The notes beneath the pieces are model-generated. The model saw only the letters and a list, made by a program, of their open reading frames with translations, was not told the DNA's origin and did no database searches. The translations under genes were made by a program, and so were the position numbers. DNA of 64,000 nt from Raja brachyura (lineage: Eukaryota): contig OY740787.1 of the NCBI GenBank assembly GCA_963514005.1, positions 65,410,001 to 65,474,000 on the forward strand, read 5' to 3'. Below, piece after piece: positions 1-64,000 of the stretch. Every line of letters begins with the position of its first letter. The stretch's first letter is position 1.

Positions 1-190
1 AACATCAAACAGGCCTCGGGTTCAACGCAATAGGACAACTAGAACCAACCCTCGGGTCGTGCCCTATCAACAAAAGCCTTTTTTAGGACTTTTTTAGCCC
101 ACAGCGACCAGCCTGGAAGATGCGCCAACCCCACATCCCAGCAACACAACGAACCAAGAAAGGCCAGAACATCAAGCCCCGCTGGTAACC

Positions 191-2120
191 ATGGAGGTAA
201 GGGGGTCTGGTTCTCTTGGGAGTGCTGCATGTATAACCTCACAAGTAGGAGGGAGATTGCGTACATTTTGGGATGCATGGGGTTCTATAACTTCTGACAC
301 TTTTATATTACAAAGTATTCAGGGTTATGAAATTAAATTCATAAATGGACACCTTCCCCCAGCTCAGCATGTATCTAACCAGAAATTTGCACTTTCTCAC
401 AAAGAAAAAGTGGAAGGATATGCGGAACTATTAAGGTTATACACCAAGGGGGTTATAGAAAAAACGTCACATGAACCTCGTGAGTTTGTATCTAACATCT
501 TTACTAAACCAAAAAAGATGGTGGATGTCGTATCATAATTGATTTAACCCACTTGAATACCTTTGTACAATATACCCAGTACAAGATGGAAACATTTGAA
601 ACGGCTAAGCAACTGATTTCCAGAGGGTGCTTCATGGCCTGCATCTTCATGGCCTAAAAGATGCATACTATTCAGTACCTATATGGGAACATCACCGAAA
701 ATACTTAAAATATGTCTGGATGGGGCAACTAAGGCAATACAGAGCCCTACCTAATGGGCTTACAACAGCCCCTAGGTTATTTACCAAAATACTAAAACCA
801 GTATTGGCGTCTCTACGAAGACAAAACCACATAGTCATGGCATATCTAGATGACATTTTAATTGTGGGAAAAACTTTGGAATTAGCTAAATTAGCAGTAA
901 CAGCTACCAAATCATTATTTGAGAAACTAGGGTTTGTCACCCATCCAGACAAATCTAAGTTCAACCCCTCTGTGATTATGGACTATCTGGGATTCACAAT
1001 TAACACCAGTCATATGATTGTCACTATCCCAGGGAACAAAGCAACAGACATAATAGAGGCATGTAACAGCCTTGCTTGCGCCAGGAAACCGACTATTGGA
1101 CATGCTGCTAAGGAGACTGGGAAACTTGTAGCTACATTTCCAGCTGCACAATTTGGCCCGTTACACTATCAAAACTTGCAAAGAGCAAAAATCTCAGCAT
1201 TAAAAGCAAATGCTGGACATTTTGACAGACCTATGCAGCTGCCAAACAAGGCAAAAATTGAGCTACAATGGTGGATTAGCAATGTTCGTGATTGTTTTAA
1301 TCCCATCATTATATCAAATCAATCAGTCGTGTTACAAACCGATGCAAGCGCCTAGGGCTGGGCAGCTACCGACACCACTTCCAGTTGTGGCGGCAGAGGG
1401 GATTTACACGAGTCTACTCTTCTTCAATCACAAGGTATAAACTATTTGGAAATGCTGGGAGCATTTCACGGGCTGCGGGCTTACTGCACTAATCTGCATC
1501 ATACGCATGTCCGTCTTCAAATAGATAATACCACAGTGATGGCGTATTTAAACCATATGGATGGTATCAAGTCAATATATTGTGATGAATTGGCAAATTT
1601 AATATGGCTCTGGTGTATTGAAAGAAATATTTGGATATCAGCTATGTACCTTCCGGGTAAGCTCAATACAGTGGCAGACACCAGGTCACGAGTATTTATT
1701 GACAACATCGAGTGGATGTTGAACCCCCAAATATTTGCTAAAATTACAGCCAAATATGGAACACCAGCTATCAACCTCTTTCCGTCCAGGTTGAACCATC
1801 AGATACCAACATATGTCTCTTGGGAACCAGTTCCTGGGGCAGTGGCGATGGACGCGTTCTTGCTACATTGGGGGAAATGGTTTTTCTATGCATTTCCCCC
1901 ATTCTGCCTCATCAGTCGGGCATTGCAGAAAATTCAACTAGATTCTGCATCAGGTATACTGATAATACCCGACTGGCCCACACAACCATGGTAACCGGTG
2001 GTCCTCAACATGATGAAAGAACCATGGGTACAGGTTACCAAATGCCCGAATTTGGTGACCAATCCCATAACAGGGGAAAATCAGCCATGCCATGGTCATC
2101 TGTTGGCTTGCAGGTTCTGA
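191..2120 (+). pseudogene. DIRS pol (RT/RNase H/MT-like), disrupted
   Basis: ORF pieces 191-538, 627-1355 and 1446-1994 are collinear with the intact pol at 35602-37461; separated by frameshifts and stops. Confidence 0.9.
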
Positions 2121-3078
2121 AGAGGCCTTTACTGGAATTCGGGCTGTCAACAAGAACCATGGACATCATTACAGCATCGTGCAGAGAGTCCACAAGAAAG
2201 CAGTACCTCACCCACATAAGGAAATGGGAGGCCTTCTGTAGTCGGACCAAGACCACCTACAACTCTGCTACGATCACCAATGTGCTGGAATTCCTCGCAG
2301 GCCTTCATTATGATGAGGCCCTCAGTTACAGTGCCATAAACAGTGCCAGGAGTGCACTGTCATCCTATCTCAACATTGGAGTGGGATCTCACCAGCTGGT
2401 ATCCAAACTCATGAGGGGTATATTCAATTCCAACCCTCCCCGACCACGATATAATATTACCTGGGATATTGGGGTTGTGTTGTCCCTACTCAGGAGCTGG
2501 TCGCCTATGACGGATTTACCACTGGACAAACTCACCTTCAAAGTGGTGATGTTAATGGCACTGACCACAGCACAACGGGTCCAGACACAACCGAAACTAA
2601 AACTGGATAGAATGGTCTCGACCCCCAATAAAGTGACTTTCTTTTTATAAATGAGTTACTTAAACAACACAGGCCTGGATCTACATGTCTGAAATTGGAA
2701 TTCCTAGCATACCCCGCTGATGTATGACTCTGTATAGCCACCTATCTCCGACATTATATCAATGTCACACAGACCATCAGGAAAATGGAGATGGGTCTAT
2801 TTATCAGCCATAAAAACCCACATCACAGGGTGACGGTGCAGACTATCTCCAGGTGGCTCAGGGTGGTATTGGGTGCAGCAGGTATAGACACTAACATTTT
2901 TTAATCTCATTCTACCAGGGCTGCATCCACATCAGCGGCGAGGACCATGGAGGTACCCATGGATCATGTCCTCGCAACAGCGGGCTGGGCCAGTGAACCT
3001 ACATTTCAGCGTTTTTATAACAAACCTGTGGCCGCTCCCGCAACGTTTGCGGAGTCAGTTTTAAGTGCTGTTCCCTAA
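2114..3078 (+). pseudogene. DIRS tyrosine recombinase, disrupted
   Basis: STRKQYLTHIRKW...SAINSARSALS...AQRVQ, later SHSTRAASTS, AGW, FQRFYNKPV; frameshifted after ~2645. Confidence 0.9.
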
Positions 3079-4189
3079 ACGTTTTTCCCCGAATTCAGGG
3101 GTTTTTGTTTTGTATTAATAAATACGTTATTATTTTTCAGCTTGTTCAAGTCTGAAATACGTTAACATACTTCCTCCATCAGTAATTACAGCAGTGTGTG
3201 AGCATGGACGTGGTCCAGGGCATGGAATCACAGAGCTTTGAAATCTTCACGAAGTCACTCGGGTGACTCCGAAGTAAAATAGTAAGATTAAACAAGAACT
3301 TACCAGTTTGAAGTCTGATCCTTATTTTATGAGGAGTTACGATGAGGGATTTCATGCCCTCCGCTCCCAACCCTCTATCATAAGGTCAACTGGTATATTA
3401 GTGGACTCTAAATCTTACTATCTTCAGTCATTGTTGTTATCTGTGATTCCACAGCGCTGCTTTGAAGAATGTCGCGCATGCGTGCTGGCGGGGTCTTCAC
3501 GAAATCCCTCATCGTAACTCCTCATAAAATAAGGATCAAACTTCAAACTGGTAAGTTCTCATTTAATCTTACTATTTTAGGTCACACAAAAATAAGAAAG
3601 CGATAAAAGCACTCAGTAGGTCAAAGAACAGCTATGTATAATATTTTCTTTGACTGGATAGCACACCACAAAAAGCTTTTCATTGTACCTCGGTACATGG
3701 GACAATAATAAACTGAACTAATAAAAAGAGAATAATGTTTCAGGTCAAGGAGCTTCATCAGACCTGGAAAAGAGAGACCTGGAAAGAGACCTGGAACAAA
3801 CAATGAAAATGATGGAGAGAACAAAGGAAATGATAAGCACATAAAGTTGGAGTAACTCAGTGGGACAGTCAGCATCTCTAGAGAGAAGGAATGGGTGATG
3901 ATTTGGGTCGAGACCCTTCTTCAGAGGTGCAGACCAAAGCTACTCCAGTTAGGAACAACACATCTGTGATGAAAAATAAGAAATGGTTACCTGAAATTAT
4001 TAAATTTAATATGAAGTTTAGTTTAGCTTATTGTCACGTGCACCGAGGTACAGTGAAAAGCTTTTGTTGCGTGCTTACAAGTCAGAGGAAAGACAATGCA
4101 TGATTACCATTGAGCCATCCACAGTGTCAATACATGATAATGGGAATAACATTTAGTATAAAGGGAATAACATTTTAAAGGGAATAACA

Positions 4190-4365
4190 TATTCAAGAGA
4201 GAGTTAGATAGACGTATTCAAGAGAGTGTTAGATATAGCTCAGAATCAATGGCTATGGGGAGAAGGAAGGAATGGGGTACTCATTTAGGATGATCAACCA
4301 TGATCATATTGAATGGTGGTGCTGGCTCGAAGGGCCGAACGGCCTACTCCTGCACCTATTTTCTG
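4190..4365 (+). repeat. CR1 LINE 3' end fragment
   Basis: attcaagagagagttagat...gatcatattgaatggtggtgctggctcgaagggccgaacggcctactcctgc; same tail as 18060-18210. Confidence 0.7.
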
Positions 4366-4999
4366 TATTTGGTCCAATGGGCTTCAATACAAATGTGAAA
4401 GATGAGGTGCTATTCCTCCAGCTGACATTGTTGCAGTAATGTAGGAGGCTGAACACAGATTCATCAGAGTAGGAGTGAGGCAGAAAATTAAAATTATAGA
4501 TGATTGGTAGCTCATGGCTGCTCTTGCAGACTGAACAGATGTTATCTGTAAAGGTCGACTCAAAACGTCGACTGTACGATTCTCTTGACAGATATGACCT
4601 GATCTGCTGAGTTCCTCGAACAGATTGTTTTTGCTCCAAATTCCAGCATTTGCAGTCTCCTGTCACCACTCAACGCACGTTTGGATTCTTCAGTGCAGAA
4701 AAGATCATTCTGAGAGCACAGAATACTGTAGACGAAATGTGAAGCAATGCTGGCAGATTGTTGCCTCACCTGTTGGGTTCATGCATGTTTGGAAGGAGTA
4801 AAAGGACAGACATTGCACCTGCCATGGTCGTGCAAGAAAGTGTTGCAAGAAAGGAAGTATTCAGTGAAAATGGAAGAGCAAACTGGCATGTCACAGAGCA
4901 AACAGTCCCTTCAGAATGCACAGGAGGGGAAGATTCCTGTGGTGTTGGTATATTTTAGGTGGATGAAATTATGAAGGGCAATCAGTTGAACCTAGAGTG

Positions 5000-5192
5000 C
5001 AGGAAGGAACTGCAGATGCTGGTTTATACTGAAGAATGATACAAAATGCGGGAGTAACTCAGCGAGTCAGGCAGCATTTCTGGAGAAAATGAATAGGTGA
5101 AGAAGGGTTCCAACCCAAAATTTTATCTATTCCTTTTCTCCAGAGATACTGCACAACCGACTGAATTACTCCAACATTTTGTGTCTATCTTT
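5000..5192. repeat. Penelope pLTR-derived short inverted-repeat element
   Basis: ggaactgcagatgctgg...actcagc...gcagcat...ggtga followed by its inverted counterpart. Similar copies near 3830, 6580, 6805, 12220, 21825, 28830, 29465, 29875, 43400, 44170, 48050, 50090, 54715 and 63240. Confidence 0.7.
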
Positions 5193-7100
5193 GGTTGAAC
5201 ATAGACACTGGTGGGCGTGAAAAATGAGGACTATGAAAACCCTAGCTGTGTTTTAGCTGGGAGGAGAGTTGTTAGGAATAGAACTGCAGGAAACAGAGAT
5301 GCCATTGAGAACTCTATAACAACGGTAGAGAGGAAGCTATGATTAAGGAAAAAGACATCTTAAAAATATTGAATCAGCCTGTTCCATGTATCCAAAAAGT
5401 ATGCGTTGTTTAAAGAGTAAGGACTCAGTAGAATTCTTCTGCCATTTGAGTTGTGCCATAGAATATTTAATGCCCAAAGAGGTCCAATGGTGCAACACTT
5501 AATAGCTATGTCTGAAAGGTGGCATGTCACATTATACCAATCTCTTAACACCAAGACTGGAAGCCTAGACTATGTTGTGAAATGTAGAGTGCAAATTGAA
5601 CCTACAAACCTCTGCCTCAGAAGAATAATCACTACCATTGAACTTAGACCAATACAGTACACAATAGCTAATTTGCCTTCCCTTTGTAACAGTAAAACAA
5701 CTTGAAACTCCAGGAACTCCATCTTCAAGTTGAATTCCTTATAAATTGAGAATCACAACACTTAATATGCCAGATGAAGTGCAAGTTACTTGGACAAGTA
5801 GCAGAAATATAAACTGGAACAATAATTTGCATTGATACCTTCTTAAAGCCAAGCAGGCCTGACTTGAAAATATTAAGAACAAAAGTTTGTGAGATGATGG
5901 CATGTAGACTGAGGTTAGCTGAGAAGACACAGCAGGGCATGATCTTGGATTTGCATAGATACCATGGATAAGGAAGTATTAGTGACTGTCTGTAAACAAA
6001 ATGCCCATGTGAAACCTCAGTACTGTCAATTTACATTATTAGTATCAGCAAACCTGAACCAGTTTGAAATATCTTGAAGATTTGGGATACAGGCACTATA
6101 AGCTGAGCAGTATTAGTTATTTATTATTTGTTCGGGGAAAAGCCACATCTAGCCAACTTTACTTCCTCCCTTCATGGGCTGGTTCCATTCTCAGATGTGC
6201 CCTAATGATCTTGGTAAAAAAACAGATAGAAATTAAGCAAATCACAAGCCACAGCTGGACCACGAGAAAGCAAATCTGATCACAATGGAAAATCACCACT
6301 AATGCCTGCACAACATCTAAAACTAAAAGCTACCTCTTCACTAGCCCAAAATCACCAGACCTGCTAGGCCTGGTCACCAATAATATAGTCCCAAATTTGC
6401 ATGAACTGAATATTTCATAGTGGACCCTAAAGACAGCTAAAGAAATGGGATGAACCAAGGTTTAGACACAGAAATAACAAGGAAAACAAAAAGACTGGAT
6501 TATAGGACACCTGGGGGGAAAAAAGATTACCATAAAATATTTTAACACTCAAGAAACCTGTAGAAATAATGTGCACAAAAGGACATAAAGCATCTCGGGA
6601 GAACATGGATAGGTGACGTTCTTGTGAGGACCCTTCTTTAGGCACAATGTACAACATACAACTTGGAGGAAGAAATGGCAGCATTTTCTTCCATACATCT
6701 CTGTCTCAGTGCGGTTCGCAAAATTTACAGAATTCTTATGGCAATGAATACCAATTTTAAATTGATGCAAGAGTTTAACTTGTACTATGTGCAAACGCAA
6801 CTTGCAGTCTGAAGAAGGGTCTTGACCCAAAATGTCACCTACCCATGTTCTCCAGAGATGCTGCTTGACCTGCAGTTACTCCAGCATTTTGTGAAATTTT
6901 GCTAATACTAACATCATTCATCTCTTTCAATTATTACCTCCCACGGGCAGATGATTAGGCACCGCACATCTCCAGCATTTACTGCTTTCATCTCTCGCAC
7001 ATTGATACCCAGATGCTCCCATAGAACAAAACAACACAGCTGAGGAAACACAGGCCTTTCAGCCCACAATATCCTTGTCAAACATGATGCCAGGTTAATC

Positions 7101-8492
7101 AGTCACATTGACGACTGCTTTGGTGTCACCTCCTGCACCCACGCAGAACTGACTGACTTCATCCATTTCACCACCAACTTCCATCCGGCACTCAAATATA
7201 CTTGGACCATCTCCGACATTTCCCTACCATTCCTTGACCTCACCATCTCTATTGCAGGTGATACACTCCTGACTGACATCCACTACAAACCAACTGACTC
7301 CCACAGCTACCTGGACTACTCTTCCTCCCACCCTGCTTCCTGTAAGGACTCCATCCCCTATTCCCAATTCCTCCGTCTACGCCGCATCTGCTCCCAGGAT
7401 GACGTGTTCCACACCAGGTCATCGCAAATGTCCTCGTTCTTCAGAGAACGGGGTATCCCCTCCCCCACTATAGATGAGGCTCGCACCAGGGTCTCCTCCA
7501 TACCCCGCAACACTGCCCTCTCTCCCCATTCCCCCACTCACAACAAGGGCCGAGTCCCCCTGGTCCTCACCTTTCACCCCACCAGCCAGCGCATACAACA
7601 GATAGTCCTCCGCCAGTTTCGTCACCTCCAACGTGACCCCTCCACTCGCCACATCTTCCCATCTCCCCCCGTCTGCCTTCCGCAAAGACCGCTCCCTCCG
7701 CAACTCCCTCGTCAATTCTTCCCTTCCCTCCCGCTCCACTCCTTCCCCGGGCACTTTCCCTTGCAACCGCAAGAGATGCTACACTTGTCCCTTCACCTCC
7801 CCCATCCACTCCTTTCAGGGACCCAAGCAGTCATTCCAAGTCCGACAGAGGTTCACCTGCACCTCCTCCAACCTCATCTACTGCATCCGTTGCTCCAGAT
7901 GCCAGCTGATCTACATCGGTGAGACCAAGCGGAGGCTGGGCGATCATTTAGCCGAACACCTCCGCTCGGTCTGCAATAACCAACCTGACCTCCCGGTGGC
8001 TCAGCACTTCAACTCCCCCTCCCACTCCGTATCCGACCTCTCGGTCCTGGGCCTCCTCCACGGCCAGAGTGATCAACACTGCAAGTTGGAGGAACACCAC
8101 CTCATATTCCGCTTGGGGAGTCTGCATCCTCTGGGCTTAAACATTGAATTTTCTCAATTCTGTTAACCCAGACTGCCTCCCCCCCACCTCTCCCTCAGCC
8201 TTCTGGCCCTGACATTCCTTCTCCATCTCCCCCCCCCCCCCCCCCCCAGTCGCACTAGCTTCTCATTTTCACACCACAAACAGCTTACAATGGCCTGCTT
8301 CCTTTATCACCAATACTTTTTTGCATATCTTTCACTCATTGTTCCTTATCTCTCCACATCACTGTTTATATCTCTCGTTTCCCTGATCCCTGACCAGTCT
8401 GAAGAAGGGTCTCGACCCGAAACGTCGCCTATCTCCTTCGCTCCTTAGATGCTGCTGCACCCGCTGAGTTTCTACAGCTTTTTGTGTAACCC
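7101..8492 (+). mobile_element. Penelope-like element (Neptune type), 5'-truncated, RT C-terminal half + GIY-YIG + pLTR
   Basis: Starts at the IDDCFG catalytic motif, then LPFLDL, YKPTDSHSYLDY, Cys linker PCNRKRCYTC and GIY-YIG (LIYCIRC...YIGET); one frameshift ~7665. 12-bp TSD gccaggttaatc at 7089-7100 and 8493-8504, inside a CR1-like tail. Confidence 0.93.
8399..8426 (+). ncRNA. Minimal type I hammerhead ribozyme core in Penelope pLTR
   Basis: CTGAAGA-A-GGGTC-TC-GACCC-GAAACGTC: CUGANGA box, 5-bp stem II, GAAA, palindromic ACGU in place of stem III, UC cleavage motif. Confidence 0.7.
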
Positions 8493-8749
8493 GCCAGGTT
8501 AATCTAATCTCCTCTGCCTGCACATAATCCATACCCCTCTATTCCCTGCACATCAATATGCCTGTCCAAAAGCCACTTAAACACCACTTTCACATCTGCC
8601 AAGGATTGGCTGTGCATTCCAGTCACACCACCCTCAATGGAAAAATATTTCCCTCACATGTGTCCTTTAAACTTTGCCCCTCTCAAACTAGCTGGGTTTT
8701 GTAATGAGAATCCTCAGAAAGGGTGGGAGAAGGGGGAGCATATGGGATA

Positions 8750-9965
8750 TTTAGTTTTAGTTTAGACATACAGAATGTAAATAGGCCCTTCGGCCCACAG
8801 AGTCCATACCGACCAAATCATCCGTTCACTTTCTCATCCACACCATGCCTGTGACGTGCGGCGAGGTCAATGGCTAGGGAGGCACTGGCTAGTATCAGTG
8901 GCCCGGCCCTCCCTGTATTGATCACCACGTCTCCCCGAGGTTGTGGGCCTGTTGTGTCCCGCTGGCCATATTTTGGAGACTCCTGCCTTACATGAACTAA
9001 ACAAAAATGTACAGAAGTACAAAAATTGATGACTTTATTATTGTGATAAGTATAGATCTATTTTTTAAAAATCTAGTAACTTTCTAATGTACCAACAAAG
9101 TCTACCTTCCCAAGTGGCGTATCTTGTTCCACTCCATGATCTTTGGTCTGCACGGCCGCTGCTGAAGCTAGCTAACGTGGAGGGAGACTGAGGTAGCGTC
9201 AATGACGTGGGCTGAGCCTACGTAATTGACGCTCGCTCTCCCTACACTGGGGTCAAGACACACCCCCTTGTGAGGCAGACGTGATCGCTGCCTCCCCTGG
9301 AGCTTTTTCATTACAGTTTTATGTGAGACCAGCGAGCACAAATTTAATATCTTTATATGGGAAATACGTTACCTGGACTATGGAAGATAAGGACATGTAA
9401 TGAAGGGGGTTACACACATTACTTTGGTGACATACATAGAGATGGTAACAAGCATATGCTTATTGCCCGCGCTGCATGTAGTTTCTAAGGGGTTGCACAA
9501 TCAGAGAGGAGGCTCAGCTCCCCGCTGCCTCACCTCTCATGTCTCCATGTATTTGCGGCGAAGCTGCAAAAATTTTGCGATTTTTACTATAAAAATTGAT
9601 TACATTCATATAGAAATGACATTTATAACACAGATCTGTTGAAAAATCTTTATGTTTGTTTTATTTTATTATTATTTTTCTCTACTTTTCTTAACAGCTA
9701 TTTTCATTTGGAGTATGACAGGTGAGGCTCTGCTTCCCCTGACCGTACGTCCCTGCACCCTACACACTGTCAATTTTAGAGAAGCCAATGAACCTACAAA
9801 ACCCGCACATCTTTGGGATGTGGAAGGAAACCGGAGCACCCGGGGGAAACCCACGGCGACAGGGAAAACGTGCAACCACCTCCACACATTCAACACCCGA
9901 TGTCAGGATCAAACCCGGGTCTCTGTCGCTGTGAGGCAGCGCCTCTCCCAACTGCGCCATTGCTG
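8750..9965 (-). repeat. HE1-like tRNA/V-SINE split by a hAT-like MITE
   Basis: Tail at 8750-8848 and head/body at 9756-9965 match the intact SINE at 30670-30944 in reverse. Confidence 0.75.
8849..9755. mobile_element. Non-autonomous hAT-like DNA transposon
   Basis: Imperfect TIRs ctgtgacgtgcgg / ccgtacgtccctg; degenerate 8-bp TSD caccatgc / caccctac; interrupts a SINE. Confidence 0.65.
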
Positions 9966-10080
9966 TTTGCTTTGATTAAGAAGTGGAGGTCGCTGCTTGC
10001 GGTGAACAGTTTTAAACGGGTCTCACTCCAAAAAAAACCCTCATAATAGCAATTCAAGTTAATCATCACATTCAACTTAC

Positions 10081-10400
10081 CCTCTTCTGGCAGTTTCGTG
10101 CCGGTAACTTTCTCAGCTTTGAATTGTCAACAAACAATTGCTCGCAGAATAAAGAATGTTTCAGGAGTTGGGTTATTGCTCACTTTCCATCCAGCCTCTT
10201 GACAACAAAACGCACGCGGACTCCCGGGCGCGGCGCGGCGCGCGTGCACCGAGGCTTTCACCCCTTCCCGGGACTATCTGAGCACCCAATTAAGAGTACA
10301 GACGTGAGGTTGAGTTTACATGCAACCTGTCTTTTCCACATGATCGCCTGCGGCGTCTGTCTGCCAGGTGAACTCTTTCAGCGTAGCTTCAATAATTAAC
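10081..10400 (-). promoter_or_regulatory. CpG-rich candidate promoter and non-coding first exon
   Basis: Apparently non-repetitive CpG cluster (cgcacgcgg...gcgcggcgcggcgcgcg) with a consensus minus-strand donor AGG|GTAAGT at 10081/10080. Confidence 0.35.
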
Positions 10401-10522
10401 CAGAAACTGATGAGTCTTTAAGTTCGACAAAGAATTAGCCTGCGCTACTGTAAACTGGAATAAATAACTTTGTGTAGAAATAACTCCAGTGGTTTTAACA
10501 AAAATGTCCACATTTCTTAGCA

Positions 10523-11585
10523 ATGTTACAACATTTTGAGATTTTAAAAATCAAGTCTGCAATTTACCCCACCAGATAAAGCATAAAAAGAAGTTTAATT
10601 TGACACCTAATTCACTTTCATATCTTCAGTATTAAAAAAATTATGGCCATTTTCATACTCGGAAATTAACATCTTGTTCCCCATTGCCTTTCCATTGACT
10701 TAACTCAAAAGCTGTGATCTGGGACAGTCAAAAGCCCATAACCTTCTTAAAAATTAAGAGAACTCAATGAAATTTTCAGTTATTATAGATTGAAGCATTC
10801 TGAAACAAATATGAAACTATCTTACTTGGATGATCTGAAATTAAAGCATATAATTAGTTAGTTAACTAACTATTATATAACTAGTTAACTAATTATAGCT
10901 AATTACAAAATTCAATTACTAGATCTAAACATCTATCCATTTCTTAAGAAATGATAAACATTTTTAAGTTGCCTAAGTGTCCATATAACATTCACACAAT
11001 AATCCACAATATAACATGATTTTTAAATCTAATTTTCATGAATTTATAGGCCAAATGGAAGGAATTTAGTGTTTAATTCCTGTAAATTAATGGCCATTTA
11101 AATCAACTTGCGAGTGGGTTTTAGTGCAACGCGGTGGTTTGGAACGTTGCGGTTTGCGGTGGATTTAACCCACAGTCGGCAGGAAAAATACAGCCGGTTC
11201 GTTTTTTTTTTTTGTCCCCTTTTCGCAACATGAAAATTTGATTAAACGATTCCTAAGAAGCACGTTTTTATGTAAAAATAAACTGTGTACCTTCTTTTAT
11301 CGCCTACGTTAGGTCCGTTCCACTGTCGGCGTTCACGACTTTAGAAGATGATTTTTAAACTACTCTAGCTAATAAATGATCTAACGTAGTTTAAAAATAC
11401 CTTCATAAATCAAATGTCGGAGCGATTTCTCTTTAGCGACGAAATCGCCTGAGATTGATCGATTTGGACTGTCTAGGGAAAAGCGGCATTTTAAACCCGT
11501 CCCCCTCTGAAAGGCGCCAAAGTCGCGCACATGGAGAGCGGCAGAACTGCAGCGCCGCTCAAGGTAGGTATTGTAACATACCTAC
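10523..11585. mobile_element. Non-coding putative DNA element with 9-bp inverted termini and a terminal hairpin
   Basis: ATGTTACAA (10523-10531) and TTGTAACAT (11571-11579); hairpin GTAGGTAT-TGTAAC-ATACCTAC (11564-11585); AT-rich interior. Confidence 0.45.
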
Positions 11586-11959
11586 ATTACTACAGAACAC
11601 AGCCGGCAGACACCATGGCCATTTTATATTGGAATGGATTTTATCAGACATCTTTAGTCTTATTTGAGCACCCAATTAAACTAAAACGTTGAATTAGGTA
11701 TGTAAAATGTTGAATGCACAGTTTTGCGATTTAGTTGAAAAAATGGACCCGAAATTTTTTATTAAAACTCATAATTATTGGTTTAAGTAGGTGAAGACTT
11801 AAACGTAATTAGGTTGCTTACTTTATGAAGATCCACAAGATGACGATGTTGCAATAAAAGAATTACTGCTTTGCAGTTCTTACCATCTGCCATGTGGCCA
11901 GAAGATTACTTCAAACTACTGCATATTTCATGTTTCTGAGATAAAACAGACAATATCCA

Positions 11960-12215
11960 GCACAGTCACACAACTGGTAGAGCTGCTGCCAAACAGTGCC
12001 AGAGACCTCGGTTTTAGCTCAGGTGTTGTCCGTGTGAAGTTAGCATCTTCTCCCTGTGACCGCGTGGATTTCCCCTGGGTGCTCCAGTTGCCTCCCACAT
12101 TGCAAAGATATGTGGGTTAATTGGCCTCTGTAAATTGCCTGCAGTGTGTAGGGAATGGATGTAAAAGTAGGATAACATAGATCTTGTGTGAATAGGTGAT
12201 CGATGGTTGTCGTGG
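11960..12215 (+). repeat. HE1-like SINE, tail-less
   Basis: gcacagtcacacaactggtagagctgctgcc...cagagacctcggtt head and V-like core. Confidence 0.65.
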
Positions 12216-12364
12216 TGTTTAAGAAAGAACTGCAGATGCTGGAAAAAGCGTAGGTAGACAAAAATGCTGGAGAAACTCAACGGGTGAGGCTGCATCTATG
12301 GAGCGAAGGAATAGGTGAGTTGACTCTGCTGGCTAGAGGAAGGAACTGCAGATGTTGCTTTTTA

Positions 12365-12958
12365 TGGATGGAGGGAGTGAGGGAGGAAGTGACTGATGGT
12401 AGGGGAAAGGAGCGGGAGGGAGAGGTGAGGAGGGAAAGTGCGGGGATTGAGGGAGAGGAGGGGGTAGGAAGGGGGAGAGTGGGGGAGGAGGGGCTAAAGG
12501 GGAGCGGTGGGGGAGGTAGGAATAGACGGAGAGGAGGGCAGTGGGGGAGGTCAGGAGGGATAGTGGTGGGTGATAGGGGGAGGTGAGGTGGGGGATAGAG
12601 GGGGATAGGGAGGAGAGAGGAGTTAGGGAGGGAGTGAGTGACAGGGTAGGGGAAAGGAGAGGGATGGAGAGGTGAGGGAGGGATTGAAGGATGGGAGGAG
12701 GAGAGGGGAAAGAAGAGGGAGGGTGAAGAGGAGGGGAGGGAGGCTGAAGAGGAGGGGAGGGAGTGCTGGGGAAATGAGGGGGAATGAGCCATGCCTACGC
12801 AGTTGGGGGCTATGCGTGAGTAGTGGAATATTGGGTTGGAGGACAGGTTTGCTTTTGGGGGAATGGGTGAGTGGTGGAATATTGCATTGGGGAACGGGTT
12901 CCGCTGGGGGACTTGGCCTCCCGTGTCACAGGGACCAAACGGATCCCACTTAGTCTAG
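12365..12958 (+). mobile_element. Putative non-autonomous Helitron 3' portion with GA-rich low-complexity interior
   Basis: Hairpin gggacc-aaac-ggatccc (12931-12947), then acttagt-CTAG and a flanking T; polypurine tract ~12365-12785; 5' end not identified. Confidence 0.5.
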
Positions 12959-14789
12959 TGCTATCCTATAAATTGCACTATGAAGGTAGCTATGAATAAC
13001 TTTAACTACCTATAATGATCACACTTCGAGATTTTACAAAGGAAAACGGTAATTTGTATATCACACTATCCATTTGATTTGCTAAAGTGCTCAGCATGTT
13101 AGGCCAATTTGCATAAACTTAAATGAGATTAAGCTAATATATAAGCATCCAATATGAATTCACAACAAAATGATGTTCTTGACAAGTATGTTAATTTTTT
13201 TGTCAGATTATTCATTAAACAGTGATTGAGTGTTCCCATCAGAGATTCAGTAAATAAATCTTAAACATTTTAATAACATGGTGAGGATTTGCCACATTTG
13301 TAATATAAAATTGATGATATCTTATTCATGATATCAAATCTGAATTAGAAAAATATGATAAAATTGTTATTAAAAATTGTGATTGAAACTAAATGTTATC
13401 AATGTTTTGCCTGCCTTTCAATAAGTGGGATAAAAGGCACGATTGAAATGAATGATCTAAAATTATTTATAGTAACTTGTCTGTTTTAATTTTATCACTG
13501 ATGATTGAGGTGCTTGGTACTGTACCAGCCAAAGCCTTGGTGGAGGGAAATTGCCAACTCCCACTTGCTCCCTTGAATTAAAAAAAATCACTATTGCTGC
13601 CTCTACTGACAGTTTCCAGCTTTATGCTTGTGTCCATGCAAAATAAATTAATGTCACATTTTTTTCTGTTGCTATTACTTTTATATAACTTCAACGAGGA
13701 TGAATGGAATAAAAGTGTAACTTAAAACGTATCCAGAATATAGAGGCTGAGACAATTCATAGTTTCATATATCTCTGTTGTGACAGATCATAGGTCTTCA
13801 ATAATCACACCGTGAAGAAAATGTAATCTTATCATGCTTCATTATCCTCTCTTCTCTGTACATTCAGGTTCATCAATTCAGCTGTAGCTTGACAACCTTG
13901 AGAATGATTCTACTTATCAACAATCACTGGAAGTGCAAAAGCAGAATTGCAGGAACAGCAAATATCATCTATATTTCATGAAAATAATACTCACATTTAA
14001 GTATCGTTCTGAGATGGATGTTGGGACAACAGCAAAAATCGACAGAACTTCACTCACGACAGAATTAAAGGATCAGCAAAATGCCAGCGGTCTCCTGGAG
14101 GGGAAATATCATCACAAATTCCTTGTTTGAGGTATTGAAACACTTATCTCCTGTTTATACATGTTGATGTGGCTAACATTTATAAAGCACCCTAAAGCCC
14201 ATAATCATAATGAAAAATTGGTTAAGAATAACATTCTTTTTGGTCTTGAGATCAAGATTCACTGTACTCCAGCATATTTGCCAAGTTTGCAGTCCTCTTT
14301 TTCACAGACATTATTATAGGAGGATCCTATACATTTTTCAAATGCTGTTATAAATTGAAGTAAATTGAAAGCTGCTCTGACGAAAGTCAGAAATGGGAGA
14401 ATTTCAATTTTCTCTGGTTGACAGAAACTGCAAGACAGCATGATACAGTGTGCTAGTGATATCAAATTAGCTACAAATAGAATTCAATATAGGCATTCAG
14501 CACAGAAACAGGGACTCAACTCGTCCAAACAGACCAAGATGCCCCATCTAAGCTTCCATATTGTGCTTACACCTGCATCCTCTCCTTAGTAATCCTGCAA
14601 CATCTAGCGAAGTTGCAAGTTCCTGGTTTTCTAAAAAGCAAAATAAGAAAATCTATGGTTATGTGAAGGGAACGGATGGGGAAAATGTTAGGTAGATGGC
14701 TGATGGGGCTCTGGGGCATTGAGCAATATCCGAATGGTGACACAGTTAGTAGGATGTAGCATTTAAAGAGATTAATAGATTAAGCGAAA

Positions 14790-15375
14790 GGAACAAGACA
14801 TTGGTGAGGCTGTGCAAGATATTAGTGAGGCTGCATTTGGAGTATTGTGCTCAGTTTTGATCACCTTAGTCACCTTGCTACAGAAGGGATGTTGTTAGAA
14901 TTTTACAAGGATTGTAAAGCGAAGATTTACAAGGATGTTGCCAAGACTTGAGGGTTTGAGATGTAGAGGCAGGTTGGTGAGGCTAGGACTCTGTTCCTTG
15001 GAGCGCAGGAGGATGAGCTGTGATCTTATAGTGGTGTATAAGATTGTGAAGGCAATAGATCGGGTGAAAGGGGAATCCAGAACCAGACGACATAGGTTTA
15101 AGGTGAGAGGGGAAAAATGTAATAGGAACCCGAGGGGGGCAACATTTTCCTCAGAGAGTGGCAGGTAATGGAACAAACTGTAATGCCGGAGGAGGTAGAT
15201 GAGGCGGGTACTACAACAACAACATTTAAAAGACTTTTGGACAGTACATGGATAAGAAAGGTTTGGAGGTATATAGGCCAAACATTGGCAGGTGGGACTG
15301 GTGTACATGGGGCATCTTGTTCAGCATGGGCATTAAGCGAAAGGGCCTATTTCCATGCTCTATCGCTCTATGCCT
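14790..15375 (+). repeat. CR1 LINE 3' fragment, degraded
   Basis: LVR..LEYCAQF, RMLPRLEGL, LGLCSLERRRM, TRRHRFKVRG. Confidence 0.85.
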
Positions 15376-15550
15376 CCACCAAATGTGAGGAGAGAATTTG
15401 GTATATTGATATTCCAAGATTTCAGATCCATTATGGGTCTCAGTCTTGGTAGGGCCTTCTTTGATTGTGTAAGACAGTGTCTCCTCCATGAGGATCAGGT
15501 CATATGATGCAGTGACAAGTGGGATGCCACAAGGCTCATTGCTGGGACTC

Positions 15551-16190
15551 CAAGTCAAGTCAAGTCAAAAGAGTTTATTGTCATGTGTCCCTGACAGGAC
15601 AATGAAAATCTTTCTTTGCATAGCACAACAGAACATAGTAGGCATTGACTACAATTATATACGTAAATACACACATTAATTAATAAATTAATAAAGTGCA
15701 AATGACAGATGGAGGGATATTAATGTTCAGAGTTCCGAGCCAAGTTTAATAGCCTGATGGCTGTGGGGAAGTAGCTATTCCTAAACTGGGTTGTTGCAGT
15801 CTTCAGGCTCCTGTACCTTCTACCTGAAGGTAGCAGGGAGATGAGTGTGTGGCCAGGGTGGTGTGGGTCCTTGATGATGCTGCCAGCTTTTTTGAGGCAG
15901 CGACTGCGATAAATCCCCTCGATGGAAGGAAGGTCAGAGCTGATGATGGACTGGGCAGTGTTTACTACTTTTTGTAGTCTTTTCCTCTCCAGGGCACTCA
16001 AATTGCCGAACCAAGCCACGATGCAACCGGTCAGCAAGCTCTCTACTGTGCACCTATAGAAGTTAGAGAGAGTCCTCCTTGACAGACCAACTCTCCGTAA
16101 TCTTCTCAGGAAGTAGAGGCGCTGATGAGCTTTCTTAATAATTGCATCTGTGTTCTCGGACTAGGAAAGATCTTCACAGATGTGCAGGTC
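15551..16190 (-). mobile_element. Rex1/Babar LINE 3' fragment
   Basis: LTGCIVAWFGN...IIKDPHHPGH...LLPSGRRYRS...FRNSYFPTAIRLLN, AATAAA and (CTTGA)n tail. Confidence 0.88.
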
Positions 16191-16832
16191 CAGACGCTTT
16201 TCGAGGGTTCACCCTCCAGTTATTTGCAATATATATTAATGATTTAGACGAAGGAATTAAATGTAATATCTCCATGTTTGAGGACGACACAAAGTTGGGT
16301 GGCAGTGTGAGCTGTGAGGAGGATGCTATGCGACTGCAGGGTGACTTGGATAGGTTGGGTCAGTGGGCAGATGCATGGCAGATGCAGTAGAATGCGGATA
16401 AATGTGAGGTTATCCACTTCTTGTGGCAAGAACAAGGAGGCAGATTATTATCTGAATAGTGCAGATTAGGAAAAGGGGAGGTACAACGAGACCTGGATGT
16501 GCTTCATCAGTCACTGAAAGTAAGCATGCAATGAAGAAAGCAAATGGCTTGTTGGCCTTCAAAGCGAGATAATTTGAGTATAGGATCAAGGAGATCCTAC
16601 TGCAGTTGTACAGGGCCCTGGTGAGACCACATCTGGAGTATTGTGTGCAGTTTTGGTCTCCTAATTTGAGGAAGGACATTTTTGCTATTGAGGGAGTGCA
16701 GCGTTGGTTCACCAGATTAATTCCCGGGATGGCGGGACTGACATATGATGAAAGAATGGATCGACTGGGCTTATATTCACTGGAATTTAGAAGGATGAGA
16801 GGTGTTGTTGTAGAAACAAATACAATTCTTAA

Positions 16833-17865
16833 GGGTACACAAAAGGCTGGAGAAACTCAGCGGGTGCAGCAGCATCTAAGGAGCGAAGGAGATAGGCGAC
16901 GTTTTGTGTCGAGACCCTTCTTCAGACTGGTTAGGGATCAGGGAAACGAGAGATATAGACGGTGATGTGGAGAGATAAAGAACAATGAATGAAAGATGTG
17001 CAAAAAAGTATCGATGATAAAGGAAACAGGCCATTGTAAGCTGTTTGTAGTGTGAAAATGAGAAGCTAGTGCGACTTGGGTGGGGGAGAGATAGAGAGAG
17101 AGAGGGAATGCCAGGGCCCGAGGGTTGAGGGAGAGGTGGGAAGGGGAGGAGACAGCAAGGGTTAACAGAATTGAGAAAATTCAATGTTCAAGCCCAGAGG
17201 ATGCAGACTCCCCAAGCGGAATATGAGGTGCTGTTCCTCCAACTTGCGGTGTTGCTCACTCTGGCCATGGAGGAGGCCCAGGACCGAGAGGTCGGATACG
17301 GAATGGGAGGGGGAGTTGAAGTGCTGAGCCACCGGGAGGTCGGGTTGGTTATTGCGGACCAAGCGGAGGTGTTCGGCGAAACGATCGCCCAGCCTCCGCT
17401 TGGTCTCACCGATATAGATCAGCTGGCATCTGGAGCAGCGGATGCAGTAGATGAGGTTAGAGGAGGTGCAGGTGAACCTCTGTCGGACCTGGAAAGACTG
17501 CTTGGGTCCCTGAAAGCAGTGGAGGGGAGAGGTGAAGGCACAAGTGTAGCATCTCTTGCGGTTGCAAGGGAAAGTGCCCGGGGAAGGGGTGGAGCGGGAG
17601 GGAAGGGAAGAATTGACAAGGGACAATGGCCTGTTTCCTTTATCATCGATACTGTTTTGCATATCTTTCATTCATTGTTCTTTATCTTTCCACATCACCG
17701 TCTATATCTCTCGTTTCCCTGATCCCTAACCAGTCTGAAGAAGGGTCTTGACCCGAAACGTCGCCTATCTCCTTCGCTCCTTAGATGCTGCTGCACCCGC
17801 TGAGTTTCTCTAGCCTTTTGTGTACCCTCGATTCTCCAGCATCTGCAGTTCCTTCTTTAACTCTT
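16833..17865 (-). mobile_element. Penelope-like element (Neptune), truncated, with inverted pLTR copy
   Basis: GIY-YIG ORF 17162-17620 (-) nearly identical to 7633-8166; pLTR in minus (16833-17160) and plus (17620-17860); TSD tacaattcttaaggg at 16821-16835 and 17866-17880. Confidence 0.93.
17735..17762 (+). ncRNA. Minimal hammerhead ribozyme core in Penelope pLTR
   Basis: CTGAAGA-A-GGGTC-TT-GACCC-GAAACGTC. Confidence 0.65.
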
Positions 17866-18806
17866 TACAATTCTTAAGGGATTGGACAGGCTAGATGCAG
17901 GAAAAATGTTCCCGATGTTGGGGGAACCCAGAACCAGGGGTCACAGTTTAAGAATAAGAGGTAGGCCATTTAAGACTGAGATGAGCTAAAACCTTTTCAC
18001 CCAGAGAGTTGTGAATCTGTGGAATCCTCTGCCACAGAAGGCAGTGGAGGACTATTCACTGGATATATTCAAGAGAGAGTTGGATAGAGCTCTTAGGAAT
18101 CAGGGGATATGTGGCCAAAGCAGGAACGGGGTACTGATTTTGGATGATCAGCCATGATCATATTGAATGGCTCGAAGGGCCGAATGGCCATTTCCTGCTA
18201 TTTTCTATGTCATGCAACCATACCTGTATCCATGATTAGCTACTACTGCGATTATACACCACCACAGCCCTGGAACATGGATAGGTGACATTTCAGGTTG
18301 AGATACTTCTTCAGACTGTGAGCTTTGAAGCTAGGCTAAATAAATGAGGACACCATGGAGCGACGGTGAGATTTAAATCGAATTGAGAGAGACTGTCGGC
18401 AACTGGATTTTAGGGGCATGGTGCATTGAGCAATATCTGAAACCAGTGATATACATGATTGAATGTGACATTTGAGAGTGCATTCACTGACCTCACTGTA
18501 AGTTTTGCAGAACTGCAACCAGAATGTTGGGGTTTGGCAGAAGGCTTTGAATTCCACAGCTTTTTCCTTCCATTATTTTCATAGCTCGTATCTTTTGAGC
18601 CTTTGAGTTTCCGACAGTACAGGATCTATCGCCTGCCTTGCATCTTCTCCACGAAGAGCTACTTTGTAATGTTTATGAAGCTAGGTGGGATTGTAAATCA
18701 TGAGGAGGATGCAATGAGGTTCCACAGTGATTAAGATCAATAGAATGAGTGCAGAAAGGTATAGCAGATGTAGTCACATGTGGATAAATGCGAAGTTATC
18801 CACTGC

Positions 18807-19355
18807 ATAGTCATACAGCATGCAAACAGGCTCTTCGGCCCAACTTGCCCACACCAACCAATATGTCCTATCTACACCTGTCCCACCTGCCAGCGCTTGG
18901 CCCATATCCCTCTAAACCTATCCTATCCAAGTGCCTGGGTAAATGTTTCCTAAACATTGCGATAGTATATACCTCAACTACCTCCTCCGGCAGCTCGTTC
19001 CATGCACCCATCACCCTTTGTGTAAAAAGGTCACTCCTCAGGGACTTATGTCCTCGGGTTCTCGATTTCCCAACTCTGGGGCAAGAAACAGTATTTACCT
19101 GATCTATTCCTCTCATGATTTTGTACGCCTCTATAAGATCACCCCTCATCCTCCTGTGCTCTAAGAAATAGAGTTCTAACCTGCTCAACCTCTCCCTATC
19201 GCTCAGGCCCTTGAGTCCTGGCAACATCCTTGTAAATCATCTCTGCACCCTTTCTACCTTGACACCATCTTTCCTATAACATGGTGCCCAAAACTAAACA
19301 CAATACTCCAAATATGGCCTCACCAACACCTTCTATAACTGCAACATGACTTTCC
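18807..19355 (-). repeat. CR1 LINE 3' fragment
   Basis: MLPGLKGLSDRERLSRLELYFLEHRRMRGDLIEAYKIM...FTQRVMGAWNELPEEVV. Confidence 0.88.
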
Positions 19356-22254
19356 AATTTTAATTAATGGGGACAGATTGGGAAATGATGTTCAAAGGGA
19401 ACTGAGTGTACTGTAAAGCAATCATCCGGGTGGAGCAAGTACACATAGAGTAATACAACAGGCCCTTCGACCCAACTAGTCCATGATGATCAAAGTTTGC
19501 CTATAAATGGCCCACGTCCCTGTCAACCTTTCCTATACATCCCATTCATCCAAATGTGTTGTAAATGTTATTGTATTTGCCTCAACTACTTCGTCTGGCA
19601 GCTGGTTCCATATACCCAGCACCTTCTATGTGAAAACGTTGCTCTTCAGTTTCTTATTTAATCTTTCCCTCTCACCTTATATGCCTAAAGCCAAGGCCTT
19701 ATCAAGCTTAAAACGTACTTAGAGACTGCAACTCAAAGCTCCAGACACCCAATTCCAGGGGTAACATATTTCCTGTGACTGCTTCGTCAAAATCCAGAAG
19801 AAATCAGTACATTTCGAAGACTTGTGTTTGAAATAAGTTTTGTGTTCTTGTTTTAATCCACAGTCTATGGACAGGAAAATTACTGTGGAATCCAGGTCAT
19901 TGCTATTATCTGAGGAAGATTCTTTTCAGTACTATGAAGTGACACTAATTAGTAATGATGGAGTAATAACAGAATCTTGGATGCCTGGCTCTGTAATAAA
20001 ACGTTCATTGTATTGAAATACAGTGTCTGTTTTATCCCAGCGCACTAATATTCCCTCCAATTGTGGGTCTGAAGACAAATGAGTCATAATCTTTTGAACA
20101 AGTCTTCACTGCACTCCAAAGTGTTTACAAAAGTACACTTAAAAAGACAAATTTAGGGTCAGAATTAAACATCTAATTAATTATTTTGTAAAGACACAAC
20201 TTTGCACAATTGTTTAATACCTATACATAAAGGTTTCCAGCAAAATTGATAATTACCTAAGAGTTCAAGAGACATTTACTATCACATGCACCACTTGGTA
20301 CAGTGAGATATGAATTGCCAGACAGCCATACGAATAAAAAGAACACAACACACAATAGGATTTGACATGAACATCCCCACACAGCAGAATCAATGTTTCC
20401 CACTGTGAGGGAAGGCAATAAAGTTTAGTCATCTTCAGATGCATTCACATGAAGTGAAATTGCTGACAGTCATAAAACATAGAAAGCTGCAGCACAGGCC
20501 CTTGGGCCCATAATATCTGTGCTGAACGTTATGCCAAGATAAACTAACCTCATCTGCCACATGTTCTTCCAAGCCCTGCATATCCATGTGTTTATCTTTC
20601 ATACTGCTTTATATTGCAGCAATTGAACTAGTGTAAATAGATTGAATTAATGGAGCATACGACTAAAATTATTCTGAAAGTTGAAGGAATGTTCCTTTGC
20701 AACCTGCAAGGAGGAAGTCATCTAAGGATTAGAGTCTGTCCGAGAGAATGGATTGGACATCATGGATTGAGGTAAATGGACAAACCTCGGAGAACTAGAA
20801 TGGACAACAAAAGGAATCTTTGAAAGTTTCCACTGTTGCTTATATTCTGGCATAATTACAGAAAAGCTTAAATAAATATGAGATTCCAAAGGAAGAAGTA
20901 TCCATAAATAGGTCAAAAGCAGCTACGAGAAAATGGAAATAAAAAGCATTCTTTAGGGGTTATTTTCCAATGATCGTGATCATGACAGTTTTAATAGTAG
21001 TGAAGTACCGAATAAGGCCATCCTGATCCGTTGTCTGCGAATTGTAAAATGTAATAATAAGACATGACGAGAAGCTTGACTAAAGAATATGGAGTTCAAG
21101 AATTGTGTAGCTAATATGTAAACTATACAGGCACAGTTGTTTCTCTATTTATGACAAGAACTTTTGATTTGTTGTGATTTCAGGATATGGTGCAGAATTA
21201 GTCAAGTAGAAAGGGTTCAAAGAAGAGATGAGTTGGAGAATAAGTTGCGGAAGAAGCCTTTGTGTGCAGTCACTGCCGGTGCATGGATTGTCTATTTATT
21301 GTTAAATCTTTCCAAGTAATCATGGATTGCCTACGGTCTCAAATAAATCTGAATACCTGTGTGGGGAGGTAATGTTAACTAATGTCCAAACCACCATGAG
21401 ACACCAACAAGGGCAGAACTGAAAGGTCACATGGGATTCAAAGTACCACTGGTATTTTCAGCCACTTGAGCCAATGAAATCAGGTGGGCACAGTTAAAGA
21501 GCATATTAGGAACTGAGGCTTTTCTTTAAGGGTTGAGATTGAGGGATAAAACTAAGCAGAGGCAAAAGGAGATTAAAATGTAGGACAGACTGAAAGCATC
21601 TGAAGCATTCCTATATCTGAAAGGTTCCAAGGTCGAAGGGCAGTGAACTACTTCTCAATAATCCCCCTTGTTTAAACTCCTGATCTTTTGCACTGATTAC
21701 TGAAAATCAAAAAATTACAAATGCTTGAAATGTGAAAAAAACATAGAAAATGCCAAAAATATAGACGGGCGACATCTGTGGAAGGAAAAGCAGAGTTACC
21801 ATTTCAGGTCCACAGAGGGGAGCAGTCTGAAGAGGGGACACAACCCGAAACGTCACCTTTCCATTGTCTCCACTGATGGTGCCTGACCCTGCTGAGTTCC
21901 TCCAGCACTTTGTGTTTTGATCAGGTCCACAAATGCTGCCTGTTTTACTGAGTGCTTCCAGAGTTTTCTGTTTTACTACTGGTTGCTACACGTTTTGTCC
22001 TATCCAACAATTGTTCCAGTGATAAGATTGCAGAACTGGTCATGTGTGTAGTTTGGGAAATTGATGTGGAATGATAGTTTGTTACAATGTAAATGGCACA
22101 GAATATCAGGCACTACAGTAGAAGGGAAAGTGGGATTTATAGAAGGGAAAGTACAATGTGGGAAGCAAATGATATTCACCAAGTCCCTCTCAATGCCATT
22201 GTGTAAAGTGAAAGACATTTTGGAGCAATCAGCTGTGACTTATACTGATGTTAT

Positions 22255-23310
22255 TTATAATAATAATAATACATTTTATTTATAGGGCACCTTTCAGGAC
22301 TCTCAAGGACACCTTACAATGAACACAAGCATGAAACAAAAACAACATATACAGCAACAATACACAATTTGGAGAGAGAGTAGCGGCAGCCAATCGCGCC
22401 AGCGTTCACTCTCACCTCCAGCAGCCATGTTATCTGAGCCATCTGCAGCACACCAATAAATATAAAAAACAACAGTAAAGAATTTAACATAAAACATAAA
22501 AACATCCCCCCACAATGGTTCCCACTTTGAGGGAAGATAACAAAGTCCAGTCCTCTCCATCCTCTCCGGGCCTGTTGAACATCCCCCCACAATGGTTCCC
22601 ACTGTGGGGGAAGGCACAAAGTCCAGTCCCCATCCCCATGTCCACCCAAAGTAGTCGGGCCTATTGAGGCCTCCACAATCGCCACTACGGAGGTCCGATG
22701 TTCCCGGCTGTTCTCACCGGGTGATGGTACTCCGGCGTCAGTAGACCCTCTCAGCGGCTTGGGGCGCCAGCAACAGCCGCCTCCTTACCGGAGGCCGAGG
22801 CTTCCAAGCCAACAGGCTGTGCTGGACGGAGCTCCACACACTGGCGATCTCGGCGAGAGATCCCAGGCTCCGCAAATGTAAAGTTCAGCGCTGCTGGCCA
22901 CTCCACAGACATGGAGCAGCTCCGCGATGTTTTTATCGGCGGTCGCAGCATTCCAGCGTGGAGTTCCAGCGCGGCGACCCAGGCAAGGCATCGCCCGCTC
23001 CGCTCCGCGATAGCGCTCCATCATGCACCGCCTCCGAAGCCGAGGTTCTGGCCAGGTCTCCTCAGGAAAACGTCGCTCCAGACCCCGCTGGTAGGCCGCG
23101 AGGATGGGTCGAAGTTGCTGCTCGAGGAAAGCCGCCTCTCCGACCAGGTAGGGACTTGAGAAAGCAGTTTCCCCTTCCCCCCCACCAACCCCCACACATA
23201 AAAAGATTAGACCCCCAACTAACACTTTTAACATACTAAAAATAAAGAAAAGAAGTGAAAAAAAACGGACAGCTGCAGGACTGGCAGCCGTACAGGACAG
23301 CACCCCCAGT
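22255..23310 (-). mobile_element. GC-rich non-coding retroposon, probably a non-autonomous LINE derivative, with (TTA)n tail
   Basis: AATAAA + (TTA)n tail; same architecture as 26388-27037 (GC head, T-rich tract, G-run-aaact, GC-rich body, 3' stem-loop). Confidence 0.55.
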
Positions 23311-23478
23311 AAAGTGGAAAAAAATCATGTCATAATTATCATCATAAACACAACCATTACAGTATATTGTACAGTCCACTAAAATGCAGCTCACCAGATG
23401 CTGAGTATAAGTTTCTGCTTTGCCATTATTTTTCCAAAAATGTACAGATCCATCCCACACACATTTAATATACCCTGC

Positions 23479-23690
23479 GGGGGTTACACAAAAAGCTGGA
23501 GAAACTCAGCGGGTGCAGCAGCATCTAAGGAGTGAAGGAGATAGGCGACGTTTCGGGTCGAGACCCTTTGGTCTCGACCCGAAACGTCGCCTATCTCCTT
23601 CACTCCTTAGATGCTGCTGCACCCGCTGAGTTTCTCCAGCTTTTTGTGTAACCCTCGATTCTCCAGCATCTGCAGTTCCTTCTTTAACAC
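23479..23690. mobile_element. Penelope pLTR-only insertion forming a perfect 85-bp hairpin
   Basis: Arms 23481-23565 and 23570-23654 are exact reverse complements with a 4-nt loop; 14-bp TSD ttaatataccctgc at 23465-23478 and 23691-23704. Confidence 0.9.
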
Positions 23691-25009
23691 TTAATATACC
23701 CTGCTATTTGTTTTTACAGACAATGTAGAAAACTCACAGCTTTGGCAGCTGATTCACTACTCCATTGTCAAAACCAAAGGTCAGAACTGTATACGGTTTC
23801 TTGTTAAGTGCTAAGCCATTAACATTTCAGGATTTACCAGCTATTAAATGGCGGTATCAGTTAAGTCATTTCCAACTTGTCGTTTCCTTCCTTAACGACG
23901 TACTAAAGGTCCCAGCTAACTGTAAAATGCTATCTATTCCACTTCTTATTTAAGACATTTGTACGTTGAAAGGAATGCCTTCAAATTAAAGATTTTTACT
24001 TCAATGTTCCTCTCAGAAGGGGAATGTTAAACTCTCATTAATTAATTAACTACATTGTTCAATCCCTTATCTGTGCTGAGTTAACTAATTCTAAATGTAA
24101 TAGTGATAGGACACTATAATTGGTGTCAATGCTCCAAGGTTGAAATGGAAAGTAGAGGAGAGGAAAGACATTATTGCAGGTTTTAAGTTAATCTTTATCA
24201 CTCAGTGACCCCTGCTGGAAGGTGATAATCCATGTGTGTTGGAGGAGAACGGAATTAGGCTGAACTGCAATGTTGAACGATTAATAAAATCTATCAAGGT
24301 TCTCGGATCACATTGGATGGCTTTTGGCACCTGAAGAATTGTCGGTGTATTTAACGACATAGCATTCTAATGTTTGTGAGCCAAATTCATTCACCCATAG
24401 AGATCCAGAGAACTAATGCAGACACATGTTGCCCATAATTTATGCAAAATTAATACACGGAGAACTCGTAGCTTGAAATAATTGTGCATAACTGTTTTGA
24501 AATAGATCAGCAAAAGAAATACCCTCTGAATGTGTAATTACAGTAGCTCTCTCTATTTATAGAGATCATTATTTTTTTTTAAATGAATGCGCCCAATTCA
24601 AAATATTTCATTAGGACATGTCAAGAAAGGATTGATTTTTTTAAAGTGTTACTTGTCCTTCATTGAAAGTTATTCATTCCACTATGTTCCTGAAATGTAG
24701 AGTTGTATGTTGAAAGAATTTGAATGTAGCCAAATGCAGACCACATTTACAACTGTGCTCTATTTTCAACCTCTTTTTTAAAAAAAAAGACCTTGAGGTC
24801 ATAGACTCGTAGATTGATCCAGCACAGTAACAGGCCCAGGGACCCAATAAATCTGCTCTGACCAACAAGCGTATATTTATATCACTCACTCTCATCCCAT
24901 TTTATCCTCACCATATTCTATCAACTCCCTCTGATGTTCTACCACTCACCTAATAACGCTCTCTATAAATAGTCAGTATTTTCCCCACCACTGATGGATT
25001 ATCTCTATT

Positions 25010-25300
25010 TAGGTTAGTTTAGTTTAGCGTGGAAACAGCCCATTTTGCCCACCGACTCCACGTCGACCAGCAATCACCCCTACACTCATTCTATCCTACA
25101 TTAGGGACAATTTACAGAAGCCAGTTAAGCTACAACCCTACACATCTTTGGGATGTGGAAGGAAACCGAAGCACCCAGGGGAAACCCATGTAGTCACAGG
25201 GGGAGTGTGCTGCAAATTCCATACAAACAGCATCTCCAGTCAGGGTCAAACCTGGTTCTCTGGCGCTGTAAGGCAGCAACATTACCGGTGCGCCAGTGCT
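25010..25300 (-). repeat. HE1-like SINE
   Basis: (TAAAC)n tail, V-like core and tRNA-like head in reverse. Confidence 0.75.
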
Positions 25301-25804
25301 GTCCTAGTGTCCTTCTTAAACAAAGGACCAACATTTGCTATTCTCCAGTACTATGGGACCTTGCCTGTGGCTAAAGAGAAATCAAAGATCTCTGTCAAGG
25401 TCTCAGCATTCTCCTCTCTTGCCCCCTTCAACAACCTGGAATTTATGTCCACAAACAGGCCAATGAAATTGTTAAATATACATAAAGGATGCATCCCTCA
25501 CTGGGTGAAGCATGAAGCTGGGCTTTAAACAATATAATTCAGACCCGAGCTTCAAAACTATAAACGATTCCATGTAATTGCAGCTCATTATGGGAAACAT
25601 GTCACTACATTGTTGAGGGTGCAAATGAGATTCACAGGGATGTTGTCTAGACAGGTAAGTTTCAGCAATGAGGAAAAATTGGGACAAAGTAAGATGAAGG
25701 GTGAGATTTGAGATGAATGGAATTAAGTGGCTACTAATGAGAGTAAAGAGGAATGATCTATTTATTTGCAGAGGGGTTGATCAAAGTAATTGGTTAAAGG
25801 ATTA

Positions 25805-26100
25805 ATTTAGTTTAGTGATGCAGCGTAGAAACAGGCCCTTCGGCCCACCAAGTCCACGCTGACCAACAATCACTAGTTCACTGGTTCTATCCTACACACT
25901 AGGGACAATTTACAGAAGTCAAGTAACCTACAAACCTGCACATCTTTGAGATGTGGGAGTAAACCAGAGCAACACGTGGAGAACCAAATAGGTCATGAGG
26001 AGAACGTACAAACTCCACACAAACGGCACCAGAGGTCAGGATTGAACTTGGGCCTCTGGTGCTGTAAGGTAGCAGCTCCATTGCTGCACCACTGTGCCAC
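25805..26100 (-). repeat. HE1-like SINE
   Basis: tttagtttag...aaacaggcccttcggccc...ctgcaccactgtgcc. Confidence 0.8.
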
Positions 26101-26224
26101 CAAAGACTGAGATGGAGACAAAGAAAGAATAGTTCACACTGATGTTTGCAGGGAGCTGGAATTCATTCCCTGATAGGGTGTTTGGATCAGATAACTTCAT
26201 CATATTTAGAAAGTTAGGAGTAGT

Positions 26225-27140
26225 CCAGTGGTGCAGTTAGAGCTGCTGCCTCAAAGTGCCAGGGATCTGGGTTCAATCCTGACTTTGGGTGTCTGTGTGG
26301 AATTTGTATGCTCTCCTTGTGACTACTTAGGCTGCTCTGCTTTCCTTCCACATCGCAAAGGCATGCGGGTTTATAAGTTAATTGGCCTCTATACCACCAG
26401 GAGCGCCACACGGTTGGTAGCCTCGCCAACAGTTTTTTTAGTGTGTTTTAAAAGTTTGTGTAAATGTTTTATGTGGGGGGGGGAAACTTTTTTTTCAGTC
26501 TCTTATCTTGCCGGAGATGCGATCGTTTTCCGGATCGTACTCCGGTCGCTCTGTGGCCTAACATCGATGGAGCTGGAGGCCTCCTCGGACTGACTTTGAG
26601 TTCCTGACAGCAGACTTTACCATCTTGAGCTCGCAGTCTCGGGAGAGGCCGAGTCGGGAGCTCCAATGACGCAGAGGCTCGACCAGCCCCAACCCGGGGT
26701 CCGATCGCCGGCACGGGGGAGCTGACATCTCCCCAATGCAGGACCTGATTGCCCTAATGCGGAGGGCCCAAATGCTGCCGGCTACGGGAGTCAAGATCGT
26801 CTGGTCAACGGAGGGCTCGAAGCCCTCGACTGCGGGAGAGCAAAGAAGGGCAGAGATTTAACTTTTTTTCGCCTTCCATCACAGTGAGGAATGTGGAGGA
26901 GTCACTGTGGTGGATGTTTATGTTAAAATGTATTTTGTGTGTTCTGTTGCTTTTTATTTGTATGGCTGACTTGGCAAATGGAATTCCTCGTACGTTGCAA
27001 AACATAATTCGCTAATAAATTATTATTGTGATTGTGATTAATTGGCCCTAGTGAGTAGGGAGTGGATGAGAAAGTCGGATAACAATGGGTGCTCAATGGT
27101 CGCGTGGACTCGGTGGGCCTGTTTGTTTGCTGTGTTGTTC
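26225..27140 (+). repeat. HE1-like SINE split by an insertion at 26388-27037
   Basis: Head and core 26225-26387; remainder 27038-27140. Confidence 0.7.
26388..27037 (+). mobile_element. GC-rich non-coding retroposon with 10-bp TSD
   Basis: TSD ttaattggcc at 26378-26387 and 27038-27047; AATAAA then (TTGTGA)n tail; no credible ORF. Confidence 0.7.
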
Positions 27141-30100
27141 AATCATCCAATCAAAGTACACAAGCAAGTACTTGAACTGTTGTGACATGCATGAGTGCAG
27201 ATCTAGTGCTGGAAAGAGGGATAAAGCTGGTGACTATTTTGACTAATATGGACATTTTCTACGGCATAATTGACCAAACCATAAGATCATAAGTGATAGG
27301 AGCATAATTAGGCCATTCGTCCATCAAGTTGACTCTGCCATTCAATCATGGCTGATCTATCGCTCCCTCCTAACCCCATTCTCCTGCCTGCTCCCCATAA
27401 CCCACCCATACTATCAAGAAATAATTTGCACAAAGAAAATTAGTTTATTAATTAAGCAATTTGATTTTGTTGAATTTTTGGGGGACAATATATTCTGTAA
27501 TCTGTTTTCTATTTCATAATGTCTTAAAATCTTAAATTAGTTATTTGCAGTATTTAAAATAATTAAGGAATTGATTAAAAATACAATAAACTATTAAAAA
27601 GTAACTATTATATATTTACATAGTAGCAATGACAGTATGAAACATCAGCAATGAATAATTTTTAGTTTGCGGAGTCACCTTTTTATTTTTTAAGTGTTAG
27701 GTACATTTATATTTACTTAAAGGAGTACAATAGAATCCCACTGTGGTTTGAGGTGTATGTTTTAGCGCTATTTGCCTGAATGTATAAATGCTACTTATGG
27801 TTGACGCTATTGCAATGTGAGCAGGACCACAAGTAAAAACTGTGTACAACTTCAGGTAACTAACAGTACATCGATTTTCTAACCAAGAATTGTATTTATA
27901 TTCAGATCACATCTGTCATTGGTCTCTGATTTACATCAACCGTGACATACAGCCAATAGATTATGAAACCCATGTTCACCATCTACTCTTCATGACAAAT
28001 AAAAACTGCTGAAAGTTGTGTTTTTTTATTTCCATGCTCAAAGAAAATCTGATCCAATTTGGTCATCAGCGAGTCCTTGCAATTTTTGGTATTGTGCTAA
28101 CTCACAATAATAATTTTTCCGAGAGAGATTTTGGCTTACATTTTCCAAGGCTGTTTTTCCCTGAGGTTTTTCCACTCAACATCTACAACTGGATGAAAAT
28201 AGCACAAACTGTGATTGTTTTGTTTAACAGGCCATCAATCCTGCTCCATTAGATAATAGTAGATATGAATCTGGTTTTAACAGTTGTGGCAGTGATGGAA
28301 TGGCTTGGTAGATTGCCACAGTTTACAAGCCTCCCTGCTGAAATATAATGAAAGTTACTCGTGAAGAAAGCAGGTCTGTCAGTGATGGCACAAAGATAGA
28401 CAATGCTCCTCTAATTAAAATAAAGCAGTATTAAGCTGCAAAACACTATATGATCAGATCCTTATAACAATAAAATAAAATTAACAAATACATACAGCAC
28501 TGACAATAGTTGAAGACAAGTCTTACAAAAGTTTCAGTCACGTGAACATGACCAAACGCACCGGGCATTTTTACTGATAGCACTTAATTCAGTAATTCTT
28601 AGATAGAATTAGGACCCCTCTGCCTGCCCCCATGCGCCCATGTTCTTTCCTCTGGCTTCATAATTCTTGTCTCTTCTATCCTTATCACACACTTCTTGTC
28701 TCTTCATCTCTAGCCTTTATCCAACTATCTACCTATCACCTCCCCCTCTCACCTGTACCCACCTATCACCATCACTATGTCCTGCCCCTCCTCTCTTACA
28801 GCTTTCTTCTTCCCTCCCCAACACAATCAGTTTCAAGAAGGCTCCCAACCCAAAATATCAACTACCCACATACCCCAGAGATGCTGTCTGACCTGCTGAG
28901 TTCCTCCAGCTCTTTGTATCTTATTTTGTAAACCAACATCTGCAGTTCCTTGTGTCTCCATCGATTCTTATAGACATATATAGTAGTAAATCTTCCTCAG
29001 GCTGTATGCGATGTAGACAGCTGCATGCATGTCACTAAAAGTTAACTTATTTTGGAGGGACACAGAGTATAATGTTCTGGCATATTATTGGCCTATGCTT
29101 CTGCTGACAGCATACTGTGTATACTCCCAGATGGAGGATTTCATTTGTTCACCATCTTCTCAAATTGCTTTCATTTAACTTTTCACATCAAGCCTTGAAT
29201 GAAGTTAGACTGTTTCACTTCAATGAAATGAGACAGCACCCATGCCTTGATATGTTAAGTATTAAGATTAATTGTCAGAGTAGCCAAACCAATATCTAGT
29301 CATCAAAGCCAATTCAGGCATCTTTGAAGGCTTGTTCACTCTATCAGTACCCACATTATTTCTCATCAGACCTTCCTATCAATCACTGGAGAAGCAATAT
29401 CTGCCCTTTTACCTTCTCCCTTACCACCATCCAGAGAGCCAAACAAATTTAATTTGTTCAAGGAAAGACATAAAATGCTGGAGTAAGTCAGCGGAGATGG
29501 CAGCATTCCTTTCAGGTTAGGTCCCTTCTTCAGATTTGCAGTAGGAATCACAGAGGGGGAGCCTGAAGAACTCAGACTGAAGGGTCCCGACCTGACCCGA
29601 CCCAAAATGTCACCTATTCATGTTGTCCACGGACTGTAGGGCATTCCCCAAGGATGCTGCCTGACCTGCTGAGTTATTCCAGCATTTTGTGTCTTTCTTT
29701 GATAAACCAGCAGCTGCGGTTCCTTTATTCGACATTTTGACTGCTCCACTGCAAAATCTCCGCAAAGTATGCCTACCTTGAAAAATGTCTCCTCTTTTCT
29801 CTGACGGGAGTTCTGTGAGACCTTCTCTCACTGCTCCCCCTCTGACATTCCTACCGCCAGTCTCATGAATGGCCCCAACCTGAAACGTCACCTATCCATG
29901 TTCTCCAGTAATGCTGCTTGAGCGGCTGAGTTACTCCAGCATTTTGCGTCTTTTCTTGGTAAACCAATATCTGCAGTTCCTTGTTTCTACTTTATATGCC
30001 CAAATTGGGTATAACAAATATTTTTTAATCTTTCACAGAAACTACAGACTTGTTCATTTTCTCTTGTTTGTGCCACCTATTTATAATAGTCATGACAAAT

Positions 30101-30279
30101 CATTTTAATGGCCCAAAATTTATATTTATATTCTTATACATAAATAAGAAGGAATGTGAAATTGAATGAGAAACGCCATTAAATGTTACACCAGTAAAAA
30201 CATGAGATTAACTCATGTGTATCATAGAATGTAACAGCAATAGAAATGTGCACTAAATGACAAAAATCTCTGTCCAAAT

Positions 30280-30570
30280 ATCTTTAAAATGTTGTTGCAT
30301 CTGCCCGAACTGCTTCCTCTGGTTGCTTGCTCTGTAGACCCACAACTGTGCGAATATGTTGCCCCTTAGATTCCTATCAAATCTTTCCCCACTCACCATA
30401 AACCTATGTCCTCTAGTTCTTATTCCCAAACCCTGTGAAAAAGGTAGTGCATTCCCACTACCTATTCCCTTCATGATTTTATATACCTCTGTAAGGTCAT
30501 TTCTCAGCCTCCTGCATTCAAGGGAATAAATTCCTAACCTATCCATTTTCTCCCTATAGCTCAGGCCCTT
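30280..30570 (-). repeat. CR1 LINE 3' fragment
   Basis: MDRLGIYSLECRRLRNDLTEVYKIMKG...TRGHRF. Confidence 0.85.
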
Positions 30571-30669
30571 GTGGTGCGAGTATTTATTATTTTTAATAAA
30601 GATATTTCTCGTATGTTTTTACACCAACCTTTCAAAATCCTAGGGATCTAGCAGTGCTGTGCTAGTATG

Positions 30670-30944
30670 GCACGGCGGTGCAGCAGTAGAGTTCCTTCCT
30701 TACAGCTCCAGAGACCCGAGTTCAATTCTGATTACAGGTGCTGTCTGTAAGGAGTGCGTACGTTCTCCCCGTGAGTTTTCTCCCACAGTCCAAAGACGTA
30801 CAGGTTGGTAAGTTAATTGGCTTTGGCAAAATTGTAAATTGTCCCTAGTGTGAAGGATAGTGCTGCTGTACAGGGAAAACTGGTCGGCGTAGACTCAGTG
30901 GGCCGAAGGGCCTGTTTCCTCACGGTATCTCTAAACTAAACTAA
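30670..30944 (+). repeat. HE1-like tRNA-derived V-SINE, near full length
   Basis: A/B-box-like head (ggcggtgcagcagtag...gagttcaattc), core cgtacgttctccccgtg, CR1-type tail gggccgaagggcctgtttcc, (TAAAC)n. Confidence 0.82.
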
Positions 30945-32139
30945 TCCTTTAAATACTCAGCTAATCAGACATCGGAGAATGGAACTGTTTGGTTCTAATG
31001 AACATTGTTAAATATTTACTAACATGAGATGTTGTGAGATGTCTAACATCTCATATGGGTCTCATGACCAAATTAAAATTCTCCCACATAGTTTTATGTG
31101 GGAACCCACATAGTTCCCACATTAGTTTCCCACATTGTTTTAATTATTGTTATTATCATTCTGCTGGTGTTAAGGGGTTTGATACCTTGGGAAATGTCAC
31201 ACTTTTTTTTAACTCACTGCAACCAAATGGCCACTGTCTTGTTTTTAATTTATTTGCCCCCTGAGACTTTGAGCTGTCCTAAAATTATGGAATTCCACTG
31301 TGAATGAGAGACCACTTTGCAACTCTCTTTCATAATGTCAGTAATATCTGGTTTTAAAGAGTACCTCACAGTTTAATTGTCAGGGACACCTCTCTTAACA
31401 ATTCTCCATTCACAATTCTGTGATCAAACAAAACACTGAAGAACAATCTGCAAGTTATGCCGTAATCAATTCTCTTCACATTCAGAGAAAACTTCACAGG
31501 CCATTAACTATGCTTGTGTGTGGCCTGTTCAAATTGAAAACACTGTCCAGTGTTCTGATCTGGAATTATTATTTTTAACCCCATTCTCTTCTTGTGATAA
31601 TCGGTTGCTCATGTAAAGTTGTCTTTTTCTATTGTGCTTCAGAGGTTTGGCTGCACGCCATCAGCGACAAGAAATAATGGAAACATGGTTATCGAAAGAA
31701 CAGGATTGGTGACTAACTGTGCAATTTGTCACATCATGGGATAGCATATAAAAGGAATACGGTGAGTGATTGGAGCTAATGGTAGTTCCGTGTTTTTACT
31801 TCGGAGTCACATGAAGAAGAAGGCCGTCCCCACGCATGCGCGTCATGACGTCTGACGGGTTGCGCACGGACTGACTGGTGGCCGCGCGGCTCCTGCCAGC
31901 GGTAAGTTTTTGACCTTAGAAGGTAAGTTTTTAACTTATTTCTAGGGGTGTTTTATGCATTGCAGGATTGCCTGCTGAATTTGGGGCGAAGTTGGACGGG
32001 CCACGGGAAACCGGTTATGGACCGTGGGGAAAACCCGGTCCGGACCGTGGAAACGCGAGTAGCCGGCGGCAGTCCCTGGCCGCTGACAAGGATGTCAGTG
32101 ACACCCAGGAGGGTAATGCGAGTGGGGGTTCTCCCAGTA

Positions 32140-32727
32140 TGGGCTCCCAGACCGCTATGGTCCCCCAGAGAACGGCTTAGACTGGCAGTCTAAGTCACTG
32201 TTAACCCAGTCACTTTTAATGGGGTTAGCAGCTCCCACATCGCATGGTTCCCCCAGAGTATGGGAGAGTATGGGTTAGACTGGCAGTCAGCCGGTCTTGC
32301 AACCCCAGCCATTCACTATGGGGTCTACAGTTCCTACACCGTTATGGTCCTCCAGGAAAAGGGGTTAGACTGGCAGCAAGCAGGTCTTGCAACCCCAGCC
32401 ATTCACTATGGGGTCTGTAGCTCCCACACCATTATGGTTGTCAGAAATAGGGGTTAGACTGGCAGCAAGCCGGTCTAGCTACCCCAGTCTCGGACAATGG
32501 GGTCAGCAACCCCCAGACCGCTTAGGTCTTCCTAGAGAAAGCGGTCAGACTGGCAGTAAGCTGGTCACGCTAATGCAGTCGCTCACAATGGGGTCAGCAG
32601 CTCCCAGACCGCTTAGGTCTTCCTAAACAAGGGGAAAACTGGGAGTAAGCTGGTCTCGAGACCCAGTCACTAACTATGGGGTCAGCAACTCACAGACCGC
32701 TATCGTTCCCCAGGAAAGGGGTTAAAC
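32140..32727 (+). repeat. Tandem array of ~6.5 units of ~90 bp inside DIRS copy B
   Basis: Anchor ttagactggcag and variants recur at 32177, 32275, 32365, 32454, 32545, ~32635 and ~32721. Confidence 0.85.
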
Positions 32728-34337
32728 CACGAGGAAGCCGGTCAGGCCTTAGGACTCGGTCGAGCCGGGCCAGGAGGTTTCCTCCTCCTTCTATGGTTAG
32801 CGTCCGTGAACGCCTAAAACCTACCTGGAGCACCTGATGAAGGTTGCTCCAGAGAGATATGCTCCAGAAGAGAGCTATCTGAGCCCGGGTATTATGAAAA
32901 ACCCGCTGGCAGCCGACCTGTTAGGGCTGCACAATGTCTCCCTCTCTGAGGAGGGGAGCATCCGGGGTCAGTTTCGCTCTGGCCCAGAGTCATATTCTGA
33001 TATGGGTCCGAGGGGCAATGTCAGCGCAGGTATCTTCAGGGGCCTGCGGCAGCATCTGTCTCGGGCTATCTACGAGTCTCCCTCTCGGTGGAGGGGAGTG
33101 CGCGGACATACTCGCAAGGGAAGAGGCAAAAAACCCGGCAGGGGCCAGATTCCCTCACGCTGCAAGTGCCGGCAGTGCACAGAGCTATCAAATGAAACCA
33201 TCGTATCGGCGATGACACCCCCATGTCTCAACAGCAGTAAGCAGTTCACTGAAGTTGATGGGCGCTTGAAAGCTGGGCCAAGCTGGTCTCAGGAAGGAAA
33301 TCAAGGATGGGGATGGAACCCACGTCAGGGGCCTTTGGGCTTACCATAAGACCACCGGTAACCATGGAGGTAGGTAGCTCCAGTTCGTTCGAAACGTGGG
33401 GTAAGTGGACCATTTACAAGTTGGTAATATTTACATTTGTTTTGTACAAATGAAAATGATAACATGTGATGGGTAATTATTAGAGTTGTCTTTCGAGGCA
33501 GACTCAGTATTACAGCCAGAGCAGTTTTAAGGCAGGCCAGTAGTAAGGCCAGAGCTGCATTCAAGGCAGGCACGGAACGATGGCAGGCGTGGCTCGTTCC
33601 TTGTGAAAGATGGAGAGATGTCGGTTCATATTTCATTTACTCCCATGTGCAACATAGCTTTTCAGTATATGGAATTTCTCTACTGTTTAATTACTTATTT
33701 CCTTAGGATCATTATGGCATGCATCAAGATCATAGATGCATACTGTTTAGGACCCATTCACTGGAGATCACCAGAGACATTTCAAATTGATCTGGAGGAT
33801 ATTTCTTACACTGTGTTTTTGCTTAAATTAACCGTTTCAGCCATCCAATCAAATTTAAGTTGATACCAACTGGAAGTTGTTGTTTATCGGCTTTACCCTT
33901 AACTATTAATTACCTGTGATTCCGCCCTGGGGCAACAAATTGGAATCAATTGAAGCCTGTAACAACCTTGTTATCAAGCAGTCTTCTATTTATCAAAAGT
34001 AATTGGCTATAGCAACTGTGTTTCAGCTGTGCAATTGGGTCTTGCATTATTAGAACTTTCGACGTGCAAGTATTAACCTCTCAAGTGCCATATAGGTCAT
34101 TGTTAACAGACCTATGCTATTTTACTTCGGAGTCACGTGAGTGACTACGTGAAGAAGCCCCGCCTGGCGCTGGATCGGCATTATGTCGACGCTATCGGCA
34201 GAGAAAGAGCTGCAGAGCGCAGCTCCACACAGCGGTAAGGAACCGGCCCGCAGGTAAGAGAGTTTTCGAAATTTAGGGCGAGGTTCCAGAACTCTGTAGC
34301 CTGGTGGGTAAACCAGGAGGAGTTAGCAAAAAACAAA

Positions 34338-35543
34338 ATGGAGAAGGCCAAAAAACAGCGGGTAAAACGTGCATCCCGGGGTGATGAGTCGGGACAAGAG
34401 TTTATTGCGGAGCCGGTTCCGATACCGGTCGCCGTTGAAATACCCGTTAGTGAGGCTTTGATTGCTCCACAAACAGAAACTTTGGAGGAAAACCCAGTGC
34501 CTAAAAAATGTAAAAGAAAATCTGAAAGGCCAGTGGGTTCTGATGAATCTGATTCAGAAGGTCCAGAAAGAAAAGCCTTATGGCTCAGAATGGACCAAAT
34601 GGAGAAAATGCTCCAAACTATTATCAACCAAGGGTCTAAGAACCCAGAATATTCCCAGGCAGCCCCTGAGGGGGTTCCATATCAAGAATATGGTGCCAGT
34701 TTGAATTGGGAATTTGAAACTCCAGTGCCTGGGATTGGACTGGAGGAAGTCTCCTTTGAACAAGTTTCAGGAGTACCAGGGCTGTATGAGACAGACCCTG
34801 AAAGTGGTGATTGCGGTCCGGAGTACACACCACAATACAATTATATGGATCCAGGTGTGCCTGATGTGGCACAAAGTTTTGCTGGAGGAGGCGGTGAGGC
34901 CATGGAAGATAACCTGGTGGCCAATATTAATTATATGGTCTCTCACCCGCTTCAAGAAGCTGTTATGGTTGAGACAGCAGAAATGTATAAAACACCTATC
35001 AATTGTGCCTCATTGAAGGTACCTACGGTGAATCAGGCTGTTTGGGCGCCAATGTCATCGATAATGCGGGCGCAGGAGATTCGATTTCAAAGAGTCCTCA
35101 AGCTGATTTCAGCTGGCATTACTGCATTTGGTAGACAAGTGGAAGGTTGTGGAATGACCAAAGTGCAGAAACATATGTTGGCCTTATTTTGCAACTCATT
35201 TTTTGAGATAAATTGCATGAGGAAGATTGCCATTCGGCCTCTGTTACATCCAAGATTTGCAGGGTTGTGTAAACCAAGCAATGTTCAAACTCCTGGTTAT
35301 TTTTTCGGAGAGGATTTGTCTAAGCAAATTAAAGAAATGGATGAAGAGGCAAAGACTTTTGGTCGTATGAAACTCTTCAGCTTTGGCCAGAGATGGACTG
35401 GCTATATGAAAAAGGGATTTGATTTTGGAGCTGGTACAAGCCGAGGCAGGAGTATGATAAGGAAAAATTTCCAGCCAACAGCCGAATGTACGCCCATTCA
35501 TTGGGAAAAGGAGATCATTTCGTCCAGTTGGAGAGGTACATAA
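34338..35543 (+). CDS. DIRS ORF1 (gag-like)
   Basis: 401-aa ORF in gag position; PINCASLKVPTVNQAVW and FFGEDL resemble DIRS ORF1 motifs; the tail may be frameshifted. Confidence 0.8.
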   Translation: MEKAKKQRVKRASRGDESGQEFIAEPVPIPVAVEIPVSEALIAPQTETLEENPVPKKCKRKSERPVGSDESDSEGPERKALWLRMDQMEKMLQTIINQGSKNPEYSQAAPEGVPYQEYGASLNWEFETPVPGIGLEEVSFEQVSGVPGLYETDPESGDCGPEYTPQYNYMDPGVPDVAQSFAGGGGEAMEDNLVANINYMVSHPLQEAVMVETAEMYKTPINCASLKVPTVNQAVWAPMSSIMRAQEIRFQRVLKLISAGITAFGRQVEGCGMTKVQKHMLALFCNSFFEINCMRKIAIRPLLHPRFAGLCKPSNVQTPGYFFGEDLSKQIKEMDEEAKTFGRMKLFSFGQRWTGYMKKGFDFGAGTSRGRSMIRKNFQPTAECTPIHWEKEIISSSWRGT

Positions 35544-35601
35544 ACATTATCCTATTAAAGAGGAATGTTGGGATGAGCCACAGATTGGTGGTAGACTCCA
35601 A

Positions 35602-37461
35602 ATGTTTTATAAGGAATGGGACAATATAACAGTTGATCGTGTGGTATTAGACACTGTGCTAGGATCTACCATTGATTTTGTGGAAGGTATGGTTCCATTG
35701 GGACAGAATGAGCCTAGTCATTCTTTGATGTTCTCAGAGCTTGAGAAAATTCAAATTGACAAAGAGATTAAGAATTTGAGTAAAAAAGGAGTTATTGAGA
35801 AAACAGGAGAGGATCCACAACAATTTGTATCAAACATTTTCCCCAGACCAAAGAAAGATGGGGGTTGTAGGATCATTTTAGATCTCACACTTTTGAATAC
35901 ATTTGTCCAGTATAAACATTTTAAAATGGACACATTCTACACTGCAATGCAGTTGGTATCAACAGGCTGTTATATGGCTACAATAGATTTGAAGGATGCA
36001 TATTATTCGGTCCCAATTCATCATAGTTTTCGCAGGTATTTAAAGTTTAAATGGATGGGACAGCTGTGGCAATACAAAGCTTTGCCTAATGGATTAAGTT
36101 CAGCACCTAGATTGTTCACTAAATTGTTAAAGCCAGCACTTGCACTGCTAAGGGCACAAAAACACATCGTTATGGCTTACCTTGATGACATTTTAAATGT
36201 CAATGCTAATCAGGAATCAGCTGAAAATTCAGTTTCAGCAACTATTAGCTTGTTTGAGAAGTTGGGTTTCCTGATCCATCCAACAAAATCTAAGTTACAG
36301 CCATCCCAAACCATTGAATATCTGGGGTTTGTGATTAACTCAGTTACCATGTTGATAACTTTACCAATGGATAAGGTGTTAGATTTGACAAATGTGTGTC
36401 AAAACCTGATTAACAAACCTTATCCCTCCATCCGAGAGGTTGCCAAGGGTATTGGTAAATTGGTAGCAGCATTTCCAGCAGTAGAGTTCGGTCGTCTACA
36501 TTACCAAAATCTTCAAAGGGCAAAAACTAAAGCACTAATTCAGCGAGCAGGCCATTTTGATAGGCCAATGCAATTGCCTAAGGAAGCTTTATCAGAATTA
36601 CATTGGTGGATTGAGAATGTTCCACAAGCTGCTAAGAACATTTTAGTTCATCAGCCAGTCGTGTTTTTACAAACCGACGCAAGTTCTCTCGGATGGGGGG
36701 CTACGGACAATGAGACCAGCTGTGGAGGCAGATGGGCTGTCCAAGAGGATTTGTTGCTCCAAACATATGGTATTAATTATTTGGAGCTACTGGGAGCATT
36801 TTATGGATTAAAAGCTTATTGCTCTTCATTAAAGGATTTGCATGTCCAAGTACAAATAGATAATACCACAGCTGTGGCATATATCAATCACATGGGTGGT
36901 GTCATATCAATATCATGTGATCATCTGGTAAACCAGATATGGCAATGGTGTATGGCAAAAAATATTTGGCTTTCAGCTATTTATCTCCCGGGGAGAGACA
37001 ATGTTGTGGCAGACAAAAGATCACGAAGATTTAAAGACAATACAGAATGGATGTTAAATCCACAAATTTTCAAAAATATTGTCAGTCGTTATGGAGTACC
37101 GGACATTGATCTGTTTGCATCTAGATTGAATCACCAATTGCCGAAATACGTGTCTTGGGAACACGATCCAGGGGCAGTAGCGGTGGATGCTTTCTCGCTA
37201 CACTGGGGGAATACGTTCTTTTATGCTTTTCCCCCATTCTGTCTCATTGGGCAATGTCTCAAGAAAATAGCGCAAGACGCTGCCAAAGGCATTTTGGTGG
37301 TGCCAAATTGGCCCACGCAGTCATGGTTCCCATTGATGCTAAAAATAATTATTGAACCATGTATGACAATTCCCAGTTGCGACAATCTGTTGACACAACC
37401 AGTAACAAAAGAAATTCATCCATTGCATGATCATATGAATTTGTTAATCTGCAGGTTCTGA
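35602..37461 (+). CDS. DIRS ORF2: reverse transcriptase + RNase H + methyltransferase-like domain
   Basis: IDLKDAYY, YKALPNGLSSAP, YLDD, YLGF, LQTDAS, LELLG, IDNTTA, DLFAS, YAFPPF; frame open from 35461. Confidence 0.95.
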   Translation: MFYKEWDNITVDRVVLDTVLGSTIDFVEGMVPLGQNEPSHSLMFSELEKIQIDKEIKNLSKKGVIEKTGEDPQQFVSNIFPRPKKDGGCRIILDLTLLNTFVQYKHFKMDTFYTAMQLVSTGCYMATIDLKDAYYSVPIHHSFRRYLKFKWMGQLWQYKALPNGLSSAPRLFTKLLKPALALLRAQKHIVMAYLDDILNVNANQESAENSVSATISLFEKLGFLIHPTKSKLQPSQTIEYLGFVINSVTMLITLPMDKVLDLTNVCQNLINKPYPSIREVAKGIGKLVAAFPAVEFGRLHYQNLQRAKTKALIQRAGHFDRPMQLPKEALSELHWWIENVPQAAKNILVHQPVVFLQTDASSLGWGATDNETSCGGRWAVQEDLLLQTYGINYLELLGAFYGLKAYCSSLKDLHVQVQIDNTTAVAYINHMGGVISISCDHLVNQIWQWCMAKNIWLSAIYLPGRDNVVADKRSRRFKDNTEWMLNPQIFKNIVSRYGVPDIDLFASRLNHQLPKYVSWEHDPGAVAVDAFSLHWGNTFFYAFPPFCLIGQCLKKIAQDAAKGILVVPNWPTQSWFPLMLKIIIEPCMTIPSCDNLLTQPVTKEIHPLHDHMNLLICRF

Positions 37462-38429
37462 CCAGACCATTGCAAGAGTTTGAACTGTTGGACAGGACCA
37501 TGGATGTTATAGATGCAGCTTGGAGGACTAGCACTAAAAAACAATATATGTCGCATATAAGGAAATGGGAAGCTTTTTGTACACAGTCAAAGATATCTTA
37601 TCATACTGCAAACATTTCAAATGTATTGGAGTTCCTTGCTGGGTTACACTTTGATGAGCATTTGAGTTATAGTGCCATTAATTGTGCTCGGAGTGCATTG
37701 TCATCCTATTTAGGACAAAATTCGGATCGGGATTCAGTTGGGTCTCACCCATTAGTATCCCGATTCATGAAAGGTAATTTTAATAAAAATCCTCCCAAGC
37801 CCAGATATACAGAAATTTGGGATGTTAGCATTGTTCTCACTTTGCTTAAACAATGGACTCCAATTAATTCAATGTCTTTGCAGAAATTAACATTCAAGGT
37901 GGTTATGTTAATGGCATTGGTATCAGCTCAAAGAGTACAAACTTTGCAATTGTTAAGGTTGGATTGCATGCATGTGAATACAGATAACGTTGTGTTTTAT
38001 GTTTATGACTTGATCAAACAAAGCAGACCAGGAAGAACTGGAATGAAGGTAATGTTTAAAGCATATCCTGTTGATGAAACATTGTGTGTAGTTAAGCATT
38101 TAACTCAATACATTGAGGTAACCAAAAATCTCAGAGGTTCTGAGAAAGCGTTATTGATAACACACAAAAAACCACATACAAAAGTTTGAGTTCAAACCAT
38201 TTCTAGATGGTTAAAACAGGTTTTGGGTCTAGCAGGAATAGACACTGATTTGTTTAAATCTCACTCCACTAGGGCGGCAGCTACGTCCGCGGCGAAGGTA
38301 CAGGACGTACCACTCGATCAAATTTTAGAGGCCGCAGGGTGGTCTAGAGAAGAAACTTTTTCAAAGTTCTACAATAAACCTGTTGTCACGGTGCCAGGAT
38401 TTGGACACGCAGTACTGGGTTCTCTTTAA
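37455..38429 (+). pseudogene. DIRS ORF3 tyrosine recombinase with one in-frame stop (TGA 38187-38189)
   Basis: ORFs 37470-38189 and 38223-38429 share a frame; catalytic R (AQRVQ), HSTR, AGW and FYNKP are present. Confidence 0.92.
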
Positions 38430-41306
38430 ATGCTTGCTTTGTTTATATTATAGATTTATGTTACCATTGACATAATTTATCAATTATTTTGTAATTTTCC
38501 CCTGCGATAGAGGGGTTATTATTAAAAAAGTTGTTCTTTTTATAATTACTTATTACATAAATTGTAACAATGTGTTAAAATACTTTTTACTCACTACTGT
38601 TTTGACTAAACAGAGAGTCGTATGAAATGAATTTACGACATAAAAAACACAGAGCTTTAAAATCTTCACGTAGTCACTCACGTGACTCCGAAGTAAAATA
38701 GTGAGATTAAACGAGAACTTACCTGTTCGAAGTTTGATCTTTATTTTATGAGGAGGTCCGATGAGGGATTACGTGCCCTCCACTCCCAACCCTCATAATG
38801 TAAATGATCATCTGGTAGTTCTAGTCTATTTTGAGCCTTACTATTTTACTCCGGCTATTGGTTCTGTGTTTTTCATGCCGCTGCTTTGAAGTATGCCGAT
38901 CCAGCGCCAGGCGGGGCTTCTTCACGTAATCTCTCATCATAACTCCTCATAAAATAAAGATCAAACTTCGAACAGGTAAGTTTTCGTTTAATCTCACTAT
39001 TATCAGCTGAAGCTACCAAAGTCACAATGGTGGTCGAACTACATTCAGCATTGCTCCAGTAGTTTTGGTCATATTATCTTCAGTTATATTACTTACACGT
39101 GCTAAAACTAAGATGGAAAATCACGAATACAATCTCTAGTAACGAAGGCGGATGGAATTTGCTTGAATCGCCAATTCTTCAGTTATTGGTATTAACTACC
39201 TATAGACATTAGGTGTATACTATGGGTTAAAGGGTTATTGTGCGAATATGCAAAACCTGCATGCTTAGTTCCAAGTTGATACACTGTGGTGGTGGCATAT
39301 GTTAATCACATGAATGCAATAAAACCAAAGTATCCTGTCATAATTTATCCAACCCTTTTTGGCACTGGTGTATCATCCTGCAAAGTCAATGACAACACAG
39401 TATGGATGTTGGATCACAAAGCATTTTACGATATAAGGCTCGAAGGCACCCAATATCGATATGTTTGCATGCAGGCTCATTCTTGCTACGTAACATTACA
39501 TAAATTGCGAATGGACAGGATCATTACACCTGCAATATCATAATTCATGTTTACATACCCCATGCACCTTCGGTTACATGTGGTCACACATTTACATCAT
39601 TACAGGTGAGGAATGTTCTTTTATGGGTTTCTCCATTTTGCCTCGTCAGTCGGGGCTTGCAATATTCAGCAAGATCCCGCATTCAGGTTTCTCGTACTAT
39701 CTGACTAGCTTATGCAGCCATGGTTTCCCGCAAATGTTGGGAATACTACAGAACCTTATATGGGGTTCTAAACATAAAACTTTGCTGGTTCAGCCTGGGA
39801 TTCGGGGAACCAGCCTCTACATGACTAACCAATTCATTGCTTTACAGAATCTGAGAAGACCGCTCCTGCAGCTCGGGGTGTCAGACTCATCCATGTATGT
39901 CTCACTGCAGAATGCAGGGATAGGAACAAAAAAGCAGTACTTTGCCTCTTCACGAGATGTGAAGAGTTTTTCTGTTAAATGTTATGTTACACATAATACG
40001 GCACGGATACTGACGTCATTTCTATGCGTCTTTGACAATAACTTAAGTTATAGTCCCATTAACTGTACCCAACGTGCTTCTCCTCATAGTTGCTGCAGCA
40101 AGTGGGACCCGCTCTCTCGGGTTTCACCCTCCGGTGTCCAGTATTTAGGATATCATTAACACAAGTTCTTCCAGACCCAAGTACACGGAAGTATGGGATA
40201 TTGATATTGTGTTAACATTTATTCACCATGGGGCTCCAGCTATATCACTATCTTTGGTTCGGCTCTCATAGGTAGGTTATTCCCAGGCGCTGCCCTCAGT
40301 GCACGGGTCCAGTCATTACATAAATTGCGAATGGACAGGATCATTACACCTGCAATGTCATAATTCATGTTTACATACCCCATGCACCTTCGGTTACATG
40401 TGGTCACACGTTTACATCATTACGTCAAGATCATCTTGAGCCTTAGAGGCTCTGATACTAGTTCAGACCATCTCCAGGTGATTATGCATGGTTTGGCTTA
40501 TACAGGAGTAGATACTGATTCCTAATCTCACTCCACCAGGGCTGCTACAACACCAGCAGCAAGGGTTACGTGCCGTCCTCTGGACCACATCCTGTCAACT
40601 GCAGGATGGTCTAACAAACGAGGTATCCAACATTTATTTTAACCCATTGCCAGACCAGGGGTATTTGCCAACTCTATTTAGGTTCAATTTATAGTTCCCC
40701 TCGGTTGAGAAGGGTTACTGGTATTATTGTTTGTTCTTTTATTAGCATCAGCATGGTTTTAAATCTATGTCATGTATGTATGCATTATGATGTTTCCCTC
40801 ATCTATGGTCAGCTGATGCAGTCGTGCTTGTGTGGACTCGTTTTTCCACGGCATAAAATTACAGACTTTCAAAGTCTTCACGTAGTCACTCCCGTGACTC
40901 CGAAGCAAAATAGTAAGATTAAACGAGAACTTACCAGATTGAAGTTTGATCGTTATTTTATGAGGAGTTACGATGAGGGATTATGTCCGCTCCCTACCCT
41001 CGTAACTTAATGATCATCTGGTAGTTCTAGTCATCTATAATCTTACTATGTTAGTTCAACAACTGTTATCTGTGATTTCACACCGCTGCTTTGAAGATTG
41101 ACGCGCATGCGTGGGGACGGCCTTCTTCGTCACGTAATCCCTCATCAGCGACTGGGCCTGGGCTGGAGCAGAGCCTGGAGCTGGAATGAGGGTCGAACCC
41201 TCTGCCCTCTCTCTCTCTCTCTCTGCCCTCTCTCCCTGCCTCTGCCCTCTCTCACTGCCTCTGCCCTCTCTCTGCCCTTCTCTCTCTCTGCCCACTCTCT
41301 TTCCCG

Positions 41307-42398
41307 CCGTTGTCCTGTTGGAAGGTGAACCTCCGCCCCAGTCTGAGGTTCAGAACGCTCTGGAGCAGGTTTTCATCAAGGATCTCTTTGTACTTTGCTC
41401 CATTCATCTTTCCCTCAATCCTGACGAGTCTCCCAGGTCCATCCCCACAGCATGATGCTGCCGCTACAATGCTTCACCGTAGGTATGGTATTGGCTAGGT
41501 GATGAGCGGTTCCTGGTTTCCTCCAGACGTGATGCTTGGCATTCAGATCAAAGAGTTCAATCTTGGTTTCATCAGACCAGAGCACCAGAGAATACAACCC
41601 TTTTGGCAAACCCCAAGCGGGCTGTCATGTGCCTTTTACTGAGGAGTGGCTTCCGTCTGGCCACTCTACCATAAAGGCCTGATTAGTGGAGTGCTGCAGA
41701 TATAGTTGTCCTTCTGGAAGGTTCTCCCATTTCCACAGAGGAACTCTGGAGCTCTGTCAGAGTGACCATTGGGTTCTTGGTCACCTCCCTGACCAAGGCC
41801 CTTCTCCCCCGTTTGCTCAGTTTGGCCGGCAGGCCAGCTCTATGAAGAGCCCTGGTGGTTCCAAAGTTCTTCCATTTAAGAATGACGGAGGCCATTGTGT
41901 TCTTCGGGACCTGCAATGCTGCAGAAATTGTTTTATACCCTTTCCTTGATTTGTGTGTCGTCAAAATCCGGTCTCTGAGGTCTATGGACAATTCCTTCGT
42001 CTTCATGGCTTGGTTTTTGCTCTGACATGCACTGTCAACTGTGGAACCTTATATAGACAGGTGTGTGCCTAGTGGACTCCAATGGTTAATTTACCACTGG
42101 TGGACTCCAATCAAGTTGTATAAACATCTCAAGGATAATCAATGGAAACAGGATGAACTAAGCTCAATTTTGAGTGTCGTAGTAAAGGATCTGAATACCT
42201 ACGTAAAAGTGATATTTCAGTTATTTATTTTTAATTACTTTGCTAAAATTCCAAACACCTGTTGTCGTTCCTTCATTCTGGGGTATTGTGTGTAGATTGA
42301 TGATTTTTAAAAAAGCATTTAATCCATTTTAAAATAAGGCTGTAACGCAACAAAACGTGGAAAAAGTGAAAGGGTCTGAATACGTTCTGAATGCACTG
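41307..42398 (-). mobile_element. Tc1 DNA transposon, 5' half (TIR + transposase fragments)
   Basis: TA|CAGTGCATTCAGAACGTATTCAGACCC terminus; MKTKELSIDLRDRI...GYKTIS...; WSDETKIELF; TVKHCSGSIMLWG; FQQDN, then truncated. Confidence 0.92.
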
Positions 42399-42404
42399 TA
42401 TGGG

Positions 42405-42460
42405 GTGGTGTGTGTGTGTGTATGTATATATATATATATACACTAACACACACACACACA
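42405..42460. repeat. Compound microsatellite (GT)n(AT)n(AC)n
   Basis: Directly visible next to the Tc1 TA site. Confidence 0.9.
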
Positions 42461-43939
42461 TGCATACTCTACATTTGTTTTTACTATAACATTTTTACTG
42501 AACAACCAGTTCAATGACTGTTGCTGATTATACATCTAAATTCATCCAATTTATAGATTGAACCAGCAAAAAGCAATTCTAAATACAAATGAAAACTTAA
42601 GTTTGAAAATATATTCATTGATGGGTACATGTATTCTTTCTAAGTCACACTTTTATTTTTCAAATTATAGAATTGGCTTGTACCTGCACTTAAAAAACAT
42701 AAATTCTTTCAATGCATTTAACCATGACTTTATTTTTTTTTAATGCATAGGCTGATTCATGATCTGTTTAGTTTTCTATGTTTATGCTTATCTTTGTTGA
42801 TCATAGGGTGAAGAAACATGCTGTTAATATCTGATAGATCCATACATAGTTTATCACTATGAAACTTTTATCTGTATCTCCTTTGTTTTTTCTTTTGTTT
42901 TATGAATTTTATTTACAGGTGGTGAATTTTGATATATATTGAATTTCAGAGTAGCAATATTTGATCAGCAGAAATGTTAGCAGTTAACATTTGCAGAACT
43001 CAATGTTTGAATATATAGATTTAGCAGATGATTTCTTCAATCCGTTTTAAAATTCTGAATTTTGCATCTTATCACCTACTTTTGTTTATTGGATCCCAAC
43101 CAATATACACCATAGCCTGGAGACACAAGAGGTGGCGGCTGTTGTAATCCGAAGCATGAAAACAAGGTGCTGGTTTTTGGGTCAAGTAGTGGGTTGAGCA
43201 GTATCCAAGGAGGCAAAGGGAGAGTAAACAATTCGGATCATGATCTGCTTTAGGACTGATCCAAGGACCTGAAATGTCAATGATTGTTTTTTACACCATT
43301 GCTTCTTGAATAGGTATGCTGGTGACTTGGAACTTGTGAATGATAATAAATGGCAGACGGATGATTGAAGGGCAAACCAAGCTGACTATATACTTATGTA
43401 GAAACAAGGAACTGCAGACGTTGGTTTATGGTAAAGATAGACAAAGTGCTGGAGTAACTCGGCATGTCAGGCAGCAACTCTGGATAAAATGGATGGGTGA
43501 CATTTTGTGTTGGGATCCTTCTTCCTGACCCAAAACTTTATCCATCCTTTTTCTCCAGAGGAGCAGCCTGACCCACTGAGTTACTCCAGCACTTTGTGTC
43601 TATCTTTGACAATATACTTCCTTTGCTTCAGTTACAGGGATGCATTTTGCCTGTCCTGGCCAACCTCACTAAGAAGCTCATGAAAACTGGCCTTCTGACT
43701 GTGATTCAATCAGTAATGCTGTGAATTGAAACACCAGCTCTATTTTATTGGATTGAAACCAGCTATTTTGAGATGTCAGTCCCACAACTATGGGAGGCGA
43801 TCAAGAAGGAAATTTAAGGTCTTCAGATAAATATGTTCTTGAAATGAAAAAGGTGGGTCTGCAAAATCCAGTCTTGCGAATGAATAGGTGCACAGCAGAG
43901 CTGGCACAAAAGGGAAGCTTATCCAAGTCGCCTTCAGCA

Positions 43940-44150
43940 ACAGACTGGTTCCACCAAGATGCAGTAGAGAAAGCCTACAGGAGAGCCTTCTTCCCTGTGG
44001 CTATCAAACTGTACAACTCCTCCCCCTTCTTTGCACATCCCCAATCCTTTCCACTTGTCACTTTAATTTCATGTTTCATGAATTTTGTGTTTTATGACTG
44101 TTGGCAGATCAATTTCTCCCCTGGGATAAATAAAGTTCTATCGTATCGTA
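43940..44150 (+). repeat. Rex1-type LINE 3' end
   Basis: YRRAFFPVAIKLYN; gggataaataaagtt + (TATCG)n tail. Confidence 0.7.
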
Positions 44151-44269
44151 AGACAGTGAGGCCTGTGGAGACACAAGGACTTCTGTTACTGGTTTACAAA
44201 AAAAAAGACACAACTGCTGGAGTAACTCAGCAGGTCAGATGGCATGTCTGGAGAACATGGAGAGGATGC

Positions 44270-44892
44270 AGGTACACCGTTCCATAAAAATGATGGAACA
44301 GGTAGACAGGGTGGTGAAAAAGGCTTTTGGCTTTCTTGCCTTAATAAGGGAATTGAATACAGAAGTTGGGACATCAAATTGCAACTGTACAAGTCATTGA
44401 TGAGACCACAATTGGAGAACTGTGTGCAGTTCTGGTCTCCCAGCTAGAGGAAGGATGTAATTAAGCTTGAATGGCTGCAGAGAAGGTGCACAGGATGTTA
44501 GCCAGACCGAATGGCTTTAAATATAAAGAGATTTTAGATAGGCAGGTACTGTTTTCACTGGGGATAGGAGCCTGAGGAGTGACCTTGAAGTGTATAAAAT
44601 TATGAGGAGGTGTAGAATAGGTGGATGGTGACCCTCATCTTTCATAGATAGGAATGGCATATATTTTAGTTAAGAAATATTCCACAGAGGGTGATAAGTA
44701 TACGTGAAGAGCTTCCACAAGAAGGGGTAGTTGCTGGTACAATTACAATGCTTAAAGGATATTTAGACAGGTACATAGATAGGAACAGTTTAGAGGTCAA
44801 ATGCAGGCAAATGGGACCAGTACAGATAGACATCTTGGTCCCCATGGATGGGTTTGCTGAAATACTAATTTCCATGCTGTATAACTCTATAT
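44270..44892 (+). repeat. CR1 LINE 3' fragment, degraded
   Basis: GIEYRSWDIKLQLYKSLMRPQLENCVQFWSP. Confidence 0.85.
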
Positions 44893-44929
44893 AATACTGT
44901 ACAACATAACGTACGGGAGTGTTTAAATT

Positions 44930-45270
44930 GAATAGAAGTCACCCTTGCATCCCCTCTGTCCGTCGTTCCCCTACCCTGGTCATCGTACTAGTTTCATTGT
45001 TGCCCTGCTAAGTTTGTTTATATCACTCATTATCACCTCCACAGCCAACAATGGACCATTGTGGGCTCCACCTTTCCTTGATCATCGTTGCTGGGTTTGA
45101 TTTGTCCTTTTGCATACCTTTTATTCATTTGGTCTACGTTCCTCTTCATATCTCTTGTTTCCTTCTCTCCAACTCTGTCTGAAGAAGGGTCTCGACCCAA
45201 AATGTCACCTATTCCTTTCTCCAGAGATGCTGTCTGACCCACTGAGCTACTCCAGCCTTTTGTGTCTACC
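44930..45270 (+). repeat. Penelope 3'/pLTR fragment
   Basis: acaatggaccattgtgggctccacctttcc...ctgaagaagggtctcgacccaaaatgtcacc. Confidence 0.7.
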
Positions 45271-45397
45271 TGCAATGAAATTAAGATGGAAATACTGCCA
45301 AGTTAAATCAAAGATGCCTGGATCAGGGGATGATAGCTACAGGGAAAGGTTGCACAAAATTGGATTTTCTTCGGAATTACAGTGGTTGCGAAAAGTA

Positions 45398-45947
45398 CAG
45401 TAAACCCTCACCAGAACAGACCGGGCGGGTGTCCGTTATTGCCAATTGTCCACTATATCTGAGTGAGGTGGGTAAAAATTAACTAGTTTAACCCAAGGCC
45501 AGGTGGGAATAAATGTGGCGTCAGCAGTTGGGGGTTCAACCATCGGGAATTCCCAGGCCTGGTATTCATGCCATCTTCATGCTGCTCGCACTCTCCGCTC
45601 CTGCAACTGGAAGCAGGCCACATGGTGCCAGCTCAATGGGCAACCAGCGGAAATGGGGAGCCTCGCACCCTTACTGGGCAACTGAGGCACACTTTGCCAG
45701 AGCAACACAGCTGCAGTGGCACGTGCTGCATCTGCATCCAACAGCCCGGCACCCCACTTTGCGGCATCCCCTGTAAACCCGTGCACAAAGCAGCGCTCTT
45801 CAAGAGTGTTTAACTGCTCGCTCCTCACTGCCCCCTCTCCACTGCCCTGTCTGCATGCCGCTCACCAACCACCACCGTGAACAGACGCCTCAGTCTGCTA
45901 TAACCGAAATCCATTATATAGACGTCTGTAATTGCGAGGGTTCACTG
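45398..45947. mobile_element. Tigger/pogo-like MITE inside a CR1 fragment
   Basis: TA|CAGTAAACCCTC ... GAGGGTTCACTG|TA; CR1-like sequence continues on both sides (~45310-46295). Confidence 0.8.
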
Positions 45948-47119
45948 TACATAAAATTATGAGACGCATAGATAGGGTAAACAGTCAGAACCTTTTTCCA
46001 AGGATGGAAAAATCTTAATACTAGGGGGCAAAGATTAAAGGTGAGACGGGGAAAGTTTAAAGGCAATGTGCTGGGCAAGTTTTTTTTAAACACAATGGGT
46101 GGGGAGTGCCTGTAACGTGCTGATGGGAATGGTGGTTGGGCGATATGATAATGACATATTTAAGATACTTTTGGATAGGCATATGGATGGGATATGGATT
46201 ATGTGCAGGCAAAAAAGAATTAGTCTTGGCATCATGTCCTGCATGGACATTGTGGGCCAAAGGGCCTGTTCCTGTGCTGCACTGTTCTATGTTCTAATAT
46301 CCCAAGATGTTTGCTAAGTCCATAAAGAGCGTAAATAAGGATATAGTAAGCCCCACAAGAGACCAAAAACGACCCATGTGACGACCCATAGGTTGTGAGA
46401 GAGTATTTTTTATAAAATTACATCATGGCTAACTTTATTTAAACAAGAGATGATGGCAATGTTGCAATTAAGGTGAGCAAGAGTGAAAATTGTAAGACAA
46501 TAAACAAAATTGGGTGTGGTTACCTAGTATTAATAATAATTCAATTTACTATTGATTATTGTACATTCCTGTTAATGTGCCCGTAACACAGCATAGAAAC
46601 ATTAAAAAAAACATAGAAAAATAGATGCACGAGTAGGCCATTTGGCCCTTCGAGCCAGCACCGCTATTCGATATGATCATGGCTGATCATCTAAAATCAG
46701 TACCCCGTTCCTGCTTTTTCCCCAAATCCCTTGATTCCTTTAGTTCTAAGAGCTAAATTTCACTCTGCTAAAAAATGCTAAAAGCCTGTGGATCCAAGGG
46801 AGTGTGGCAAAGTGCAATCACAATTGTTTCAGTGGCAGCGATCAAAGGGCAGAGGCTGGTGGATGTTTACGTGACTGGAAAGCTGTTACCAGTGCGTTTC
46901 CACAGGGCTTGGTACTCAGTTCCTTGTGTTAATAACACAGACCTAAATGTAGAGGGAATAATACCGCATGAATCGGTACTTGGCCCCCTGCTATTCACGA
47001 TTTGCGTCAGTGATTTGGCCAAGAGGCAGGTTTCAATTTTAAAATAATGTCAGATTGTGAATAGAGGGGATAGAAAGAGGCTTCAAGGGTTTATGGACAA
47101 GCTGAATAAGTACATGGCA

Positions 47120-47642
47120 GAAAGCATTTTATCGGGATGCATCACAGCATGGTTTATGAACAATTCTATACAAGACCACAAGTAATTGCAGAGAATTGTG
47201 GAGACAGCCCAAACAATCACACAAAACCAATCTCGCTGCAATCAACTCCATCACACTGCCTTGGCAAGGCCACCAGCAAAATCAAAGACGAGTCTCACCC
47301 CGGTCACTCTCCCCTCTGGCAAGAGGTACGGAAGAGTGAAATTGTATACCTCCAGATTCAGGGACAGTTTATTTCCAGCTTTTATCAGGCAACTGAACAA
47401 TCATATCAACAACAGGAGAGCGGTCCTGAGCTGCCATCTACCTCTTTGGAGACCCTCAGACTATCTTTAATTGGATCTTACTGGACTTTCTTGCACTAAA
47501 CGTTATTCCTTTTATCCTGTATCTGTACACGGTGGATGGCTCGATTGCAATCATGTGTAGTCTTTCCGCTGACTGGAGAGCACTCTACAAAATAACATAA
47601 CACTTTACCTAGGTACATGTGACAATAAACTAAACTAAACTA
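47120..47642 (+). repeat. Rex1-type LINE 3' fragment
   Basis: LQRIVETAQTIT...LPSGKRYGR..TSRFRDSLFPAFIRQLN; gacaataaac(TAAAC)n tail. Confidence 0.8.
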
Positions 47643-48480
47643 TATGATGCAAAAAAAATCTCAGGTAATTTACTTTGGTGAACAAGAAAATAGAGTATCT
47701 GCTGAATGTGAGAGTGAGAAATGTTGATGGTCAGAGGGGCATGGGTGTGCTAGTGTGTGTAATTGAAGGCCAGCATATCGATGCATGGAGAATGCAAGAC
47801 TGTTCCGTTTCTTTTTAACACATATTTTTGAAACATTTCAGCTACTACCTTAAATGGATTCCCATGTTCTAATCTTTATGTTTGAGTTTTTAATCGTCAA
47901 AAATGTGCATTTTCGCTTTCCTTTCCCAGTTTATAGTCTATGAAAATTCTTTAGTGCTCCATTTTGGAAGCAAAGTATCTTATTAAATTGACACCTGACA
48001 AGAACAGCCAACAGAAATGGGAAAACTCTCAAAACAGAACAATAGATCTTAGACACACGATGCTGGAGGAACTCAGTGGGACAGGCAGCATCTCTGGAGA
48101 GAAGGAATGAGTGATGTTTCAGGTCGAGACCCTTCTTCAGACCCAATATCTTTTTGGGGAGCTTTCATCAAGGTATGTGAATCAGTTCCACTGTTTGTAA
48201 AATCTGGGGCAATAAGTTGTGGTTGTTGAAACTCTTACCAAAATCATTCTGGCAATGTTTTGCTAAGTTGTTGTTTTATTGTTATTTTGTTAAAAAATGT
48301 CTACATCAGCACCAATTGAGTCAAAAATGTTTTAATCATTGTATGAACCTGGACCAGAACAATGGAATTCTTTCTTGCTGCAGCTTTATCGGCACGTAGC
48401 CTCAACATCACAACAAATAAACATACAATTAATTATCAATTATCCTAGGTAAAACAGACCATAACAGTGTACGCCAAAGT

Positions 48481-49845
48481 ATGGGCGAATTAATGGAAAG
48501 GATACTTAGAGATAATATATATAAGCATCTGGATAAACAGGGTCTGATCAAGAACAGTCAACATGGATTTGTGCATGGAAGGTCATGTTTGACAAACCTC
48601 CTTGAATTTTTTGAAGAGGTTACTAGGGAAATTGATGAGGGTAAAGCAGTGGATGTTGTCTATATGGATTTCAGTAAGGCCTTTGACAAGGTTCCCCATG
48701 GAAGGTTGGTTAAGAAGGTTCAATCTTTGGGTGTTAATGGCAGAGTAGCAAGATGGATTCAACAGTGGCTGAATGGGAGATGCCAGAGAGTAATGGTGGA
48801 TGGCTGTTTGTCAGGGTGGAAGCCGGTGACTAGTGGGGTGCCTCAGGGATCTGTGTTGGGTCCACTGTTGTTTGTCATGTACATCAATGATCTAGATGAT
48901 GGGGTGGAACATTGGATAAGTAAGTATGCAGATGATACTAAGATAGGTGGTGCTGTGGATAATGAAGTAGATTTTCAAAGTCCACAGAGAGATTTGGGAC
49001 ATTTGGAAGAGTGGGCTAAAAGATGGCAGATGGAGTTTAATGCTGATAAGTGTGAGGTGCTACATCTTGGCAGGACAAATCAAAATAGGACGTACATGGT
49101 AAATGGTAGGGAATTGAGGAATGCTGTGGAACAGAGGGATCTAGGAATAACTGTGCATAGTTCCCTGAAGGTGGAATTGCATGTAGATAGGGTGGTAAAG
49201 AAAGCTTTTGGTGTGCTGGCCTTTATAAATCAGAGCATTGAATATAGGAGTAGGGAAGTAATGTTAAAATTGTACAAGGCATTGGTGAGACCCATTCTGG
49301 AGTATGGTGTACAATTTTGGTCACCTAATTATAGGAAGGATGTCAACAAAATAGAGAGAGTACAGAGGAGATTTACTAGAATGTTGCCTGGGTTCCAGCA
49401 ACTAAGTTACAGAGAAAGGTTGAACAAGTTAGGTCTTTATTCTTTGGAGCGCAGAAGGTTAAGGGGGGACTTGATTGAGGTCTTTAAAATGATGAAAGGG
49501 ACAGACAGAGTTGACGTGGATAAGCTTTTCCCATTGAGGGTAGGGAAGATTCAAACAAGAGGGCATGACATGAGAATTAAGGGACAGAAGTTTAGGGGTA
49601 ACATGAGGGGGAACTTCTTTACTCAGAGAGTGATGGCTGTGTGGAATGATCTTCCAGCAGAAGTGGTGTAGGCAGGATCGATTTTAACATTTAAAAGTAA
49701 AGTGGATAGGTATATGGACGGGAAGGGAATGGAGAGGTATGGTCTGAGTGCAGGTAGATGGGACTAGGGGAAAATAAATGGTCGGCACGGACCGGAAGGG
49801 CTGAGAAAGCCTGTTTCCGTGCTGTAATTGTTATATGGTTATATG
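48481..49845 (+). mobile_element. CR1-clade LINE, 5'-truncated, with open RT ORF 48481-49671
   Basis: QHGF..GRSCLTNL, YMDFSKAFDKVPH, VTSGVPQGSVLGP, YADD, LERRRLRGDLI; short-repeat tail ttatatgg. Confidence 0.95.
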
Positions 49846-50334
49846 TATTGCCATCTTGGTACAAAGGACGTAGTACAAAGTCCATAGAGTCAACAGTGAA
49901 AAAAGCTTATCATATGGCCGGACAATGGAACAATAAACTTCTTACTTACAGCATCATAATAGGCCTGTAAACACAACACTCATAGATAACATGTAATAAA
50001 CAAAAAGTTCAATAAATTAATAACCCCAGTACTGGTGCTGGGAAACACAAAGTCCTTAATGCAACCAAGACACTCCATAGTTTATTGTGTAGGGAGGAAC
50101 TGCAGATGCTGGCTTATATCAAAGAGAAGCACAAAATGCTGGAGTAAGTTAGCGGGTCAGGCAGCTGTCTGGAGAAAAGGAACCGGTGACGTTTAGGGTC
50201 AAGACCCGTCTTCAGGCTAAAGAAGGGTCTCGACCCAAAGCTTTACCTATTCCTTTTCTCCAGAGATGCTGCCTGACCCACCGAGTTACTCCAGCTTTTT
50301 GTTTCTGTCTTCCGTCCATAATATAGTTAGGTTT

Positions 50335-53300
50335 GTAGTGTTCACAAGCCTGAATATTGTTCGGAAGAAGCTATTCTTGAACCTGGATGTCCCGGTTTTC
50401 ACACTCCCAGACCTTCTTCCCGATGGTAAGAATGAAATGAGAGCACGGCCAGGGTAACATGGTCTTTGATGATACTGGCTGCCTGTTTGAGGCAACACCT
50501 CCTATGTTTCCCTTCGATGGTGGGGAGGTCAGTGCACACAATGGACTTCTAGTAATCTCCTTTGTTAGTAGTTTGGTGCTGAGGTATCATTGTGCTGTGC
50601 GGTTCAAAAGATAGTTGATGTGAAGAAGCTCTTCTTGAACCCGGAGATAATGGTTCTCAGGCTCCGGTGCCACCGATGCTGGCAGTGAGGTGAGAACGTG
50701 ACCATAGTGATGTGGTTCTTTGTTGATATTAGTGGACTCAGTAAGCTAGCACTTCTTGTAGATCCCTTCAATGGAGGGAAGGCTAAGTGATGACTGGATA
50801 ATGTCCATCACCTTATGCAGCCTCCATTGTTCTTGAGCATTTGATTTAGTTACAATGCAACCAGTCAGGATGTTCTCCGTCATACACATATAAAGGTTTG
50901 ATAAGAGTATTCTGCGACATTCCAAGTATCTTTAAAGTTTTGAGAAAGTAGAGGCGTTGGTGAACTTTCTTTGTAGTTGCATCACTGCTGGGCCCTGGAC
51001 ATGTGCATGCACAGAAACTTGAACCCTTTGAATCTCCAGAGCAGAAAGGGATGACGGTGTTGAACGTCAAGCTGAAGTCGATGAACAATTGTATGAAGTC
51101 GGTGCTCCTGTTGTTCAAGTGATCAAGCACAAAACGGAAAGAAAGCGAGTTCACATTCACTGTTGATCTACTGTAGTGGCGAAGTGAAGTCGGTCCAGAC
51201 CCTTACTAAGGCAGGAGTTAATTTCTCCCAATCTCTCAAAGCCCTTCAATGCAATGGATGAATGTGCAAGTATTCCGTAGTCATTGAACAATGGCACCTT
51301 GCTCTTCTTGGGCACCAGTAATGTGGATATTTATTTAAAGCAAATTAAGTCCTAAGTCTGTAGTAGTGAAAGGTTGAAGATATCCATGAAAATTCCAGCC
51401 AGTTGGTTCACGCAGATGTTTGACAACATGGCCACATACACCATCGGGGCCAGATCCTTCCCGAAGGTTCACCATCAAGGAATCTGCTGATTCCAGCCTC
51501 AGAGACTGAGATCAGAGTCGTCAGGGGATGTGGGGGGGCTCATGAAGCACATTATTGTTCTTTTCATAGAAAGTGTTGAGCTTGTTGGGACTGATGAATC
51601 AATGTCACTTCAGCTCCCTGGCTTCATCTTGTCAGTGGTGGAGAAGTGCAAGCCCCGTCACAGTTTACAAGTATCCAACTGAACCTCCAGTTTAAATTGA
51701 ATGCTCTTTGTGTTCTTGGTCTTCTGGAGATCATTACCTGGAGTACTTGTATGTCTGAATCGCTTGACTTGAAGGCCACAGAAATGTTCTGCAGTAGATT
51801 ACGAATCTCCAAGTTTATCCAAGGCTTCTGTTCAGAGAACATGTGGATGGCCTTTACAGGATCACATTACTCTACACATTTCCTTATGAAATCAGTAACT
51901 GTACAAATACACAAAAAAATGGAGTAACTCAGCAGGACAGGCAGCATCTCTGGAGAGAAGGAATGGGTAATGTTTCGGGCCAAGGCACTTCTTCAGACTG
52001 ACAGTCATTGGAATGGGAAAGGAGAGATATAGACGATGATGGAGAGAGATAAAGAACAATGAATGAAAGATATGCAAAAAAGTAAAGATGATAAAGGAAA
52101 CAGGCCGTTGTTAGCCGTTTGTTGGGTGAAAACGAGAAGCAGGTGCAATTTGGGTGGGGTAGGGATGGAGAGGGAATGCCGGGGTTACTTGAAAGGAGAG
52201 AAATACATATTCATATCACAGGGCTGTAAGTTGCTCAAGCAAAATATGAAATGGTGTTCTTCCAATTTGTGGTTAGCCTCACTGACAATGGAAGACCTAG
52301 GACAGAAAAGTCAGTATGCGAATGGGAAGGAGAATTGAAGTATTTAGCAACCGGGAGATCAGGTAGGTTCAGGCGGACTGAGCAAAGGTGTTCAGCGAAA
52401 TGATCGCCCAGTCTACGTTTCGTCTCGCCGATGTACAAGAGCCCACATCTTCAACAACAGATACAGTAGATAAGGTTGGAGGAGGTTCATGTGAACCTCT
52501 GTCTAACCTGAAAGGACTGTCGGGGTCCCTGGTCAGAGTCGAAGGAGGCAGTATAGGGACAGGCTTTGCATCTTCAGCGATTGCAGGGGAAGGTACCTGG
52601 GGAGGGGGTGGTTTGGGATGAGTTAACCAGGGAGTTGCGGAGGGAACAGTCTCAGCGGAAGGTGGAAAGGGGTGGAGATGGGAAGATGCGACTAGTGTTG
52701 GGATCCCGTTGGAGGTGACGAACATTTTGGAGAATTATGTATTGTGTGCAACGGCTGATGGGGTGAAAGGTAAGGACTAGGGAGACTCTGTCTCTGTTGG
52801 AACTGGAGGGAGGGGAAGCAAGGGCGGAGCTGCAGGGTACTGAGGAGACACGTGTGAGGGCCTCATCTATGATGGGAGAGGGTTACTCCCATTCCCTAAA
52901 GAATGAGAACATCTCGGATATCCTGGTATGGAACACCTCATCTGGGACACAAATTTGGTAGTTGGGTATAGAATATTTGCAGGAAGCAGGGTGGGAAGAA
53001 GTGTAGTCGAGATAGTTGTGGGAGTCAGTGGGTTTATATTGGACGTCAGTTGATAATCTATTTCCTGTGATGGAGACTGAGATCAAGAAAGGGGAAGGAG
53101 TTGTCGGAGATGGTCCAAGTAAATTTGAGTGCAGTATGGAAATTGGTGGCGATGTTGATGCACTTCCTTCATACACAACAACTGCACAATACAGCTTCTC
53201 TGCCTCCATTGACCAGCTCTGCAACACTCACAGCTGGGTATATGCACCCTTCAGTCACTGCCATTACACAGGAACACAGCCAGGTGTCCGATTTTCCAAA

Positions 53301-53900
53301 GTGTTGGCTAGGGATAAAATAATAGGCAATCCTGATGGTGGAGTTGCCATGGTCAAGATTATTTCATATTTGAGAGCTGTAGGAAATATGCCGGTGATAG
53401 TTTGAAAATGTCTTCGAACTAGCCTTGTTGAAGTCCCAGACCAAGATGGAGAAGGCATCAGGATACACTATATTATGTTTGCTGACCAGTGTGCAACGCT
53501 TCAAATGTCTGCCTGGAGCATATAGAATGCAGTCATGACGATGGATGCAAGTGAATCCCCTTGGGAATTTCTGGATGTTCCATGTGGGGGAGAACAGGAG
53601 TTGGACAAGACTTTCACATCGGAGCACAAGGCAGAGGCATGAGGCAGACATGGCCACCTCACCCTTTTCCCAATGGTGCCGATCAAACTACGTGATGGAT
53701 TGGGATGCCTCCTTGGCCAGAAGGCCAAGTTAAGAGTGCTCTAAATAGGCCGTGTGTCTGTGAAACAGAGTACACAGCAATCCCTTTGATAAAGCAGTAT
53801 TGCCATTAAGTCCTTAAATTTAATTTCTAGGAACTGTACATTGGCCAAGGGGATGCTTGGGAGAGGGGAGGGATTGTTATTGTCTCTCATACTTCATTCT
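50335..53900 (-). mobile_element. Degraded Rex1/Babar LINE(s) (APE + RT remnants) interrupted by a Penelope element
   Basis: LVWDFNKA (APE), EQKPWIN, LFIDFSLTFNTVIP, KVHQRLYFL, LPSGRR..TSRFKNSFF. Confidence 0.75.
51905..53150 (-). mobile_element. Older Neptune-type Penelope element, truncated
   Basis: YKPTDSHNYLDYTSSHPASCK, YIGETKRRLGDHFAEH, pLTR with decayed hammerhead core. Confidence 0.88.
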
Positions 53901-54770
53901 TAGTTGCATGCAGTCCCAGAGACACTTTTCTGGACACAATGGAATCTTTGGCGCTTCCAGGTACAGTACTTACTCTGCCTGAGTATCTATCAGCCGATCA
54001 TAAGATCACTAATTCCTTTAACCGTGTAGACGTCCATTAGTTACAGCAGCGATTTGTGCTGTTTTTCTTAACATAATGGTTTTATCTAATGCTATTTTGT
54101 TCAGCTACTGGCAAAATGTCACCACACTCTAGCCCCAAATTTAAATCAATACTAAGCACAAAAATGTGAGTAATAAGTAACAATGACAATTCATCAGTTT
54201 TGGGTTTACTCAAGCATGGGCTAATCCTGCACTTTAGCTACTTTCCTACCTGGACTCAAGATTCCTCAATTTCGTTCACACCCAAAAATCCATCAATCTT
54301 AACCTTAAATTAAACAACTGAGCATCCACCGTCCAGAGGCAGTGAGATATAAAAAATACAACCTTGTTTGTAGACATTTCATCTCATTAGAATCCTTTAG
54401 ATGTAGTTAGTGACCTTAAAAATCATGATTAAAGTGGCAGCACTTTCTTTTCTTTTGGAATTCCAGCATCTGAATATAACCTTTGTCTTTTGATGGATGT
54501 GGAGTGAGGGATAAATGGAGGAAAAACCTGCGCTGCACCATAAGGTTATAGACAATCCTATAATAAACTGTTACATTGCAAGAACAAACGAGGAAGCTCC
54601 TGGATCAAAAAACAAGGCAACATATTCAGCATAGAAATTGTGGGCTGAAGGGCCTGTTCCTTTTCTATGTTCCATGTTAAAATGTCAGATTTCAAAGAAA
54701 GGAAACAAACCTAGTCCAATCTGAGGAAGGGTCCTGACCCAAAATGTCACCTATCCACATTCTCCAAAGA

Positions 54771-55036
54771 TTCTCCTCCTACCATCCGGGAGGCGCTACA
54801 GGTCTCTCCGTTGCCGAACCAGCAGGTCCAGGAACAGCTTCTTTCCGGCGGCTGTCACGCTACTCAACAACATACCTCGGTGACTGCCAATCACCCCCCC
54901 CCCCCCGGACACTTATTGTTATTTATTCAAATCATTTGCTGTGTCGCTCTTCCAGGGAGATGATAAATGCTTTCGTTGTCTCTGTACTGTACACTGACAA
55001 TGACAATTAAAATTGAATCTGAATCTGAATCTGAAT
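54771..55036 (+). repeat. Rex1-type 3' end inserted in a pLTR-derived element
   Basis: LLPSGRRYRSL...RNSFFPAAVTLLN; (TGAATC)n tail; caaagat repeated on both sides. Confidence 0.75.
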
Positions 55037-56089
55037 CAAAGATGCTGCCTGATTCGCTGAGTACTTTTTTTATAAACCAGCAACTACAGTTCCTTGTTTC
55101 TAACTAAAGTCCATACATTTCTCAACAATTGGCACATTAATTATACTTCTTAAAGGAAAATAACAGTCAGCGAAGGCCAACAGGACTTTGTAGGGAAATG
55201 ATCTATGTCCAACCCTACCAATGACATTACTCAGGGAAGGTACTGAATCTCACAAATATTTTATAAAAGGAGACTGATCAATAATTTTTATGTCAGCCAA
55301 AAAGAGATTTCATATGCTCCTAATTCCCAGATCTCTGACAAAGCCCTGTGAATATTGCCATTGCGAGTTGCTTAACCCATGATTTCCTAAAGGATGTGAT
55401 TTACTCTCCAGCAGTCATTTCATTCAGAAAATATGGACTATGTAAAGAGAAAACAGAAACGGGCACCCTCTGCCACTAAAATCGGAAGTTTCCTGGGAAA
55501 AATTCAGATGGGCAGAAGTAGTTACATCTTAATTATGTATTTAACATCAAACTAACTCCCTAACACCAGAGTGACCTTTAAACATGATGATTGACGAGCT
55601 TGACCAATTATCTCCACTCAGCCAATATTATTTTCATGATATACAATCTTAAAACCTGTCCCTTATTCATCTGTTCTCCCCAAACACAAGAATAAACTTA
55701 ATCCATATAAAATCCTAATCAAAATCACTCATGACATTAAAGTGAGTGCAGGTGGGGAGGTGCCAGGTCTGAAGCAGAAAGAGACTACTTCTAACAGGAG
55801 ATGAATCTCAATACAAATAATTTTAAAATACCGCACACCAAATGAAGCAAAATGCGAGAGAAGCAGAAGTAAATGGTGTTAACCAGTTAGGGGAGAGGCT
55901 AAAACAAACCTTGGGGTGCCAGCAGACGTAGATCTCATGCTAAGATTCATCTTTGAGCGCAGCAGAATAGCACAAAATTGTTGCAATTCTCGTATACTAG
56001 TTCTGGAGAATTTACTTGAAAAACCTGCACAGATTTGGCCCAGTGGAGGTACTGTCTTGATCAGTTTCTGAAAAGCTCACTTTAAAAAA

Positions 56090-58360
56090 GACAAGCTTAA
56101 ATTACATATTTTTATTAACATATTTTACAGTCACTTTAATTAAGCCTAAGAATTACTTTTCAATGTGCCAAAAAATGTTCAGCTTTTACAGTAATGTACT
56201 GTATTTAACATTCATCCATACAGGCAACACTCTAGTGAATACTCAACTTCTATTGTCAAATTACACACCACTCTTTTGCATTAAAATTTCAAGTTGTTTA
56301 GTGGGTTTTACAAAACCAGAAAAGTAAAAAAAGCCTAATTCAGCAGCATGCATGAATTCAAGTACAATTTTAAATCAACTGCATATCCAGCATTCAAATT
56401 TCACTAGCACAGGAATAAAAAATAAAGGGAATCCTATTACTAACTTCAGGAGTTAGAATATTCCATGTAAAATTAGCTTTGGAGATTCATACCCATAGCC
56501 TGAGCAGATGCGTCATTATACACCTGCGTTTGCAACCGTCTGATTTTTAATCACATGCTGAAACTACACTGCTTTATCCTCTGATCTGTTTATTAAAGTT
56601 TAACTTTCCTTGTGCACTGCACTCTCAATAAAAGAAGGAATTGATATATTTGACGAGACATTAGGTCTGTCAATCATTTTGTATAATATCATAAGTTAGC
56701 ATACATCATTAAATAATGCCTTTTAATAGGTTCAGAACACACCAGATGTGAATAATTTTGTGATTGAGACAAATAACAAATTAGCTGTTATACATCAATG
56801 TTCAGTAGTTCCAAGTGTTTTACAAAATGAATCCTTGTAAACAAGTTCATAAGACAATCCATAATGGTATGAGGGGTCAATTTTATAACAATTCTGCTGA
56901 TTCATGTTTATGAATTGCAACATTTAATGAACTATTTCTGTAAATATGTAATTTTAATATACTCCTCGTGGATTTTTCCATTATAACACTTTTGTTATCA
57001 TTTCTATGTACCACTTTATTAGATCTAAAATGTGAAATACATTTTCTTAAATGAAAATAACAAAATTACAAATTTTATGGGGTTCTATACTCGACATTTA
57101 GAATTGTCTAGATTAAGTTTATCTTAGAAAACCATGGAAGAATTGTTCAGCTTTTGAATGATTTTTAAAAAATTATAAGAAAAAGGGCACATAATAAAGT
57201 ATGTTAATTATTCTTAGATTTTGAATTTTTTTATATTCCTGGTATCTTATAACGAAAATAAATTTCAGCATTGTCTACACAATATGGTCATTAAATATTG
57301 AATTTAGGTGTACTTTCCAATTACAATACATTTCCTACAATCATTGAATTATTTTTGTTCAGTAAATACCTGCGATTATACTTCACAATTGCAACATAGT
57401 TAAGCCTGGCGCAGACAGTGTATGTCTGAAATAGTCATTTGGAGCAGGGATAGCGGCTGTACTTCAGATCTAATCATGCTGTGATATTGCCTGTTGCACA
57501 ATTTTTGACAGCTCGGGTTCTATGTCTGTGAAGAGAATACTGGTAACCAAATTTAACAAACACACCATCCAGTAACATGAGTACAATTATGAAGCTAATA
57601 AACACAACTGGGGCAAAAATGTATTTCTTCTATTATTATCATTCAGCTCCATAAAATTGTTTTGGACAGTTATTGTTAACAAAATACGGAACAAAATTCC
57701 CCGAGACTGAAGAGTTTACAGCCTAGTTTGCTTTTAATTCAAAGATTCTGTACATTGAAGCATTATCGATTTTTTTAATAAACTGGGTAAGTTACAGTGA
57801 ACTCAATGAATATTATGTTGAGAATTACAAATCAAAATCTCCCAAAGATGTAGAAAAACTCAGCAGAGACTTATCAGGAAAATGCCACAACAAATGCAGC
57901 AAATCTCTTCTGCAATCATGTTTGAGACCAGTTTAACACTCATCGGGTGCATCTTCTGATGTAATGCGAATCAACTAACCACATTTCAAACATGCTGTAT
58001 TGGTCTTGGCCTTATAGATAAGCATTACGTTCATTTTAGTCAGGGGCATATCTGAATTAAAACTGTGCTTCTTCATACATTCACAAATTGCTACAATGGC
58101 TTCAATATGACAAATAAATAATAAGCTCTTTACCGTATAGAAGATTTTAGCCCATTTCTAGAGTAAATCTCAGAGGGTTGCTGGGATTTTGTTTCACACA
58201 ATGCCATTGATGTGATATTAATAGCCCCTTTGTATATGCAGAATAATGTTTTTTTAATGGATTGCTTTTAACAATATGGCTACTTTTAAAAATAAACTCC
58301 ATAACATTCAGATGCAGCAAAGCTGCTCGATGACTTTGTTTGAGGAAGGATTCACGTCAG
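56090..58360 (-). other. UBR3: Probable UBR3 3' UTR
   Basis: AT-rich, no recognisable TE, immediately after the stop codon; AATAAA (-) at 56116-56111 with a U-rich downstream tract; 3' end inferred. Confidence 0.6.
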
Positions 58361-58478
58361 CTATAATCCATTATAATGTGGACCCCATCTTTTGTTGATG
58401 TGATCAAAGGTGTGAGTCACCCACTGTTGTTCCAAGACTTTATACCGTTCACTGCAAAGGTACAGTGGCTTGCCACGC
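58361..58478 (-). CDS. UBR3: UBR3 E3 ubiquitin ligase, last coding exon
   Basis: AG acceptor 58480-58479; (R)RGKPLYLCSERYKVLEQQWVTHTFDHINKRWGPHYNGL*, matching the UBR3 C-terminus; phase fits the previous exon. Confidence 0.97.
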
Positions 58479-59479
58479 CTATAAACAAAAGAAAAAAGTA
58501 TATATAACAGCATAACTGCATACATATTTTAATTAAACCCGACATCAATGTTAATTATCAGTAGTCCTGCAGTGCATCCAGAATTCTGGCTTGTAGCAAG
58601 CTGCATGTGCTTGTTCTCAACCAATGCGAAAAGCAGTAAAGTTTGTGAATAATTAACCTGTACCATTCAAAATCAAAACAAATAAAAATAAGATAAGAAC
58701 ACTTAAAAAATGAAAAGTAAACTCAATTAATTAAAAAATGTAAATTAGTTACCTTGCCCTCTTTCCCATTCAAATGTCCAGCAAATGTCCCTATGCTGGA
58801 TCTAATCTGATGCAGTCATTTCCAGAGGACTCCCCAGTTTAACTGGAGTGTAATCAGACAGTGGTCCCCAAATTCACGACTTCTACATTTGTGCTACACA
58901 ATTCCCAAGCTTGATGATTCACCACAAAGGCCACTCTTAACAATACGTAAAGCAAATGTGTTTTCTCCAATTTGTTAGTAAAAGCACACCAATCACAGGG
59001 GGACTAAAATGAATGAATGAATAGCCTTTATTGTCATTCAGACCTTTCGGTCTGAACAAAATGTTCCAACTATATTTGGGAAGGATAACAATTCCTCTAT
59101 TATTTTGCCATATCTGAGTAAGGTCTCCACTCTATTTCCACTCTATTTCTGATCCAACTGCCAAAAGAAGAACTTGAATTCATCCAGGAGATTGCAAAGC
59201 ATCCAAGTCCCAATGAGAGGTAAAAGTCACTATCTTGGATCATTTTCTTTCTCTTTTGCTTTCCCACACCAGTCTTTCTTCTATTAACTTGGTACATAAA
59301 AAGGCAAACCTTTCATACTATGCATTGAAATTGTACTTAAAAAAAAAATATATATTTCATTTATTAGAGGTAAATACATCAATGTACACATATATACTGT
59401 TACAATCATTGTACCCCATAACTTTATGGCTTTTAAAGAAAAAGAATAGAAAGAAAGAGGGTGAAATGTGAAAAGAGTT

Positions 59480-59790
59480 ATGATAGTGAAAGAGCGTGCC
59501 AAAGGGGAGAAGAAACCCTTGGACAAAGAACTAGAAAAAGGGGTTAAAAGATAGAAAGGAAAAAAGGAAAGGAAAAAGAAAAAAAAAAGAAAAAAAGCCA
59601 GTTATTATGTTATATATATCACGCAAAAGGAATCCACCAACTCGATAGCTTTTCATCCCCCCCTACCAAGGCCCGAGGTACTCCTGCACCCTATCTTTGT
59701 AGTAATTCTATAAATGCAGACCACGTCTGATAGAAGCGTTCTGATTTTCCTTCCAGGCGGAGTTTCATATCTTCCAGATGTAGTGTTTCA
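59480..59790 (-). repeat. L1-clade LINE 3' end in UBR3 intron
   Basis: LHLEDMKLRLEGKSERFYQTWSAFIELLQR* resembles the fish L1 ORF2 C-terminus; followed by a T-rich tract. Confidence 0.6.
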
Positions 59791-60038
59791 AACATAGTTG
59801 AAATTTGAAACTGTACTTAAAAGTTAAAGGTCCAACCTGGCAAAATGTTGAGCTGGACACCAAAAATAGAATGTAATAGACAGAACTGAACAATCTCACA
59901 AGCAAGAGAACATATGAAAGCTTTGCGCTCCTGCCAGATTCAATGATGAATGCTGATGGACAATCAGTTATTTCTATAACCTGCATTTAGTATAGAAATA
60001 CCACTCTTAAATCAAGAAAAACTGCTGAAATGTTTTAC

Positions 60039-60178
60039 CTCAGGTCTCTGTCCTCTTCACCATGTGTATCAAGGTAGGCCGATCCCCATACACAAAACCG
60101 GTGTCCACGAATGACAATAATTACAGAGGCATTAATCAGAAGGAATATTCCTGTTCCTGCTCCACAGTTCTGGGAGTG
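60039..60178 (-). CDS. UBR3: UBR3 penultimate coding exon
   Basis: AG...GT bounded, 140 nt: [46 protein letters not shown](R). Confidence 0.97.
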
Positions 60179-61349
60179 CTGTTAAACAATTACAAAAGCA
60201 TTAGAATCATAAATTACATGCAAAAAATAAATACAAATTGTATCCATATTTATCAATAAGGGATTAAATAGAATTCATGATCACTGGATATCTGGATATA
60301 GGTAGGAAACAGATAATTTCTGGTCAACCTCTAATTTTTCCTTTCAATCTGATTTGTACCAGTTAATTTTCAAACTATAAAATGATAATTAGACCAAACA
60401 TATATAAAAGCATCAAACCATATGGAAGAAAGTCATTTGATCAAATGCTACTGACATTATTACAATTTGGTAGATCATCATCTGAATCTGTTCTTTTCCT
60501 AGTTCTTTGCAGGGGTACCTTCAATTGAAGGACTTGAGAATGCTTAACAAGTGTCAACAGCACAATAATTATAATTATGTCCAAGGGAGAATGGGTAATT
60601 GAACCATTGATTAAAGAACAAATGTTTCAATGAGCTAATGGTAAATACAAGAATTTGGCCAAGTACAATATTGCATTAAGAAAAGAACTGTTAAATGCTG
60701 AGAAATATAATATTCTATGGCCAGGGAACTATCTTGTATTATAGGATGGATCTTCAAGTGTGCAAAGTGTGAAGGCCCATAATTTCAAGTAATAGTTTGC
60801 ATCCCAAATCACTGTATTCCTAGACAAGATATGTAACTTGCATTTCTTTATCATACAAAAAGGTCACAATGGAATGAGTGAGAACAGAACAAATCAAAAG
60901 AATCAGGGGGTAATTCATTGAGGGTCATTTTGGTTATCTCTCAGAACTACCACAATGGAATTTTCTTTGCTGCAATGACATGCTCCAAAGAGTGGAGATG
61001 CCAATATACCATAGTTGACTGGAAGATGCAATTGCAGTGCGATTGTTTCCATGATAAAGATGCACTTGACAATTTCAATGAAAAACTAAAACAATTACCA
61101 TTTGTATCATCGCTTTAACACAGGAAAATAAATCCAAAGTTATTTATCAGATGTACAATTACATTAAAAAATGACAAGCCAAACAAAATAAGGAGGTGCT
61201 TACAAGTGTAATCAAGAATTAGTTTATATCGATGAAGGCCAAGGAGTATTAAAATAACTAATTATTATTATTATTATGTACCTAAAAATGTTGTGTACCT
61301 ATGCTCTATTGTCTCCCACCTTCTAATTGTTTCATGCAAAACTAAGCTC

Positions 61350-61610
61350 ATGTCATAGGAGCAGAATTAGGCCATTTGGCCCATCAAGTCTAACCCACCA
61401 TTTAATCGTGGCTGATCTATCTTTCCCTCCCAACCCCTTTCTCCTGCCTTCTTCCCATAATCTTGAACACCCTTACTAATCAAGAATCTGCCAATCTCCG
61501 CTTTAAAAATACCCAATGACTTGGCCTCAACAGCCATCTGTGGCAATGTATTCCACAGATTCTGACGAAATAAATTCCTCCTCATCTCTTTTCTAAAGGT
61601 ACATCCCACA
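61350..61610 (-). repeat. CR1 LINE 3' end in UBR3 intron
   Basis: EMRRNLF..NLWNTLPQMAVEAKSLGIFK and CR1 tail. Confidence 0.8.
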
Positions 61611-61713
61611 CCGGGTTTAAAGACTACACTTGCACTTAATTCTCTGTGTGCTAAGCCATAAAATATAGATGAGGTAAATCAAAAACTGAGTTTTGTCGTA
61701 TATATTTGCTCAC

Positions 61714-61923
61714 CAGTACACATTCACAGTAGCTTTGCTGTTTACAGCATTGACCTTTGAGGCATACAAAGGTACCACACACTAAACAAAGTGCTGGATC
61801 CTTTGGCACTTTAGAACAGTGAATGCAAGCTTTACGATGATAGTACTGAAAAATTGTATTATAATTCTCCGGTAGCTGAAGAAGACATGGTAATGACCAT
61901 TGTGGATCCTGAACGAGTAGATT
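61714..61923 (-). CDS. UBR3: UBR3 antepenultimate coding exon
   Basis: AG...GTGAG bounded, 210 nt: NLLVQDPQWSLPCLLQLPENYNTIFQYYHRKACIHCSKVPKDPALCLVCGTFVCLKGQCCKQQSYCECVL. Confidence 0.97.
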
Positions 61924-62599
61924 CTGAAAATAAAATGGATAAATAATTTTAGTTTCAATTCAGCCTTCTCACATTTTCAGTAATATATCACGATGAAGAA
62001 TCTTTTACTGCCATACTTGCTGGAGGAAATGTTTCCAAAGTATTACATAGGGTATATAACACAAAAATAGGTCATTCAGTCCAAGCCCAATCCAGCATTT
62101 CTATTACACTTTGTCCTCATTCTGCCTTTATGCATGTAAATCCATTAGCTTAGTACTCAGCTCTCTTCAGTATAATCTTCGATCCCCATCTCCATGGGCT
62201 TGTCCATTCCCTTAACTTGAACCTGAAGTAGTGAGCTCCACATTCCCGCAGATCTTTCCGTCCATACATTTATTCTGAATTCCCCATTGGATTTCTTGGT
62301 GATTATTCTACAATGATGTCCTCCATTTATTCTCTTCTGCAACCATTCTATCAGATTTTTCATACTTTTAAAGACCTTATCTTGTCCCCCTCAACCTTTT
62401 CTCAAGAGAGAAGTGACCTGGCCTGCAAATCCTTTGTTGATACACATGCCCCTGCAATTCTCATATCATTCTTGGAAACATTTCCTGCACTCGGTCCAGT
62501 TCCTCCATATCTCTTCTATTAAATGGCTACCAAATCTGTTGCCAATACTTTCTCAATCTAATAATTTGTTCTGTGTTCTATGTTAAAGTGTTAAAGTTC

Positions 62600-62945
62600 A
62601 ATATGCAATGGTCACTACGTGTACATGTTTCTGAAATTTCCACGATTAACACTGCCTGGCACGATCATCACCACAGGATCTAACAATGGGCTTTTTCAAA
62701 ATTAGTTTTAGGTGCTGCACGTGTCGACGGAACTCTATTTGTTTATCTCCTTTATCAACCTCTTCTATCCAATTCATATCTTTAGTTAAAATATCTCAAT
62801 TATTATTTTATATCTTTTCATTCCCTAATTGGTCTGTGTTTTTCTTTCTCCATTCTTCCAGTAATATGTGGTCTAAAGACTATTTCCCTTTTTATATTTT
62901 ACCTTAATCCAGACTGATTTTATTTTATCTTCATTGTAGATCTTC
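62600..62945 (-). repeat. Highly degraded CR1 endonuclease fragment
   Basis: KSVWIKVKYKKG...DMNW...KG..IEF...SDH remnants. Confidence 0.45.
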
Positions 62946-64000
62946 GGGTCACCACCCCTCCTCTTCCCGCCCCCCCCCCCCCCCCCTCCTCTCCCCCAAT
63001 GCTGCTGCCTCTGGAGTCTCCGACATACTCCACCTTGGAAGCAACAACAATTGAAGGGGGAGGGAACCCCATGGTGACCAGCAGATTCTGTCAGTGGGGC
63101 CATACTGAAGAGCTACAACGTGAGCCGCAACAACAACCACGTGAACCAGTGAAGAAAGGCTCATTAATGCACGCCAAGGCATTGCTATCCAGTTTTAGAG
63201 CGAAAGGACACAAAGTACCGGAGTCACGCAGCCAACTGAATCAGTCTGAGTAAGGATCCCAATGTCACCTATTCATGTTCTCCAGAGTTCCTGACCAGCT
63301 GAATTACTACAGCACTTTGTGTCCTTTCAGTGGGTGAAGAAGGGCACGCTGGTGCACCTTGTGAGTCAGGGGTGGCATCGGAAACCGGGGCTCTAAACAG
63401 ATGTGGAGAGCCTGGGATGGGTCGGCAGGTCCATCCGCTTTATCTGACATCTGCTATAAGAGGGTAGTTAAAGTGCGGGTTTACTGTATTGTCTTCGCGA
63501 AACAGCTGGGAGAGAAGGTTGAGAGCATCATTGATTCTTTCACGATGGAGCGACACGGCTGGAAAGAGCACTAGCTACTTGCAATGCCATCTGTGCCAAA
63601 CAGGGAATTTCAACTGAGCTCGTAATTTTGTCTGGATTATTGGGGTGGGCGGACTATCAGTTGCTGGAAAATCGGTGTTCAACCTGTATCAGAACTCAAA
63701 CCTGAAAACGACAAAGCTATGTACCTACATTTATTCATTTGCTACCATAGATGCACCGGCAAGTCATTTAAAACTGGCCTGATAAGTTAACAATTATCTA
63801 AATATTTTACATGAACATGGGTTGACAGTGGGTGGTGGTGGTATTTAAATACCTGTACTTGATTTAAACAGATAGAGAAAATATAATATATTGTTTCTGA
63901 TCGCTCTAGTTGTCAGAAGGATGAACCAAGTTATTATATGTATCAGCAAATAAATACATGAAATAACCAGTTTTCAATTTCCTTTCTAATGTTAGGCTGC

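Follow-up and report, generated by a model that had tools for sequence, protein, structure and literature searches.

Sequence evidence for a probable pol-skipping splice and a predicted Gag-YR fusion in DIRS1-like elements of Raja brachyura

The third ORF of DIRS elements, which encodes the recombinase (YR), often has no start codon of its own; how, then, is the recombinase made? The question is raised by a 64,000-nucleotide stretch of Raja brachyura DNA (contig OY740787.1, positions 65,410,001 to 65,474,000; hereafter the window) from a 2.7-Gb genome. The window contains three DIRS copies, namely A (its 3′ part), B, and C, the last nested within B (Table 1). A first-pass annotation of these letters had proposed that YR is read from a spliced, env-like mRNA. 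Because the three window copies are homologous and not independent, the window alone cannot beat chance, and wider samples were needed. We fetched 20 close relatives for each of A, B, and C, took 40 further stretches of the same genome from the first 100 terminal-motif matches listed, and scanned metagenomes, where 73 of 79 loci were usable and gave 41 families at 80% identity (the six left out of the count were L267, L273, and L278, at a contig edge, and L259, L266, and L279, with a frame break in the anchor). Unlike the window alone, these samples (families, donors, and codon bias) do beat chance. Judged from sequence, YR in these elements is probably made from an alternatively spliced RNA that skips pol, with a Gag-YR fusion as the predicted product. 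The pol-skipping splice taken by itself appears highly likely and, if the splice occurs, fusion to Gag is about equally likely.

DIRS1-like elements in the window

The elements are DIRS1-like by their RT, YR, inverted terminal repeats, and internal complementary region (ICR). The pol ORF contains an RT domain (RVT_1, E = 3.8e-20 for the pol of copy C), and the YR ORF, which overlaps the end of pol, matches Phage_integrase (E = 1.2e-9 for the YR of the fetched stretch L035). By self-BLAST, the termini of C are inverted (34118-34181 inverse to 38956-38893), as are its repeats and ICR (34117-34155 inverse to 38701-38663; 38697-38775 inverse to 39001-38923). No Pfam match to RNase H or methyltransferase (MT) follows the RT domain; the motifs TDAS, DLFA, and FPPF are present and may belong to these two domains. 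The first ORF (400 aa) is conserved across families and in sea urchins and has no Pfam match; the label Gag is given to it by position, as in passages of PMC4495291. Parts of PMC3266345, PMC9210276, and PMC7192593 describe a similar layout for DIRS1-like elements, with a gag-like ORF, a pol encoding RT, RNase H, and MT, an overlapping YR ORF, inverted terminal repeats, and an ICR. Split direct repeats of the Ngaro type were not found; the termini of the present elements are inverted repeats.

The copies differ in condition. Copy A begins before the window (its 5′ half is in L031, from about 8358), its leader donor is deleted, and both of its TTTTTTA runs are out of gag phase in what is a decayed copy. 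Family B is decayed, with a stop within YR codons 1-15 in 18 of 20 copies and no ORF of 200 codons at 17 of 20 loci. Family C is young (copies 98-100% identical), and its gag and pol form one ORF of >1,040 codons in five of 20 copies; a gag/pol frameshift in C was considered and rejected, as the frame break near 35477 belongs to the window copy. The 5′ region of B also contains tandem internal repeats of about 90 nt (32143-32747). Elsewhere in the window, further fragments of retroelements (with ORFs that by eye look RT-like and endonuclease-like; 7044-8491, 16833-17828, 48433-49671, and 51908-53160) lie in regions that also hold many short interspersed repeats. At G000:C1:720740-763023, terminal-motif matches are spaced about 10.6 kb apart, marking a tandem array with DIRS copies in it.

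Table 1. Features of the three DIRS copies in the window (positions count from the first letter of the window)
Feature	Position	Strand	Remarks
Copy A frameshift site	79..96	+	two TTTTTTA runs; predicted -1 site of the family
Copy A upstream exon end (predicted)	186..196	+	gag stop TAA 186-188, then ATG GAG in -1 (pol) frame
Copy A predicted pol intron	197..2113	+	GTAAGG...TTGCAG, 1,917 nt; RT and putative RNase H/MT coding region
Copy A YR exon	2114..3078	+	VLKRPLL..., frame breaks; pol stop 2118-2120; +45 ATG 2159
Copy A 3′ region	3214..3579	+	internal complementary region and inverted repeats (self-BLAST)
Copy B left part, decayed family	31794..34116	+	leader donors 31902/31923; gag-end donor 33370
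Copy C, nested in B	34117..39001	+	leader donors 34235/34254; gag-pol 34338-37461
Copy C signals	35536; 37454; 37455-38429	+	weak phase-0 donor; acceptor; YR
Copy B right part	39002..41146	+	acceptor 39847, decayed YR, 3′ repeats

Candidate splice signals and reading frames at the ends of pol

The CAG acceptors of A, B, and C are where the first-pass annotation placed them, and the YAG is kept in 19/20 relatives of A, 20/20 of C, and 20/20 of B. Pyrimidine tracts are modest (47-76% pyrimidine at -20 to -4), and an AG-free zone of 18-108 nt precedes the acceptor in 23/23 representatives. The GACTAAC upstream of the acceptor in B, read earlier as branch-point-like, does occur in the window copy, but CTAAC is found within 35 nt in 0/20 family-B copies; we regard it as a private mutation and rejected it as a conserved signal.

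The AG lies in an Arg codon near the end of pol, and the annotation had allowed that protein constraint might explain it, proposing to follow that codon across families. The outcome was split: AG at this position is kept in 7/7 short-overlap families (YR frame closed within 15 codons upstream) and in 1/34 long-overlap families (long open frame) among the 41 metagenome families (Fisher P = 3.6e-7, which overstates independence since the families are related). In the long-overlap families the residue at that position varies freely (H, K, L, and CGN-Arg), and so the Arg is not required by the protein, which goes against the constraint explanation. There, in 30/32 cases (L239, L268, and L270 are without the FPPF anchor), the AG that comes first after the FPPF pyrimidine tract falls in YR phase 0; it lies about 210 nt upstream, and in several families the YR frame opens exactly there. 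Ser codons at this upstream AG are AGY in 23/26 cases vs. a background of 229/977 (23%). Distant families thus appear to share the donor and to use an acceptor about 210 nt further upstream.

Some loci have lost these sites. The acceptor AG is gone (GCTG) in a decayed family (L095, L104, L110, L112, and L115), consistent with relaxed constraint in non-coding lineages, and in a deletion family (L099, L101, L111, L116, and L126) a deletion has taken out the usual acceptor, with CAG/GTGCTGCAG as the join between the FPPF region and a point close to the ATG found 45 nt past the acceptor in other elements. In the metagenome DIRS L257, the open YR frame extends 1,042 codons upstream and so covers the whole of pol, as it does in DIRS-1, and AG is missing at both acceptor sites.

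The working donor is probably GAG/GTR at the gag/pol boundary (window 197 in A), joined in phase 0 to the CAG ending at 2113. The ATGGAG/GTARG donors of A and B were confirmed, and the site recurs 17-18 codons before GGRL with differing residues between. The GAG/GTACAT reported in C exists, but it is not at a pol start: it sits inside gag-pol, in phase 0. We scored donors by matches to the consensus MAG/GTRAGT, on our own scale of 7. In 35/39 elements (21/23 from metagenomes), the 120 nt before GGRL contain a phase-0 site with a score of at least 5/7, compared with 44/590 control pol windows; C scores 4/7, and L092 3/7. A phase-compatible donor and a YAG acceptor are both conserved beyond what the protein needs.

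Upstream of the donor by 108-123 nt, a T-TTT-TTA heptamer lies in gag phase with the pol frame open across it. It is present in 9/13 donor-bearing family-A copies (at -114 from the donor), in 11 other elements of the same genome, and in eight metagenome families, so that a heptamer of the form X XXY YYZ in the upstream frame is found together with an open -1 frame. Small hairpins follow it (in a pseudoknot-free model, z at or below -2 in 2/19 candidate sites), and no strong stimulator shared by the 19 sites was found 3′ of the heptamer.

At the other end of the predicted intron, the first codons of YR look like protein. Divergence by codon position is 0.33/0.22/0.61 in YR codons 4-15 and 0.34/0.25/0.57 in codons 17-45, and in most representatives the YR frame meets a stop 5-8 codons upstream. 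The ATG 45 nt past the acceptor is present in A, B, and C as had been described; as a conserved YR start it fails, being found in 9/16 representatives (A, C, J, and K included), and in five the first Met is YR codon 105-130, as likewise in L109, in which all three ORFs are open. Because codons 4-15 evolve like protein, the frame is closed upstream, and the start codon is unreliable, the YR N-terminus appears to be translated from elsewhere.

We propose that one promoter would give both an unspliced and a pol-spliced RNA. The unspliced RNA would serve as genome and yield Gag and, after a -1 ribosomal frameshift, Gag-Pol; the pol-spliced RNA would yield Gag and, after the same frameshift, Gag-YR. 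Gag would then carry either enzyme, RT or YR, into the particle. In family C, with gag and pol in one frame, the frameshift would be unneeded.

The same splice might instead be followed by reinitiation at the pol-start ATG after the gag stop, giving free Pol and the short M-E-YR protein that the annotation had envisaged. We consider this unlikely as the main route. In A, B, J, and the L097-L117 group, the order TAA-CC-ATG-GAG in an ACCATGG context would suit it, but the ATG is not conserved: its place is taken by TTG in L093, L118, L130, L131, L191, and L193, by ACG in K, and by AAG in L125, and C has no pol-start ATG. Upstream, moreover, the pol frame stays open through the heptamer for about 50 codons, and many J2 copies hard-wire gag to YR.

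Leaders and pol-less junction copies

Leader donors (AG/GTRAG) are strong, nearly universal in the families sampled, and often in hairpins; the paired GTAAG donors noted earlier in the leaders of B and C are indeed there. Several leaders have a pyrimidine tract and a YAG 19-60 nt past the donor, just before the gag ATG, and B has an acceptor-like CAG at about 31965. Such leader cassettes were seen at window 31902-31965 and 34235-34280 and in L055, L093, L097, L099, and L182; the family A leader is textbook (GTAAGT..TACTAAC..CAG). In no fetched copy was the leader intron precisely removed. A second leader-like donor/acceptor cassette lies about 850 nt inside J elements (L162, about 1020-1080), which have an unusually long 5′ region (about 3.5 kb) with internal repeats. 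We speculate that DIRS gag, with an acceptor in front of it, could be prone to exonization, as in the LAP2alpha/ZNF451 case of PMC4495291.

The env-like scheme of the first-pass annotation, in which splicing would run from a leader donor to the YR acceptor and translation of YR would begin at the +45 ATG, draws on these nearly ubiquitous donors, on that ATG where it is present, and on the weakness of the gag-end donor in C, where it could be an extra route. We think it improbable, somewhat more so than reinitiation. Codons 4-15 are constrained as protein and the first Met is far downstream in five representatives, several leaders have their own acceptor 37-60 nt downstream, and a genome-wide leader-to-YR probe returned five matches with no splice junction among them (two non-splice deletions and three leader look-alikes). 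At the DNA level, a join from leader donor to 3′ acceptor followed by its own conserved start was not found, and the scheme is unsupported as the main route.

The pol-skipping join, in contrast, is present in genomic DNA. A probe made of the donor exon end and the YR exon start found three copies at first, with gag directly before YR and pol missing, and in a search with one such copy 40/40 scored matches span the join. Genome-wide, the stretch homologous to the predicted pol intron of A is precisely absent from 88 copies of related families (84 AAG and 4 GAG at the junction), vs. 5,262 unjoined J/K acceptors. These 88 copies support the claim that a splice between the donor at the start of pol and the acceptor at its end would remove pol in frame. 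The J/K acceptors were 99 CAG and one TAG among the first 100 matches listed; GAG-type acceptors, absent from those 100, were set aside as a probe artefact. Pol-containing J/K parents have GAG/GTAAGG or GAG/GTGAGG at the exact junction point.

Gag lies upstream of YR in all 29 junction copies fetched and tested; three keep the heptamer, 26 are without it, and gag is in frame with YR in 14. L170 has a single 734-codon Gag-YR ORF with gag similarity and YR domains. Trees required three changes on the YR side and five on the gag side, of which the starred branches force at least two and at least three, respectively; read from these trees, the junction copies arose at least twice, K separately from J, and J1 and J2 may go back to a single event. 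The pol-containing J copy L184 groups with junction copies at its gag end and with pol-containing copies in YR, and may be a recombinant; as it groups differently on the two sides, we dropped the idea that the in-frame state arose first in the pol-containing J2 lineage.

The leader intron is kept in all junction copies with a readable 5′ end, so these are not fully processed mRNA copies. The pol-spliced RNA would retain both ends and the leader intron and could at times be copied in trans by a trans-acting RT, and we propose that the pol-less J and K copies exist because of such copying. This is consistent with the trans activity of the DIRS-1 RT described in part of PMC7192593. Genome probes found no junction copies of families A, B, and C, and none was evident among 76 metagenome loci. 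Aligned to C, contigs X1, X2, X4, and X6 (X1 guessed as RNA) gave no GT..AG joint among the best 15 of 169 rows, nor did they on the J copy L182 among the best 15 of 146, an outcome that counts neither for nor against the splice.

AGGT stands on both sides of the junction, and a DNA or template-switch deletion would give the same product. In the parents, the 4-nt match occurs at 12-19 sites upstream. Probes joining such alternative sites to the YR exon, which covered the DGAG (22 matches) and HAAG (seven matches) classes, revealed long-range joins nowhere but at the predicted donor; the rest were point mutants, small local indels, and chance matches. The same junction recurs in gene models of a sea urchin. 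Two Diadema antillarum proteins found with the L170 protein (XP_071502116.1 and XP_071483612.1, RefSeq predicted gene models) consist of gag, an AFFRP-containing tail, and E/VLKLP-YR, without RT; the best 150 profile matches, of which 10 were inspected, yielded no other clean Gag-YR protein.

It is about as improbable as the env-like scheme that there is no splicing at all, that YR arises by a pol-to-YR frameshift in the short overlap as for Ngaro, that the motifs reflect protein constraint, and that the junction copies are amplified microhomology deletions: YR is in the -1 frame of pol, frameshifting has been proposed for Ngaro YR (Poulter and Butler 2015, quoted in a passage of PMC13003380), the junction has its microhomology, and other non-splice deletions are common, but a canonical in-phase slippery heptamer is missing from the overlap in 20/23 representatives (2/23 have one at -21), L113 has a TAG directly before the YR exon, in long-frame families the residue varies and an AG turns up at another phase-0 site, at least two origins use one of the 12-19 equivalent sites, and the sea-urchin models share the junction. 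The splice model itself is weakened by the AGGT microhomology, by the weak donor of C, and by the want of a clear frameshift stimulator.

Known systems and implications

The HIV-1 gag-pol -1 frameshift uses U-UUU-UUA, and retroviral env is translated, from a start of its own, on an mRNA spliced from the leader, integrase being part of Gag-Pol. Retroviruses thus share with the present elements the type of heptamer and the division between an unspliced genome and a spliced mRNA, but here the donor follows gag. Alternative splicing of one transcript also apportions proteins in the Ty1/Copia element EVD of Arabidopsis (part of PMC5580714); there it yields a short Gag-only RNA, whereas here it would swap the enzyme fused to Gag. 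Ngaro elements, as quoted in PMC13003380, likewise have a YR that starts over the end of pol in the -1 frame; the proposal for them is the pol-to-YR frameshift, whereas in the present elements the heptamer sits at the end of gag and splicing is the predicted way to YR.

In the passages of the DIRS1-like texts available to us (PMC3266345, PMC9210276, and PMC7192593), these elements have three overlapping ORFs, whereas our evidence favors splicing that skips pol, fusion of Gag to YR, and junction subfamilies that lack pol. The string "splic" had no match in the accessible text of PMC3266345 and PMC9210276, and the mentions of splicing in PMC7192593 concern a reporter intron (12 of 22 places). 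We found no report of a pol-skipping splice in the DIRS literature searched, namely the accessible parts of PMC3266345, PMC9210276, PMC6681497, PMC5633606, PMC4157794, PMC4495291, PMC9341512, PMC7192593, and bioRxiv 10.64898/2026.05.21.726589, and an earlier mention in Repbase notes, supplements, or key reviews is possible. The sole proposal for YR expression that we found in these sources is the Ngaro frameshift just described. The elements are of a known type, with an expression strategy that is likely undescribed.

A broader reading, which we favor with less confidence than the Gag-YR splice itself, is that a large animal DIRS1-like clade, from this vertebrate to sea urchins and many metagenome hosts, shares one switch: a frameshift at the end of gag, after which the pol intron is either retained or spliced, to give Gag-RT or Gag-YR. 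As parts of that reading, two alternative acceptor positions would explain the short and long pol/YR overlaps, and Gag-YR subfamilies would have been founded by spliced RNAs, some with the frameshift hard-wired, and would be mobile by borrowing only RT.

For a third ORF so often without a start, the splice model gives exact junction coordinates. If true, it would account for the entry of a recombinase with its own ORF into the particle and for the existence of both short and long pol/YR overlaps, and it would change DIRS ORF annotation in a genome with 17,567 terminal-motif matches (one element can match twice).
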